NCBI GenBank assembly: GCA_963710755.1
Contig: CAVQBK010000003.1
Location: forward strand, 800,001 to 864,000
DNA length: 64,000 bases
Source of the DNA: an uncultured bacterium
GTDB taxonomy: Bacteria > Oederibacteriota > JAAXVQ01 > JAUVAV01
Direction: 5' to 3'
The translations under genes and the position numbers were made by a program. Below are positions 1-64,000 of the stretch, piece by piece. Every line of letters starts with the position of its first letter. Positions within the stretch are counted from its first letter, which is position 1. Below the pieces are notes generated by a model. The model had not been told where the DNA came from, searched no databases, and saw only the letters and a list, made by a program, of their open reading frames with translations.

Positions 1-420
1 GGCCAGCGCAATGCAGAACAATTGGCTGTATTCTGTCGGCGAATGTTTAGCCAAAGCGGTTAGGGCTTCAAGACTGGGCCGTTGCACCAGGGCCGCACCC
101 AAAGCCGCATCCAGTCTTTCCCGCAATTGCCGTTTTTTTAAGTTGACCTGAGCAAATTCACGTTCTGTTTGGTTGAGCAGCATGGACAGGGTTAACTGCT
201 TGTCGTTGAGGACAAAACAAGTATGCTGCAACTGTTCTTTTTTCAAATATTGCCGAATCAATTTCTCGGCGTTCTGGCCCATGAGTCGCCGGCGCTGACT
301 GAATCGAAAAATAAATCGATACCAGGGCTGCTGCTGCTGGGTCACCACCGCCACCGCTAGGAGACTTAAGAACCCCAGGGCACAAAGGGTTACCAATATC
401 ATCACTGCTGTTTGGGACAT
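1..420 (-). CDS. Partial (3' end off-window) hypothetical protein with an N-terminal transmembrane anchor
   Basis: Not in the ORF track. Manual translation from the ATG at 420 on the - strand gives MSQTAVMILVTLCALGFLSLLAVAVVTQQQQPWYRF..., open to position 1. An AGAGGT SD lies upstream. Confidence 0.7.
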   Translation of the reverse strand, partial: MSQTAVMILVTLCALGFLSLLAVAVVTQQQQPWYRFIFRFSQRRRLMGQNAEKLIRQYLKKEQLQHTCFVLNDKQLTLSMLLNQTEREFAQVNLKKRQLRERLDAALGAALVQRPSLEALTALAKHSPTEYSQLFCIALA

Positions 421-898
421 CGCCGCTACCTCTATTATTTTTTTTCCGCTGCAGCATGACCTCAACCTCCGGTCTGCTTGAAGGGGCCTGGGAAAACCAC
501 ATCCCCGGATAGACACACCGGGGCCAGTGGTTGCACCCTAAAGTATCGGTGTAAGCAGCTCGGTCTTAAATGGAGGTCCGGCCTTCTTCTCAAGACAAGC
601 CGAGGCCTAATCCGGAGGAAAGGTTAAAGCGGCAATAAAAATAATGATCTTCTTCCTTCCCTATCCCCATACCTCGCAATTGATTTTGGGGTAGTTTATT
701 TTTGGTCGGATCTTTATTTAGCCAAGACTTGACCGAACGGCCAAATGCATGAATAATGGTGGCCCGCACTGAAAAAATGTAAGTTAGGTTAAGCCCTTTA
801 TGGAGGCAGGCTGCATGCCGATGCTTTAGTGAACCCACCAGCACTGGGGTTGGCCGGCGAGGCGTGAGCCAGCCCGGAGAAAGCCAAAAGGATGAACC

Positions 899-1411
899 AT
901 GGTCACTCAAAACCGTGATGGGCAAAATAAATTTATTGAAATGCGCTTTAGCCCTTTGTTTGAGTTTGTTCCATTTGTCCGGAGTTATCTGCTCAATGTG
1001 TTGGCCCTTTATCTGCAGGATCATTTGCAGTTGGAAAAAGTGGTGTTGGCCGCTTCGGAATTATTGGAAAATGCGGTGAAGTATTCCTTGAACAGCGAGG
1101 TCAAGCTGACCATCTGTCATTTGAATGATGAGGAGCCTGTAGAGCTGTTGGTTTATAATCATGCCGATCCTGTTCACGCCAAACGGCTTTTTGCCTGTCT
1201 GGAGGAAATGGAGACCGGCGATCCTCTAGATTACTATATTGCCAAAATGCGCAGTTCGGTGCATCAAAGGCAAGGGGAGGCCAATATCGGGCTGGCTCGG
1301 GTGGCCTATGAATCATCTGCCCAGCTAAGTGCCCGATTTTTGGAAGCTGATTGGCTGCTCGTTAATGCCCGGTTTACAGCGCCTTCTGATAAAGGGGAAA
1401 CACATGTTTGA
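899..1411 (+). CDS. HATPase-like anti-sigma/Ser-kinase-type protein (Slr1658/SiaB-like)
   Basis: N-box SELLENAVKY, G2-like NIGLARVAYE, 170 aa; overlaps the downstream STAS-like gene. Confidence 0.65.
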   Translation: MVTQNRDGQNKFIEMRFSPLFEFVPFVRSYLLNVLALYLQDHLQLEKVVLAASELLENAVKYSLNSEVKLTICHLNDEEPVELLVYNHADPVHAKRLFACLEEMETGDPLDYYIAKMRSSVHQRQGEANIGLARVAYESSAQLSARFLEADWLLVNARFTAPSDKGETHV

Positions 1412-1775
1412 CATGGAACCTACGACTTATGAAAAATTAACCTTGAGTGTACAAGCAGGACGGGTCAAATTGGCAGGCAGCATTGAAATGCCCAATCCCA
1501 ATGAGGTGATGCAGCCTTTTTTTAGTAAAATTCACGACCTTATGGTGAGTCATCAGTATAAAGCTCTGGAGGTGGATTTAAGCGAGTTGACCTTCCTCAA
1601 TTCCTGCGGCGTTAAGGAAATTGTGGCTTGGATTTTAAAGCAGGATGAATTGGATATGGAACAAAAATATCAGATTACGTTCCTCTGCAATCCCAACTAC
1701 AGCTGGCAGGAATTGACGATAACCTCCGTGGTTTGGCTTAACCCCAGCCAGATCAAAATGAAAATGATCCGTTAA
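1404..1775 (+). CDS. STAS/anti-anti-sigma-like protein (Slr1659/SiaC-like)
   Basis: Motif VDLSELTFLNSCGVKEI...YSWQ. ATG at 1404 follows an AAGGGG SD and overlaps the upstream stop. Confidence 0.65.
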   Translation: MFDMEPTTYEKLTLSVQAGRVKLAGSIEMPNPNEVMQPFFSKIHDLMVSHQYKALEVDLSELTFLNSCGVKEIVAWILKQDELDMEQKYQITFLCNPNYSWQELTITSVVWLNPSQIKMKMIR

Positions 1776-1793
1776 CAGCCGCCACCTTAATCA

Positions 1794-2495
1794 TCACTCC
1801 GGCGGCCTGCTCTCATCTTCAGCATGAGGGCCGGCCAAGGGCACAAAGACCACACTGGAAAGGCTATCATAGCTCAACGAGTGGTCCGGCTTTTTAACCG
1901 CCAAAGTTAAGGTTTGGGTTTGACCAGCGGGGCCCAGCGGGGCTACCAATTTTCCGCCTACCTTTAGCTGCCGAATCAGAAGCTCGGGAATAGTCCTGAC
2001 CGAGCAGGACAGCAAGATGCCGTCAAAGGGACCCGCTTCCAGCCAGCCTTCATAGCCATCTCCCACCCGCAATTTAATAGTGTCCATGAGGTTCAGCCTG
2101 GTTAAGGGGGCCACAGCCTTGCGTACCAACGGTTCCTGGATGTCCATGGAAAAAACTTGTGCACCCATGTGGGCCAGCAAAGCGGCTTGATAGCCGGAGC
2201 CGGTTCCGATCTCAAGCACACGCTGGCCCTTCTCAGGACGCAACAAAGAAACCATCATGGCCATGACATAAGGCTGAGAAATGGTGGCTTGCTCGGCCAA
2301 CGGCAAGGCGGTGTCAGTATAGGCTTGATCTTGCAACTCGGAGGGGACAAATAAATGGCGCGGAATAGCGCGCATGGCATGCAGTATTTTATAATACCCA
2401 ATGCCCCGGCCTTCAATCTGATCACGGACCATGGCCAGTCGTTCCGCTTCGCGTTCATGAGGATCAAATGGGGGTAGAGCATTAACATGGGTCAT
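1794..2495 (-). CDS. pcm: Protein-L-isoaspartate O-methyltransferase
   Basis: PRHLFVP, TISQPY, VLEIGTGSGYQAA and GDGYEGW motifs. Confidence 0.93.
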   Translation of the reverse strand: MTHVNALPPFDPHEREAERLAMVRDQIEGRGIGYYKILHAMRAIPRHLFVPSELQDQAYTDTALPLAEQATISQPYVMAMMVSLLRPEKGQRVLEIGTGSGYQAALLAHMGAQVFSMDIQEPLVRKAVAPLTRLNLMDTIKLRVGDGYEGWLEAGPFDGILLSCSVRTIPELLIRQLKVGGKLVAPLGPAGQTQTLTLAVKKPDHSLSYDSLSSVVFVPLAGPHAEDESRPPE

Positions 2496-2656
2496 GGATA
2501 TGTCCTATTGAGGGGATAGGTCATCCTGTCTGATTGCCCGCAATTTACCATCGCCGTCGTGATAAAGCAATCATTTTATGGACACTATTTTTAGCTTGCC
2601 TGCCAAGGCACTTATTGGCATCATAGGGGCTATTCCAGAAAAGCAGGTGATTGGAT

Positions 2657-3400
2657 ATGGCGACAACTTCCGACCAAGTGGGCTCTGCAGCTCGGGCGGT
2701 TATTCTGCTCTCCGGTGGACTTGACTCCACCACCACATTGGCTCTGGCAGCCAAAGAAGGCTTTCATTGTTATGCCTTGACCGTGGATTACGGACAACGG
2801 CATCGCTTTGAAATCGAACAGGCCCGCAACCACGCCGGCCGATACGGGGTGCAAGAACATAAAATCATCAAAGTCGAACTAAATCAATTTGGGGGATCGG
2901 CTTTAACCACGGATATGGCCGTGCCTGATGGCCGTGAGCAGCCTTCGGCCCGGGATATTCCCTTGACCTATGTACCGGCCCGCAATACAGTGCTCCTCTC
3001 CTTGGGGTTGGCCTGGGCGGAAGTACTCAACGCCAAGGCGTTGTTTATCGGCGCCAATGCCGTGGATTATTCCGGTTATCCCGATTGCCGTCCTGAATTT
3101 TTAGAAGCTTTTGAAAAAGTGGCCAAGCTGGGTACCAAGGCAGGCGTTACCGACCAATGGGCTTTAGAAATCCGGGCACCCTTGATCCGGATGTCCAAAG
3201 CGGAAATTATCAAATTGGGCGTGCGCCTGGGGGTGGATTTCCATGGCACCTCCTCCTGCTATAATCCCAAGGCGGACGGCAGTCCCTGTGGGCAATGTGA
3301 GTCCTGCCTCTTGCGGGCCAAAGGCTTTGAAGAAGCCGGCATGCGCGATGGTCTGATATCATCGCCGGCTCGGAGAGAGGGCCAAGGGCAACAACCCTAA
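2657..3400 (+). CDS. queC: 7-cyano-7-deazaguanine synthase
   Basis: [20 protein letters not shown] and C-terminal CY..CGQCESC zinc motif. Confidence 0.95.
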
Positions 3401-3603
3401 TTTATTTGCACCCCTGATTGCAGCTATGATAAGATAACCGACAATTTATCCTGCAACGTCTTCATCCTCGGCTAAAGTCAAGGTTTTCGGTGTTGCAGGA
3501 TGTCGCCTGCCAAATTGGCAGGAGGCTCGAGATTGTTTTGGGGAACCTGGTTTGGCCCGGGGACTCCATTAATATCATCAGAACAAACCAGACAGGATAT
3601 TTC

Positions 3604-5007
3604 ATGACTCCAACACCACAACCAACCAGATTTGGCACTGACGGCATACGCGGCCTGGCCAATGTCGGGCCGCTGAATATTGGCGAAGTGCTGCGCTTGG
3701 GCGAAGCCACGGCCCACTTGCTGCTAAAACGGCTCCAACGCAGAAGTACAGTGGGACTGGGATGGGATACGCGAATTTCTTCGCCGGCCTTGGCGCATGC
3801 CTTGGCTGCCGGCCTGTCTGCGGGCGGCGCCAGAGTAATCAAATTTGGGGTCATCCCCACGCCGGCCGTGGCCCGCTTGACCGTGGCCTATAAATTGGAT
3901 GCGGGCATCGTGATTTCCGCTTCCCACAATCCGGTGGAGGACAATGGTATAAAATACTTCGACCGTCAGGGCGGAAAATTCCCTGATGCTGATGAACGCG
4001 CTTTGGAACGGCAATTACTCCAGCAGAAAAGCATTCCTCAAAAAACCGGACGAGCCATGGGCATGATCGAGGAATGGTACGGTAATGCGGCCACGCACTA
4101 CCGTCATCAGGTCGTGCGGCAATTTGAGCGGGCGGGCTTAAAGGGATTACGGCTGGTGGTGGACATGGCCCAGGGGGCTACGTGCAGAACCGCGCCAGCG
4201 GTTTTAGAGGCATTGGGGATAGAGGCCCTATGGTTGGGTGATAAACCCAACGGCTTGAATATCAACGACCGGGTAGGCTCTCTTTTTCCCAAGAAAACCG
4301 CGGCGGCGGTCAAACGATGGAAGGCTCACGCCGGCCTGGCATTTGACGGTGATGGTGACCGGGTGATTATGATTGATGAAAAAGGCAAAATCCTCAACGG
4401 TGACCGGCTTATAGGCATGCTGGCGGTTTATTACAAACAAAAAAAGAAACTACCCGGCCATACGGTGGTGACCACGGTGATGAGCAATTTGGGCCTGGAG
4501 CGCTACTTCCAGCAGCAGGGCATCAGCATGCTGCGGGCGCCGGTGGGCGATCGCTATGTCTGGGCCATGATGCAAAAAAAGCGGGCCGTGCTGGGCGGTG
4601 AACAATCGGGCCATATGCTGTTGCCCCGCTTAACCCCTACGGGTGACGGGTTGGTGACAGCCTTGGAAGTGCTGGCCACCATGCGTGCCCAGGGCAAACC
4701 TTTGTCCGACCTATGCTCCGGCTGGAACAATTATCCGCAATTGTTGGTCAATGTGCCGGTGGCACATCGTCCGGAGCTGTCGCAGCTGACGGCAGTGAAA
4801 GCAGCCTTGCAGGAAGGCAGCAAGTCCTTGGGTGAGCGGGGGCGTTTTAACCTGCGCTATTCCGGCACGGAACCTCTGGCCAGGGTCATGGTGGAAGCGC
4901 CTTCACGGGCACAAGTGGTTTTTTGGGCGGATCGTCTGGCTTCGGCCATTGAAAAAGAAATCGGCATCGGCCAACAAAGGAGAGAGACATGGCTAACTTA
5001 TGCGTGA
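3604..5007 (+). CDS. glmM: Phosphoglucosamine mutase
   Basis: [20 protein letters not shown] and GGEQSGH motifs. Start moved to ATG 3604 (AGGA SD). Confidence 0.93.
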
Positions 5008-5702
5008 ACATCGATCACATTGCCACCCTACGTCAAGCCCGGCTTGACCGGGAACCTGATCCTGTGGCTGCGGCCGTACTGGTGGAACAAGCCGGTGCCC
5101 ATGGCATTACGGTACACCTGCGCGAGGACCGGCGCCATATTCAGGACCGCGATGTGAGGTTATTAAAAGACATCATTAAAACCAAACTCAATTTGGAAAT
5201 GGCGGCCACTGACGAGATGATCTCCCTGGCCTGTGAGCTTTTTCCCGATGAGTGCACCTTGGTGCCGGAAAACCGGGAGGAGTTGACCACTGAAGGGGGC
5301 TTGAACGTGGTCTCCCAGCAGGAACGACTGACCAAGACCGTGAACATATTAAAAGATGCAGGCATTATAGTTTCGCTCTTTGTGGATCCCAATAAAGACC
5401 AAATTACAGCCGCCGCCAAGACCGGGGCCCAGTTTGTCGAACTGCATACCGGCCATTATGCCAGGGTCTGGGGCACTTCCCAGGCAGAAGATGTTTTAGA
5501 AGAACTGGAACAGGCCTCCCTGTGGGCGGCTGAGCAGGGATTGGCGGTGAATGCCGGTCACGGGCTGACTTATCGTAATGTGGAACCCATTGCTGATTTG
5601 ACCGGTATCGTGGATTTAAACATTGGCCACAATATCATTGCCCGCGCGGCCTTGGTGGGATTGGAACAGGCAGTCAGAGATATGTTAGGTCTGGTGGTGT
5701 AA
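4989..5702 (+). CDS. pdxJ: Pyridoxine 5'-phosphate synthase
   Basis: [24 protein letters not shown] and AGHGL motifs. Confidence 0.96.
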
Positions 5703-5713
5703 GGCAAGCCTCC

Positions 5714-5742
5714 ATAGGGAACGGTTGCGACCGTACCCTGCA
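5714..5742. repeat. REP-like palindromic hairpin (GTAG-family-like)
   Basis: ATAGGGAACGGTTGCGACCGTACCCTGCA; closely similar to the copy at 57163-57192. Confidence 0.7.
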
Positions 5743-5761
5743 AAAGGTCAAGAGGTGAACC

Positions 5762-7603
5762 ATGTGTGGGATTGTCGGTTATATTGGGGCTCAGGAAGCA
5801 GCGCCCCTGCTTTTAGAAGGGTTGCAAAAACTGGAATACCGGGGATATGATTCTGCCGGTCTGGCTGTTATGGCCGGGAAAAAATTAGTCACCCGACGTA
5901 GTGAAGGTAAATTGTACAAACTGGTACAGGTGGTTAATGATCAGCCTGTGCCCGGGACTGTGGGCATCGGCCATACACGCTGGGCCACGCACGGCCGTCC
6001 CAATGAGGATAATGCCCATCCCCATACCAACAACCAACGTACCTTGGCGGTGGTGCACAACGGGATTGTGGAAAATGACCGTGCCTTGCATCTGGATTTG
6101 GAAAAGAAAGGCTACCAATTTCAATCCGATACGGATACAGAAGTTTTTGCCCACCTGATTGATTATTATTATAAACCGCGCACCACCCTGGAATCCGCGG
6201 TGCGCCAAGCTATCGGTAAAATTAAAGGTACTTTTGCTCTGGCCGTCATCAGTGAACGGGAACCGGGAAAACTGGTGGCTGTCCGGCGAGGCAGCCCGCT
6301 GATTGTGGGCCTGAACAAAAAGCAGCAGGAATACTTTATTGCTTCCGATGTACCGGCTCTGCTTAACCATACGCGGGACGTGCTTTTTCTTCATGATGAA
6401 GAAATGGCGGTGTTGACCAAGCAAGGCGTTAAATTGAGCACATTTGCAGGTAAAAGTGTTCACCGCGCCCCAACCTATATTACCTGGAATGCCATTCAGG
6501 CGGAAAAAGGCGGCTACAAGCATTTCATGCTCAAAGAAATTTACGAACAGCCGCAGGTGGTGGAAGATACCCTGCGCGGACGGGTGCAAGGTTTGGGCGG
6601 GGATGTGGTCTTAGGGGAAGCCGATCTACCGGAAGCTTTTTTAAAAACCATCAGGAGAGTCTACCTGGTAGCCTGCGGCACCAGCTGGCATGCTGGTTTG
6701 GTGGGAAAATTTTTGATTGAAAAATTTGCCCATCTGCCTACGGAAGTGGATTTTGCCTCTGAGTTTCGCTACCGCGGGCCGTTGATCGACAAACAATCCC
6801 TGGTAGTGGTAATCAGCCAGTCGGGAGAAACGGCGGACACTTTGGCAGCTCTGAAAGAGGCCAAACGCCTGAAGGCCAGAACCCTGGCTATTTGCAATGT
6901 GGTGGGGTCCACCATGACCAGGGAAGCCCAGGGCACGCTCTATACCCATGCCGGACCGGAAATCGGCGTGGCGTCCACCAAGGCCTTCACCGGCCAATTA
7001 ACAGCGCTTCACTTGCTGGCTTTGTATTTGGGACGCAAGCAGCGTGTGCTCACCAAATCAGCGGCCGCTGTGCATATGGATCATTTGCGACAGGTCCCAC
7101 GGCTCATGAAAGAGATTCTGAACCAGGATCAGCATATCAAGGATATTGCCAGTGAACTTCATCACAAACGGGACTTTTTGTTTCTGGGCCGGGGCATCAA
7201 CTATCCTATTGCGCTGGAAGGGGCATTAAAGTTAAAGGAGATTTCCTACATTCATGCCGAGGGTTATCCGGCCGGGGAAATGAAACACGGGCCCATCGCC
7301 TTGATAGATCAGGACATGCCGGTTGTGGCCATTGCCAATGACTCATCAGTACAGGAGAAAATTCTGAGTAATATTCGAGAAGTAAAAAGCCGCAACGGCG
7401 CGGTGTTGGCCCTGGTAAGCAAAGGCCACCAGGACTGGCTGCAAGGTATGGACTGGGTGATTGAATGTCCGGCGGTCGCCGAAGAAATCAGTCCGCTGAT
7501 CACCATTGTGCCTTTGCAGCTGCTGGCGTATCACATTGCCTTTTTGCGGGGGTGCGACGTGGATCAACCGCGTAATCTGGCCAAGAGTGTGACCGTGGAA
7601 TGA
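5762..7603 (+). CDS. glmS: Glutamine-fructose-6-phosphate aminotransferase
   Basis: MCGIVG, GHTRWATHG, SQSGETADT and PRNLAKSVTVE motifs. Confidence 0.98.
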   Translation: MCGIVGYIGAQEAAPLLLEGLQKLEYRGYDSAGLAVMAGKKLVTRRSEGKLYKLVQVVNDQPVPGTVGIGHTRWATHGRPNEDNAHPHTNNQRTLAVVHNGIVENDRALHLDLEKKGYQFQSDTDTEVFAHLIDYYYKPRTTLESAVRQAIGKIKGTFALAVISEREPGKLVAVRRGSPLIVGLNKKQQEYFIASDVPALLNHTRDVLFLHDEEMAVLTKQGVKLSTFAGKSVHRAPTYITWNAIQAEKGGYKHFMLKEIYEQPQVVEDTLRGRVQGLGGDVVLGEADLPEAFLKTIRRVYLVACGTSWHAGLVGKFLIEKFAHLPTEVDFASEFRYRGPLIDKQSLVVVISQSGETADTLAALKEAKRLKARTLAICNVVGSTMTREAQGTLYTHAGPEIGVASTKAFTGQLTALHLLALYLGRKQRVLTKSAAAVHMDHLRQVPRLMKEILNQDQHIKDIASELHHKRDFLFLGRGINYPIALEGALKLKEISYIHAEGYPAGEMKHGPIALIDQDMPVVAIANDSSVQEKILSNIREVKSRNGAVLALVSKGHQDWLQGMDWVIECPAVAEEISPLITIVPLQLLAYHIAFLRGCDVDQPRNLAKSVTVE

Positions 7604-8007
7604 ACCATTCAGCTTTAGTCAACCTGAACGTGCAGACCCCACGGCGTGAGGCCATGCTGGATATTACCGACAAAGTTCAGCAGATTGTGGCTGAGAGCGG
7701 CGTGGTAGAAGGCGTGGCCGTCATTCAGGTTATGCACACCACGGCTGCCGTAACCATTAATGAAAACGCCGATCCTGACGTGGTCTTGGATATGCTTCGG
7801 CACTTGCAGGAGATGGTGCCCCATCATCATGGATTCAGGCACGGGGAAGGGAATTCGGATGCCCATATCAAAAGTTCCCTGGTGGGACCTTCGCTGAGCG
7901 TGCATGTCAGTCAAGGCCGGCTGATCTTGGGCACCTGGCAAGGTATCTATTTTTGTGAATTTGACGGGCCACGGCACCGGCAGGTTAAAGTACGGGTTCT
8001 GGGCTAA
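7600..8007 (+). CDS. yjbQ: YjbQ/UPF0047 family protein
   Basis: HTTA..INEN.DPDV, NSDAHIKS and LGTWQGIYFCEFDGPR motifs. Confidence 0.9.
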   Translation: MNHSALVNLNVQTPRREAMLDITDKVQQIVAESGVVEGVAVIQVMHTTAAVTINENADPDVVLDMLRHLQEMVPHHHGFRHGEGNSDAHIKSSLVGPSLSVHVSQGRLILGTWQGIYFCEFDGPRHRQVKVRVLG

Positions 8008-8021
8008 AGGAGTATATAATT

Positions 8022-9941
8022 ATGAAAAAGAAGTGGTGGTTGGCTTTGATTCTGCTGAGCTTGCCGGCTTTAACCTGGGGCCAAGGGTCGCCATTAACTC
8101 TGACTACCGGCCAAAAGGATTATCTGCGGTACCAATTGGTGGATTTTACCTTGAGTCTTGATCCCGGTAGTAGCCTGACGGCTGAGGCCATGCCGGAAAA
8201 TATTTATGTTACGGTGTGGAAAAATAAACATAAAATCACAACGGTGGGACCGCAGGATAAAATCCGTCTTAACTACCAGAATAATCAACGTTGGAGCGGC
8301 AAGTGGCCGATCCCATTTAACCCGCGTCTGGGCACCTATACAGCGCGCACCCAGGTGTGGGTTAATGGTAATACAGTCAACGCCAGGGCCACCTTTGCCA
8401 TTACGGGCCGAAAGCCTTTTAGTCTTAAACCCGGATTCTCGGTAGTGACCTATGAAGGCGGCAAGAAAGGCCCTTATCAAACCCCGGGCTTGACAGATCA
8501 GGAAAAGCCCTCCTGGAAAAACATGGTGCGTTGGGCGCAGAGCATGGGTGCCGATGCTTTTTGGCAATGTCTGGGCCAAACCCAGATTTGGGACAATTTA
8601 AAAGAAGAAGAATACCCCTGGTCCCAGGGTACGCTGAGGCTGATGCCGCGGGTAGCCCAGCAAGCCCATGACTTGGGATTGCAGTACGGCGGCTGGATTA
8701 CATCCTTTGTGGTCATCGGCAATGCCATTGAAAAAAGCGGCTATCAATTTACCCTGGGCTACGACCGCGATCAAAATGCCGTCAAACAATTGCGTTACAT
8801 CTCCCTGGGGTGTCAGAAACGGTTGGACCACATGGCGGCGCTCATGCAGCTCATGAATGAAAATCCCAATGTGGATTATATCGGCCTTGATTACATGCGT
8901 ACGGATTTTGGGGGCTATGAATTTGCCGATGAATTCGTTAATGATATGGGTATTACCAAACCGTCTCAGTGGTCCCAATGGTCGCCCAATGAAAAAGCGC
9001 TGTGGATGGCCCGCTTGATTGAAGTGACCCGCGACAAAACTGCTCGGGCTCAGTGGGAATGGTGGCGGGCTCATAAAGTCGGCATGACCATCGCCGCTCT
9101 GGTCAAGAAAGTCAAACCTGTCAAACCGATCTGGGTTTTCTCTCTGGGGTGGTATACCGGGCATCAGCACGGTCAGGATTTGATGATGATGCTCGATGCG
9201 GGCATTGCCTTTAATGCGCCCATGTTTTATTCCATTACCCGCCAGGACTATCCTTATATGCTGAGTGCGTGGAAACATTATTTAAATCGCAGCCCAGGCA
9301 GTGTGGTTATTGGCCAGTGTGTGGATTGGAATTTATTGGGCCGTACGACCAATCCTTCTGGTCCCATGGAACATCTGAAGCGTCAGGAAGAAGCCATTGC
9401 GGCTCTGGAAAAACCGGCCAGTTCCTTTGGCCTGTTTTGGCATGATCTCAACCGGGCTTTTTTCGGAGCCCGCGGCCCTTATGGCACTATGGAATGGGCC
9501 ATGGCCGGCGCCGCCTCCTTCAGCCAGCTTAAAATCAAAACCGGCCGTTATCCTTTTAAGGTGGCCATGGAAGCACCGGAGCAGATAATTCTTGGTCAAA
9601 AAAACACCGTGACCGTAACCATTACCAACCCCAATGGCAACACCCTGAACGCCCTTGCCGTGGGCCTGGTGCCTACAGCCCGGCTGGTGAGTCTTGATAG
9701 CGCCCCGGTTAAGATCCGGACGCTGGGACCGGGAGAGGCCCAAGTGGTGAAGCTGCCCTTTCAAGTTGATCAGATTTATGAGAAAAACGGCGCCCAGCAG
9801 ATGGTGGCCTTTAAGATCCAGCAGCCGGACCATCCCAATGATCCTTACGTGGCCATGCGGTATCTGCCGGTCACCACCACGGCTGCAGCGGCTGCTGGTT
9901 CAGCACAGGGGCTGACTATACAAGCCACGGCGCTGCCTTGA
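8022..9941 (+). CDS. Secreted hypothetical protein, probably a TIM-barrel glycoside-hydrolase-like domain flanked by Ig-like domains
   Basis: AAGGAG SD, signal peptide, YIGLDYMR motif resembling GHL10/DUF4015-type hydrolases, beta-rich CARDB-like C-terminus. Confidence 0.5.
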   Translation: MKKKWWLALILLSLPALTWGQGSPLTLTTGQKDYLRYQLVDFTLSLDPGSSLTAEAMPENIYVTVWKNKHKITTVGPQDKIRLNYQNNQRWSGKWPIPFNPRLGTYTARTQVWVNGNTVNARATFAITGRKPFSLKPGFSVVTYEGGKKGPYQTPGLTDQEKPSWKNMVRWAQSMGADAFWQCLGQTQIWDNLKEEEYPWSQGTLRLMPRVAQQAHDLGLQYGGWITSFVVIGNAIEKSGYQFTLGYDRDQNAVKQLRYISLGCQKRLDHMAALMQLMNENPNVDYIGLDYMRTDFGGYEFADEFVNDMGITKPSQWSQWSPNEKALWMARLIEVTRDKTARAQWEWWRAHKVGMTIAALVKKVKPVKPIWVFSLGWYTGHQHGQDLMMMLDAGIAFNAPMFYSITRQDYPYMLSAWKHYLNRSPGSVVIGQCVDWNLLGRTTNPSGPMEHLKRQEEAIAALEKPASSFGLFWHDLNRAFFGARGPYGTMEWAMAGAASFSQLKIKTGRYPFKVAMEAPEQIILGQKNTVTVTITNPNGNTLNALAVGLVPTARLVSLDSAPVKIRTLGPGEAQVVKLPFQVDQIYEKNGAQQMVAFKIQQPDHPNDPYVAMRYLPVTTTAAAAAGSAQGLTIQATALP

Positions 9942-9952
9942 TTTACACAGAC

Positions 9953-9970
9953 CCGGTGGGAAACTACCGG
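9953..9970 (+). terminator. GAAA-tetraloop hairpin after the 8022-9941 gene (possible terminator)
   Basis: CCGGTGG-GAAA-CTACCGG; no long U tract. Confidence 0.35.
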
Positions 9971-9999
9971 TTGACAAATCTCGGGCAATACCCTAAATT
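9971..9999 (+). promoter_or_regulatory. Sigma70-type promoter of lepA
   Basis: TTGACA-N17-TAAATT. Confidence 0.7.
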
Positions 10000-10038
10000 C
10001 TCTGCAACAATGTTGTCCTTAGAGGAAGAACACAGTTA

Positions 10039-11838
10039 ATGGCCAATCCCTTAATCAGAAATTTTTCCATTATTGCCCATATTGATCATGGCAAATCCAC
10101 TTTAGCTGATCGGATTTTGGAGTTAACCCGTACGGTCTCCCAGCGCCAGATGCGCGCCCAATTACTTGATGATATGGAGCTGGAACGGGAACGGGGCATC
10201 ACCATCAAAGCCAAGGCCGTACGCCTTTTTTACAAAGCTAAAGATCAGCAGGTCTATCAGTTTAATCTTATCGATACGCCGGGCCATGTGGATTTCAACT
10301 ATGAAGTCAGCCGCTCCCTTTCGGCTTGTGAAGGCGCGCTGTTGGTGGTGGATGCCGCCCAGGGCATAGAAGCGCAAACCTTAAGCAATGCCGAGTTAGC
10401 CATTCTGCAGGATCTGAATCTTGTTCCCGTACTCAATAAAATTGACTTGCCGGCTGCCCACCCCGAAGAAGTGGCCCACCAAATCGAAGAGGCTCTGCAA
10501 CTGCCGGCGCAGGACGCTATTTGGGCCTCGGCCAAAACCGGGCAAGGTACGGTTGAGATTCTGGAAGCCATCATTCAAAAAATACCGCCTCCGGAAGGAG
10601 ATGAAGAAGCGTCCTTAAAAGCGCTGGTATTTGATTCTCATTTCGATCCTTATCGCGGCGTGATCGTCTATCTCCGGCTCATGGATGGACGGCTGCGTAA
10701 AGGCACGACCATCTATATGATGGCCACGGACCGCGCTTATGAAGTGGATGAAGTAGGGGTGTTCACGCCTGCGGAAAAAGCGGTGGAGCAATTGTCCGCC
10801 GGGGAAGTGGGCTATTTTATCGCCGGGATAAAAAGTATCAGTGATGTCAAAGTAGGGGACACGGTAACCGAGAAAAACCGACCTACTGTCACCGCCCTGC
10901 CCGGCTTCAAGGAAGTCAAACCCATGGTGTTTTGCGGTCTCTATCCGGTGGAGACCAGCGAATATGAGAATCTGCGCATTGCCCTGGAAAAATTAAAACT
11001 CAATGATGCCTCCTTGTTTTATGAACCGGAGAATTCGGAAGCCCTGGGTTTTGGGTTTCGCTGCGGCTTTCTGGGCCTACTGCATATGGAGATTGTACAG
11101 GAACGTTTGGAGCGCGAATTTGACATCAGCCTGATTGCCACGGCGCCTTCAGTGGTGTTTCATGTCACCAAGACCAATGGCGAAAAACTGGAGATCGACA
11201 ATCCCGTTAAATTGCCGCCGCCCGGGGAAATTGAGTTTATTGAAGAGCCCTTTATGGAGTTAACCATAATTGTGCCCGCCACCTATCAGGGGGCGGTCAT
11301 GCAGTTGGCGCAGGAAAAGCGGGGAGTTTATATCAATACAGAGTATATGGACAGCCAACGCGTCAAATTGAAATATCATATTCCCTTGGTGGAAGTGATT
11401 ATGGATTTTTACGATCAGTTAAAATCGCGCAGTCGCGGCTATGCCAGTATGGATTATGAACCTGCAGGATATCGTCGTGGACACATGGTCAAAGTGGACA
11501 TATTGGTCAATAAAGAAAGTGTGGATGCCTTGTCTTTTATCTGCCACAGTGATTTCGCGGAATTCCGCGGCCGGGCTGTGGCGGAAAAATTAAAAGACCT
11601 CATTCCCCGGCAACAATTTGAAATCCCCATTCAAGCCGCCATAGGGGCCAAGGTCATCGCCCGTGAGAGCATCCGCGCCATACGCAAAGATGTAACCGCC
11701 AAATGCTACGGCGGGGATATTACCCGCAAACGCAAATTGCTGGAAAAACAAAAAGAAGGCAAGAAGCGCATGAAGCATGTGGGCAATGTGGAAATTCCCC
11801 AAACGGCGTTTCTGGCGGTTTTGAAAATCGATAAATGA
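10039..11838 (+). CDS. lepA: Elongation factor 4
   Basis: [27 protein letters not shown] and [10 protein letters not shown] motifs. Confidence 0.98.
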
Positions 11839-11889
11839 GCGGGCATGATGCTCCTTACGCAGGGTGCAAGTCCGGCGCTTGAGGCTCCT

Positions 11890-13011
11890 ATGAGTTTAGG
11901 ACTGTATATTCACATTCCCTTTTGCAAACAAAAATGCCATTATTGTGATTTTACTTCTTTTCCCCTCCGTTCACCTTTGGTCATGGACTCCTATCTGCAT
12001 TATCTCCATAAGGAAATCAGCCTCCGACTGAGCGGTCCCGTGGATACCGTGTACATTGGCGGCGGCACGCCGTCTTTGTGCACGCCCAAGCAACTGGAGG
12101 AGTTGCTACAGCAGGTAGCCCGCCACAGCCAGCTCAATGCAACCGCTGAAATCACCATTGAAGTCAATCCCGGCACCATCACCTTAGATGACCTGCGGGC
12201 CTATCAGGCCATGGGCATTAATCGTTTGTCCATTGGTGTGCAAAGTTTAAACGATCGTTTCTTAAAACAATTGGGGCGCATTCATGATGCAGCCAGTGTG
12301 CGGCGCTTAATCGGCCAGGCCGGGAACCTGGGCTTGACCAATCTTTCTTGTGACCTTATTTTCGGACTGCCCGGCCAAACGATGACTCAATTTAAACAAG
12401 AACTTACTGCCTTGGTGGGCCTGCAACCACAGCATATTTCACTGTACGAATTGACCATTGAAAAGCATACGGCCTTGCATGCTCGACTGCTGGCCGGGTC
12501 ACTCCAGCCGGCTGACGAGGACTTAGTGGCGGACATGCTGGAATTGAGCAGTGACTTATTGAAGAACGCAGGGTTTGAGCACTATGAATTGTCCAATTAT
12601 GCTTTGCCAGGATTTGCCAGCCAACACAATTTGAAATATTGGACTGGCCAAAATTATATGGGTGTAGGTCTGGGAGCGCATAGTTATCTCAACAATCAGC
12701 GTCAATGGAATGTTAAAAAAATTCAACACTACCAGAACCTGCTGGAAGCCCAATACCTGCCTGTGGAAGGCGGGGAGCGACTGGCTTTTACCCGAAGAAT
12801 AGCAGAGCGCTTAATGCTTGGACTCAGATTAACCCAAGGCATTGACCCCTTGGTCATGGCCTCCAGCTTTGGCCCTGAGTGGGCTACGTCCTGGCAGGAA
12901 ATTTTTACAGCTCATACGGCTGCCGGTCTTCTGGAAAGTACTGGCACCAAACTGCGCTTAACCAAAAGAGGCAGGCTCCTGTCCGATGTGGTTTTCCGGT
13001 CTTTTTTATAG
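11890..13011 (+). CDS. hemW: Radical SAM heme chaperone HemW (HemN-like)
   Basis: YIHIPFCKQKCHYCDF, GGGTPS and HNLKYW motifs; follows lepA. Start at 11890 (GAGG SD) or 11845. Confidence 0.9.
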   Translation: MSLGLYIHIPFCKQKCHYCDFTSFPLRSPLVMDSYLHYLHKEISLRLSGPVDTVYIGGGTPSLCTPKQLEELLQQVARHSQLNATAEITIEVNPGTITLDDLRAYQAMGINRLSIGVQSLNDRFLKQLGRIHDAASVRRLIGQAGNLGLTNLSCDLIFGLPGQTMTQFKQELTALVGLQPQHISLYELTIEKHTALHARLLAGSLQPADEDLVADMLELSSDLLKNAGFEHYELSNYALPGFASQHNLKYWTGQNYMGVGLGAHSYLNNQRQWNVKKIQHYQNLLEAQYLPVEGGERLAFTRRIAERLMLGLRLTQGIDPLVMASSFGPEWATSWQEIFTAHTAAGLLESTGTKLRLTKRGRLLSDVVFRSFL

Positions 13012-13063
13012 ATGGTCTATTTCATAATCGAATTGTTTTACAAGCAAAAAAATGAGTTTTGCC

Positions 13064-13093
13064 TTGACGTTAACTGGCGGATTATGATAGGTT
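13064..13093 (+). promoter_or_regulatory. Putative sigma70 promoter of the HU gene
   Basis: TTGACG-N18-TAGGTT with a TG extended -10. Confidence 0.4.
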
Positions 13094-13133
13094 ACCAAAA
13101 ACTGCAAGACCAGAATCTGCAGGAGGGTTTATA

Positions 13134-13406
13134 ATGACCAAAGTAGAATTGATTGATAAAGTAGCTGAAGGGTTAGGGTTACCTAAACGCGAGATTGAAA
13201 AAATGCTGGAAAAATTAATCTCCACCATTCAAAACGCTTTAAAATCAGGAGAAAAAGTGTCGGTGGCCGGGTTGGGCACGTTTGTGGTTAAGGAGAAAAA
13301 AGAACGCATGGCTCGTAATCCGAAGACCGGAGATACGGTCCATGTTCCGGCCAAGAAAGCACCCAAATTTCGTCCGGGCAAGGAATTAAAGGAAATCATT
13401 CAGTAA
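13134..13406 (+). CDS. hup: HU family DNA-binding protein
   Basis: MTKVELI, GLGTF, RNPKTG and PKFRPGKELK motifs; 90 aa; AGGAGG SD. Confidence 0.93.
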   Translation: MTKVELIDKVAEGLGLPKREIEKMLEKLISTIQNALKSGEKVSVAGLGTFVVKEKKERMARNPKTGDTVHVPAKKAPKFRPGKELKEIIQ

Positions 13407-13495
13407 GTCGATGATCCTAGCACGGTTGTTTATTTGGGGTAAAAGGTCATGGGCATTAAAGGAATAACCTAAGGACGAAGCCAGGAGGACAGGCC

Positions 13496-14719
13496 ATGCA
13501 AGCCAAGAAAAAAGCGGCTAAAAAGTCAACCAGCAAGGCAGCAGCAGAAGAACCTGCGGTAAAACCAGCAACCAAAAAAACAGTGAAAAAAGCGCCTAGT
13601 ACTCCTGCGAAAGCAGTCAAAAAAACCACCAAGCCCGTTGCCCAGGCCACAGGAGAAGCAAAAGCTGCAACAAAAAAAGCCACATCCGCCAAAGGGTCCA
13701 ATGCCAGCGGGACCAAGAAAAAAGCTACCAAAGCGGTGTCGCCAGCAAAGACCAAATCAGTTGAAAAACTAGCCCAACCCAAGCGGTCTCCTGAACCCAA
13801 AGTCAACGCCAAAGTGCAAGAACCTCCGCACGCTGAAGAAAAAAACGTTGCCACACTTTCTGAGCAACCTCAGGGCTCGGAGGTGCAATCCGTCTCCGAG
13901 GCATCCCAGCCTGCGCCGACCATAAAGGCGCCCGAACATTATTGGCAAGATCGCTATCAAGATGACCGATTTATGTTGTTGATCCGCGACCCCTACTGGT
14001 GTTTTGCCTATTGGGATGTGTCCGCCCAGTTGCAGTCTGACATGATCCATGCGCTGCAGCAAGATCAAGCCAAATTATTACTGCGCACTTATGATGTAAC
14101 GGATATTAATTTTGACGGCAGTAATGCTCATCGTTACATGGATCTGGAAATCAACGAAGAAGCTTCCAACTGGTATATTAATGTCTGGGAAGCCCATCGC
14201 GCTTATTGTTCTGACCTGGGCTTGTTGTATCCTGACGGGACCTTTAAAACACTGCTGCGCTCCAATGTGGTGACTACGCCCCGTGACTCCGTCTCTCCCG
14301 TAGTGGATGAGGAGTGGATGGTGGTGGATGAAATGTTCGATAAATTATATCAGAATGCCGGTGCGGGCAGTGTAGGCCGTTCTTCGGAAGCCATTACCAA
14401 GTACATGCTGAAACGGGTGCGCGCTGATGTCACCTCGGGCGGGCTGGCCAGCATGGGGTCGGAGGGCGGACGGCCAAAACCTCCTGCAAATGAGGATTTT
14501 TGGCTGGTGGCGCATACGGAGTTAATCGTTTACGGTGCAACCGAACCCACGGCCAAGCTGACCATTCAAGGACAGCCGACCGTGCTTAATAATGACGGTA
14601 CTTTTTCCGTTCGCTTTGCCCTGCCTGATGGTCAACAGATCATCCCCATAAAAGCGGTGAATGAAAGCGGCACCCAGGAACGCTCCATTACACCACTTGT
14701 TGAAAAAAGAACCGAATAA
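13496..14719 (+). CDS. DUF4912-like protein with a histone-H1-like Lys/Ala-rich N-terminus and an Ig-like C-terminal domain
   Basis: LLIRDPYWCFAYWD, NWYINV, RSNVVTTP and YGATEP..DGTFSVRF motifs; the first ~110 aa are K/A/T/P-rich. Confidence 0.8.
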   Translation: MQAKKKAAKKSTSKAAAEEPAVKPATKKTVKKAPSTPAKAVKKTTKPVAQATGEAKAATKKATSAKGSNASGTKKKATKAVSPAKTKSVEKLAQPKRSPEPKVNAKVQEPPHAEEKNVATLSEQPQGSEVQSVSEASQPAPTIKAPEHYWQDRYQDDRFMLLIRDPYWCFAYWDVSAQLQSDMIHALQQDQAKLLLRTYDVTDINFDGSNAHRYMDLEINEEASNWYINVWEAHRAYCSDLGLLYPDGTFKTLLRSNVVTTPRDSVSPVVDEEWMVVDEMFDKLYQNAGAGSVGRSSEAITKYMLKRVRADVTSGGLASMGSEGGRPKPPANEDFWLVAHTELIVYGATEPTAKLTIQGQPTVLNNDGTFSVRFALPDGQQIIPIKAVNESGTQERSITPLVEKRTE

Positions 14720-14753
14720 CCTCTGATAAGGTCAACCTAGAAACGGAGTAGCT

Positions 14754-16340
14754 ATGGCTGATAACGGCTATTTGATGCTGGTCTTGCATGCCCATTTACC
14801 CTATGTACGCCACCCCGAACATCCTGAATTTCTGGAAGAGGACTGGTTTTTCGAGGCGATCACCGAAACCTATGTGCCCATCATTGAGATGTGTGAACGG
14901 TTGGTGCATGACGGCGTAAAGTTCAAATTTACCATGTCCCTCACGCCTCCGCTTTTAAGCATGATGGCGGATCCTTTATTACAGGAACGCTATGTACACC
15001 ATATTGGTCAATTGGTGGAATTGGCGGAAAAAGAAGTGGAACGCACCCGTTGGCAACCGGAGTTTAACCGCACCGCCCATCTTTATTTACAGCGCTTCCG
15101 CAGAACCCAGTGGGTCTTTTGTGATCAATATCACCGTAACTTAATCCCAGCTTTCAGGAAATTCATGGAATTGGGTGTATTGGAAGTGATCACATGTAAT
15201 GCCACCCACGGTTATTTTCCGCTCATGGCCAACCGTAACGCCCAACGCGCCCAAGTGGCCGTGGCGGTGCAAACCCATGAGCATTTCCTCGGGGTCAAGC
15301 CTAAGGGTATTTGGCTGGCGGAATGTGGTTTTGAACCGGGCGTGGATGAGCTGCTCCAGGAGTATGGAATCCGCTATTTCTTTACCGATACGCACGGCAT
15401 TTTTCACGGCAGCCCCCGTCCTAAATACGGCGTCTACGCGCCGGTCTATACCCGGGCTGGTGTGGCGGCGTTTGGCCGGGATGTGGAATCTTCCAAACAG
15501 GTCTGGAGTTCCAAGGAAGGCTATCCCGGTGATTTTAATTATCGCGATTTTTACCGCGATATAGGTTTTGACCTGGAATATGATTACATACGTCCTTATA
15601 TTCACGGTGATGGCTTCCGCATTCCCACGGGTATTAAGTATTACCGCATTACCGGGCCGTCTGATCACAAAGAGCCTTATGATTACGAAAAAGCCCGTTC
15701 GACAGCAGCCGACCATGCCGGTAATTTCATGTTCAACCGGCAGCAACAAATCCAACATCTTAAGTCCATGATTGGCATCAATCCCATTATTGTTTCCCCC
15801 TATGATGCCGAACTTTACGGGCATTGGTGGTATGAAGGCCCGGAATTTTTGGAGTTTCTTTTCCGGAAAATGTATTTTGACCAGCATGAGATTAGGACCA
15901 TCACCGCCCCGGAATACTTGAGCATGAATCCCCAGTTGCAGGTAGTTACCCCATCCAATTCTTCCTGGGGCTATAAAGGCTACCACGAACAGTGGCTGGC
16001 CGGACCCAATGACTGGGTCTACCGGCATTTGCATAAAGCCGCCGACCGCATGGTAGAGCTGGCCAATCGCTTTGGCCAAGCCCAAGGCCACCAGCAGCGC
16101 GCCCTTAACCAAGCGGCCAGGGAACTACTTTTGGCTCAAAGCTCGGATTGGGCGTTCATTATGAAAACGGGCACCATGGTAGAATACGCGGTGAAACGCA
16201 CCCGTGATCATTTGGAACGCTTTACCCGTCTTTATACGGAAATCAATGAAGACCGCATTGATTTGGATTGGCTGGCGGAGATAGAATATAAGGACAATAT
16301 ATTTCCCCTCATCGATTACCGGGTTTACGCCGACCGATGA
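14754..16340 (+). CDS. GH57 family 1,4-alpha-glucan branching enzyme (DUF1957 C-terminus)
   Basis: HAHLP, GIWLAECG (nucleophile), PYDAELYGHWWYEG (acid/base) and AQSSDW motifs. Confidence 0.92.
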   Translation: MADNGYLMLVLHAHLPYVRHPEHPEFLEEDWFFEAITETYVPIIEMCERLVHDGVKFKFTMSLTPPLLSMMADPLLQERYVHHIGQLVELAEKEVERTRWQPEFNRTAHLYLQRFRRTQWVFCDQYHRNLIPAFRKFMELGVLEVITCNATHGYFPLMANRNAQRAQVAVAVQTHEHFLGVKPKGIWLAECGFEPGVDELLQEYGIRYFFTDTHGIFHGSPRPKYGVYAPVYTRAGVAAFGRDVESSKQVWSSKEGYPGDFNYRDFYRDIGFDLEYDYIRPYIHGDGFRIPTGIKYYRITGPSDHKEPYDYEKARSTAADHAGNFMFNRQQQIQHLKSMIGINPIIVSPYDAELYGHWWYEGPEFLEFLFRKMYFDQHEIRTITAPEYLSMNPQLQVVTPSNSSWGYKGYHEQWLAGPNDWVYRHLHKAADRMVELANRFGQAQGHQQRALNQAARELLLAQSSDWAFIMKTGTMVEYAVKRTRDHLERFTRLYTEINEDRIDLDWLAEIEYKDNIFPLIDYRVYADR

Positions 16341-16377
16341 GGAGCATAATCCAAGAAAGCATCTTTTGGTAAAGGTT

Positions 16378-17433
16378 ATGAGCAGTCAGCCGGACTTGTT
16401 ACTCAGTCAACGTGATCAGGAAGTCTTAGCGGCCATTGTCGAGGTGTACACCCGCACTGCGGAACCGGTCAGCTCCAGCCAATTGTTGGCACATTGTGGG
16501 ATTACCTGCTCCAGCGCCACCATTCGCAATATTATGGTCCGCCTCGAAAAATATGGGTTTTTGACCCATCCTTATACGTCAGCGGGGAAATATCCTACCT
16601 ATTTGGCTTACCGTTATTTTATCCAGAAAATGATGGCCCAGCCGCTACTTGATCAGGATGTTAAAAATAAAATTCAGATGGAAATTCTAAACGCGGTTTG
16701 CGAAAACGACCAGAAAGTCAGACTCACCGCCCGGGTGCTGGCCGTGACGTCGGAATTAATGGCCGTGGCCTGGATCTCCTCTGTGACCAGCGGCCGTCTC
16801 GATAAGGTTCAACTGATGGCTGCCGGCACCCGACAATTATTATTGATTGCTTTTTTGGATAATGGCGAAGTGGTTCATCAACACATGACTTTGGAACAAA
16901 GCATCAGTAAGCGTTTGCTTGACCAGGTGGTGGGGTTGGTCAACGACAAAGGGAGGGGCTGTGACGCCGATGAACTCAAGCGCATGGCTGCCGGCAACTG
17001 GTCCGGATTGGATCAAACCATCCACCATGTTTTTCAAAAAGCCCTGCTTCTGTTGAGTACCGGGCTTAAACAGCGTCTGAGGCAGCAAGATTTGATTTTC
17101 GAAGGGGCCGGCAATTTGATTAACCAGCCTGAATTCGATAATATTCTGGCCGCCCGCAAAACCATCTCGGCTTTGGAACAGGGGACAGTCCTGACTCAAT
17201 CGCTGATGGCGCCGGGGATTAAAAAAGGAGACATTACCATTGCCCTGGGACAAGATGATCCCGGGCAAGCTATTCCAGCGCTCTCGGTGATTTCCAATCG
17301 TGTGGTGCTTAAGGATGGGCGCCAGGCACGATTAGGTATTGTCGGACCACGACGGATGCCTTATAATCGTCTGGTTTGTTTATTGGAATATACGACTGCA
17401 GCACTTAAAAAATCAGGATCAATGGGGATATAA
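16378..17433 (+). CDS. hrcA: Heat-inducible transcription repressor HrcA (divergent)
   Basis: EPVSS, SSATIRN, TSAGKYPT and GIVGPRRMPY motifs; precedes grpE. Confidence 0.88.
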   Translation: MSSQPDLLLSQRDQEVLAAIVEVYTRTAEPVSSSQLLAHCGITCSSATIRNIMVRLEKYGFLTHPYTSAGKYPTYLAYRYFIQKMMAQPLLDQDVKNKIQMEILNAVCENDQKVRLTARVLAVTSELMAVAWISSVTSGRLDKVQLMAAGTRQLLLIAFLDNGEVVHQHMTLEQSISKRLLDQVVGLVNDKGRGCDADELKRMAAGNWSGLDQTIHHVFQKALLLLSTGLKQRLRQQDLIFEGAGNLINQPEFDNILAARKTISALEQGTVLTQSLMAPGIKKGDITIALGQDDPGQAIPALSVISNRVVLKDGRQARLGIVGPRRMPYNRLVCLLEYTTAALKKSGSMGI

Positions 17434-17460
17434 CAACGCATTGACAAGGTGGTGACAACG

Positions 17461-18084
17461 ATGTGGTTTAACGGCGACGAAGAGAAAAAAAATGAGAATA
17501 CCTCCGACCAGAGCGGCCATGATGTCAAGGTCAATGGAACGCCTTTTAATGCCATGGATCCTACCAAGGCCTTTGATGATGATGATGAGAAATTGGAAAC
17601 AGGGGCCTCTGGTGATGAGATCACGAGCCTGAAAGCTAAAATCAAGGAACTGGACGATAAGGCCAACACCAACTATGACCGTTATTTGCGGGCCTTGGCG
17701 GAAATGGAAAATTACAAAAAACGAGCTGCCCGGGAAAAAGCGGATCTGTTGCGCACCGCCGGCGAGGACCTGCTACTGGAAATATTGCCGGTGGTGGATA
17801 ATCTGGAGCGGACCATTACTCATCTAAATGAAAATCCTGACCCTCAAAAAATCATGGAGGGGATTAATCTTATTTACAAACAATTTATTCAATCTCTGCA
17901 AAAATCAGGAATCACCAGTATTGACAAGGTGCCCTGTCCCTTTGATCCGACCATTCATCAGGCCTTGTCACGGGTGGAAGATAAGTCTGTACCCGATGAC
18001 ACGGTGGTAGAGATTCTGCAAAAAGGTTATATCATGGGTGGCAAAGTCGTCCGTCCTGCCATGGTCAAGGTTGCCAAACATTGA
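17461..18084 (+). CDS. grpE: Nucleotide exchange factor GrpE
   Basis: AEMENYKKR, LPVVDNLER, FDPTIHQA and RPAMVKV motifs. Confidence 0.95.
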   Translation: MWFNGDEEKKNENTSDQSGHDVKVNGTPFNAMDPTKAFDDDDEKLETGASGDEITSLKAKIKELDDKANTNYDRYLRALAEMENYKKRAAREKADLLRTAGEDLLLEILPVVDNLERTITHLNENPDPQKIMEGINLIYKQFIQSLQKSGITSIDKVPCPFDPTIHQALSRVEDKSVPDDTVVEILQKGYIMGGKVVRPAMVKVAKH

Positions 18085-18271
18085 CCAGCACAGCGGTCCC
18101 AATGACTTGGTGGGTCATTAGCTTTAATGGAAACCAAGAGGGACATGAAAGGCCTTTCGTATTTGAGGTCTTGCAGCAGGTGGAAGGGTAAGCTAACCTC
18201 TTGAGGTTCACTTGCTTCTGTTGGAAATAGCCGGCAAGCCCAGCGTCAGCAAAAATTACGGGTTGTGAGGT

Positions 18272-20122
18272 ATGAGTATGGGAAAAGTCATTGGCATTGA
18301 TTTGGGGACCACCAATTCCTGCGTTGCGGTGATGCATGGTGGGGATGTGGAAGTGATTACCAATGCCGCAGGCAGCCGCACCACGCCTTCTGTGGTGGCC
18401 TTTACCAAGACCCACGAACGCTTGATTGGACAAACCGCCAAACGCCAGGCGGTAACCAATCCCAGCCAAACCGTGTTCTCCATCAAACGATTCATGGGGC
18501 GGCTTTACACGGAAGCCACGGAAGAAGAACGTATGGTGCCCTATAGAACCAGCGCCGGTCCCCAGGGTGCGGTGGTGGTGGAGCTGGACGGCAAATCTTA
18601 CACTCCACCTGAAATCTCCGCCATGATATTGCAAAAACTCAAGGAAGACAGCGAAGCCTTTTTGGGCGAGCCGGTTACAGAAGCCATCATTACTGTGCCC
18701 GCTTATTTTAATGACAGCCAACGGCAGGCCACCAAGGATGCCGGTAAAATTGCCGGACTTAATGTATTGCGCATCATCAACGAACCCACAGCGGCGGCTC
18801 TGGCCTATGGTCTGGATAAGAAAAAAGGCGAGAAGATTGCGGTCTATGATTTGGGCGGCGGAACTTTTGATATTTCTATCCTTGAGCTGGGCGATGGCGT
18901 ATTTGAAGTGCGCTCCACAAATGGTGACACCCATTTGGGCGGTGATGATTTCGACCAGGCTATTATTGATTGGCTGGCCGAGGATTTTTTAAGAGATCAT
19001 CAAATCGATCTGCGTCAGGACAGCATGGCCCTGCAGCGTCTCAAGGAAGCGGCAGAGAAAGCCAAGTGTGAATTGTCCAGTATGATGCAGACCGAGATTA
19101 ATCTGCCTTTTGTCAGCGCCGATGCGCAGGGGCCAAAACATTTGACGGTAACGCTTTCGCGCGCCCGCTTGGAACAGTTGGTGGGCTTCCTAGTGGACCG
19201 CACCATCCCAGCGGTGGAAAAAGCGCTTAAGGACGCAGGACTGAGCAAATCGGATATCCAGGAAATAATATTAGTGGGCGGCCAAACCCGTATGCCGCTG
19301 GTCTTGGAAAGGGTCAAAGCTTTTTTTGGAAAGGATCCCAATAAAAGTGTTAATCCCGATGAAGTGGTGGCCTGTGGTGCCGCTATTCAAGGAGGCGTGC
19401 TGCAGGGTGAGGTAAAAGATGTGCTGTTGCTCGATGTTACGCCGTTGTCCTTGGGCATTGAAACCCTGGGCGGCATTTCCACCAAGCTAATTGAGCGCAA
19501 TACCACCATCCCCACGCGCAAGAGCCAAATTTTTTCCACGGCCTCCGACAACCAGGCGACAGTGTCTATTCGGGTGTTGCAGGGTGAGCGCGACATGGCT
19601 GCGGATAACCGCACTTTAGGGCGGTTTGATTTGAACGGTATTCCGCCGGCACCGCGCGGGGTGCCGCAAATTGAGGTAACCTTTGATATTGATGCCAACG
19701 GCATTGTACATGTGTCCGCCAAAGATATGGCCACAGGCAAGGAACAAAAAATAACAGTGACCACCAGCTCCGGCATCGCGGAGAAGGAAATTGAACGCAT
19801 GGTCAGCGAGGCCAAAGAAGCCCAGGAAGCGGATCACCAACGCCGGCAACAGGTGGAAGTGAAAAATCGCGCCGATGCCCTGATCTATAACACGGAACGG
19901 ATGGTGGCGGATCATGGGCACAAGGCTGACAGCAGCACCTTGGAGCAAGTGAATAAAGCCATTGAAAAACTGAAACGCCTGCAAGCATCGGCAGATACGG
20001 ACGCGTTGGAAGAGGGCTGCGATAAATTGGAAAAAGTGGCTCAGAAGTTGGCGGAAGGAGTTTATGCCAAAGCATCCGGGCCGGAAGGCTCGGAAGAGCA
20101 ACCGCCTTCTGAAGGTAAATGA
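18272..20122 (+). CDS. dnaK: Chaperone DnaK
   Basis: [17 protein letters not shown] and [17 protein letters not shown] motifs. Confidence 0.98.
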
Positions 20123-20142
20123 AGAGTAAGGGGAATTAAAGT

Positions 20143-21288
20143 ATGGCAGCAAAACGTGACTATTACGAGGTTCTCGGTGTTTCCAAAGGGGCCTCTGAAA
20201 ATGAGATTAAAAGTGCTTACCGGCAAATGGCCAAGAAATATCATCCTGATGCCAATCCTGGGAATAAAAACGCCGAGGAAAAATTCAAGGAAATTAACGA
20301 AGCCTATGAGGTGCTCAAGGACGGTAACAAGCGCGCTACTTATGACCGTTTCGGCCATGCCGGCGTGGGAACCTCTGCGGCCGGAAAGCCGGGAGCCGGT
20401 GGTTATTCGGCCAATGTGGATTTTGGCGATATGGGCGATATCTTCTCCGATATTTTTGAAGGTTTTTTTGGCGGCAGCGCCCGCCCTTCCGGCCGGACCC
20501 AATCCCGTGCCAGGCGCGGTGCGGATCTGCGCTATGATTTAACCATTTCTTTTTTAGAAAGCGCCAAGGGCAAGGAAGTACAGCTTGATATTCCGCGTAT
20601 GGAAACTTGCCAGACCTGTCAGGGCACGGGGGCCAAAGCTGGTACCAAACCCAAAACCTGTCCTACCTGCCAAGGTGCCGGGCAAGTGCGTTCGGTACAA
20701 GGATTCTTTTCTGTCATGCGTACCTGTCCAACCTGCCAGGGTGAAGGCCGGATTATTGACGCGCCCTGTAGTGATTGCCGGGGTCAAGGCCGAAAACGGG
20801 TGCTGCGTAAAATTTCAGTGCGGGTACCACCGGGCATCGAGACCGGAGGACGGCTGAAAATCAGCGGGGAAGGAGAAGCCGGCATTCAAGGTGGGCCGCG
20901 CGGTGACTTATATGTGGTCATTCAAGTGGAGTCCCATTCTTTCTTCACCCGTGAAGATGATGATGTAGTCTGTGAAGTGCCGGTACCTCTGACTTTGGCG
21001 GCCCTGGGCGGTGAAGTGGAAGTGCCCACCCTGGACGGCCGAGTGACCATGAAGATTCCCGCAGGCACCCAATCGGGCAAGGTCTTTCGTTTGCGCGGCA
21101 AGGGGTTTCCCAATCTGCGGGGGTTGGGCTCGGGTGACCAGTTGGTGGCTGTGCAGGTGGAAGTTCCTGTAAAATTAAACGGTAAACAAAAGAAATTATT
21201 GGAGGAATTTGGCCAGCTGGGCAATGAGGACAATTATGCCGGGGTCAAGGCCTTTTATCAAAAAGTAAAAAGCATGTTCGTTCATTAA
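20143..21288 (+). CDS. dnaJ: Chaperone DnaJ
   Basis: J-domain HPD, G/F region and four CxxCxGxG repeats. Confidence 0.98.
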
Positions 21289-21306
21289 ATTACCGTGTAG
21301 CAAGCC

Positions 21307-21367
21307 ACAACCATGCCCTCCTTTCACTTTGCCGGTGAAAGGTCCCAGGGTTCAGACATGGTGTTGT
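21307..21367 (+). terminator. Long interrupted hairpin after dnaJ (possible terminator or stabiliser)
   Basis: Nested helices ACCATG/CATGGT, CCCT/AGGG and CCTTTCAC/GTGAAAGG. Confidence 0.45.
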
Positions 21368-21539
21368 AACTTAAATAATGCCGAATAACCACCACCTCCT
21401 CATCGCTTGTCCGAGGGCGAAGGCTATTGGTGTGGGAGTCCGTGCGTTGTGACACTGTCTCTAAGCCTAGAGGGAGTCAGGGCACGACCAAAGAGACAGC
21501 CTTCCCCGAGGGTTCGAGGTAGGCAGAAGTTGAGGGTGC

Positions 21540-22580
21540 ATGAAGCTCCGTTATTTTTTACCGGTTATCCTGCCGGTGATGGTGATGATGAGTATGGCCG
21601 GATGCCAGCTTGATCCGGAGACGAGGCAAAAAATAGCAGCCTTACAAGCTCAGCACCAGCGGCAGCTGCAAGGCATGACCCAGTTGCAAAATGACATAAA
21701 GCAACTGAGTGATGACTCGCCCATTGTCTATGTGGACATGGTCGGTGACCAGGCACAGTTGTTTTTAACCGGCAAAGATGGTCAGCAGCGGCGGCAGCTG
21801 ACATCGGTCCCGGGCTACAAATGCAGGCCCAGCTGGTCGCTTGATCACCACCACATTGCCTTTTTTCATTACCAAAGTAACCGCCCTCTCGATGATTATG
21901 TTGATATTGCGGTGATCGATGCCGACGGGTCCAACCTGCGTGAGGTTGTTAAAAACAAAAAAATCGACACCAAGAAAATCAGAATTAGCTGGCATCCCCA
22001 AGGGCATACCCTCTATGTTCAGGAAAAAGATTTTCCGGCCATGCTCTTTGGTTATAGTGTTGAAACCGGGCAGCAGGTGGACACCGTGCGTCTGCCCAAG
22101 AATACGTTCATGACTGAAGTCCACACCCTCTCCCCCAACTTCGAGTTGTTGGCCGGTGAAGGGCCGTCCAAACAAGACGGTATCATGCACGTCGGCACCA
22201 TCAGAAGAGACGGCCAGAAGGAAACCGATCTCATGCGTCCCTTTATGAAGGTTTCCTATCATCTGGGTACAGTCGTGTGGTCTTACCACTCCGATCTGAT
22301 AGCCTTTGAACTGGACAACATTGTGATGGTCATGTCCAGCAGTTTCCGTCTCGATTTTAAAGCCTATGTCATCACCCCCCAGGATTTTGATGCCCAGATC
22401 TCTCAGCCGGCCATATCTCCCACGGGCAAGTATTTAGCGGCGGTCATGGAGCAAACCGAGGAAGGGCACCGCGGTTCGGGCGATACGGAAGTGATTTCCA
22501 ACATCTGGGTGATGAATATCGACGGCACCAAACAGGTCCCCATCACCACCTCGGGCACCTGCTTTGACCCCCACTGGTAA
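21540..22580 (+). CDS. Lipoprotein with an N-terminal coiled coil and a TolB-like beta-propeller
   Basis: Lipobox MAGC, Gln-rich helix, and PSWS / DADGSNLR / PAISPTGK / MNIDGTKQ..PHW propeller-blade motifs. Confidence 0.7.
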   Translation: MKLRYFLPVILPVMVMMSMAGCQLDPETRQKIAALQAQHQRQLQGMTQLQNDIKQLSDDSPIVYVDMVGDQAQLFLTGKDGQQRRQLTSVPGYKCRPSWSLDHHHIAFFHYQSNRPLDDYVDIAVIDADGSNLREVVKNKKIDTKKIRISWHPQGHTLYVQEKDFPAMLFGYSVETGQQVDTVRLPKNTFMTEVHTLSPNFELLAGEGPSKQDGIMHVGTIRRDGQKETDLMRPFMKVSYHLGTVVWSYHSDLIAFELDNIVMVMSSSFRLDFKAYVITPQDFDAQISQPAISPTGKYLAAVMEQTEEGHRGSGDTEVISNIWVMNIDGTKQVPITTSGTCFDPHW

Positions 22581-22582
22581 CT

Positions 22583-23341
22583 ATGGGCGCTCCACGATTT
22601 ATCCTTGATCACCTGAATTGGCCAGCCAACCAAGTTTTTCTGAAAGGCGATGATCTCGCTCACTGTCGCAGTCTGCGTTTAAAACCCAAAGACAAAGTGT
22701 TGATTGGAGACGGTCATGGCCGGGCCTTTCATGGGGAGTTGATCCATCTTGATGCTCAACAGGCTACAGTACAGTTGGGCCAGGAATATCATCCCCATAC
22801 TGAATCTCCTTTGAACCTTACCCTCTATCAAGGGCTGACCAAAGGCAGCAAACTGGAACTGATCATTCAAAAAACCACGGAACTGGGTGTTAGCCGGGTG
22901 GTGCCTGTGATCAGTGCCTTTTCCCAAGTTAAAATTCATCAGGAAAGGGAGCATAAACAGCATCGCTACGTGGAGATTGCCCGCCAGGCTTGCCAACAAT
23001 CAGGACGGCTTAAAATTCCCGAAGTCAGCACGCCTGTGACCATGGCCGAAGCCCTGCAGCAGGGCCAGGGCCAGGACCTGGTGCTGCTGTTTCACCAGGA
23101 GCCGGACCTGCGAAGCCTGACATGGACCAGCCTGCGCCACACGTATGGCCAGGCACAAACCATTAGTCTCTTTGTGGGACCGGAAGGCGGTTTTAGCCAT
23201 GACGAAGTAACCCAGGCCCAGGAGCAGGGCGTGCATATCATTACCTTGGGACCGCGCATCTTAAGGGCGGAAACCGCCGGTATGGTGGTCGTGGCCTTGG
23301 CCCAGGAGACGTGGGGTGATTTGGGCGGACCATTGGGTTAA
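22583..23341 (+). CDS. rsmE: 16S rRNA m3U1498 methyltransferase
   Basis: QKTTELGV, ACQQSGR, VGPEGGF and LGPRILRAETA motifs. Confidence 0.95.
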   Translation: MGAPRFILDHLNWPANQVFLKGDDLAHCRSLRLKPKDKVLIGDGHGRAFHGELIHLDAQQATVQLGQEYHPHTESPLNLTLYQGLTKGSKLELIIQKTTELGVSRVVPVISAFSQVKIHQEREHKQHRYVEIARQACQQSGRLKIPEVSTPVTMAEALQQGQGQDLVLLFHQEPDLRSLTWTSLRHTYGQAQTISLFVGPEGGFSHDEVTQAQEQGVHIITLGPRILRAETAGMVVVALAQETWGDLGGPLG

Positions 23342-23567
23342 TACGTCCTGGCGAATTCCACGCATTTCAATGGGGCCCCTAGGGAAAATAAAAATAATGA
23401 ACTACTTCCTCTTGTGTCAAAAGACCCTGTAATTCATTGCGGGAGCTTAACGGGTGTTAAAGACGGGCCTGGCTTATGGGGTTCTATTGCAGCCAATAAA
23501 CTTTGCCTAGCCCTGATCACAGGTCTTGTGGTAAATTTAGGCATCTTCTCAAGAAAGGAAAGACCCT

Positions 23568-24443
23568 ATGCGTCCATCATCTTTTGCCATTAAAGGTACC
23601 ACCCGCTTGGCTGGGGTGATCGGCTGGCCGATCCATCATTCCTTGTCCCCGGTGATGCAAAATGCAGGCTTTCGGCATTTGGGCTTGGATGTGGTTTATG
23701 TGCCGATGGGTGTGCCGCCCCAAGGATTAAAGGACCTGCTTCGCAGTTTGAAAGCTTTGAATTGTATGGGGGTGAATGTTACCATTCCCTATAAGGAAAA
23801 GGTGATTACTCTTTTGGATGAGCTCGATGAAACTGCGGCTCGGATTGGCGCTGTCAACACCATCGTCTTTGAAGACAACCGCACCAAGGGATACAATACC
23901 GATGCCTCGGGATTCGTCACAGCTGTTCAGAAACGCATTAAGATTAAAGGGAAAAATGCCGTTCTTCTAGGTGGAGGGGGGGCCGGCCGGGCCGTGGCCA
24001 TGAGCCTGGTCCTCCACGGCGCAAGCCATCTGACGGTTGCAGAACTGGAGTCGAAAAAGCGCAGACGACTGCACCGGGATATAATGACCCTCAACACCGG
24101 GGTGGAGCTCCAAACCCTGGCACCTGAGTCGGCAGGTTTGCAAACGGCTTTGACTCAGGCCGACTTAATAGTCAATGCCACACCTTTGGGATTAAGACCG
24201 TCCGATCCGTTGCCTCTGCCCAAGGCGTGGATACCGAACCACCGTTGTGTCATGGATTTGGCCTACGGGAGAGGCCTGACCAAGTTATTGACGCTGGCCC
24301 GGCAAAAACGCAATACTATCATTCCCGGCTGGGAAATGTTGCTTTACCAGGGAACAAAAGCTTTTACTTTATGGAGCAAGCGGCCGGCACCCATTGACGT
24401 GATGGCTCGGGCCCTGACCCAAGCCGCTGGTATCAAGCGGTAG
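23568..24443 (+). CDS. aroE: Shikimate dehydrogenase
   Basis: HSLSP, NVTIPYK, GAVNT, NTD and NATPLG motifs. Confidence 0.95.
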   Translation: MRPSSFAIKGTTRLAGVIGWPIHHSLSPVMQNAGFRHLGLDVVYVPMGVPPQGLKDLLRSLKALNCMGVNVTIPYKEKVITLLDELDETAARIGAVNTIVFEDNRTKGYNTDASGFVTAVQKRIKIKGKNAVLLGGGGAGRAVAMSLVLHGASHLTVAELESKKRRRLHRDIMTLNTGVELQTLAPESAGLQTALTQADLIVNATPLGLRPSDPLPLPKAWIPNHRCVMDLAYGRGLTKLLTLARQKRNTIIPGWEMLLYQGTKAFTLWSKRPAPIDVMARALTQAAGIKR

Positions 24444-24476
24444 CCCGCGGCAATGGTCAACTGAGAGGAGTTACCC

Positions 24477-25544
24477 ATGATCGCGTCCATTGATATTTTG
24501 GTCAAAAAGATGTTTGAAAAGCAGGCTTCCGATCTGCATATGACGGCCAACGCTGTGCCCATGATGCGCATTGACGGCGATGTGGTGCCTGCTGACGAGG
24601 AACCGTTGCGACCGGAGCGTTGTCTGGCTCTGGCCTACAGTGTATTAACCGATGAGCAAAAAGAAAAGTTCGAACATGAGCATGAACTCAATCTTTCCTT
24701 TGGCATCAGCAATGTCGGCCGCGTCAGAATGAGCATGTTCAAACAACGGGGCAGCGTGGCCGCAACCTTGCGTTCTGTTCCCAATGAAGTTGAGTCTTTT
24801 GAAGCGCTCGGCCTGCCGCCAATTGTGGCTGACATTGTACAGCTGCCCAAGGGCCTGTTGCTGGTCACCGGCCCTACGGGATCAGGAAAATCCACCACCA
24901 TTACCTCCATGCTCGATTGGATCAACCGCAATAAGGCTCTTCATATCATGACCTTGGAAGAACCCATTGAATATATTCATTCCAATCAGAAAGCCATTAT
25001 CAACCAACGGGAAGTAGGCACGGACACCTCCAGTGATGCTCAAACCCTGCGTCAGGTCATGCGCTGCGATCCGGACGTGGTCATGATGAGCGATCTCCAT
25101 AGTATTGAGACCATTCAGGCGGCCTTGACCTTGGCGGAGACCGGGCATTTGGTGATCGCGGCTATGAACACCACCGATTCCGTGCAGGCCATTTACCGGG
25201 TTATTGACACCTTTCCACCCCATCAGCAGTTCCGGGCCCGTATGCAATTGTCCATTGCCTTGCAGACGGTTTTGGTACAGCAATTGTTGCCCAAGGGCTA
25301 TTCCTCCGGCCGTGTCCTGGCTTCGGAAATTCTTATTCCCACTTCTGCGGTCAGAGGGCTGATTCGGGAAGGCAAGGAATATCAAATTTATCAGTTAATG
25401 CAGACCGGAGGCGAATACGGTATGCAAACCATGAACCAATCACTATTTGATCTTTATCAAAAACAGTTGGTGACCTATAATGAAATTTTTGCACGGACCA
25501 CGGATCCCCGTGATCTGCAGCAATTGGTTAAAGGAACCCTTTAG
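24477..25544 (+). CDS. pilT: PilT/PilU-family ATPase with degenerate Walker B and His box
   Basis: ASDLH, GPTGSGKSTT, INQREVG, AETGHLV, AVRGLIRE and GMQTMNQSL motifs. Confidence 0.85.
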   Translation: MIASIDILVKKMFEKQASDLHMTANAVPMMRIDGDVVPADEEPLRPERCLALAYSVLTDEQKEKFEHEHELNLSFGISNVGRVRMSMFKQRGSVAATLRSVPNEVESFEALGLPPIVADIVQLPKGLLLVTGPTGSGKSTTITSMLDWINRNKALHIMTLEEPIEYIHSNQKAIINQREVGTDTSSDAQTLRQVMRCDPDVVMMSDLHSIETIQAALTLAETGHLVIAAMNTTDSVQAIYRVIDTFPPHQQFRARMQLSIALQTVLVQQLLPKGYSSGRVLASEILIPTSAVRGLIREGKEYQIYQLMQTGGEYGMQTMNQSLFDLYQKQLVTYNEIFARTTDPRDLQQLVKGTL

Positions 25545-25559
25545 TTTGGGAGGCAGTGC

Positions 25560-26042
25560 ATGGGCAGACGGCATTTTTCGGAAGCGGGTTTTACCTATAT
25601 TGAGATCGTCATTCTGGTGGCCGTGCTGGGGATTGTGGCAGCCTTGCTGTTTCCCTATGTGAAAACCCTGCAGGAAAAAGGCAGGGAAGCTGCCACCAAG
25701 GCCAATATCAGTGCCATTAAATCAGCCATCTCCATCTACTACGGGGATCATGAAGGCGTATGGCCAAGTACGCTTGATGTTAATGATAAAACGCCTGGTT
25801 TTGGCTTTGGAGACTACCTGCCCAGCATGCCCAAAGTGAAGGTTACTTATCCACCGGATGATAAATTGAATCCCTCCGGCAACGAAGTGGCTTATAAGAC
25901 CTTTCAAGCCGATCCCAGCCTGGAAAAACCCAATGTCTTTGGCAAAGGCTGGCGCTATGAAAAAGAAACCGGACGCATCTGGGTCAACAGCACGCTTCTG
26001 GACAGCGATGGCATGCCTTATTCCAGCTATGGCTATCAATAA
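25560..26042 (+). CDS. Type IV pilin / GspG-like prepilin
   Basis: Class III signal AG|FTYIE, then a hydrophobic helix and an AISIYYGD..G.WP segment. Confidence 0.88.
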   Translation: MGRRHFSEAGFTYIEIVILVAVLGIVAALLFPYVKTLQEKGREAATKANISAIKSAISIYYGDHEGVWPSTLDVNDKTPGFGFGDYLPSMPKVKVTYPPDDKLNPSGNEVAYKTFQADPSLEKPNVFGKGWRYEKETGRIWVNSTLLDSDGMPYSSYGYQ

Positions 26043-26103
26043 ACCACGGCGCAGTGTTTGTTATTCACCAGGTCCGGGATGAATTGCAGCAGGCCTTTTG
26101 TTC

Positions 26104-26132
26104 TTGATTTTTACAGGCATGACCCTTATAAT
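26104..26132 (+). promoter_or_regulatory. Sigma70-type promoter of the pilM operon
   Basis: TTGATT-N17-TATAAT. Confidence 0.65.
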
Positions 26133-26330
26133 CCAGCAAAAGACGTGTCAATAGAATTTTTATTAAGATTGCCAAAAAACTTTAAAAATAATTCGAAAAT
26201 TTTTCATCTTTCGGGAGATCTACGCGATTGCGGGAATAAAGCTTAGACCATTACCAGCACAGGGCCGTTTTGCTTTCCTGTGAACATCAAGCGCGTCATC
26301 GTAACCAACGAGTCCCACGGAGGCATGCGG

Positions 26331-27437
26331 GTGCTAGACTTTTTGAAAAACCGCAGTTTAATTGGTCTGGATATTGGCAATCACATGATCAAGGCTGTCC
26401 AAATGAAACGGAAAGGCGATGCGCTTCGTTTGGTAAGTCTGGCCGTGGCGGAAGTCCCTCCTGAAGTCCAGGAAGAAGCCGATCCCTATCTTAAAAATGA
26501 CCTGCTCTCCGCCTGCATAAAACAGTTGATGAAAGACAATGATATTAAAGGCACCCAGGTGGTTTCGGCCATTGCCGGAGACGCGGTTATTGTCCGCTAC
26601 GTCAAACTGCCTTATATGAGCGAAGACGAACTTAAAAATGTCATCTCCTATGAAGCCGAACAATATATACCCCTGGCCATAGACCAAGTGGTGCTGGATT
26701 TTGAAGTGCTGGGCGAACTGGAAGAGGATGGCCAGCGTAAAATTGAAGTACTGCTGGTGGCCGCCAAAGAAGAAATTATAGAACAACACATGGCCCTTTT
26801 AAAACAAACCGGTCTAGCGCCTGCGGTCATTGACGTGGATTCCTTTGCCCTGCAAAATTGTCATGAATACAATTACGACGTGGTGGCCGGGGAGACGATC
26901 GCCTTGATCAATATCGGCGCCAAGCTGACCACCATCAATATTCTGGAGGGCGGCATTACCCACCTTACCCGGGATGTAGCCGTGGCAGGCAACAATTTCA
27001 CGCGCGAAATCCAGCGTGAATTCGATCTGTCCTTTCCGGAAGCGGAAAAAATGAAAAAGGACGAAGGGGAAGTACTGATTGAATCGGAAGACATTATGCA
27101 AATGGAAATTCCTAAAAAGGATGATAAAGCCACTAAAATAGGAGATTCCTTCACGCCTGTGCTCAACAAATTGGTGGCCGAGATACAGCGTTCCTTTGAT
27201 TACTATGAAAGTTCCATCAAGAAAAGCCCGGTCACCAGGATTATTCTTTCCGGAGGAACATCGCAGCTTAAAAATTTGGATAAATACCTGGCTGAGAAGC
27301 TGGACGTGGCGGTGGAACTAAACAATCCTTTTAAACATATTCAGATACCGGAGAAAGAGTTCGACTTGGAGTATATCGCCGCCAATGCCCAATTGTTTAA
27401 TATTGGCGTGGGCCTGGCCCTGCGTCAGATGGAGTAA
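26331..27437 (+). CDS. pilM: Type IV pilus assembly protein PilM
   Basis: IGLDIG, EAEQYIP, VLLVAA, ALINIGA, LSGG and GLALR motifs. GTG start at 26331 after GGAGG. Confidence 0.93.
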   Translation: MLDFLKNRSLIGLDIGNHMIKAVQMKRKGDALRLVSLAVAEVPPEVQEEADPYLKNDLLSACIKQLMKDNDIKGTQVVSAIAGDAVIVRYVKLPYMSEDELKNVISYEAEQYIPLAIDQVVLDFEVLGELEEDGQRKIEVLLVAAKEEIIEQHMALLKQTGLAPAVIDVDSFALQNCHEYNYDVVAGETIALINIGAKLTTINILEGGITHLTRDVAVAGNNFTREIQREFDLSFPEAEKMKKDEGEVLIESEDIMQMEIPKKDDKATKIGDSFTPVLNKLVAEIQRSFDYYESSIKKSPVTRIILSGGTSQLKNLDKYLAEKLDVAVELNNPFKHIQIPEKEFDLEYIAANAQLFNIGVGLALRQME

Positions 27438-27440
27438 CTT

Positions 27441-28025
27441 GTGGTTAAAATTAACCTCCTGCCGCTCAAGGTTAAAAAATCCAATGTCGCCCTCAAACTG
27501 TATACTTATGTGGTGATGGGTGCGGCCTTGCTGGGTCTGTTGCTGGTGCTAGCGTTGCTCAATCTGGTGGCGCAGACCAGGCATGCCGAAAGTCAGCTTA
27601 AAGTCATAGAGGCCAAACGCCAGGCCATCGCAGATCAGATCAAACCCATCAGGACTCTTCTGGACCAGGAAAAAGAAGTGATGAATACAAAAAAAATGAT
27701 TTATAACCTCTCGCTCAATCAGGGGCTGTGGATCATTGTCTTGGACCGCCTGGCCGCCCAGGTGCCCCCGGACGTATGGCTCAGCAGTCTAAGCGCCACC
27801 CCCGGCGCCCAGGATCAGGGATTGCAGATCAATATCGAAGGTTCCGCCTATCATAAAATTTCAGTGGCCGATTTTTTAGCTAATCTGGAAAAGACCGATA
27901 TTTTTACTAATGTTAAATTGGAAGGCCTGAGCGATAAAAGCGAGACGACCCTGAAATCAGTACAATTTAAAGTCAGCATGAGTTACAGCGGCTACCTCAC
28001 CGCGGGTGTCGGAGGCAAGCAATGA
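27441..28025 (+). CDS. pilN: Type IV pilus assembly protein PilN
   Basis: N-terminal INLLP, TM helix and P.DVWL motif. Confidence 0.9.
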   Translation: MVKINLLPLKVKKSNVALKLYTYVVMGAALLGLLLVLALLNLVAQTRHAESQLKVIEAKRQAIADQIKPIRTLLDQEKEVMNTKKMIYNLSLNQGLWIIVLDRLAAQVPPDVWLSSLSATPGAQDQGLQINIEGSAYHKISVADFLANLEKTDIFTNVKLEGLSDKSETTLKSVQFKVSMSYSGYLTAGVGGKQ

Positions 28026-28558
28026 ACCGGCAATGGCTCATGTATGGTGTGACCGGTCTGGCGACATTGGTGATTCTGGTGGCTTATGTCTGGTTTGGGT
28101 ACGCACCGCTGGCGCGGCAACTAGGCCAAGCCAAACAGCGTTTGGTCGCGGCGGATAAGGCCTATCAGGAAGAGGAAAGCTTGGTGGCCAGGAGCGATGA
28201 ATTCAGCGAACGTGCGTCCAAGCTAAGGATGGAAAAAGAACGGCTGGCCGAGCAAATGCCGTCGACTGTACAAATGTCGGCTTTGTTAAAATCCATTACC
28301 CTTGCGGCCACAGCCTGCCGGTTTAAAGACATTAAGTTGACGCCCCTGGCTCAGGAAGAAAAAGAAGGCTATGCGATTCAACCCATTAAACTTTCCGCCA
28401 CCTGCCGCTACCATGCTTTAGGTGAATTCATCAGCGAGATCACCGATCTCTCCCGGGTGATCAATCCTCAGGTCCTGGAGATTAAAAGTAAGGACAGCAC
28501 AGGACGGGGTGACTCTATTACCGCTACATTAATGTTGGTGACTTATGTTAAACGCTAA
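28022..28558 (+). CDS. pilO: Type IV pilus assembly protein PilO
   Basis: TM anchor, coiled coil, YHALGEFI motif and operon position. Confidence 0.85.
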   Translation: MNRQWLMYGVTGLATLVILVAYVWFGYAPLARQLGQAKQRLVAADKAYQEEESLVARSDEFSERASKLRMEKERLAEQMPSTVQMSALLKSITLAATACRFKDIKLTPLAQEEKEGYAIQPIKLSATCRYHALGEFISEITDLSRVINPQVLEIKSKDSTGRGDSITATLMLVTYVKR

Positions 28559-28979
28559 TCGTCGATTCGGGTTCATGGCCGGGCTGCTGCTGGGGGGACT
28601 GCTTGCGGTTATGGCGGCCAATCTTGTACAGGCTGAAACAGATGGCCAAAGCCTGTTGCTACGGCAACGGCCAAAAATAACTTATCATGGCGAGCATCTG
28701 CGGGATCCTTTTGTACAACCGGGCGGGTCGCAGGAGCAGCCTGCTACCAATCAGGTGGCCATTGCCTCACTAAAGCTGACCGGTATCATTCGAAATCCCA
28801 CCAGTGCCACCGCGCTGTTTACCACCCAAACCGGGCCGGGGTTTGGTTATCTTTTAAAAGACGGTAAACTTTACGCTGAAAATCATCACTTGGTCACGGG
28901 CGTTACGGGACATATTTTAAATCCTAAAGAAGTCCTTTTAAGACAGGATGGACGGGAAATTGTTTTTAAGTTAAGATGA
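28545..28979 (+). CDS. pilP: PilP-like protein (no lipobox Cys)
   Basis: RDPF and LKLTGII motifs; lies between pilO and pilQ. Confidence 0.65.
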   Translation: MLNANRRFGFMAGLLLGGLLAVMAANLVQAETDGQSLLLRQRPKITYHGEHLRDPFVQPGGSQEQPATNQVAIASLKLTGIIRNPTSATALFTTQTGPGFGYLLKDGKLYAENHHLVTGVTGHILNPKEVLLRQDGREIVFKLR

Positions 28980-29132
28980 GTCTTGCTGTGCATTAGGTCC
29001 ACAATACCGCGTGGCGGCCACGGGGGGACAGCTTTCCCTTCCCCATTTTTGTGAGGGTATCTCCCAAGAGGAGAGGACATTTTGATGATGGGGGAACCTA
29101 ATTGCTTAGGGCACCTTGGATGGACCAAGGAA

Positions 29133-31406
29133 ATGAGCTCGGAGAGGAGTGCAACCTCAGTGCAAAATCAACACTTATACTCTGATCAATCCCGGCGTTT
29201 CCTGATAACCATGCTCCTGGGCGTCATATTGGGGAGCGGCGCTTTGGCTATAGTCAGTCAAGCGCACGCGGAAGAAACTGCAGACGGCGTGGGCTACGCC
29301 GCCGAAGATAGGGCCCGTCTGCTTGGCAGCACCCAAGACCAGTGGACTGCGCGTTTGTTGGATGTGCGCGTAGATCAGCATAATGGCCAGCCGGTGGTTA
29401 AACTTAAGACCACGGCCCGCGTGGCCAGCGCTATTAGTTATCTGAAAAACCCCGATCGTTTATTGATGAAGGTGCGTCATACCCTCTTGACCTGGAAACC
29501 GACTACCTTGCTGGTCCGCCATCCTCCGCTGGAGCGCATTCGCGCTGCCCAGCACGACGACGATGTCTGGGTGGTGCTGGACATGACCCGGCCGGCACGA
29601 TGGCATCGGCAGACCCAGGCCTATGGCTTGGTGTTAACTTTGGGACCGCAAGCAACCGGCCCCGCTCTGGACACAACCCGTCCTACAAACCAGACATTGA
29701 GAGGAAAAACCGTCCGCGCCGGGCAAGCGCAAGTTCGTTATCAGGTGGTGGATGTGGGCGTCGACAATTTGGGCGATAAGACCAAATTGATCATCACCAC
29801 TGATGGTCAGGCGCGTTACAAAGTAGAACGCCGGAAAAATGGCCAGGAAGTGGTAGTGACCCTGGTAGAAGCAGCCCTGGCCTGGCATGGCCGGATCAGT
29901 GGTCTACCTGCAGGGGCTATCCGCACCCTGCATACCCAGGCGCAGCCTAAAAATGGCATGGTGACCGTGGCCGTGGGTCTTACCCAGCCGGCCACCTATG
30001 TGGTTTACAAGGATCAAAACCAAGTTGTGCTCGAATTCAACAATCCCCAGGCTATTGCCCAGGAAGCACCACGGCAAGGCAACCTGAGGGCGTTGATCTC
30101 CGTGGATCTGGAAAACGCGCCTTTGGTCTCAGTACTGCGCGCCCTGGCCCAGGAAGTAAAGTTTGACTTGATCCTCTCTCCCGGTGTGCAACAGGTGAGC
30201 CGGGAGGAGTCGGCTCTTACTTTAAGTATTAACCAACAACCCTTTGAACAAGTACTGGATTTCATTTTGCGTCCCCGCAAGATGGCTTTTGCCGTCAACA
30301 ACAATACCCTGCGCATTGGGCTGGCAGGTGAATTCATGCCTGAGACTAAAATTTTTGTTCTCAAAAATATGGACGTCGCCAATGCCAACATTAAAGAATC
30401 CATTGAAACCGCTTTCACGGAAGGGGCCCGCGACAAAGTAGTGGTGGATAGCTATGGCAATCGCGTCATTGTATCCGCCATTCCCAGCGACCTGGTTCGG
30501 ATCAGCAAGATCATCGGTCATATGGACGTGCAACGTCGGTTGGTGTCGCAAACCTTCCTGCTCAATTACGTGGATGCTGCCAAGATCGCACCGTTGCTTA
30601 AATCCCAATTGTCTTCTCTGGGGGCAGTCAAGGAAAACAAGTCGGAAAATGCCTTGGTAGTCACCGATATTCCCGGCAACATGGAAAGCTTGAGGCGCAT
30701 CATCCGGAACTTGGATACCAAGGCGCAACAGGTCATGATTGAAGCACGTATTGTGGAGGTATCACACACCAACCAGCTCGACCTGGGGGTTGATTGGAAC
30801 GTGGCCAGTGCAGCCGGTGCCAATCCCAACTATACCGTAGCGTCTTCCCCTCAGCCGGTGGGGCAGGTGGGCAGCTTAACCATCGGGTCGCTGCAGTCAG
30901 GGGTGGATTTGAACGCCACCCTCTCGGCTATGGAAACCAAAGGCATGGTCAACACCATTTCCAATCCCAGGATCGCCACTATTAACAAGGAAGAAGCCAC
31001 CTTGAAAGCTAGTCAAAGTATTCCATACATTACCAGCGTGGTGAGCAATGGAGTTGTGAGCCAGATGGTGGACTATCTGGAATTGCCCATTGTCCTCAAG
31101 GTTACGCCCCAAGTCACCAAAGGCAATCAAGTGCTGCTCAATCCTCTGAGCCTGACTGTGACCACGCCTGTGGGCACGGGCAATCCGCCCACTACCACCA
31201 CCCGGTCAGCCAGCACCCAGATGCTGGTCCACGACGGGCAAACCATTGCCATCGGGGGCATGGTCAGAGATGATGAAATCACCACCGAGTCCAAGGTACC
31301 ACTCCTGGGGGATCTGCCGGTATTGGGCTTTTTATTCAAAAGCAATGTGACCAAGAAAAATAAGGTGGAATTGGTGGTGTTTTTAACCACCCATATTTTG
31401 GAATAA
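29133..31406 (+). CDS. pilQ: Type IV pilus secretin PilQ with N-terminal AMIN-like domains
   Basis: QVMIEARIVEV, KVPLLGDLPVLGFLF and ELVVFLT motifs. Start uncertain (29133 or GTG 29160). Confidence 0.92.
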   Translation: MSSERSATSVQNQHLYSDQSRRFLITMLLGVILGSGALAIVSQAHAEETADGVGYAAEDRARLLGSTQDQWTARLLDVRVDQHNGQPVVKLKTTARVASAISYLKNPDRLLMKVRHTLLTWKPTTLLVRHPPLERIRAAQHDDDVWVVLDMTRPARWHRQTQAYGLVLTLGPQATGPALDTTRPTNQTLRGKTVRAGQAQVRYQVVDVGVDNLGDKTKLIITTDGQARYKVERRKNGQEVVVTLVEAALAWHGRISGLPAGAIRTLHTQAQPKNGMVTVAVGLTQPATYVVYKDQNQVVLEFNNPQAIAQEAPRQGNLRALISVDLENAPLVSVLRALAQEVKFDLILSPGVQQVSREESALTLSINQQPFEQVLDFILRPRKMAFAVNNNTLRIGLAGEFMPETKIFVLKNMDVANANIKESIETAFTEGARDKVVVDSYGNRVIVSAIPSDLVRISKIIGHMDVQRRLVSQTFLLNYVDAAKIAPLLKSQLSSLGAVKENKSENALVVTDIPGNMESLRRIIRNLDTKAQQVMIEARIVEVSHTNQLDLGVDWNVASAAGANPNYTVASSPQPVGQVGSLTIGSLQSGVDLNATLSAMETKGMVNTISNPRIATINKEEATLKASQSIPYITSVVSNGVVSQMVDYLELPIVLKVTPQVTKGNQVLLNPLSLTVTTPVGTGNPPTTTTRSASTQMLVHDGQTIAIGGMVRDDEITTESKVPLLGDLPVLGFLFKSNVTKKNKVELVVFLTTHILE

Positions 31407-31485
31407 CCCTCCGTCGGCATCTGCTGCCCGGAACAGTCCTGGCGTCAGTGCAGGCCGAGCCCGACATGCGCTGGAGCCGATGGGA

Positions 31486-31514
31486 TTGACAGGGGTCGCG
31501 AGAAGTGCTATTCA
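31486..31514 (+). promoter_or_regulatory. Putative sigma70 promoter of aroC
   Basis: TTGACA-N17-TATTCA with a TG extension. Confidence 0.45.
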
Positions 31515-31651
31515 TGTTGGGGCAAGGGCTTGTCCCTTCCTACCTGGGTTGGCTATTCAAAGCGTTACAGCAACGAAGGGCCATCTGTACTAAACCTTGT
31601 TCCATTCTACTTCAACACAAATACCATCTTAATGAAAGAGGAATAATATCC

Positions 31652-32815
31652 ATGTTCAGACTGCTTACGGCTGGGGAATCCCATGGGCCGGCGTTATCGG
31701 TGATCATTGAAGGCCTGCCGGCAGGTCTGGCGTTTACAACAGACCGCATCAACCGGGAACTGGCGCGCCGTCAGGTGGGTTATGGCCGCGGCGGCCGGAT
31801 GAAGATCGAGACCGACCAGGTGGAGATCATGGCCGGCGTTCGTCACGGCGAGACCCTGGGATCGCCGGTGAGCCTCTTGATCCACAACCGTGACTGGAAA
31901 AATTGGACCGAGGTTATGGCAGTGGAAACCAAACCAGCTCCGGGCAAAGTGAGGCCTATCGTCAGACCCCGACCGGGGCATGCGGATTTGGTGGGCGTAC
32001 TCAAATATGACCGGCGGGATATTCGCGATATTCTGGAGCGGGCTTCAGCCCGGGAAACCGCTGCCCGCGTGGCGGCCGGGGCCTGCGCAAAAATCATGCT
32101 GGAAGCTTTTGACGTGACTGTGGGCTCGTGGGTCGAGTCCATTGGTACTGTTAGCATGCGTTATGACCAGCGCACACCCCGGCAATTGGCTCAAGCAGCG
32201 GAAAAGTCCGATGTCCGTTGTCCTGACCCCCGGGCTGCTAAAAAAATGCACCAGGCCATTGATCAGGTAATTGCAGCCGGAGACACATTGGGTGGCGTCT
32301 TTGTCGTAACGGCTTTGGGGCTGCCGCCGGGATTGGGCAGCCATGTACACTGGGATCGCAAACTGGACATGCGCTTGGCCAGTGCGGTCATGAGCATTCA
32401 GGCCATTAAAGGCGTAGCTATTGGCCTGGGCTTTGAGGCTGCGTCGCTGACAGGCGCGCAAGTGCATGATGTCATCACCTACCGGGCAGGCAAAGGTTAT
32501 GGACGTAAAACCAATCATGCCGGCGGGTTGGAAGGGGGCATGACGACTGGCGAACCTTTGCTGGTCAAGGGGGCGATGAAACCCATTGCCACTCTTAAAC
32601 AGCCGCTGCGCAGTGTGGATATGACCACTAAAAAATCTCTGGAAGCCGGCTACGAGCGTTCCGATCATTGTGCGGTGCCGGCCGCAGGGGTGGTGGGCGA
32701 GGCCATGGTGGCCATGGAATTGGCCAAAGCGTGGCAGGAAAAATTCGGCGGCGATGCCCTTAAGGAAATGACCGCCAATTGGAAAGCTTATCTCAAACAG
32801 GTGACCAAACGATGA
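31652..32815 (+). CDS. aroC: Chorismate synthase
   Basis: TAGESHG, RPGHAD, ERASARETA and MKPIATL motifs. Start at ATG 31652 (GAGG SD). Confidence 0.97.
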   Translation: MFRLLTAGESHGPALSVIIEGLPAGLAFTTDRINRELARRQVGYGRGGRMKIETDQVEIMAGVRHGETLGSPVSLLIHNRDWKNWTEVMAVETKPAPGKVRPIVRPRPGHADLVGVLKYDRRDIRDILERASARETAARVAAGACAKIMLEAFDVTVGSWVESIGTVSMRYDQRTPRQLAQAAEKSDVRCPDPRAAKKMHQAIDQVIAAGDTLGGVFVVTALGLPPGLGSHVHWDRKLDMRLASAVMSIQAIKGVAIGLGFEAASLTGAQVHDVITYRAGKGYGRKTNHAGGLEGGMTTGEPLLVKGAMKPIATLKQPLRSVDMTTKKSLEAGYERSDHCAVPAAGVVGEAMVAMELAKAWQEKFGGDALKEMTANWKAYLKQVTKR

Positions 32816-33342
32816 GAGCGATATTACTGGTGGGGTTTATGGGCACTGGCAAATCAGTGGTGAGCCAAGCTTTGGCCAAGTTGTTCAAGACTCAAGCCCA
32901 AGATACGGACGACCTGATTGCGGATCAGGCGGGCAAAACCATTTCCGATATTTTTGAACAGGACGGAGAAGAACGTTTCCGGCAATGGGAGACAGAAGTG
33001 CTTACGCAACTGACTCAAACCGGAACAGCGGGCATGGTCATTGCCACCGGCGGGGGCATTGTGTTGAAGGATGAAAATTGGACTTTGATGAAAAAAATTG
33101 GCTGGGTGATAGGACTGACGGCAGCGCCGGAAGTGATTTTGGAACGGGTAGGCACCGGCCGGGGCCGGCCGCTCTTAACGGGCAGCAAGGAAGACGTGCG
33201 TCAGCGTATTGATCATTTACTGCAAGCGCGTGCACAGGCTTATGCCAAAGCCGATTGGACCTGTGCTACGGACCAACTGTCACCGGAGGCAGTGGCTGCG
33301 GCCATTAAACAATGGTGCGCGCACCAGACCTCGAAGGCTTGA
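32812..33342 (+). CDS. aroK: Shikimate kinase
   Basis: GFMGTGKS, GEERFR, ATGGG and RPLL motifs; ATGA overlap with aroC. Confidence 0.94.
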   Translation: MRAILLVGFMGTGKSVVSQALAKLFKTQAQDTDDLIADQAGKTISDIFEQDGEERFRQWETEVLTQLTQTGTAGMVIATGGGIVLKDENWTLMKKIGWVIGLTAAPEVILERVGTGRGRPLLTGSKEDVRQRIDHLLQARAQAYAKADWTCATDQLSPEAVAAAIKQWCAHQTSKA

Positions 33343-33426
33343 GTCCGGGCTGAACATAAAGAACAGGCCACAACTCCCCGTCTATGAGTCGGGGCAATTT
33401 AATATTCAGGAATGGATGTGAATGCG

Positions 33427-34326
33427 ATGATTAAAACCTTTCAAGAATTAGTGGAAAGAGCCAAGGGCTGTCACCGGACTATCTCCGTGGCGGTGCCGGA
33501 AACCAAGGAGATTATGCTGGCGCTTAACAAAGCTTACTACGAAGGCGTGGCGGAAATTGTCATGGCCGGCGACAAAGAAAAAATAGATGCCCTGCGCCTG
33601 GAACTTAACCTCGATTTTCCCATCAAGACGCTGGTTGATGCCAAGGATGAAAAAACAGCGGCCTATGAAGCGGTACGCTTGATTTCCGAGGGACAGGCAC
33701 AATTGTTGATGAAAGGCAATCTTAAAACCAGTACCATCTTGTCCGCGCTCCTGAATAAAGATTTTGGTTTGCGCACGGACCGGCTTATTTCACATGTGTT
33801 CATTCTGGAGAGCAAGGTATGCGGCCGCCTGTTGTACATCAGCGATTCAGCTGTGAACATCGCTCCTGATTTAAATCAAAAAGCCCAAATCCTGCAAAAT
33901 GCCATTGATTTTCTCCATGCTCTGGATTATGAGCAGCCCAAAGCCGCAGCACTGGCAGCCGTGGAATACGTTAATGACAAGATGCCGGCCACCGTGGAAG
34001 CGGAACGCTTGCAAATCATGGCCCAAAAAGGGGAGATTACCGGTGCCCTGGTGAGCGGACCTCTGGCCCTGGATGATGCCTTGTCCCCCTGGGTATGCCG
34101 GGAAAAGGGTGTGGAGGGACCGGTGCAGGGAGATGCCGATATTCTGTTGGTTCCTGATATTGAAGCAGGCAACATGCTTTCCAAATCCCAAACGTTTTTG
34201 GCCAATGAACCGCTGGCCGGTGTGGCTATTGGCGCCAAGGTGCCCATGGTTTTAAATTCCCGCGCCGACACCGTGGACAACCGGTTTTATGCCATTGCCG
34301 TGGCCTGTCTGGCTTCCAAAAAGTAA
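33427..34326 (+). CDS. ptb: Phosphate butyryl/acetyltransferase family protein
   Basis: LMKG, GPLALDDA, PDIEAGNMLSK and SRAD motifs. Confidence 0.85.
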   Translation: MIKTFQELVERAKGCHRTISVAVPETKEIMLALNKAYYEGVAEIVMAGDKEKIDALRLELNLDFPIKTLVDAKDEKTAAYEAVRLISEGQAQLLMKGNLKTSTILSALLNKDFGLRTDRLISHVFILESKVCGRLLYISDSAVNIAPDLNQKAQILQNAIDFLHALDYEQPKAAALAAVEYVNDKMPATVEAERLQIMAQKGEITGALVSGPLALDDALSPWVCREKGVEGPVQGDADILLVPDIEAGNMLSKSQTFLANEPLAGVAIGAKVPMVLNSRADTVDNRFYAIAVACLASKK

Positions 34327-34501
34327 AGCTATAAACGAGAACCTTGGGCATTAAATTGCAAAAGTAAACGTCACAAGTAGAGCGTCGAACGGCGTCAAGC
34401 TGTTATTTCTAGGTTTTGCTACTTGTGCCGTTGTTGGCGGGATCAATGCTCAAATGTTCGGGAGCGTACGCTACTAACTGCTCGAGCTCCAGGGAGGGGC
34501 C

Positions 34502-35623
34502 ATGAGGCTGGGGCAAGTTAAATACTGGGTCGTTAACCTATGGCTGTTGCTACTGTTTTTTGCCATGCCTTTGCTGGGCACGGTCATGCACGGCCACAGC
34601 CTTGGTGCTTACCTCGTTTTTCCCTTTAAGGCGCGACGCATCGATCACCATGGCTTCTCCTGGATGGTTTTTATCCTGCTGGCGGCTGTGGTCCTGGTGC
34701 CGGTGGTCCTGGTACAAAGCCGCATCTGGCGAACGCCCAAAAAGCATGTTAGTCACCTGTCACCGGTCTATCCCTGGCCTTGGTGGGGTACAGTGGGTAT
34801 ATTGATGTTGGGGCTAAGCTGGTTCTTAGCCTGGACACGGCAGCTTTGGTTTGAATGGGGCCAGTTATTTACCTTTTTCCCCCTCTGGTTTTCCTTTATT
34901 CTTGTGCTCAATGCGCTCACTTATCGGCGCAGTGGGCGATGTCTGTTGATGACCCAGCCTAAGCGGCTGCTTGGGCTCTTTGGTGCCAGTGCGCTGTTTT
35001 GGTGGGGATTTGAATACTTAAATCAATTCGTGGACAACTGGCATTACCTGGGATTGATTCATCTGCCGGATTTGGTCTATGGTCTGAATGCCACCTTGTG
35101 CTTTTCCACAGTATTGCCGGCAGTCGCCAGTACCCGCAACTGGCTGGCCACCTTTCCTCATTTGGGTCGTGGTCTGAATAATGCCTGGAAGGTTACACTG
35201 CATCATCCCCGGCTGTGGGCCTGTTTAGGCCTGGGGTGGAGTTATTTAGGCATGGTGGGATTGGCCCTATGGCCTGACTATCTTTTTCCTTTGTTATGGC
35301 TGGCACCAGCCGGGGCGATGATGAGTTTGCAGGTTTTGCGGCGCCGTTCCAGCTGGTGGACCGATGTGAAAAAAGGGCATTGGCGCGAACTTTACTTATG
35401 GGCTGTGGCCGCTTTGGGATGCGGCTTTCTTTGGGAACTCTGGAATAGTTTGAGTCTGGCTAAATGGGTTTATACGGTGCCTTGGGTGGATCGCTATCAT
35501 CTTTTTGAAATGCCTTTGTTGGGTTATGCGGGGTATTTATTTTTCGGTCTTGAATGTGCCTTGGTGATCTATGCTTTATGGCCACCGTCAGCAGGCAAGA
35601 TTGGCCAGGACAGCAGCAACTAA
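34502..35623 (+). CDS. Trp-rich polytopic membrane protein of unknown function
   Basis: About 9-10 hydrophobic segments; duplicated E-x2-N-x4-5-W-x-Y motif; C-terminal FEMPLLGY; GGAGG SD. Confidence 0.75.
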   Translation: MRLGQVKYWVVNLWLLLLFFAMPLLGTVMHGHSLGAYLVFPFKARRIDHHGFSWMVFILLAAVVLVPVVLVQSRIWRTPKKHVSHLSPVYPWPWWGTVGILMLGLSWFLAWTRQLWFEWGQLFTFFPLWFSFILVLNALTYRRSGRCLLMTQPKRLLGLFGASALFWWGFEYLNQFVDNWHYLGLIHLPDLVYGLNATLCFSTVLPAVASTRNWLATFPHLGRGLNNAWKVTLHHPRLWACLGLGWSYLGMVGLALWPDYLFPLLWLAPAGAMMSLQVLRRRSSWWTDVKKGHWRELYLWAVAALGCGFLWELWNSLSLAKWVYTVPWVDRYHLFEMPLLGYAGYLFFGLECALVIYALWPPSAGKIGQDSSN

Positions 35624-35666
35624 AGGGAATGCTTGTGACGCAGCCAACTGCCCTAGGAGGTGGACC

Positions 35667-36227
35667 ATGTTTAAACCGCCCATCGTTGGAGTGATCCTTA
35701 TGCTGGCCCTATGGTTGACCGCGGTGGTCACTCAAGCCAAACTTAAAACTACCCATTCGGACCATTTGGTCAAGGAGGTCAGCACCATGCATCTTACCAG
35801 CAAAGCTTTTCAAGAAGGAGCATTTATTCCCCTGCGTTATACCTGTGATGGTCAGGACATCTCACCGCCTCTGCAATGGAGTCAAGTGCCTACGGAGGCG
35901 AAAAGCCTGGTCCTGATCTGTGATGATCCTGATGCCCCCATGGGCACCTGGGTCCACTGGATTGTGGTGGACCTGCCACCTGACAGCAAGGGATTGGCCG
36001 AAGGGGAGCCTGTGCCCAAACCGGCCCGGGAACTTAAAAACAGTTCCGGCCGCATAACCTATGGCGGCCCTTGTCCGCCTCACGGCATACACCGGTACTT
36101 TTTTAAACTTTACGCTCTGGATGTGCCGACGCTGGAAAAAGTCACACCGCAAACATTGCCGGCTCTGCTTCAGGAGCATACACTGGCGGAAGTGCACTTG
36201 ATGGGCCGCTATCAACGGCAACAGTAA
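35667..36227 (+). CDS. YbhB/YbcL (PEBP/RKIP-like) protein with two possible in-frame starts
   Basis: DDPDAP..WVHW, YGGPCPP and HRYFFKLYAL motifs. AGGAGGT SD precedes both ATG 35667 and ATG 35787. Confidence 0.92.
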   Translation: MFKPPIVGVILMLALWLTAVVTQAKLKTTHSDHLVKEVSTMHLTSKAFQEGAFIPLRYTCDGQDISPPLQWSQVPTEAKSLVLICDDPDAPMGTWVHWIVVDLPPDSKGLAEGEPVPKPARELKNSSGRITYGGPCPPHGIHRYFFKLYALDVPTLEKVTPQTLPALLQEHTLAEVHLMGRYQRQQ

Positions 36228-36270
36228 ACCCGGCGGAAAACAGGTGGATTTCTTGCAGGATGGAGTAATC

Positions 36271-37479
36271 ATGACTACAGCAGTTGTGAATGATCAAGCC
36301 GCCCGGCAGCTGGGCAGAGGCCAGGTTTGGATTTATCAAAATCAGGTGCTTCAATGGCAAGGCCAGCCGGCACCGGGCGAACTGGTCAAAATAACCAATG
36401 CCCAAGCGCAATGTCTGGGTTATGGCTATGCCAATTTAACCTCCGTTATTGTCCTGCGCAGGCTTTATTCCTCTGCCTGCGGTCAACGCTATCACGACCA
36501 CATTGATGAAGCGCTGGAGTTAGGACGTAAATTGGATCGGGCGCGTTCGTGGCGGCAAAAATACTCCTGGGACAGCGATGCCCTCCGTCTGGTCTGGTCG
36601 GAAGCCGACGGCCTGCCGGGGTTGATCATCGATCAATACGGCCAAGTGGTGGTCATGCAATGCCTGACCGCCGGCATGGAGCTTCGAAAACCGTGGCTGT
36701 TGGAGTGGGTGAAGAAAAAACTACAGCCCCAAGGAGTATATGAACGCAGTGATATGCCGGTGCGCGGTCAGGAAGACCTGGACCTAAAGCAGGGCTGGTT
36801 ATGGCGGCAAGACGAAAAGCAGTCCCTTTCTGAAGAGGTGATCATTCATGAAGGTCCGGCTCAATACTCGGTTAATGTGGCCCTGGGGCACAAAACCGGC
36901 TTTTATCTGGATCAGCGCGCTTCCCGTCGTCATCTGCGCCAACAATCCGGTCTGGGAGAAGTTCTGGACTGTTTTGCCAACACCGGCGGTTTTACCATGG
37001 CGGCCTTGGCCGGCGATGCCCGTCAGGTCACGGCTGTGGAACAATCGCAGGAAGCACTCCGGCAGCTGGAACGCAATACCATACTCAATCATGGTCATGG
37101 TCGGGTGAACATTCTGGCCGAGGATGTTTTTCGGATATTGCCGGAGCTTTTAGCCCAGGGCCGGGCCTATGATACCGTCATTCTTGATCCACCGCCTTTT
37201 GCCAAAAATCAGCGCGCCGTGGCTGGTGCCCAAAAAGGCTATTTGGAACTGCATCGCATGGCGCTGCGGCTGCTCAAGCCCAAAGGGTTTTTAATGACCT
37301 GCAACTGTTCTCACCATATTTCTGGGCAGCAGTTCAAAGCTTTGGTGGTGGCCGCAGCCAGGCGACTGCGCCGGGCTGTGCACATAACGGCTCAATTTGG
37401 ACCGGATCAAGATCACCCCGTGAAGAGTCAACTGCCACAATCAGCTTATTTAACCACCCTTTGCGCTCGCGTGGATTAA
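36271..37479 (+). CDS. rlmI: RlmI-like class I SAM-dependent rRNA methyltransferase (PUA domain)
   Basis: SEADGLPGLIID, GHKTGFYLDQR and LDPPPF motifs. Confidence 0.85.
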   Translation: MTTAVVNDQAARQLGRGQVWIYQNQVLQWQGQPAPGELVKITNAQAQCLGYGYANLTSVIVLRRLYSSACGQRYHDHIDEALELGRKLDRARSWRQKYSWDSDALRLVWSEADGLPGLIIDQYGQVVVMQCLTAGMELRKPWLLEWVKKKLQPQGVYERSDMPVRGQEDLDLKQGWLWRQDEKQSLSEEVIIHEGPAQYSVNVALGHKTGFYLDQRASRRHLRQQSGLGEVLDCFANTGGFTMAALAGDARQVTAVEQSQEALRQLERNTILNHGHGRVNILAEDVFRILPELLAQGRAYDTVILDPPPFAKNQRAVAGAQKGYLELHRMALRLLKPKGFLMTCNCSHHISGQQFKALVVAAARRLRRAVHITAQFGPDQDHPVKSQLPQSAYLTTLCARVD

Positions 37480-37601
37480 AAAAAATATTAGGTAATGGAC
37501 CGAGGGCACCGATAATCACCCTGTGGAATAATAGGGCTGATTCTGGCCAACATTGATGGTCGCCCAAAAAAATGGGCCAAAAGGAGCAATTAAAAAGGGT
37601 A

Positions 37602-37630
37602 TTGCAGTGCCCTGCTTTTCCTGTTACCAT
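37602..37630 (+). promoter_or_regulatory. Putative sigma70 promoter of cheA
   Basis: TTGCAG-N17-TACCAT with a TG extended -10. Confidence 0.45.
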
Positions 37631-37684
37631 CAATGACTAAATTGTGCATTGCCAATACCATGACCACGACCCACTAGGTGCCTT

Positions 37685-39721
37685 ATGGATACATTAGAAT
37701 ATAAAGATTTGTTTATCAGCGAGTCTTTGGAACACTTGGATCAGCTTAACCAAGCCCTGCTGGCACTGGAAAAAGACCCTCAAAATCCCAATGCCCTCAA
37801 TGAAATCTTTAGAACTTCCCATACCCTCAAAGGCATGGCCGCCACCATGGGCTTTGATCAAATTACCGAATTAACCCATCAAATGGAAAATATTCTGGAC
37901 AAAATGCGTAGCAATGAACAGGAAGTCACCACAGACGTCATTGATATCCTGTTTGAATGCCTCGATGCCTTGGGGTTACTGATTGAAGAAATCTCCAGCG
38001 CTGATCCCAAACATTTGGATTTGAGTTTGCTGCTGGGGAAATTAAATGATCTGGAGCATCAAAAACACGATGCCAGCAAACCGGTCGTAAAAAAGATAAC
38101 AGCCGGCCAAGAGGAAACGTCTCAAGGCCAAGTGGTGGAGCAGGAAGTCACCAAGGATCATCTGGAAGATTTATTGACCCACGCCGCCCAGGAAAATTAT
38201 GTCACTTATGGCATTACCGTGCAGGTGGAAGAGAGCTGTACCTTCAAGGGGGTGCGTGCCTTCATGGTGTATAAAGCTCTTTCCGAACAAGGTGAAATCA
38301 TTGCCAGTATTCCGGCACCGGAAATATTGCAGGAAGGCGAGTTCGGTCTGGAATTCATCCTGGTATTGCTCTCCAAGCGGGCCAAAACCTTCATTGAACG
38401 GGCCATCAAAAACGTGGCTGAAATCGCCTCCTTTGCCGTAGAAGTACTTTCTGAAGAAAATTTGGAAGGCTTCCTCGAAGAAAAACAGGCCGACGGCCGC
38501 ATGCTGGTAAGCAACGCGATAGCCAAGGAGGATGTGCAGCCCAAACAACAGGCCCAGCAGAAAAATGTTAACCGTATTTTGCAGAGCATTCGGGTCAGCA
38601 TCGAACGGCTGGACAATCTGCAAAATCTGGTGGGCGAATTGATCATCAACAAAATCCGCTTAATGCAATTATCCAAGCAATTTGATTTGGGCGAGCTTAA
38701 AGAAGCCCTGGCCCAGTTTGACCGCATTACCAACGAATTACAGGATGAAGTGACGGAAGTGCGCATGGTGCCCATGGAGCATATTTTCAACCGTTTTCCA
38801 CGCATGGTGCGCGATCTGGCCAAGGAGAATGGCAAGGAAATCGAGTTGGTCATGGAAGGCAAGGACATTGAGCTGGATCGCACGGTGCTCGACGAAATTC
38901 ACGATCCCCTGGTACACCTGCTGCGCAATTCCATTGACCATGGCATTGAGCCGCCTGATGAACGGCTGGCTATGCATAAGGCGCGGGTGGGTCAGATCCG
39001 GTTGGTGGCGACCAGGGAAAAAAATCATGTCATCATCAAAGTTTATGATAACGGCCGGGGTATTGATTCGGCCAGGATCAAGCAATTGGCGTTGGAACGG
39101 GGATTGATCAGTCGCGATGAAGCGGAACGGATGAACGACCAGGAGGCCATCAACCTGGTGGCATTGCCCGGCTTTACCACGGCCACTAAAGTTACTGAGA
39201 TCAGCGGCCGCGGGGTGGGGGTAGACGCGGTGCGTACCAAGATCGAATCTTTTGGCGGTAATTTGAGCATAGAAAGCGAGGTCGGCAAGGGCAGCACCTT
39301 TATTTTAAGGATGCCCATGACGCTGGCGATCATCCAGGCACTGCTTTTTAGAACCAAAGAAGAAATTTACGCCATTCCGGTTATTAATACGGTGGAAACC
39401 ATTGAATACAATGACGAAGACATTAAATTGGTGCAGCAAGGAGAAGTGGTACTTTACCGCAACAGCGTGCTGCCCCTGGTCAGGTTACATCAGCTTCTGG
39501 AAGTCCCCGGACCGGAGCATCAGGGCGAAGGCCGGGCGATTTTGATCACGGAAGTAGGCGACATGCGTGTTGGCCTGCTGGTGGATGAAGTGCTGGGGCA
39601 GCAGGAAATTGCCATCAAATCCCTGGGACAAATGCTCAAAGGCATCCGCGGCCTGTCAGGGGTCACAATTTTAGGCGACGGACGTATTGCTTTGGTGCTG
39701 GATGTACCGAGTTTGATTTAA
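37685..39721 (+). CDS. cheA: Chemotaxis histidine kinase CheA (Hpt, P2, dimerisation, HATPase and CheW-like domains)
   Basis: FRTSHTLKG, HLLRNSIDHG, DNGRG, SGRGVG and TILGDG motifs. Confidence 0.97.
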   Translation: MDTLEYKDLFISESLEHLDQLNQALLALEKDPQNPNALNEIFRTSHTLKGMAATMGFDQITELTHQMENILDKMRSNEQEVTTDVIDILFECLDALGLLIEEISSADPKHLDLSLLLGKLNDLEHQKHDASKPVVKKITAGQEETSQGQVVEQEVTKDHLEDLLTHAAQENYVTYGITVQVEESCTFKGVRAFMVYKALSEQGEIIASIPAPEILQEGEFGLEFILVLLSKRAKTFIERAIKNVAEIASFAVEVLSEENLEGFLEEKQADGRMLVSNAIAKEDVQPKQQAQQKNVNRILQSIRVSIERLDNLQNLVGELIINKIRLMQLSKQFDLGELKEALAQFDRITNELQDEVTEVRMVPMEHIFNRFPRMVRDLAKENGKEIELVMEGKDIELDRTVLDEIHDPLVHLLRNSIDHGIEPPDERLAMHKARVGQIRLVATREKNHVIIKVYDNGRGIDSARIKQLALERGLISRDEAERMNDQEAINLVALPGFTTATKVTEISGRGVGVDAVRTKIESFGGNLSIESEVGKGSTFILRMPMTLAIIQALLFRTKEEIYAIPVINTVETIEYNDEDIKLVQQGEVVLYRNSVLPLVRLHQLLEVPGPEHQGEGRAILITEVGDMRVGLLVDEVLGQQEIAIKSLGQMLKGIRGLSGVTILGDGRIALVLDVPSLI

Positions 39722-39772
39722 ATGGGGAAAGCAAGGGAAACTATATTTTTAATTTCTAGAACAAAGGATTAA

Positions 39773-39850
39773 CTCACGCAAAGGCGCAAGGTAAAGACCT
39801 TAAATATAAATATTTATTAATTTCTTTGTGTCTTGGCACCTTAGTATGAG
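39773..39850. repeat. Degenerate CGCAAAGGCGCAA-type inverted repeat
   Basis: CTCACGCAAAGGCGCAAG ... CTTGGCACCTTAGTATGAG, an imperfect inverted pair around an AT-rich spacer. Confidence 0.5.
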
Positions 39851-39886
39851 ACAGCTTTTTTATTCCGGCATTGCCGGTTTAGGAAT

Positions 39887-40534
39887 ATGGCCGATGAGTT
39901 ACGTCAGGAGGATGGAAAGTTGCCGGATATTCGGGCCTTAACCAAACTACAACTGGATGCCATTCGGGAAGTGGGCAATGTTGGTGCCGGTCATGCAGCC
40001 ACGGCATTGTCCCAAATGATCGGAAAGAAGATTCTGATAACGGTGCCCAAAGTTTTATGCATGCCCATCGAGAAGACCAGCGACTTGGTGGGCGGCCCCA
40101 AGAACCTGGTGGCTGGCGTAACCATGCAGGTTTTGGGTGACGTGTCGGCCAAGATCGTACTCATGCTGCCGCGAAAAAGCGCATTGCAACTGGCCGGGCT
40201 GCTAACGCAAAATGACCTGGAAGAACATCAGCCCTTGTCGGCAATGGAACATTCTGCTATAAAAGAAGCAGGCAATATTCTGGCCGGCGCTTACCTCAAC
40301 GCGCTTACCGAATTTTTAGGACTCATGCTGCTCCAGAGCGTGCCCCAACTGGTGTTTGACATTGCCGACGCCGTGGTCACGGAGATTGCCAAAGGTTATC
40401 CGCCCATGACAGAGATCATCTGCATTGGCACCCAGTTCAGTGAATCGGAGAGTATTATGCAGGGCTTCCTGTTATTGATTCCTGATCAAGCATCTTTGGA
40501 TGCAATCTTAAAGGCTACCCAAATAAATGCATGA
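39887..40534 (+). CDS. cheC: CheY-P phosphatase CheC
   Basis: Two E-x-x-N motifs (DAIREVGN, SAIKEAGN) and GFLLLIP. Confidence 0.92.
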   Translation: MADELRQEDGKLPDIRALTKLQLDAIREVGNVGAGHAATALSQMIGKKILITVPKVLCMPIEKTSDLVGGPKNLVAGVTMQVLGDVSAKIVLMLPRKSALQLAGLLTQNDLEEHQPLSAMEHSAIKEAGNILAGAYLNALTEFLGLMLLQSVPQLVFDIADAVVTEIAKGYPPMTEIICIGTQFSESESIMQGFLLLIPDQASLDAILKATQINA

Positions 40535-42666
40535 GTGAACAGCCCTTGATTTTTTCATTGGATATCGGCACCCGCAAAGTGGCGGGGGTGGTGCTGACCA
40601 GGACGGCGGAAGGATTGAGCGTGCTGGCCGCGGATATGCTCGAGCACCCGGACCGGGCCATGCTTGACGGCCAAGTGCACAAGGTTGAAGCCGTGGCCCA
40701 AGTGGTGCGCCAGCTTAAAGCTTCCCTGGAAAAGCAACTGGGACGGCCTTTAACCACAGCTTGTGTGGCAGCTGCCGGACGGGCGCTGCTCACCGAGTCC
40801 TTCGAGAAAAAAATTAACTTTCCCTACCCAACGGAAATCACCCGACCGGAAGTACGGGCCTTGGAGCTGTCTGCAGCCCGGGGCGCTCAAGCTGCCTTAC
40901 AAGCCAAAGAAAAAAACTACCAACTCCACTGCGTGGGTTATTCCACGGTGCATTACCAACTGGACGGTGAGATCATCGAGGATCTGGTTGGGCATCAGGC
41001 CAAAAGCATCAGCGCCAAAGTCATTGCCACCTTTTTGCCGCGGCAAGTGGTGGATGCGCTCCTGACGGTATTGCGTCAAGCCGGGCTGGAAGCAGAACAA
41101 CTGACCTTGGAGCCTATTGCCGCTATCGAGGCCACTATTCCTCAGGATTTACGACGTATGAATCTGGCGCTGGTTGATATTGGCGCCGGCACGTCCGATA
41201 TTGCCCTGACCCGGGAAGGATCGGTGTTTGCTTATGATATGGTCACCATTGCCGGTGATGAAGTTACCGAGTACTTGAGCGATCACTATTTATTGGAGTT
41301 TCACGAAGCAGAGCGGGTAAAACGAGCGTTGCTGCTTACCGATAGTCCGACCATCAGGTTCCAAACCTTACTGGGACAGGAACAGGAGCTTGCCAAACAG
41401 GAAATGATCGCGACCTTGGAACCGGCGGTCAACCGCTTGGCCGAAGCCATTGGTCAGGGGATCTTAAAACTCAATGAGCAACCCCCTCGGGCGGTGATCA
41501 TGGTAGGCGGTGGAAGCGGCACACCCAACCTGGGTCCGGCCTTGGCCCGCTTGCTGCAGGTTGACCCGCACCGCATTGGGGTGAGGGGGCCGCAAACCAT
41601 TACCAGTATTAAAAATAGGCCGGCCAACATGGCAGGCATTGAATGGGTGACGCCCATGGGTATTGGCCTGATTGCCGCCCAAGACCAGGGCTTGCGCTTT
41701 AAAAAAATTAAGGTTAATGACCGCTGGGTGCAGTTATTGGCACTCCACGATCATACCACCCTATTTGATGCCTTGCTGGCCGCAGGCCACGATGCTAAAC
41801 ACCTAGTGGCCCGGCCGGGCCGGGCGGTGACCTACACAGTGGATGGCCAATTCATGAGTTTGCCCGGCGCACCGGGCCAGCCGGCGGAGCTCACAGTCAA
41901 TGGACAGATAGCCAATTTGGACACGCCGCTGCCGGAGGATGCAGTCATTAAGGTGACAGAAGCCCAACCAGGACAGGACGCTGAACTGACCACGGCCATG
42001 ATCCGCCAACCTCAGGGCCAGAGTTTTTGTCTTATTAATCAGGTTCAAGTGCCACTGACGCTGGCCTTATTTGACCATGACCAGCCGGTGGACCACAAGC
42101 AACCTATTGCCGACCGGGCGGTCCTGCAATGGCGCAGCGCTCAATCTCTGGAAGCTTTGGTGCCGGAATTAAGGCAGCGGTTGGACCAAGAACGGCAAAT
42201 GACCATCAAGATCAACGGCCAGGAACGCAAACTAAAAGAGTCCAAAGTGACGATCATGAAAGACGGCCGGCCTTTGGAGACCAATTACCATCCCTGTCCT
42301 GGCGACCGTATTGTCTGGCAGGTGGAAGAAGAGAAAAAAATGGTGCTGCGCGAACTGGTGGAAACCCTGCCCCAACGCCAGACCATCACCGTCACCCTTA
42401 ACGGCGAACCCAAGGTGATTGATGCCGGCGGCAGCAAAATTCTCATCAACGGACAGGTGGCGGCTCATCCTGCTGTTGATCTTCAGGACCGCGATGAGGT
42501 GCGCGTGGAACATGTTCCCGGAGCACCGCCGCTATTGTCCCAAGTGCTCGAAGGCCTGACCCCACCGCCGCAAGCGGGGCCTATTAAAATCAAGGTCAAC
42601 GGCCAAGCCGCCGGATTTGCCACGCCCTTGGAAGACGGCGCTAAAATCGAAATTTCTTTTGGATAA
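40531..42666 (+). CDS. Long FtsA/PilM-family actin-like ATPase with C-terminal ubiquitin-like (beta-grasp) repeats
   Basis: SLDIGTRKV, LEPIAA, VDIGAGTSDI and VGGGS motifs, plus a ~320 aa tail with repeated VNG..L.DG-like motifs. Confidence 0.85.
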   Translation: MSEQPLIFSLDIGTRKVAGVVLTRTAEGLSVLAADMLEHPDRAMLDGQVHKVEAVAQVVRQLKASLEKQLGRPLTTACVAAAGRALLTESFEKKINFPYPTEITRPEVRALELSAARGAQAALQAKEKNYQLHCVGYSTVHYQLDGEIIEDLVGHQAKSISAKVIATFLPRQVVDALLTVLRQAGLEAEQLTLEPIAAIEATIPQDLRRMNLALVDIGAGTSDIALTREGSVFAYDMVTIAGDEVTEYLSDHYLLEFHEAERVKRALLLTDSPTIRFQTLLGQEQELAKQEMIATLEPAVNRLAEAIGQGILKLNEQPPRAVIMVGGGSGTPNLGPALARLLQVDPHRIGVRGPQTITSIKNRPANMAGIEWVTPMGIGLIAAQDQGLRFKKIKVNDRWVQLLALHDHTTLFDALLAAGHDAKHLVARPGRAVTYTVDGQFMSLPGAPGQPAELTVNGQIANLDTPLPEDAVIKVTEAQPGQDAELTTAMIRQPQGQSFCLINQVQVPLTLALFDHDQPVDHKQPIADRAVLQWRSAQSLEALVPELRQRLDQERQMTIKINGQERKLKESKVTIMKDGRPLETNYHPCPGDRIVWQVEEEKKMVLRELVETLPQRQTITVTLNGEPKVIDAGGSKILINGQVAAHPAVDLQDRDEVRVEHVPGAPPLLSQVLEGLTPPPQAGPIKIKVNGQAAGFATPLEDGAKIEISFG

Positions 42667-42672
42667 CTGTTA

Positions 42673-43767
42673 ATGACTGATGACCAATTGGCACTCATTG
42701 CCCTCAACCGGATCGAGGGTCTGGGACCCACCACTATCCATCGTTTGTGCACCCACTTTCAGAATCCCCAAGCTGTTTTCGATGCGTCTTTTACCGACTT
42801 GATCAGCCTGCCTCATGTCAATGAAAACGTGGCTAAGCGTTTGCTGCACGAAGATTGGCGGTATCAGGCCATGAGGGAGTTGGAAAAGGCCGAAGACCAA
42901 CAATGTCATATCCTGACCTGGGACCATCCCGACTATCCCAGGCTGCTTAAGGCCGTGGACTTTCCCCCGCCCGTGATCTATGTGAAAGGCCGCCTGGCGG
43001 CTGAAGATCATCAGGCGTTGGCCTTAGTGGGTTGCCGCAAACCCACAGCCTATGGTCAGCAGGCAGCCAAATCCTTTACCAAAGCACTGGTTAAAGCGGG
43101 GTTCACCATTGTCTCCGGTTTGGCTTATGGCATTGACCGGGTGGCCCATGAAACCGCGCTGGAACAGGGCGGCCGAACCCTAGCCGTTGTAGCCCATGGG
43201 GTGGATGGCCTTTACCCACAAGCCCATCGCAGCTTACGGGATACCATCATTACCCAAGGTGCCGTTATTTCCGAATTTCCTTTGGGTACACCGGCCTTGG
43301 CGCAACATTTTCCCAGACGCAACCGCCTTATCAGTGGTCTGGCACAAGGCGTGTTGGTTATAGAAGCAGCCCAGCGCTCAGGAGCGTTGATTACCGCCAA
43401 ATGGGCGGGAGAGCAAGGCCGGGAAGTGTTTGCTTTGCCGGGCCCCTATTTTTCCGCCCAATCCCAAGGTTGCCATAATCTGATTGCAGACGGGGCCAAA
43501 CTGGTCACCTCTCTTAAAGATATTGTGGGAGAACTGCCGGCTGTTCCCATAGCCCCACCTCAACCATCGCCTGAGTCCGCGGAACCAGTCCCTTTAGGAG
43601 AACAGGAAGCCGCCATTGTGCATCTGCTGCAGGTCCAACCCTTACATATTGATCAACTAAGCCAACACCTGGAGTGCCCGGTACAGGACCTTTTTGCAAA
43701 CCTTTTGACTTTGGAACTCAAAGGGATTATCATTGGCCGTCCGGGACAACACTACCAGCTTGCCTGA
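42673..43767 (+). CDS. dprA: DNA-processing protein DprA
   Basis: IVSGLAYGID, FPRRNRLISG and SGALITA motifs, with a C-terminal wHTH (LELKG). Confidence 0.96.
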   Translation: MTDDQLALIALNRIEGLGPTTIHRLCTHFQNPQAVFDASFTDLISLPHVNENVAKRLLHEDWRYQAMRELEKAEDQQCHILTWDHPDYPRLLKAVDFPPPVIYVKGRLAAEDHQALALVGCRKPTAYGQQAAKSFTKALVKAGFTIVSGLAYGIDRVAHETALEQGGRTLAVVAHGVDGLYPQAHRSLRDTIITQGAVISEFPLGTPALAQHFPRRNRLISGLAQGVLVIEAAQRSGALITAKWAGEQGREVFALPGPYFSAQSQGCHNLIADGAKLVTSLKDIVGELPAVPIAPPQPSPESAEPVPLGEQEAAIVHLLQVQPLHIDQLSQHLECPVQDLFANLLTLELKGIIIGRPGQHYQLA

Positions 43768-43797
43768 GTCTATCGTTTGTGTCGAAAGGACCAATCC

Positions 43798-44568
43798 ATG
43801 TCCATGCGGTTTGTCATGATTATACTATTGGCGGGCGTCGGCTTGCTGGCCGGGACCGTGAACAGTCATGCGCAGCTTACGGCTGGCGCCGGTATGGCTT
43901 ATGAAATCAGCAAATTGTCGGTGATAGACGAAAGTGACCGCTATTTCCACACCCTGCTGCAAAGCACGTTGATCATGGCCTCGGTGACTTATGAGCAGCC
44001 GGCTTTGGCCCTGGAGCTGCAAGGCGGCTGGTCTGATTGGAATGTGAGCGGTGACTGGCAGGGCACTAATGTGGCCCAAACCAGTACGGACCTACTGGGT
44101 TGGCTGGCCCAGCAGCAAATGGCCTTAAAGGCCGTGGTTAGACCATGGTCCAATGTTTATGTTGGCGCCAGAGTGGAAGACATCCGGCAGCGTCATTACT
44201 CGGGACAGGATGATATCACCTTTTTGACGCTTCACAGCCTGGCCTGGGAAATGCTTGCTGGCTGGGAATGGTTTCACTATAAAGGAGTTCACCTGTCTTC
44301 GGAACTGGGGTTTGCCCCGCAAGGCCGGTTATGGGTGGGCCAGAACACGCATATCCCCCTTCAGGAATTTGCCCTTCACGAGTATAGTGAGGCCGCCCGC
44401 TTTAATCGCCTGCGCGGGACTATGGCCATGATCTATGATGACAGCGAAGGCTGGAGATTAGCGCTGGCTTATACTTTGGACTACAGCCAAGCCCAGCAGC
44501 TGAACAGGCTTAAGTCGTTGTCTGTACGTCATGGCCAATTGCGGGCATTATTCTCCCTCAAGTTTTAA
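43798..44568 (+). CDS. Putative outer-membrane beta-barrel protein
   Basis: Signal peptide (..SHA|Q), alternating aromatic/hydrophobic strands, C-terminal Phe (LFSLKF). Confidence 0.6.
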   Translation: MSMRFVMIILLAGVGLLAGTVNSHAQLTAGAGMAYEISKLSVIDESDRYFHTLLQSTLIMASVTYEQPALALELQGGWSDWNVSGDWQGTNVAQTSTDLLGWLAQQQMALKAVVRPWSNVYVGARVEDIRQRHYSGQDDITFLTLHSLAWEMLAGWEWFHYKGVHLSSELGFAPQGRLWVGQNTHIPLQEFALHEYSEAARFNRLRGTMAMIYDDSEGWRLALAYTLDYSQAQQLNRLKSLSVRHGQLRALFSLKF

Positions 44569-44571
44569 TAC

Positions 44572-44694
44572 AATTCCATTCACCCCGGGCTTGCCCCGGG
44601 ACGAACCGCAGACTTATTCAGAGGAAAAACAAATGGTTATTTCCATCATTATTACTGCTTAAATAGAAAATCCTCAGGGCAAATCGCGGGAATT
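44572..44694. repeat. Degenerate REPIN-like pair (CCCGGGCTTGCCCCGGG type)
   Basis: Palindrome at 44584-44600 with a decayed partner (CCTCAGGGCAAATCGCGGG) at 44672-44690, bracketed by AATTCC/GGAATT. Confidence 0.4.
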
Positions 44695-44855
44695 TTAAAA
44701 CACCTCAAAAAATTGCCATCTTTGGTTAAAAAAATCATGAAAACAACCGAGCTTATTATAATGAAGCCCAATGGGCGCCCATAACCTGGCATGGCTGTTG
44801 GCAAGTGCTTTATTTTGACACGACGCTAGCCAACAGGGCCTTTCCGGCCTTTCTG

Positions 44856-44885
44856 TTGACATGAAAAGGGAGCTGTGCTTAAATT
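44856..44885 (+). promoter_or_regulatory. Putative sigma70 promoter of topA
   Basis: TTGACA-N18-TAAATT. Confidence 0.55.
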
Positions 44886-44915
44886 AGGGCCATATTTTAT
44901 AGATAGGATCGTTTT

Positions 44916-47213
44916 ATGGCAAAGCATCTGGTTATTGTGGAATCCCCAGCCAAAGCGAAAACCATCAACAAGTTTCTGGGGAAAAATTATCTTGTCAAAG
45001 CCTCCATGGGCCATGTTCGTGATTTACCCAAAAGTAAACTCGGCGTGGACGTTGAAGATCACTTCAAACCTCACTATATTACCATCCGGTCCAGATCGAA
45101 AATTTTAAAAGAATTAAAACGCATGGCCAACACAGCTCAACATATATACCTGGCCGCTGACCCGGACCGGGAAGGGGAGGCCATTTCCTGGCACCTGAGC
45201 AAAGAATTGCAAACCGCCAAAAATCAGGTACACCGGGTGATGTTTAATGAAATCACTAAAAAAACGGTATTGGAAGCCATTCAAAAACCTCTGGAGATCA
45301 ACCAAAATATGGTTAATGCCCAGCAGGCTCGTCGTATTCTGGATCGTCTGGTGGGATACAGCATCTCGCCTTTATTATGGAAAAAGGTGAGAAAAGGTCT
45401 TTCCGCCGGTCGGGTGCAATCCGTCACGGTCCGGCTGGTGGTGAACCGCGAGCGTGAAATCGAGGCCTTCTTGCCCAAGGAATATTGGAAAATCGATGTG
45501 CTTCTGGAAACCGAGGACAAGGCCTCGTTGCTGTCCCATGTTACTCACGTGGGGGAGCAGAAAATCGACATTGACAATGGAACCGACGCCCAAGCTGTGG
45601 TGGAAACACTTAACACCGCGGCCTATCGGGTGTCCCATATTGAGAAAAAAGAACAGAGACGAAAACCACCGGCGCCTTTTATCACCAGTAAATTACAACA
45701 GGAAGCTGCCAGCAAACTTCACTTTACCGCCAAAAAAACCATGATGGTGGCTCAGCAACTGTACGAAGGCTTGGAAATCGGCCAGGATGGACCGGTGGGG
45801 TTGATCACTTATATGCGCACCGACTCCATGCGTGTTAACGAGGAAGCGCAGACTCAAGCGCGGGCCTATATCAGCGAGCACTACGGCGCGGATTTTGTGC
45901 CGGAAAAACCGCCGGTGTATAAATCCAAGAAACAAATCCAGGATGCCCATGAAGCTATTCGTCCCTCCACGCCCAGTGCGGACTATACGCCCGACAGTCT
46001 TAAACAATACCTTAGCCACGATCAATACCGGTTGTATAAATTGATTTGGCAACGATTTTTAGCCTCCCAAATGACACCGGCCGTGTTTGATGCCACTACC
46101 GTGGACATTGAGGCTGGTCATGTTCGGCTGCGCACAACAGGGTCTATTTTGAAATTCAAGGGCTTTACCACGGTCTATATGGAAACCGCCGCCGAAGGCC
46201 AGGAGGAAGCGCAAGACAACCAGGACAGCCACCTGCCTGATCTGCAACAGGGTCAGGCGCTCTTTTTATTGGAAATTAAACCGGAACAAAAATTCACCCA
46301 ACCGCCGCCGCGCTATAATGATGCCAGTCTGGTCAAGGCCTTGGAGGAAAACAATATCGGAAGGCCCAGCACCTATGCTCCTATTATCAGCACCATTCTG
46401 GACCGTGATTATGTGGAGCGCCGGGAAGGCCGTTTCTTCCCGACCGAGCTGGGCATGATCATCAATGATCTGCTGGTGGAACATTTCCCCGATATCCTGG
46501 ATGTGGAATTCACAGCCGCCATGGAGAATAACCTGGACAGCATTGAAGAAGGCCAGGCTCAGTGGGATCAAGTGCTCGCTCAATTTTACCAGTCTTTCAA
46601 GCTGGAATTGGACAAGGCCCAGGAGGAGATGAAAAATATCAAATCCAAGGTGGAAGTGGAGCTGGAGCAGCGTTGTGAAAAATGCGGCTCTCCTTTAACG
46701 GTAAAGTGGGGACGTCATGGTAAATTCATTGCCTGCACCAATTACCCTGCCTGCAAAAATACCAAACCCATGGCGGTAGATGATCAGGGCAAGATCGTGG
46801 TCAAGGAAGAAGAAACCGTGGAGGAAACCTGTGAAAAATGCGGTTCGCCACTGGTGGCTAAATACGGCCGTTTTGGCCGTTTTCTGGCCTGCAGCCGATA
46901 TCCGGAATGCAAGTTTACCAAGGCCATCAATCAGGAAATCGGGGTAGCTTGCCCCAAGCCGGACTGCGGCGGTCAAATCATTGAACGACGCAGTAAAAAA
47001 GGCAGACTGTTTTATGGCTGCAGCCATTACCCCAAGTGCGACTTTGTGTCCTGGGACCGTCCTGTGCCTCAGGCCTGCCCGGTGTGCGGGCAGGCTTATG
47101 TGGTGGAAAAATATTCCAAAAAAACAGGTAAGACTATCCAATGTCCGGCAGAGGGTTGTGATTATAAAGTGGCGCTCAATCCGGAAACTCCTTCGCAAGG
47201 ACAATCGACATGA
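44916..47213 (+). CDS. topA: DNA topoisomerase I with four C-terminal zinc ribbons
   Basis: IVESPAKAKTI, DPDREGE, SAGRVQS, ITYMRTD and GRPSTY motifs, plus four C4 repeats. Confidence 0.98.
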   Translation: MAKHLVIVESPAKAKTINKFLGKNYLVKASMGHVRDLPKSKLGVDVEDHFKPHYITIRSRSKILKELKRMANTAQHIYLAADPDREGEAISWHLSKELQTAKNQVHRVMFNEITKKTVLEAIQKPLEINQNMVNAQQARRILDRLVGYSISPLLWKKVRKGLSAGRVQSVTVRLVVNREREIEAFLPKEYWKIDVLLETEDKASLLSHVTHVGEQKIDIDNGTDAQAVVETLNTAAYRVSHIEKKEQRRKPPAPFITSKLQQEAASKLHFTAKKTMMVAQQLYEGLEIGQDGPVGLITYMRTDSMRVNEEAQTQARAYISEHYGADFVPEKPPVYKSKKQIQDAHEAIRPSTPSADYTPDSLKQYLSHDQYRLYKLIWQRFLASQMTPAVFDATTVDIEAGHVRLRTTGSILKFKGFTTVYMETAAEGQEEAQDNQDSHLPDLQQGQALFLLEIKPEQKFTQPPPRYNDASLVKALEENNIGRPSTYAPIISTILDRDYVERREGRFFPTELGMIINDLLVEHFPDILDVEFTAAMENNLDSIEEGQAQWDQVLAQFYQSFKLELDKAQEEMKNIKSKVEVELEQRCEKCGSPLTVKWGRHGKFIACTNYPACKNTKPMAVDDQGKIVVKEEETVEETCEKCGSPLVAKYGRFGRFLACSRYPECKFTKAINQEIGVACPKPDCGGQIIERRSKKGRLFYGCSHYPKCDFVSWDRPVPQACPVCGQAYVVEKYSKKTGKTIQCPAEGCDYKVALNPETPSQGQST

Positions 47214-48367
47214 GCGCTCTTAAACTGCCCGCGCTTCGTCCCATCGTGGAGAACATTCCCCTTCAGACCGCCAAACTGGACCGGATTTTAGCGGAGAGTC
47301 AGAGCCGGGTGGCCAGCTATCTCGATATCCGTTATCAAGACTGCCAGGAAATTATTTTCCTACTTGGCGGCAAAGCCGTTAAAGCCGGCCGCTTCAGCAG
47401 CAAGGACAACAGCCGCATGAGCTTGAATGTCAAGGATGCCCTGCAGCGCTTGAAGCAGCAGGAAGACGGTATGATCCACTTTTATGAAATCTCCAAAGTG
47501 CTGATGGTGGTCATCCTGGGGACTTTTGTGTTCAAACCCACCCATGCTAAATTAAAAAGCAAGCTCATTGATTTTCACAGCCTGCTCGAATTGCTGGCGC
47601 GCAAGCATTTTATAGGTTATTTGGAATTGAAGACCCGTACAGGTCTTAATTATCTGACCTTTTTTAACGGCCAGGCGCGGGACGGTTACTTTGCCGATGA
47701 TGTCAGTGCTTTGCAGGATAAGAAACCTGCGGAGATCATTGCCGCTTTGGTGGAACAGTCGGATGAAAAAGGTGAGATCAATGTTTTTGAATCCGTGGGG
47801 GAGGAAGAATTGCATGACCATGGTCGCGGTGCCTCTCCTGAAGAAAGACCACAAATGCAAGGCCCGGCTGCCACTCCCTATGCTGATGTGGAAAGTACGG
47901 ATCAGTACGCGGCAGAGATGGTCGACCTCTGTGTGGTGGCCATCTTTGAAGAACTCTTTCGGCTTATGGTCACAATCAGTGCCCGCCAGCTGCCGGCCAC
48001 GGCCATTGACACCTTGTTCATGGAATGTCTTAAAAACGCCACGTTAAAGCATGCCACCTTGTTACGGGGAGCCGGCACCAAGGAGGATGGCGCTTTGTTG
48101 CCCACGGGGCTCATTAATTTTGAACGCTTGCTTAAATCCAAGGACAAATTGCCTTCCACGACCAGGGAAAAGGATTTTATGGAAGGGCTGACGGACCTGA
48201 CGGCTTTTCGCCTGACGGCCATGCAACGCGAACTGGAACCATCGCTTTTCCAGCAGGGGGTGGACGAGTTGCGGTCCAAACTGACAGGCTTTCGCAAGAA
48301 TTATCAAGGCAACTATGCCATTACTAAATATATCGACGCCTTGACCCGCCTATTCGACCAGTTGTAA
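47210..48367 (+). CDS. Hypothetical protein with a tandem duplicated N-terminal domain (DUF4388/PATAN-like)
   Basis: Two repeats (SYLDIRY..IIFLLGG and FIGYLEL..LTFFNG) and a helical C-terminus; ATGA overlap with topA. Confidence 0.6.
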   Translation: MSALKLPALRPIVENIPLQTAKLDRILAESQSRVASYLDIRYQDCQEIIFLLGGKAVKAGRFSSKDNSRMSLNVKDALQRLKQQEDGMIHFYEISKVLMVVILGTFVFKPTHAKLKSKLIDFHSLLELLARKHFIGYLELKTRTGLNYLTFFNGQARDGYFADDVSALQDKKPAEIIAALVEQSDEKGEINVFESVGEEELHDHGRGASPEERPQMQGPAATPYADVESTDQYAAEMVDLCVVAIFEELFRLMVTISARQLPATAIDTLFMECLKNATLKHATLLRGAGTKEDGALLPTGLINFERLLKSKDKLPSTTREKDFMEGLTDLTAFRLTAMQRELEPSLFQQGVDELRSKLTGFRKNYQGNYAITKYIDALTRLFDQL

Positions 48368-48376
48368 AATCACGCT

Positions 48377-49246
48377 ATGGCTGATACCAATCCGCATGTC
48401 ACTGCTTTTCTGGACTACCTGCAAAGCGGCCGCAATGCATCTGCCCATACCTTGCGCGCTTACAAGCAGGATTTGTCTACCTTCGCCGGTTTTGCAGCAG
48501 ACCAGTTTCCCCATCAGGTGACCTACAAAGTCGTGAGAGCTTATCTGGCCTGGTGCCGTGATCAACAACTGTCACGCCGCACCATCAATCGCCGTTTGGC
48601 GGCCGTGCGCGCTTTTTATGGTTATTTGAAACGGCAAGGCCTCAGGCCGGACAATCCGGGCAAGGGCGTACAATCACCGAAAGGCACGCATGAGTTACCT
48701 AAATTCATTGATCAAGAGACCATTACCGCACTTATGCAGGCGCCCAATCAAACCGGGCGGGGCAAAAGAGACCGCGCCATTTTGGAGACCATTTATTCCA
48801 CCGGCATGCGTTTGTCTGAATTGGCCGGCCTGCAGCTGCAGGATATTGATTTTACCAGCGGCTTGGTGCGGGTCATGGGTAAACGCCGCAAGGAGCGACT
48901 TGTGCCCATTGGCCGTCCGGCTATGGAAGCGTTGAAAGCCTACTTTGCCGTACAGCCTCCTCAATCGCACCAGACCTTATTTAAAAATGCCCGGGGCGGA
49001 CCCTTGACAGGTCGCAGTGTGGAACGGTTGTTTGCCAAATACATTGCCCGGGTCAGCCGTACTCAGGGCCTTTCACCCCATAGCCTGCGCCATAGTTTTG
49101 CCACCCATCTGTTGGACAATGGGGCTGACTTACGGGCTGTGCAGGAGCTGCTCGGCCATGCCGGCTTGGGCACCACCCAAATTTATACTCACGTGACGCC
49201 GGAAAAATTAAAATCTGCCTACAAAAAAGCACATCCGCGTGCATAA
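48377..49246 (+). CDS. xerC: Tyrosine recombinase XerC
   Basis: TGMRLSE, HSLRHSFATH, LLGH and TQIYTHV motifs; topA..hslV context. Confidence 0.9.
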   Translation: MADTNPHVTAFLDYLQSGRNASAHTLRAYKQDLSTFAGFAADQFPHQVTYKVVRAYLAWCRDQQLSRRTINRRLAAVRAFYGYLKRQGLRPDNPGKGVQSPKGTHELPKFIDQETITALMQAPNQTGRGKRDRAILETIYSTGMRLSELAGLQLQDIDFTSGLVRVMGKRRKERLVPIGRPAMEALKAYFAVQPPQSHQTLFKNARGGPLTGRSVERLFAKYIARVSRTQGLSPHSLRHSFATHLLDNGADLRAVQELLGHAGLGTTQIYTHVTPEKLKSAYKKAHPRA

Positions 49247-49515
49247 TTTCAAAAAATAGGGTACAATAACAAATCGGCCTTGGCCGGGGTCTTTTATTTT
49301 TGTGGCGATTATTGAAGGTGAAAATTTATTTGAGGTAGGCGTTAATTTTTTGCGGAAGAAATTATTTCCAGGTACGGATACGCGTCGCTTACTTTATATA
49401 TAACGAATCGGTTAAATGATAGAAGATTTCAGAGGGGTAAGGCTTACTGAGCCCCTATACACGGTCTTTAAGTGTAAAAAACATCAGAACGACTTAAGGA
49501 AAAGAAAGAAGGATA

Positions 49516-50055
49516 ATGATGGACTATACTTTTCATGCCACCACGATTGTATGTGCGCGCCGTGACGGCAAAGTGGCCATGGCCGGTGATGGGCAAGTCA
49601 CCATGGGCAATACCAAGATGAAGAAAAAAGCGGAAAAAGTCAGGCGCCTGAAGAACAACAAAGTGCTGGCCGGTTTTGCCGGTTCGGCGGCGGATGCCTT
49701 TACCTTGTTTGAAAAATTCGAAGAGAAATTGGAGCAATACCGCGGCAATTTGGTGCGCGCCGCCGTGGAATTAGCCAAAGACTGGCGCATGGACAAGATG
49801 TTGCGCCGTCTGGAAGCCCTCCTACTCATCGCCGACCAGGAAAGAACCCTGATTGTGGGTGGGTCGGGCGACGTGATCGAACCGGACGAACCGGTGGCGG
49901 CCATTGGTTCGGGCGGACCCTATGCCCTGGCAGCAGGCAAAGCCTTGTTGGAAGAGACCGACTTAACTGCCCGGGCCATAGCGGAAAAGGCTATGAACAT
50001 TGCCGCTGATATTTGTATTTATACCAATAAGGAAATTACGGTGGAAGAATTATGA
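49516..50055 (+). CDS. hslV: ATP-dependent protease subunit HslV
   Basis: [20 protein letters not shown] and IGSGG motifs. Confidence 0.97.
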
Positions 50056-51467
50056 TGAACCAAGACTCAATGCAAAGTTTAAAGCAGGGTAATCTAACCC
50101 CCCGGGAAATTGTGAAAGAACTGGACAAATATATTATTGGCCAGCATCAGGCCAAGCGCATTGTGGCCATTGCCCTGCGCAACCGCCTGCGGCGTCGGCT
50201 ATTGCCCGAGCTTATGCGCCAGGAAGTATCGCCGAAAAATATTATTTTGATCGGCCCCACCGGCGTGGGCAAGACCGAAATTGCCCGCCGGTTGGCGGCG
50301 CTGAGCAATGCGCCTTTTATCAAAGTGGAAGCTTCCAAATACACGGAAGTGGGGTATGTAGGCCGGGATGTAGAATCCATGATACGCGATCTGGTGCAGC
50401 AAGCCGTCAATATGGTGCGCGAGGAACGCTTCAGTCAGGTGCGGGAAAAAGTGGAAGCTACAGTCACCGATCGGCTGGTGGATCTGCTTGTGCCGGAGGT
50501 GTATTCCAAACCTGCGGGGTTTGTGGCCGCCCCGCCTGCTCAGGAAGAAGAGCAACAACGCCGGCAACGGCTGCAGGAAGCGCGTGTCAAGGTACGCCAG
50601 CAATTACTCAACCATGAACTGGATCAGGAAATGGTGGAGATGGAAATCAAGGAAAGCGCTATGCCCATGTTAGAAATTTTTTCCGGCAACAATATGGAGG
50701 AACTGGGTATGAATATTCAGGACATGATTCAGAATATCATGCCCGGCGGCATGGGGAGCGGAGCCGGGAAAAAGCGCAAGATCAAGGTGGAAGAAGCACG
50801 ACGCCTGCTTATCCAGGAAGAGTCCAACCGTCAGGTGGACATGGGAGAAATTAAAAAGGAAGCCGTCCGCCGGACTGAAGAAATGGGCATTGTCTTTATT
50901 GACGAAATCGACAAGGTGGCGGGACGGGAACAGATGAAAGGTCCCGATGTTTCCCGGGAAGGGGTGCAGCGTGACCTGCTGCCCATTGTGGAAGGTACCA
51001 CGGTCAACACCCGCAATGGGGAAGTCAAGACCCATCACATTCTGTTTATTGCCGCCGGTGCTTTTCATGTTTCCAAACCGGCTGATCTGATTCCCGAGAT
51101 GCAGGGCCGCTTTCCTTTGCGGGCAGAGCTGACTTCCCTGCAGGTGGAAGATTTCGAGCGAATCCTGACCGAGCCACGACAGGCCCTGACCAAGCAATAT
51201 AAGGCTTTGCTGGAAACAGAGGATATCAAGCTTGACTTTACCCCGGAAGCCATCAAACGCATGGCCGAGGTGGCCTTCCAGGCTAATGAAATGACCGAAG
51301 ACATCGGGGCCAGGCGCCTGCATACGGTAATCGAACGGATACTTGAGGACGTCAGTTTCAATGCCTCTGAAATGCCCGGCAATACGGTCACCATCACCCC
51401 GGCCTATGTGGATGAGCGCATTGGGGATCTGCTCAAAGAGCAGGATCTGAGCCGGTATATTTTGTGA
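50052..51467 (+). CDS. hslU: ATP-dependent protease ATPase HslU
   Basis: [23 protein letters not shown] and DLSRYIL motifs. Confidence 0.97.
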
Positions 51468-51607
51468 GCACCGAGCCTTTCTTGGAACGGCCGGGCGCAT
51501 GACCTCCTGGTATGGCCTTCGCGGCCGGCCGCGTATTTTTCTTCAAAGCTAAATTAAACGTCTTGGTCGAGTCCCAAAGAACAACTAAGGTGATTGAGGT
51601 GACGGTG

Positions 51608-52483
51608 GTGGAAGCATTAATTAATAAAGCCAAAGTATTAATTGAAGCCTTGCCGTACATTAAATCCTTCTGGGGCAAAACGGTGGTGATTAAATACGGC
51701 GGCAGTGCCATGACCGATGAAACCCTGCAGGATGAAGTCATGCAGGATCTGGTGCTGATGAAATACGTGGGCATGAATCCGGTGGTGGTCCATGGCGGTG
51801 GTCCGGAGATTACCAAAACCATGGAAGCCATGGGCAAACCGGTGCAATTTATTGAAGGCCGACGCGTGACCGATGCGGCCAGCATGGAGATCATTGAAAT
51901 GGTGCTGGTCGGGAAACTGAATCAGCGCATCGTGGCCCGTATCAATCAACATGGGGGCTGGGCCGTGGGGTTGTCGGGCAAAGACGGCGGCCTGCTTAAA
52001 TCAGAAAAAATGCGCAGCCCTGGTCCGGATATGGGCTTTGTCGGTGAAGTGGTGGAAGTCAATCCGGAGATCATCCGCACCTTGGACCGGGAACAATTTA
52101 TCCCCGTGATCGCACCGGTGGGTGTAGACAGCCAAGGCCAGGCCTACAATAATAATGCCGATGATGTGGCCTCGGCCATTGCCGTGGCCCTGAAAGCGGA
52201 TAAATTGGTACTGCTCACCGACGTACCGGGTATCATGCGTGATCCCAGCGACCGTGGCAGTTTGATCTCAACGGTGAGCACCAATGAAATCACCACCCTG
52301 ATTGATGAGGGTGTGATCAAAGGGGGCATGCTGCCCAAAGTCCGGGCTTGCGAACGGGCTTTGAAGGCCGGGGTGGGCAAAACCCATATTATTGACGGCA
52401 GGGTGTCCCACGCTTTATTGCTGGAAATTTTTACGGACCAGGGCATTGGCACGGAGATGGTCCGTTGTCTCAACGAAGCATGA
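51608..52483 (+). CDS. argB: Acetylglutamate kinase
   Basis: EALPYI, KYGG, HGGGP and GGMLPKV motifs. GTG start at 51605 or 51608. Confidence 0.95.
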   Translation: MEALINKAKVLIEALPYIKSFWGKTVVIKYGGSAMTDETLQDEVMQDLVLMKYVGMNPVVVHGGGPEITKTMEAMGKPVQFIEGRRVTDAASMEIIEMVLVGKLNQRIVARINQHGGWAVGLSGKDGGLLKSEKMRSPGPDMGFVGEVVEVNPEIIRTLDREQFIPVIAPVGVDSQGQAYNNNADDVASAIAVALKADKLVLLTDVPGIMRDPSDRGSLISTVSTNEITTLIDEGVIKGGMLPKVRACERALKAGVGKTHIIDGRVSHALLLEIFTDQGIGTEMVRCLNEA

Positions 52484-52573
52484 ATTACCTCGCTTAAATG
52501 GAATAACCACAGGAGTAAAAAAAATTTGCTTCTGGGTAGAGCATTGGCGCTAACGGAACTAAAGGAGAGAGTC

Positions 52574-53773
52574 GTGACGAAAAAGGAGATCATGCAAACC
52601 GAAGCTGCGGTGATCGCCCGCACCTTCAACCGTTATCCCGTGGTATTCCAGAAAGGTGAAGGCAGCCTGTTGTGGGATAGTGAAGGCAAAGAGTACCTGG
52701 ACTTTTTTTCAGGGCATGCGGTCATGAGCCTGGGCTACCATCATCCCGAGCAGATGAAAGCTATGCAGCAACAATTGAAACAACTGGTGCATACGGGCAA
52801 TTTGTATTATCTGGAACCGCAGGTGGAATTGGCGCGCTTGTTGGTGGAACACAGCTTTGGGGATAAAGTGTTTTTTTCCAACAGCGGCGCCGAAATTGTG
52901 GAATTGGGCATCAAGGTGGCGCGCAAATGGGCCCGTCAACAGAATCCCCGGGAAAACCGGTTCGAACTGTTGACGGTAAGGGGTTCTTTTCACGGCCGCA
53001 CCTATGGCGCCATTAGCGCCAGCGGGCAGGATAAACTGCATGCCGGCATGGAACCGTTGTTGCCGGGGTTTAAATATGTTTTTCGCAATGATTTCACCTC
53101 GGTGGCCTCGGCCATTACCAATAAAACCTGTGCGGTGATGGTGGAGCCGGTGCAAGGTGAGGGTGGCATTCATCCCAGCCAGAAAGCGTATCTGGAAAAA
53201 TTAAGGGATTTGTGTGACCGTAACCAGCTGCTGCTCATCTTCGATGAAATACAATGCGGCCTGGGGCGCAGCGGCCAGGTGCATGCTTATGAGCATTATG
53301 GCGTGGTACCTGATATCCTGCTGCTGGCCAAACCCTTGGGCGGAGGCTTGCCCATTTCCGCCTTGGTGACCACGGCTACTATTGCCGGGGCCATGCAGGT
53401 GGGTGATCATGGCAGTACTTTTGGCGGCAATCCCGTGGCTGCGGCCGCGGGCGTCGTCCTGCTGCAACAGCTGATCAAACCGGGATTTTTAAAGCAGGTG
53501 CAGGCCAAGGCCAAACAGATGGAGGAGCAGTTAAACACACTGGCCCACAAACATGCCGATTTGGTGACCGAAGTGCGCGGCCTGGGCCTGATGTGGGGCA
53601 TGGAGGTTAAGGAGCATGGACCGGCTATGGTGCAAAAGGCCCTGGAGGCGGGTTTGGTTATTAATTGCACGGCTGGGCAAGTGTTGCGCTTTTTACCGGC
53701 TCTGACGGTCAGTGAGCAGCAGATCGACGAGATGATTAAAATTTTGGATAAAGTCCTGAAGCATTTCAAATAG
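52574..53773 (+). CDS. argD: Acetylornithine aminotransferase
   Basis: SFHGRT, EPVQGEGG, DEIQCG, AKPLGGG and HGSTFGGNP motifs. GTG start at 52574 after AAGGAG. Confidence 0.93.
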   Translation: MTKKEIMQTEAAVIARTFNRYPVVFQKGEGSLLWDSEGKEYLDFFSGHAVMSLGYHHPEQMKAMQQQLKQLVHTGNLYYLEPQVELARLLVEHSFGDKVFFSNSGAEIVELGIKVARKWARQQNPRENRFELLTVRGSFHGRTYGAISASGQDKLHAGMEPLLPGFKYVFRNDFTSVASAITNKTCAVMVEPVQGEGGIHPSQKAYLEKLRDLCDRNQLLLIFDEIQCGLGRSGQVHAYEHYGVVPDILLLAKPLGGGLPISALVTTATIAGAMQVGDHGSTFGGNPVAAAAGVVLLQQLIKPGFLKQVQAKAKQMEEQLNTLAHKHADLVTEVRGLGLMWGMEVKEHGPAMVQKALEAGLVINCTAGQVLRFLPALTVSEQQIDEMIKILDKVLKHFK

Positions 53774-53807
53774 ATTGCCAGGTTAATGTTACTTTTGGAG
53801 GAGTAAG

Positions 53808-54788
53808 ATGAGTGTAACAAAAAAAAGTACTAAAAAAACAACCAAACCGGCCGGGAAAAAATTGAACGTTGACAGTCTCCTGACCGTTGCCCAACTCTCC
53901 CACCGGGATGTGGAGTTAATTTTAAAAACCGCCCTCGACTTAAAGGCCGCCCACCGCAAAGGCAAGAACGAACCAATATTGCAAGGCAAAATTCTGGCCG
54001 CTATTTTTGATAAAAGCTCCACCCGCACCCGCGTTTCCTTTGATGTTGCCATGTCGCAATTGGGCGGGCGCATGCTCTATATGTCGGGCAAGGAGATGCA
54101 GCTGGACCGGGGCGAGAGTATTGCCGATACGGCCAAAGTCCTGTCCCGCTATGTGGACGGCATTGTCATCCGCACCGACATCCATCGTAAGATTGTGGAT
54201 ATGGCCAAAGCTTCTCAAGTGCCCGTGATCAATGCCCTGACCGATTATGCCCATCCTTGCCAGGCCCTGGCTGATTGTTTGACCATCAAGGAGAAATTCG
54301 GAAAATTAAAGGGTCTGTCTTTAGCCTATGTAGGCGACAGCAACAACGTGGCCCGGTCCCTGATTTTCGCGGCCGCCAAGACCGGTCTCTCGCTGCATAT
54401 CGCGTCACCCCTGGGCTATGAAATGGATAAACACACCATCGAGGTCAGCGAGCAAGACCGCCGTCAAAGCGGCGGAGACTTGTTTTTAAGTATGGATCCC
54501 GGACGGGCCGTGCGTGATGCCCAGGTGGTATACACCGACGTATGGGTTTCCATGGGCCAGGAAAAAGAACAAGCTCAGCGTCTGCGGGCCCTTAAAAAAT
54601 ATCAAGTCAATGAAAAATTGATGAGCCAGGCGGCATCCAACGCCGTGTTTATGCACTGCCTGCCCGCACATCGCGGTCAGGAAGTGTCGGACGCTGTCAT
54701 GGACGGTCCGCAATCGATTGTGTTTGATCAGGCGGAAAACCGCTTGCATGTGCAAAAAGCCATCCTGGCGTTGATGTTGAAATCCTAA
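53808..54788 (+). CDS. argF: Ornithine carbamoyltransferase
   Basis: SSTRT, HPCQ, DVWVSMG and HCLP motifs. Confidence 0.96.
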   Translation: MSVTKKSTKKTTKPAGKKLNVDSLLTVAQLSHRDVELILKTALDLKAAHRKGKNEPILQGKILAAIFDKSSTRTRVSFDVAMSQLGGRMLYMSGKEMQLDRGESIADTAKVLSRYVDGIVIRTDIHRKIVDMAKASQVPVINALTDYAHPCQALADCLTIKEKFGKLKGLSLAYVGDSNNVARSLIFAAAKTGLSLHIASPLGYEMDKHTIEVSEQDRRQSGGDLFLSMDPGRAVRDAQVVYTDVWVSMGQEKEQAQRLRALKKYQVNEKLMSQAASNAVFMHCLPAHRGQEVSDAVMDGPQSIVFDQAENRLHVQKAILALMLKS

Positions 54789-54951
54789 GCCCACCAAGGC
54801 GGAATAAAAGATTTATCCCAAACCAAGTCGCAAAGGACGCCAAGCCGGGGTTTAACATCCCCCTTCGTTTAAATTTTGGAGGACACAAGTGCAGAGCCGC
54901 TGCAGACGATAGCTTGGTTGCTCTGCGTTGCCCCTTGGTGTTTTTTGCCTG

Positions 54952-54980
54952 TGCAGGGGCGGGCATGCCGCGCCCCTGCA
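54952..54980. repeat. REP-like palindromic hairpin
   Basis: TGCAGGGGCG-GGCATGCCG-CGCCCCTGCA. Confidence 0.7.
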
Positions 54981-55003
54981 ACGATAATAAAACAGGAAAG
55001 CCT

Positions 55004-55735
55004 ATGGCCAAAACAACAGCACCCAATCCGCTCGGAGCAGACAGGGCACAACCCACCTTGTCGATTGTCATGCCGGTTTATAATGAAGAGGCCACCCTTG
55101 AGGAAATCATGGCCCGCATTCGCCGGGTGCCCATGGCCAAGGAGATTATCGCCGTAGACGATGCCTCTACTGACCGCTCCGCGGAAATATTGGCCAACCT
55201 GGCCGGCCCTGACCTCAAAGTGATCCGGTTTGCCCGCAACCAGGGCAAAGGCGCAGCCCTGCATGAAGCCATCCGGCAGGCGCGCAACGATGTGATTATC
55301 ATTCAGGATGCGGATTTGGAATACGATCCCGGGGATTATCCCGAACTGGTGGCGCCCATCGCCCTGGGGGTGGCGGATGTGGTTTATGGCAGCCGCTTTG
55401 TCACCGCCAAAGCCAGGCGTATTCATTTTTTCTGGCATTATGTGGCCAACCAAATGTTGACCACTTTATGCAACATGTTCGCCAACCTAAATCTGACGGA
55501 TATGGAAACCTGCTACAAAGCGTTTAAGCGGGAACGACTGCAGGCAGTGGTCCTGAAGGAAAAACGGTTTGGCTTCGAACCGGAGGTTACCCTGAAAATG
55601 GCAAGACTGGGCTTCTGCTTTTATGAAGTCGGCATTGCTTATTATGGCCGTACTTACAAGGAAGGCAAGAAAATAGGGTTCAAGGATGCCTTGCGGGCTG
55701 TTTACTGTATCTTAAAATATGGGTTATTCCGATAA
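55004..55735 (+). CDS. GT2 glycosyltransferase (DPM1-like / polyprenol-phosphate glycosyltransferase)
   Basis: MPVYNE, VDDASTD, QDADLEY, DMETCYK and FEPE motifs. Start at ATG 55004. Confidence 0.9.
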   Translation: MAKTTAPNPLGADRAQPTLSIVMPVYNEEATLEEIMARIRRVPMAKEIIAVDDASTDRSAEILANLAGPDLKVIRFARNQGKGAALHEAIRQARNDVIIIQDADLEYDPGDYPELVAPIALGVADVVYGSRFVTAKARRIHFFWHYVANQMLTTLCNMFANLNLTDMETCYKAFKRERLQAVVLKEKRFGFEPEVTLKMARLGFCFYEVGIAYYGRTYKEGKKIGFKDALRAVYCILKYGLFR

Positions 55736-55800
55736 ACCCGGGCATCAACCTAAATCGGCGATGCTGGATATTAAGATCGGAACGGGTGAAGCTTTTCGTC

Positions 55801-55837
55801 CAGCCTTGGGGCGGGTTTCAAACCCGCCCCAAGGCTG
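55801..55837. repeat. REP-like perfect palindrome (18-bp arms)
   Basis: CAGCCTTGGGGCGGGTTT-C-AAACCCGCCCCAAGGCTG. Confidence 0.75.
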
Positions 55838-55916
55838 CCGGATCCAACAAGGGGTGCCTTATTAACCCGAAAAACGCAAATCTTGTAGGCATAGAATCCA
55901 ATAAAGGAGCACTCTC

Positions 55917-57143
55917 ATGAGCATAAAAAAAATCGTTTTAGCCTATTCTGGCGGACTGGACACTTCGGTGATTATCCCCTGGCTTAAGGATCAATACCAA
56001 TGCGAGGTCATTGCCTGTGCAGCGGATGTGGGGCAGGAGGAAGAATTAAAAGGTCTGCCGGCCAAAGCCAAAAAAACCGGAGCCTCCAAATGTTATGTAC
56101 TCGATCTCAAGAAAGAATTTGCGGAAGAGTATCTCTTGCCCCTGATCAAATCGGGTGCGATCTATGAAAACAAGTATTTACTGGGTACGTCCATTGCCCG
56201 GCCGGTGATTGCCAAACACCAGGTGGCCGTGGCCTTGAAAGAAGGCGCTGATGCCGTGGCCCATGGCTGCACAGGCAAGGGCAATGATCAGGTCCGGTTT
56301 GAATTGACCTATCAGGCCTTGGCCCCCCAGCTCAAAGTGGTGGCACCCTGGCGTGATGCCCGTTGGACCATCCGGTCGCGGGAAGACGCTATCGCCTATG
56401 CCAAGAAAAAAAAGATTCCCATCTCTCAAAGTTTGAAGAAAATCTACAGCCGCGATCGCAACCTCTGGCACATCTCTCATGAGGGCGCGGAATTGGAAAA
56501 TCCCTGGCTGGAACCCAAAAAAGAAGTATGGATGCTGACTCAGGATCCACAAAAAGCGCCCAATCAACCGGAGACCATTACCATTGGTTTTCAGGCCGGC
56601 AAACCGGTGAGTTTAAATGGCCGGGCCATGGGCCTGGTCAGCTTGATTCAAGCCTTGAACCGCTTGGCGGGCAAGCATGGTGTGGGGCGTACCGATCTGG
56701 TGGAGAACCGTTTGGTGGGCATGAAATCGCGCGGGGCTTATGAGACACCGGGCGGCACGGTGCTGGTGGCAGCTACCCATGAGTTGTGCAGTCTGGTGCT
56801 GGACCGCGACAGCATGCGCCAGCGTCAGCAGTTGGCCTTGACCTATGCTGATCTGGTGTACAACGGCCAATGGTTTACACCACTGCGTGAAGCCATCGAT
56901 GCTTTCATGAACACGTTGCTGTCCGATGTCACCGGTGAAGTACGAATGAAATTATTCAAGGGACAGGTTATGGCTGTGGGGCGCAAGTCTCCCTACTCCT
57001 TGTTCTCCGAAGCCTTGGCCACCTTTGGCGCGGACGAGGTGTATCGCCAAGCCGATGCTACCGGATTCATTACGCTACTAGGCCTGCCCCTGCGCGTACG
57101 GGCCGGCCTGAAAAAAGCTGTGCCTAAAAAAAGAAAGAAATAA
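55917..57143 (+). CDS. argG: Argininosuccinate synthase
   Basis: [22 protein letters not shown] and [11 protein letters not shown] motifs. Confidence 0.98.
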
Positions 57144-57162
57144 TCGGGGTAGGGCCTAATCG

Positions 57163-57192
57163 TGCAGGGAACAGTCGCGACCATTCCCTGCA
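57163..57192. repeat. REP-like palindromic hairpin, same family as 5714-5742
   Basis: TGCAGGGAACAGTCGCGACCATTCCCTGCA. Confidence 0.7.
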
Positions 57193-57230
57193 GCGGCACC
57201 TTATAGTTCACATCAAGGGATGGTGATCCA

Positions 57231-58652
57231 ATGACACGCTCTTCTAAAAGCAAAGCACCGCGCAAAGCCTGGGCCGGCCGTTTTACCAAGGGGCCTGATC
57301 CCAGGGCAGAAGCTTTTAGCGCCTCCTGTGCGGTAGACCTGCGGTTGTTGCCTTACGACGTTATGGGAAGCAAGGCTCATGCTCGAATGCTGGCTGCCCA
57401 GGGCATCATTACCGCCAAAGAAGGCCGGACTTTGGAAAAAGGCCTCGATCAGATTTACCAGGCCTGGCTGCAAGGTAAAGTGATGCAAAAAGTCCAGGAT
57501 GAAGATGTCCACATGCTGGTGGAGCGCCTGCTCTATGACTTGGTCGGTCCGGTGGCCGGGAAGTTGCATACCGGCCGTTCCCGCAATGATCAAGTCATCA
57601 CGGATTTCAAACTCTATCTGCGGGTGGAAGTAGCGGTGGTGCGGCGTGCTTTGCAGCAGGTGCAGAAATCCTTGCTTCAACTGGCCCAGTCTCATGCGGA
57701 TTGCATCATGCCCGGATATACCCATCTGCAAATTGCTCAGCCCGTTCTGGTCAGTCACTGGCTGCTGGCTCACCTGGAAGCATTTTACCGTGACGAAAAA
57801 CGCTTTGAAAGTCTGCTGGAAGGCGGCCTGGATGAAAGTCCCCTGGGTGCAGCGGCCTTGGCCGGCACCAGTCATCCTATTGACCGCGCCATGACGGCTG
57901 CCTTGTTGGGGTTTGGCAGTGTCACTGCCAATTCCATGGATACGGTTGCTGATCGTGACTATGCCCTGGAATTTTTAAGTGCAGCCTCCATCTGCGGGGT
58001 GCATCTTTCCCGTCTGGCCGAGGAGCTGGTGCTTTATTCTTCTTCGGAGTTTAAATTTTTAAGCATGGACCAAGGCTTCTCTACCGGCTCATCCATCATG
58101 CCCCAAAAACGCAATCCTGATATTGCCGAGCTCATCCGGGGCAGGGTAGGCCGGTTAAATGGCAACCTGTTGGCCTTGTTGACGGTCATGAAAGGTCTGC
58201 CTTTGACCTATAACCGCGACCTGCAGGAGGACAAAGAGCCGGTTTTTGCCAGTGCCGACAATTTGGTGGAATGTTTGACCGTATTGGCGCCCATGCTGGA
58301 AGGCCTGACGTTTCACCCGCAGCGCATGGAACAAGCCTGTCAGCAAGGGTTTCCCACTGCCACGGAAGCTGCTGATCATTTGGTGCGCCAAGGCTTGCCT
58401 TTCCGGGAAGCCCATGAAGTGATTGGCCGGATTGTCACCCACTGCAGCCGGGAGCAACGCGCGCTGGAAGGGTTAAGCTATGAAGAGTGGAAAGCCTTCC
58501 ATGCGCTTTTTAAGCCGTCCATTGTGCAGGACGTGACCTTGCACACCAGTGTGGCGGCCAAAACTTCGGCCGGAGGCACAGCGCCGGCGGAAGTGAACCG
58601 GGCAATCAAAAAACATGCCAGGCGCTTGAACAAATTAGAAATAAAAGATTGA
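57231..58652 (+). CDS. argH: Argininosuccinate lyase
   Basis: HTGRSRNDQ, GYTHLQ, GSSIMPQKRNPD and YNRDLQEDK motifs. Confidence 0.98.
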   Translation: MTRSSKSKAPRKAWAGRFTKGPDPRAEAFSASCAVDLRLLPYDVMGSKAHARMLAAQGIITAKEGRTLEKGLDQIYQAWLQGKVMQKVQDEDVHMLVERLLYDLVGPVAGKLHTGRSRNDQVITDFKLYLRVEVAVVRRALQQVQKSLLQLAQSHADCIMPGYTHLQIAQPVLVSHWLLAHLEAFYRDEKRFESLLEGGLDESPLGAAALAGTSHPIDRAMTAALLGFGSVTANSMDTVADRDYALEFLSAASICGVHLSRLAEELVLYSSSEFKFLSMDQGFSTGSSIMPQKRNPDIAELIRGRVGRLNGNLLALLTVMKGLPLTYNRDLQEDKEPVFASADNLVECLTVLAPMLEGLTFHPQRMEQACQQGFPTATEAADHLVRQGLPFREAHEVIGRIVTHCSREQRALEGLSYEEWKAFHALFKPSIVQDVTLHTSVAAKTSAGGTAPAEVNRAIKKHARRLNKLEIKD

Positions 58653-58678
58653 CACTAAACCAGGCGGGCGGGTAAAAT
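58649..58678 (+). promoter_or_regulatory. Sigma70-type promoter of the ABC ATPase gene
   Basis: TTGACA-N18-TAAAAT. Confidence 0.6.
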
Positions 58679-58771
58679 ACCTTCCAAATAAATGCTTTTC
58701 TGGTATCTTTCAGGTCCTGCCGATTATATTCATATCCTTTAGATGATTGACAAGGGTTGAGGAGGTTCGTC

Positions 58772-59872
58772 TTGGCACGTGTAGTGTTAAAAAACGTTTG
58801 GAAACGCTTTGGCAGCGTGGAAGCAGTAAAAAATGTCAGTTTAACATGTGAAGACAAGGAGTTTATTGTCCTGGTAGGTCCTTCCGGCTGCGGCAAGTCC
58901 ACAACGCTTAGACTGGTAGCTGGTTTGGAAGAAATTTCCGATGGCGAAATTCTTATTGACGACCAAATGGTCAATGATGTGCCGCCCAAGGATCGTGACA
59001 TTGCCATGGTCTTTCAAAATTATGCCCTCTATCCGCATATGACAGTGTATGAAAACATGGCCTTTGGGCTGAAACTGAAAAAACTGCCGGCTGATGACAT
59101 CAAGCAACGGGTCATGGAAGCTGCCGAAATTCTAAGCATTAAAAACATTCTGGACCGCCGGCCCAAGGAACTTTCCGGTGGCCAGCGCCAGCGCGTGGCC
59201 GTAGGCCGGGCTATTGTTCGCAAACCTAAAGTTTTTTTATTCGACGAACCGCTCTCTAATCTGGATGCCAAACTGCGTGTACAGATGCGCGCTGAGATCA
59301 GCAAGCTCCATACCCGCCTTCAGGCCACCATGATTTATGTCACCCACGATCAGGTGGAAGCTATGACCATGGGTGACCGAATTGTAGTGATGCGTGACGG
59401 ATTCATTCAGCAAATCGCCGATCCCATTACCCTTTATGATCAACCCAACAACCGCTTCGTGGCCGGGTTTATTGGTTCTCCGTCCATGAATTTTATGGAG
59501 GGCACCTTGATCAAAAAGAAGGACGCCCTTTACTTTTCTGAGGAAAATTTTACGGTTAAAATCCATGATGACCATGTGGCCACACTGGAAGAATTTGTGG
59601 GCAAGGACATCACTCTGGGTATTCGTCCTGAATACATTTTTGATAAAGTCTACGCCTCTAATGCCTCTCCCGATAACACCATTACAGCCACGGTGGAAGT
59701 GGTGGAACCCATGGGTGCGGAGGCTTACCTGTATTTGACCACCGGCAAGAGCCCCTTCATCGCCCGCGTGGATTCTTATGAACAGCTGGAAGTCAACCAG
59801 GATATTGATCTGGTATTTGACATGAGCAAAGCTCATTTCTTTGATAAAGAAAATGAGCAAACGATTGTTTGA
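58772..59872 (+). CDS. Sugar ABC transporter ATP-binding protein (MsmX/MalK/UgpC family), stand-alone
   Basis: GPSGCGKST, FQNYALYPH, LSGGQRQR and DEPLSNLD motifs. TTG start at 58772 after GGAGG. Confidence 0.95.
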   Translation: MARVVLKNVWKRFGSVEAVKNVSLTCEDKEFIVLVGPSGCGKSTTLRLVAGLEEISDGEILIDDQMVNDVPPKDRDIAMVFQNYALYPHMTVYENMAFGLKLKKLPADDIKQRVMEAAEILSIKNILDRRPKELSGGQRQRVAVGRAIVRKPKVFLFDEPLSNLDAKLRVQMRAEISKLHTRLQATMIYVTHDQVEAMTMGDRIVVMRDGFIQQIADPITLYDQPNNRFVAGFIGSPSMNFMEGTLIKKKDALYFSEENFTVKIHDDHVATLEEFVGKDITLGIRPEYIFDKVYASNASPDNTITATVEVVEPMGAEAYLYLTTGKSPFIARVDSYEQLEVNQDIDLVFDMSKAHFFDKENEQTIV

Positions 59873-59912
59873 CCCCTGGTTGACAGCAAAGGTTACCAAT
59901 GGCTAAACGACC

Positions 59913-59948
59913 AAGCGGCGTGCCACCATGGGGCACGCCGCTTTTTTT
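59913..59948 (+). terminator. Rho-independent terminator
   Basis: AAGCGGCGTGCC-ACCATGG-GGCACGCCGCTT followed by a T tract. Confidence 0.88.
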
Positions 59949-60072
59949 ATCCTGGGAATCCAACCGCCCAGCAACTTGCTGCGGGAATAGGTGTATTGAC
60001 CAACAAGCTGTTTCCTCCGCCCCGAACAAAAGGACGCGCCGCCAACAAGCTGGCTTTTTACCCTGGCTGACG

Positions 60073-62175
60073 ATGGTTCTGATCTGCTGGGCCCTGTCCT
60101 TCGCCGGCCCGGCGCATGCCGCCACAGCCGGACTTCCGGATTTGGAATCCTTTCAGGCCAAGGGCAATACCAGTAATGGCCATGTGCTCATTATGGCCGA
60201 TAAACTCATCTACCATGAAGACCTGCAACAAATCCTGGCCCACGGGTCGGTGCGGGTATGGTACAACCAACTCACCATGACGGCTGATGATGCCCAGGCT
60301 GATTTAACGAGCCAGGTGGTCAAGGCTCAGGGTCACGTCACCCTCAGCGAGGAGGGACGCGATCTGGAGTGTGCGTCGCTGACCTATAATCTCAAGACCG
60401 GATCAGCCGAAGCCTTGGGCATTGTTTTTGCCACGGACCCCTGGTACTATCAGGGCCGTTCTATTGAAAAGTTCGGCGATAAAGAAGTCATCATCACCGA
60501 ACCTGCCTTTACCACCTGTAATGCCCGTCATCCCCACTATCACCTTAAAGCCAGGACTATAGACGTGGTGTTGGGGGATGCTCTGACAGCCTACGATGCC
60601 ACCTTGTGCATTGGAGATACACCGATCTTTTGGATACCTTGGTTCCGGCGTTCCTTGTCCGATGACCGGCCGCCTTTCAGTCTTCAATTGGGCTACAATG
60701 ATTTTGAAGGCTACTTTGCCAATATTAAGTATAACTACTTTTTTAATAAAAGAAATTACGGTGGGGTGTTGCTTAATCTGATGGAAAAAACCGGGGTGGG
60801 CACAGGCCTGGACCATTTTATTTCCTATCAGGCGCTGGGCGAAGGCAACAGTGAGCTGCATTTTTTGTATGTATTTGATCCCCGATCTAAAAACGAACGG
60901 GTAACCGGTAATCTGGTCAGTGACCATCATTTCACACCTCAGGACGATCTCAAGTTAAGCCTCCAATACCTGTCGGATCGTAATTTTAACCGTGAGTTTT
61001 CCAGCACCTTGGTCGATTCCTATCAGCAGCAATCCACTTTGTTTTACAATCATCAGGGCAGTGATTTTAATTTTAATGCCAACATCCTTGAAAATCTGGC
61101 TTTTGATCCTTTACGAAACCAGTACTATACTGCCCAGCGCCAGTTACCCAGCCTGAGTTATTCTCTGTTTTCGAAAAAAATCACAGATTTCCTCCGGCCT
61201 GTTTATTTTGGATTTTCCGGCACTTTTGACCATGGCTTCATCGGCCAGGATTCTTCAGATGCAGTGGTGGTGCAAAACCGTTATACCGATGATCTGAAAC
61301 TGACGCCGACCTTGACCCAAAATTATGTATTCCCCATGTGGGTGACCACCCAGCCCAGTTTGGCCTGGTCCTTGAGTACGCCGCTCCGAGGCAGCAATAA
61401 AGAATGGTTGATTCCAGGTTATGAAAAGGATCTCAATGGACAATATGCTTTATTAAATGCCTCCTACAACACCAGTGTGACTTTGACCAACAAATGGGTT
61501 AATTATGTGTACACCAAACCGACCCATTTGGTGGAAACCCGTCTGACCTATGATTTTCAGCGCACCTTGGATCTGTTGCATGACCAGTCCCTGCCCAATG
61601 CCGGGGTGACCAGTGAAGGTCTGCGCTTGAAGCTTACCTATAATATGGGCAATTTTTTATACAATGAAATCGGAACCCGCTACAGCTTGCTGCCCGTGAT
61701 CCATTGGTATGAAGCCTGGGATAATCCGCTGCTCACCGGTTATCTGCGGCTGCCCAATTTTAACCTTAATTGGCAGGGGACTTACTCTATGGAGCACCAG
61801 CGGGTGAACAGCGGTAATGTCAATTTTAACTACTATAGCGGCCTGTGGAATGTCGCGGTCAATACTTCATACAGTTTGGTCACCGGCATTGACCGCGCGC
61901 TGAAGGACAGTCTGTTTGTCTCCTTCAACGGCGGCTTACGCCCTCCGGGATGGGGATTGGGCCTGCAGGGCAGTGTGCAGTATAATGTTATCGATCATCA
62001 GTTCACTAACTTCACCTTGAATCTGACCCGTGACTTGCATTGCTGGACCGGTCAAGCTTCGTTTAAGGTCTACCAGGACGGCCATGCGGAAATCGGCTTT
62101 GGATTGAACATCAAGGCTTTTCCGGAAATTAAGGCCGGCATGGGCAGCTACGGCGGCGCCACCCTGGCGCCGTGA
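60073..62175 (+). CDS. lptD: LptD-like outer-membrane LPS assembly protein
   Basis: OstA-like N-domain (AD.L.Y, FTTC...PHY), aromatic beta-barrel and RDLHCW near the C-terminus. Start uncertain: the ORF-track start at 59899 lies upstream of a terminator. Confidence 0.8.
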   Translation: MVLICWALSFAGPAHAATAGLPDLESFQAKGNTSNGHVLIMADKLIYHEDLQQILAHGSVRVWYNQLTMTADDAQADLTSQVVKAQGHVTLSEEGRDLECASLTYNLKTGSAEALGIVFATDPWYYQGRSIEKFGDKEVIITEPAFTTCNARHPHYHLKARTIDVVLGDALTAYDATLCIGDTPIFWIPWFRRSLSDDRPPFSLQLGYNDFEGYFANIKYNYFFNKRNYGGVLLNLMEKTGVGTGLDHFISYQALGEGNSELHFLYVFDPRSKNERVTGNLVSDHHFTPQDDLKLSLQYLSDRNFNREFSSTLVDSYQQQSTLFYNHQGSDFNFNANILENLAFDPLRNQYYTAQRQLPSLSYSLFSKKITDFLRPVYFGFSGTFDHGFIGQDSSDAVVVQNRYTDDLKLTPTLTQNYVFPMWVTTQPSLAWSLSTPLRGSNKEWLIPGYEKDLNGQYALLNASYNTSVTLTNKWVNYVYTKPTHLVETRLTYDFQRTLDLLHDQSLPNAGVTSEGLRLKLTYNMGNFLYNEIGTRYSLLPVIHWYEAWDNPLLTGYLRLPNFNLNWQGTYSMEHQRVNSGNVNFNYYSGLWNVAVNTSYSLVTGIDRALKDSLFVSFNGGLRPPGWGLGLQGSVQYNVIDHQFTNFTLNLTRDLHCWTGQASFKVYQDGHAEIGFGLNIKAFPEIKAGMGSYGGATLAP

Positions 62176-62336
62176 TCTGCGCGGCAAGTTAAAGGCCGAC
62201 GCAGCGAACCTCTGCGGGTCTTCCGCCTTTCAGCGGGTAGGAGCTCAACATATTGCGGCCCTCCTGTAAAACCCATGGCTTTTTCCAACCAGGTGACAGC
62301 TATTTGACACGCCGATTCTATCAAAAGGATAAAGGG

Positions 62337-62365
62337 TTGTTGTCTCCAGGGAGAAATGCTATAAT
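62337..62365 (+). promoter_or_regulatory. Extended -10 promoter of ugd
   Basis: TTGTTG-N17-TATAAT with a TG extension (TGCTATAAT). Confidence 0.55.
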
Positions 62366-62413
62366 TTCCAAACTTTTTTCCAGGACAACAACTATTTTTT
62401 GGAGGCCGGAACA

Positions 62414-63706
62414 GTGAAGATCTGTGTGGTGGGAACCGGTTATGTCGGTTTGGTGACCAGTGCCTGTTTTGCCGATTTGGGCAATGACGTGATCGGTGTG
62501 GATATCGATGAAAACAAAGTAACCATCCTCAACCAGGGCGAAATCCCCATCTATGAACCTGGCCTCAAGGAAATGGTGGACCGCAATTTGGGTAAACGCC
62601 TTAAATTCACCACCGACCTGAAACAAGGGGTGGAACAATCGGAATTTATCTTCATCGCCGTGGGTACGCCGCCTGATGCCCGCACCGGGGAAGCGGATTT
62701 GACCGCCGTCAAGGCTGTCGCCGAGGGCGTGGGCCGCCATCTTAACGGCACGAAAATCGTGGTGGACAAAAGTACGGTGCCTGTGGGCATGGGCGATCTG
62801 GTAGCCAGCATCATTGAAGAAACTGCCGGCACGGATCATCAGGTCCACGTCGTTTCCAATCCTGAATTTTTAAAAGAAGGCTCGGCCATCTATGATTTCA
62901 TGAATCCCGACCGGGTGTTGATCGGTACGGATAATGAGCAAGCCGGTGAACGGTTGAAAGAACTCTACAAACCCCTGGAAGCGGATATCATGGTCACTGA
63001 TTTGCGCTCCGCCGAGATGATCAAATACGCCAGCAATGCTTTTTTGGCCACCAAGATTACCTTTATCAATGAGATTGCCAACTTGTGCGAGAAGGTCAAT
63101 GCCGATGTGGCCAAAGTGGCCTATGGCATGGGATCGGATAAGCGCATTGGTCATGCTTTTTTAAATGCCGGTGCCGGTTACGGCGGCTCCTGTTTTCCCA
63201 AGGATGTGCTGGCTTTGGTGCAGAAAGCTAACAAGGAAGGCTATGATTTCAAGGTACTCAAGGCGGTGATCGCAGCCAATGATGCTCAGAAAGAATCCAT
63301 GCTGATCAGGATCAAGGAAGAGATCGGTCCCTTGGAAGGCAAAGTGATTGGGGCCTTGGGGCTGGCTTTTAAACCCAACACCGATGATCTACGCGAAGCC
63401 GTGGCCATTCATGTTATTGAGAAATTGCTGGAAAACGGCGCGCGGGTGCGGGCCTACGACCCCGCCGCCATGGCGCATACCAAGACTATTCTTCCTGATG
63501 TGAAATATATGGACAATGCTTATGACGTGGCCGATGGTGCCCACTGTCTGGTCATTTTCACAGAATGGAATGAATTCAAGGAGATGGATTTAAACCGTCT
63601 TAAAGCAGCCATGAAGACACCAGTACTGGTGGATGGACGCAATATTTTCAATCCCCAAAAAGCCAAAGCTGCTGGGTTTCAATATCGCGGGGTGGGTAGG
63701 AAATAA
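62414..63706 (+). CDS. ugd: UDP-glucose/GDP-mannose 6-dehydrogenase
   Basis: GTGYVG, NPEFLKEG, GYGGSCFPKD and FKPNTDDLRE motifs. GTG start at 62414 after GGAGG. Confidence 0.94.
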   Translation: MKICVVGTGYVGLVTSACFADLGNDVIGVDIDENKVTILNQGEIPIYEPGLKEMVDRNLGKRLKFTTDLKQGVEQSEFIFIAVGTPPDARTGEADLTAVKAVAEGVGRHLNGTKIVVDKSTVPVGMGDLVASIIEETAGTDHQVHVVSNPEFLKEGSAIYDFMNPDRVLIGTDNEQAGERLKELYKPLEADIMVTDLRSAEMIKYASNAFLATKITFINEIANLCEKVNADVAKVAYGMGSDKRIGHAFLNAGAGYGGSCFPKDVLALVQKANKEGYDFKVLKAVIAANDAQKESMLIRIKEEIGPLEGKVIGALGLAFKPNTDDLREAVAIHVIEKLLENGARVRAYDPAAMAHTKTILPDVKYMDNAYDVADGAHCLVIFTEWNEFKEMDLNRLKAAMKTPVLVDGRNIFNPQKAKAAGFQYRGVGRK

Positions 63707-63791
63707 CCATCTGTCAGCGCACCCTTGGTTCCATTAGGTCCTCTGTCCATGCCTCCGGGCTGGGATGAGAAAAACAAGGAGCAGTGGTAAT

Positions 63792-64000
63792 ATGTCACGT
63801 GCAATTAAAGGCGTCATCCTGGCCGGCGGGCTGGGCACCAGGTTAAAACCCCTGACCGACATTACCAACAAGCATCTACTGCCCGTATACGACCAGCCCA
63901 TGATTTTTCATCCTATCCAGAAAATGGTGGAAGCCGGGGTGCAGGATATCATGCTGGTCACGGGCGGTAATAATGCCGGCGATTTTTTGAGACTCCTCGG
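63792..64000 (+). CDS. Partial sugar-phosphate nucleotidyltransferase (RmlA/SpsI-like)
   Basis: Manual translation gives MSRAIKGVILAGGLGTRLKPLTDITNKHLLPVYDQPMI...; runs off the window. Confidence 0.9.
   Translation, partial: MSRAIKGVILAGGLGTRLKPLTDITNKHLLPVYDQPMIFHPIQKMVEAGVQDIMLVTGGNNAGDFLRLL

Follow-up and report, generated by a model that had tools for sequence, protein, structure and literature searches.

A distinct FtsA/PilM-type actin-fold ATPase with a poly-ubiquitin-like tail, encoded behind cheA and cheC and probably an accessory component of chemotaxis

Chemotaxis is among the best-studied signalling pathways; beyond E. coli and B. subtilis, little is known of its accessory components. 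ParA-type ATPases, such as ParC of Vibrio and PpfA of Rhodobacter, position chemoreceptor arrays, and we know of no actin-fold protein in this pathway. The actin-fold protein FtsA is tethered to the membrane by a C-terminal amphipathic helix. The FtsA references used here were the models TIGR01174 and PF14450 and the structures PDB 7q6g, 7q6f, 7q6d, 1e4g and 4a2a; those for PilM were TIGR01175 and PDB 2ych and 5eou; and those for the ThiS/MoaD/SAMP proteins were PF02597 and PDB 1f0z, 1fm0, 1vjk and 4hro. According to the accessible parts of the respective sources, multi-ubiquitin proteins occur in bacterial Bub/6E-type operons (PDB 9d5a, 9d59, 9cd2; preprint PMC11601603), and genes of the E1, E2 and JAB types accompany those of polyUbl proteins, which have two or three Ubl domains (Iyer et al. 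2006, PMC1779556). Neither FtsA nor HSP70 occurs in the accessible text of the prokaryotic beta-grasp surveys PMC1779556 and PMC1949818. In the literature outside subscription journals, we found no FtsA-like protein with a ThiS/ubiquitin-like tail and none in che operons.

Such a protein, here called X, is encoded in the window, the whole stretch of 64,000 nucleotides that was analysed. X is the third gene of a cheA-cheC-X cluster, with the following features.

37685..39721, plus strand: cheA (678 aa), first gene of the cluster, with Pfam Hpt, P2, H-kinase_dim, HATPase_c and CheW domains
39887..40534, plus strand: cheC (215 aa), CheY-P phosphatase family, Pfam CheC (2e-21) and CheX (1.6e-9)
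40531..42666, plus strand: X, whole open reading frame including the stop, FtsA/PilM-like ATPase with a poly-ubiquitin-like tail
40531..41685, plus strand: X residues 1-385, predicted FtsA/PilM-type actin-fold ATPase
42673..43767, plus strand: dprA, Pfam DNA_processg_A (2.1e-78)

The reading frame of X is uninterrupted, gives a product of 711 aa, and overlaps the stop of cheC by 4 nt. The CheA of this cluster is the only one of the genome, as judged by a single H-kinase_dim match genome-wide; its CheC neighbour scored 164 bits on the NCBIfam model CheC_Thtogales, under the cut-off of 250. dprA starts 6 nt past the stop of X and is possibly co-transcribed with it, and was left out of the system; no terminator-like site was seen on the plus strand in the X-dprA gap, in a promoter/terminator scan that returned no more sites than shuffled sequence. 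The preliminary description had placed X away from ftsZ and the other dcw genes, which is correct, the neighbours being cheA, cheC and dprA, but it overlooked that cheA and cheC lie directly upstream. This adjacency is the one strong functional lead for X.

The same arrangement was found throughout the source phylum, where CheA (with CheC where checked) lies directly upstream of X in 40 of 49 matches from many families; at the remaining 9, contig ends cut off the upstream side. The CheA dimerisation domain was located upstream on the same strand in 39 of the 49, at a distance of 1588-1889 nt in 38 and 3678 nt in one, and the 40th locus was added by manual check. An ORF of 201-217 aa directly precedes X in 24 of the 26 loci with a complete X, and all 27 aligned upstream neighbours matched CheC. 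In two relatives the open frames reach 907 and 915 aa; these were considered as natural CheC-X fusions and rejected, the extension being out-of-frame, Arg/Gly/Pro-rich read-through of GC-rich DNA and not CheC. Outside the phylum, X was found within che operons at two loci, in two genomes of the archaeal genus Methanolobus, and in one unrelated bacterial MAG. Archaea swim by the archaellum, which is unrelated to flagella, so that the che core is the element common to bacterial and archaeal carriers of X. The survey of neighbours covered 25 loci and 147 neighbour ORFs. In the Bacillota loci examined, X does not adjoin che genes: in 6 Bacilli loci it has aroA-ccpA(-motP) on one side and ytxJ/ytxH/ytxG or an ABC transporter on the other, 2 Brevibacillus loci have it beside aroA, 3 loci have it after pfk, and in 3 Clostridia loci it separates nth from a GAF-GGDEF gene.

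X is present in 47 of 99 genomes of its own phylum; in the samples from the two other groups it occurs in 109 of 301 Bacilli and 51 of 250 Clostridia, and it is nearly confined to genomes with CheA. A CheA match was found in 45/47 X-bearing genomes of the phylum (base rate 73/99), in 108/109 of the Bacilli (base rate 206/301) and in 51/51 of the Clostridia (base rate 90/250), or 204/207 when pooled, counts that were made across related genomes without tree correction and overstate their independence. Joint absence of X and CheA in non-motile lineages, for example reduced Bacilli, may come from descent. CheA also occurs without X, in 28 genomes of the phylum, 98 Bacilli and 39 Clostridia, so that chemotaxis as such does not depend on X.

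From gene order and occurrence, we consider X to be probably a cytoplasmic ATPase that serves chemotaxis as an accessory scaffold or regulator. An unlikely alternative role is one within the motility machine, as one of its parts or as an assembly factor, with X acting like PilM in the placement or assembly of flagella or pili and not in signalling. The nesting counts fit this role too, as CheA presence generally goes with motility; motP is three genes from X in 4 Bacilli loci, and PilM is a possible sister group of X, the two being joined in the tree at 90/74 only and with a long-branch warning. However, the conserved neighbours of X are cheA and cheC rather than flagellar or pilus genes, X lies inside the che operon in Methanolobus, and the aroA-ccpA-motP order is also that of B. 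subtilis, which is not known to carry X. Furthermore, no pilN, pilO, pilP or pilQ was found beside X in the window or the 25 loci, and the genome has its own PilM elsewhere, with 256.7 bits on TIGR01175, whereas X (60.2 bits) stays under the cut-off of 133.

By its modelled fold and conserved nucleotide motifs, the region of residues 1-385 is an FtsA/PilM-type actin-fold ATPase. The motifs LDIGT (10-14), EPIAA (194-198), DIGAGTSD (216-223) and VGGGS (325-329) are intact and lie where the preliminary description had put them. Among 84 aligned relatives, D216, G218, G220, T221, D223, E194-A198 and G326-S329 are invariant, and D11, G13 and T14 are conserved in at least 90%. The full-length model has a pLDDT of 90.4 and a pTM of 0.70. 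In Foldseek searches the core matched FtsA (7q6g, 7q6f, 1e4g) at E-values of 1e-28 to 1e-26, with a target TM-score of 0.82-0.84 over 389-404 columns, almost all of the solved FtsA structure; PilM structures came second (1e-21 to 1e-18) and the EutJ structure gave 1.6e-14. The profile of X ranked PDB sequences in the same way, with FtsA best at 1.5e-22, PilM at 1.6e-10 and EutJ (3h1q) at 8.5e-10.

These EutJ matches, together with 61.9 bits on the NCBIfam EutJ model and a match of the Pfam DDR model to 7 of 36 relatives, could point to a chaperone or reactivase-type ASKHA ATPase in the manner of EutJ or the diol-dehydratase reactivase, the arm of which would recognise a client, Che protein or other. 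We find this improbable: the FtsA matches are much stronger, the 25 loci showed neither microcompartment nor diol dehydratase genes, and the scores of X on EutJ models reflect the common fold, since the true FtsA of the genome scores equally well on them (64.9 bits).

X is a distinct actin-fold ATPase, other than the divisome FtsA. On the FtsA equivalog TIGR01174 it reached 90.7 bits, below the cut-off of 175.85, while the true FtsA of the genome scored 469.6 bits. In a tree of 39 rows from 6 genomes plus 13 database relatives, from which EutJ was left out, X formed its own clade (100/99), apart from the FtsA (99/98) and PilM (99/97) clades. As had been anticipated, a canonical ftsA stands next to ftsZ elsewhere, in a ddl-ftsA-ftsZ cluster about 376 kb from X on the same contig; a true FtsA accompanies X in all 5 bacterial genomes examined, including the source genome. 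The C-terminal amphipathic helix of FtsA, reported missing in the preliminary description, is indeed lacking: residues 386-711 consist entirely of beta-grasp-like modules in the model, which ends in a beta strand (705-710). The proposal of a distinct actin-fold ATPase with a poly-Ubl arm, there a putative cytoskeletal or scaffold protein, is borne out for the distinct ATPase and the arm by the FtsA cut-off, the separate clade, and the fold and repeat evidence for the tail. Leaving the order of branching aside, we assign X to a third lineage of FtsA/PilM-type actin-fold ATPases, one that is widespread and unstudied. Long relatives named 'FtsA' do occur in Firmicutes, as had been stated, and the family is routinely mislabelled FtsA, PilM or MreB.

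FtsA is the best match of X in both sequence and structure and murC lies a few genes away in Bacilli, which would fit a second division or cell-shape cytoskeletal protein with a meaningless cheA-cheC adjacency. We give this little credence: the complete ddl-ftsA-ftsZ cluster lies elsewhere, the FtsA-type helix is absent, the cheA-cheC-X order holds in every phylum match not cut by a contig end and recurs in Methanolobus and another MAG, and X nearly always occurs with CheA.

The tail of the protein (residues 386-711) was divided into five modules.

41686..41976, plus strand: residues 386-482, first and most complete module, ThiS/SAMP-like beta-grasp by fold alignment and modelled secondary structure
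42010..42186, plus strand: residues 494-552, repeat unit 2, predicted four strands then helices (hhalign)
42187..42372, plus strand: residues 553-614, repeat unit 3 (hhalign against unit 4, 99.3% probability)
42373..42564, plus strand: residues 615-678, repeat unit 4 (hhalign)
42565..42663, plus strand: residues 679-711, terminal ThiS-like half unit ending ...ISFG (Pfam ThiS/TGS, hhalign)

The repeats are non-random, with profile-profile (hhalign) probabilities of 96.6-99.3% for 10/10 segment pairs. All five repeat strings quoted in the preliminary description were found in X, and its repeats stand; the '(I/V)NG hairpin', taken there for an extra element, belongs to the repeat unit itself. The array runs from an N-terminal hairpin and helix through four full units of ~50 aa (~431-479, 496-540, 555-598, 617-663) to a terminal half unit (683-711). 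In the modelled secondary structure, the first module has the order hairpin, helix, inserted hairpin, VNG strand and closing strand, and VIA-align matched tail residues 1-99 to SAMP1 (4hro, Z 8.2), BubA (9eav_C, Z 7.8), RnfH (Z 7.8) and TGS (Z 7.3). Unit 2 is the most degenerate in sequence (mean pairwise identity of 25% among relatives) and aligns with units 3 and 4 at 98.6-99.0% probability. The terminal half unit pairs with the C-terminal halves only of the other units; the Pfam ThiS model matched residues 669-708 with 27.0 bits (threshold 22.5), and TGS matched 688-708. Among 36 relatives, Pfam matches were found for ThiS in 26 (best E-value 6.5e-14), Ub-Mut7C in 19 and TGS in 13.

The tail was modelled with a mean pLDDT of 92.8, and its top Foldseek matches were linear tetra-ubiquitin (E 6e-7), the USP7 Ubl array and bacterial multi-ubiquitin proteins. 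With the ThiS/MoaD/SAMP matches, this agrees with the beta-grasp fold proposed for residues 390-711. Structure alignment of the tail gave Z 8.2 for SAMP1, 7.5 for MoaD and 6.6 for ThiS, the ThiS/MoaD/SAMP range being 6.3-8.2, and Z-scores of 6-8 are middling by the tool's own scale. SLBB-type proteins (transcobalamin, haptocorrin, Wza, GfcC, ComEA) scored on par (Z 5.9-7.6), so the fold search alone does not separate the two subclasses; the ThiS, Ub-Mut7C and TGS sequence matches favour the ubiquitin-like subclass. In mid-tail, single-domain beta-grasp matches cover two adjacent units (tail residues 109-220 and 170-289): those of Raf RBD, ThiS and Urm1-related folds straddle units 2-3 or 3-4, and MoaD and ThiS matches cover units 4 and 5 jointly (tail residues 230-326). 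In the model, units 2-4 may be complete beta-grasps, permuted ones, or ones with helices common to neighbours.

The protein ends in FG, in agreement with the single terminal Gly noted previously. Among 84 relatives the end is GG in 1 and G in 17, and in 41 the chain extends beyond the last module, by up to 26 aa. The arm is predicted to be non-conjugatable because its modules are internal (4/5) and there is no conserved Gly-Gly end. The idea that the modules are ThiS/MoaD-type sulfur carriers or conjugatable ubiquitin-like modifiers, suggested by the ThiS, MoaD and SAMP matches in sequence and fold and by the multi-ubiquitin proteins among the fold matches, is close to refuted by these features and by the finding of no E1-like, E2-like, JAB, ThiF/MoeB, ThiG or MoaE genes near X in the window or the 25 loci.

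As an accessory ATPase of chemotaxis, X would work as follows. Its core would bind ATP and change its association state with it, as FtsA and PilM do. The five-module ThiS/ubiquitin-like arm, which joins the core without a linker, would act as a protein-binding adaptor, and its partners would most likely be the CheC phosphatase and/or the CheA kinase, the products of the preceding genes. In this way X would organise the signalling complex or tune it. ATP-dependent self-association, binding of CheC or CheA and an effect on chemotaxis are all three what we infer for X. More tentatively, and as a rather doubtful extension, X might hold CheC and/or CheA at the receptor array or position the array, as a widespread, ATP-assembled component of CheC-type systems in several bacterial phyla that was passed to archaea with the che operon.

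If X acts in chemotaxis, it would represent a kind of component new to the pathway, an ATP-driven scaffold whose adaptor arm is ubiquitin-like, and a testable handle on the organisation of CheC-type systems. Among the carriers are motile Bacillota that can be cultivated and are routinely used for knock-outs and imaging. With X, the FtsA/PilM branch of bacterial actins also gains a third lineage, and the tandem ThiS-like domains of the protein would be an unusual use of this fold, apart from conjugation or sulfur transfer.

Compared with the described systems, X has the actin fold and nucleotide motifs of FtsA, which is its best sequence match among solved structures; unlike FtsA it falls below the model cut-off, forms its own clade alongside a coexisting true FtsA, carries a 326-aa beta-grasp tail in place of the C-terminal helix, and is encoded behind cheA-cheC and not in the dcw cluster. 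PilM lies on the same FtsA/PilM actin-fold branch, but X is under its cut-off and without pilN/O/P/Q neighbours, and PilM itself has no ubiquitin-like tail. With ThiS, MoaD and SAMP the modules share the VNG...L.DGD.I.I signature, a ThiS match over threshold and the predicted beta-grasp fold; they differ in standing in tandem behind an ATPase, without a Gly-Gly end or E1-like and sulfur-transfer partners, and units 2-4 are ~50-60 aa long with four strands then a helix. The bacterial multi-ubiquitin and polyUbl proteins, which are among the tail fold matches, likewise have tandem Ubl domains in one polypeptide; as far as the accessible parts of their descriptions go, X differs by its ATPase head, its ~5 modules and its chemotaxis neighbours, with no E1, E2 or JAB neighbours. 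The five-Ubl array of USP7 (PDB 2ylm, 5c56) is also C-terminal and in cis to an enzyme, and matched the tail by Foldseek at E 2e-4 to 1e-3; USP7, a deubiquitinase of eukaryotes, is unrelated to X in sequence and offers an analogy only, that of a regulating or recruiting poly-Ubl arm. The ParA-type ATPases have a Walker-type fold unrelated to the actin fold of X, and array positioning by X would be an analogy to them. The possible likeness is functional, that of a che-encoded, nucleotide-dependent, self-associating ATPase organising arrays, and if it holds, X would be the actin-fold counterpart of the ParA-type array-positioning ATPases.

The 711-residue protein X, an FtsA/PilM-like ATPase head followed by a ubiquitin-like tail, is encoded by an intact reading frame behind two chemotaxis genes, in the following arrangement:

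37685-39721, + strand: cheA, five CheA domains (Pfam)
39887-40534, + strand: cheC (Pfam), its stop overlapping the start of X by 4 nt
40531-42666, + strand: X, 711 aa, intact (ORF and translation)
start 6 nt past the X stop, + strand: dprA, then topA and xerC-like genes (Pfam)

The cheA gene is the only one in the genome. A further cheC and a pair of cheW genes are found about 220 kb away. The dprA-topA-...-xerC order is reminiscent of the smf-topA-gid-codV order of Bacillus, with trmFO in the place that is occupied here by a 385-aa ORF (47210-48367, + strand). This ORF, flanked by topA, whose stop it overlaps by 4 nt, and by the xerC-like recombinase gene, has no match in Pfam or NCBIfam. Two further ORFs are without a Pfam match. 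The first (43777-44568, + strand, 263 aa) separates dprA from topA; its N-terminus is hydrophobic, and its product may be outer-membrane or secreted. The second (34502-35623, + strand, 373 aa) is very hydrophobic and Trp-rich and adjoins a PEBP-family gene (35571-36227), the called start of which overlaps the ORF.

The actin-fold motifs named in the preliminary description were located at residues 10-14 (LDIGT), 194-198 (EPIAA), 216-223 (DIGAGTSD) and 325-329 (VGGGS), and its five tail strings were all found, the protein ending in ...ISFG. Across 84 aligned full-length relatives there is no variation at D216, G218, G220, T221, D223, E194-A198 and G326-S329, and conservation is 90% or more at D11, G13 and T14, a pattern that fits a working nucleotide site. 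Pfam models for FtsA, PilM_2 and MreB match residues 133-356, and those for ThiS (27.0 bits, threshold 22.5) and TGS match the final 40 residues. The AlphaFold2 model of the full-length protein is confident, with a mean pLDDT of 90.4 and a pTM of 0.70. The top Foldseek matches of the head (residues 1-385) are the FtsA structures 7q6g, 7q6f, 7q6d and 1e4g (E 1e-28 to 1e-26; target TM-score 0.82-0.84 over 389-404 columns, nearly the entire solved FtsA), followed by PilM (1e-21 to 1e-18) and then EutJ, MreB and Hsp70. A family profile searched against PDB sequences gave the same ranking (FtsA 1.5e-22, PilM 1.6e-10, EutJ 8.5e-10).

X is nevertheless distinct from FtsA, as had been proposed: it scores 90.7 bits with the FtsA equivalog model, under the cut-off of 175.85, and the contig also carries, about 376 kb from X, a true ftsA (469.6 bits) next to ftsZ (order ddl, 287-aa ORF, ftsA, ftsZ). 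The score with the PilM model (60.2 bits) is likewise under its cut-off of 133. Further actin-fold proteins of the host genome are a PilM (256.7 bits), an MreB and a DnaK. True FtsA was found alongside X in all four other X-bearing bacterial genomes examined; the Methanolobus genome examined has X without a true FtsA. A maximum-likelihood tree was built from 39 actin-fold sequences, namely the paralogues of six genomes and 13 database relatives of X, with X trimmed to its head and EutJ left out. Here X forms its own clade (100/99), apart from FtsA (99/98) and PilM (99/97), and the three are united at 100/99 against MreB and DnaK. X is therefore a third lineage within the FtsA/PilM branch; its grouping with PilM is tentative, with weak support (90/74) and a long-branch warning. 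The pilM gene (26280-27434, + strand; TIGR01175 256.7 bits, cut-off 133) lies about 13 kb upstream of X, so that two members of this branch are found within 15 kb.

A separate model of the tail (residues 386-711), made with 83 relatives, has a mean pLDDT of 92.8. Its best Foldseek matches are the linear tetra-ubiquitin chains 5b83_A (E 6.1e-7) and 7yui; the USP7 Ubl array and multi-ubiquitin proteins of Citrobacter and E. coli are also among the leading ones. A second, independent structure alignment was run against 48,161 chains. Counting from residue 386, it matched tail residues 1-99 with SAMP1 (Z 8.2), BubA (7.8), RnfH (7.8) and TGS domains (7.3), residues 109-220 with the Raf RBD (7.1), residues 170-289 with ThiS and an Urm1-related protein (6.5 and 6.1), and residues 230-326 with MoaD (7.5), Mth1743 (7.4) and ThiS (6.6), all Z values of about 6-8 that the tool rates as middling. 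Soluble-ligand-binding beta-grasp domains reach similar Z values. The sequence matches point to the ubiquitin-like side of the beta-grasp fold: in 36 relatives, ThiS models match 26, Ub-Mut7C 19 and TGS 13.

Profile-profile comparison shows that the tail repeats are true homologues. Units 2 (494-552), 3 (553-614) and 4 (615-678) match one another at 98.6-99.3% probability, and all three align with the first module over its C-terminal half (97.0-98.5%); for the final segment, matches to the other units are confined to their second half. The modelled array reads as a hairpin and helix, four full four-stranded units, each leading into a short helix or linker, and half a unit at the end. The "extra hairpin" thus belongs to the repeat itself, and "about five" is a fair count of the modules. 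Mean pairwise identity is 31% in the tail versus 49% in the head; the first and last modules are the best conserved (40% each). Many Clostridia matches to the X profile end at positions ~495-640, with open frames of 582-690 aa (582 aa in genomes G483, G513 and G622, for example), and the tail is therefore shorter or far more divergent in part of the family, in which the number of modules seems variable. A C-terminal GG is present in only 1 of the 84 relatives, 41 of the 84 run up to 26 aa past the last module, and no E1-like, JAB, ThiG or MoaE genes were found near X in the window or in 25 further loci, which makes a conjugation or sulfur-carrier role of the tail unlikely.

The arrangement of the chemotaxis genes is conserved in Oederibacteriota. 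A CheA dimerisation domain lies upstream of X on the same contig and strand for 39 of 49 X matches, at 1588-1889 nt in 38 cases, the length of the remaining cheA plus one cheC, and at 3678 nt in one. Among the other ten, a 3982-nt contig (G095:C212) carries cheC and X, in that order, behind the C-terminal part of cheA; the remaining nine are fragments or too near contig ends for assessment. Thirty loci were fetched, with a complete X in 26, and in 24 of these an ORF of 201-217 aa lies directly upstream (gap -4 to 126 nt), the two exceptions being misses of the ORF caller. Pfam CheC matches all 27 aligned neighbours: that of the window, 23 in Oederibacteriota relatives, two in Methanolobus and one in a different MAG.

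A scan restricted to one genome per species supplied 25 loci for closer examination. Among these, the order is cheB-cheA-cheC-X-cheR-cheC-cheC at two Methanolobus loci and cheY-cheB-cheA-X-cheC-cheY in an unrelated bacterial MAG. At the Bacillota loci examined, no che genes adjoin X. In six Bacilli loci it lies downstream of a divergent aroA-ccpA(-motP) group, facing ytxJ/ytxH/ytxG(-murC) in five and with an ABC transporter downstream in the sixth (L044); it adjoins aroA in two Brevibacillus loci, has nth on one side and a GAF-GGDEF gene on the other in three Clostridia loci, and follows pfk in three Peptococcaceae-type loci, with lgt downstream in two. Cyclic-di-GMP genes are close in the Clostridia loci L006, L007 and L008 and in L054, with GAF-GGDEF directly downstream and HD-GYP-type HD_5 proteins nearby, which may be a second tie to motility control or merely local synteny. 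Two Bacillota genomes have X split into two adjacent pieces (G285:C1:180942-183103 and G595:C32:15879-17562), one with an in-frame TAG within the match; pseudogenes or sequencing errors may account for the splits.

Occurrence of X and CheA in three genome samples (X; CheA; both; X only; CheA only; neither)
Oederibacteriota, CheA scored by its dimerisation domain, counts read by eye: 47/99; 73/99; 45; 2; 28; 24
Bacilli: 109/301; 206/301; 108; 1; 98; 94
Clostridia, one genome unscored: 51/250; 90/250; 51; 0; 39; 160

X is nested within CheA-bearing genomes, CheA being present in 204 of the 207 X-bearing genomes pooled, which share descent and are not independent events. The two Oederibacteriota genomes with X and without CheA are 89-90% complete, with X at a contig end. 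As 165 CheA-bearing genomes lack X, it is an accessory, non-core part. In the Oederibacteriota family f12, CheA is present in 27 of 31 genomes and X in only 3. CheA proteins beside X mostly match the dimerisation-domain model at E <= ~1e-16, versus ~1e-13 to 1e-15 for most CheA of X-less genomes, which suggests that X accompanies one particular class of chemotaxis system.

X is an ATPase of the FtsA/PilM type that forms a lineage of its own and keeps an intact nucleotide site, and its arm, as modelled, is folded, poly-ubiquitin-like and apparently not built for conjugation. The cheA-cheC-X operon is kept in one phylum and recurs in an archaeon and another bacterium, and in three large groups X is restricted to chemotactic genomes. 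We consider it probable, with some reserve, that X works with chemotaxis proteins, CheC and/or CheA being the likeliest; ATP-dependent association would come from the head and binding surfaces from the arm. CheA presence follows motility generally, and X could instead serve the motility apparatus, which we think unlikely: the archaeal X argues for the signalling core over the flagellum as partner, because archaea share the che system with bacteria but swim with an organelle that has no relation to the bacterial flagellum. Less likely again is a role in division or cell shape, the location then having no meaning, for which the FtsA-like head might speak and against which stand the separate ftsA and the recurrent operon. 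We rate a chaperone or reactivase role equally low. A sulfur-carrier or modifier role, despite the ThiS matches, is very improbable with the C-termini and neighbours found.

Proteins of the X family are named FtsA, PilM, "rod shape-determining protein" or "cell division FtsA domain-containing protein" in the databases. Neither a full-text literature search, which covered few subscription journals, nor two beta-grasp surveys yielded a description of the architecture or of any actin-fold protein belonging to a che operon. X joins a known fold to an architecture and a setting that both appear to be new.
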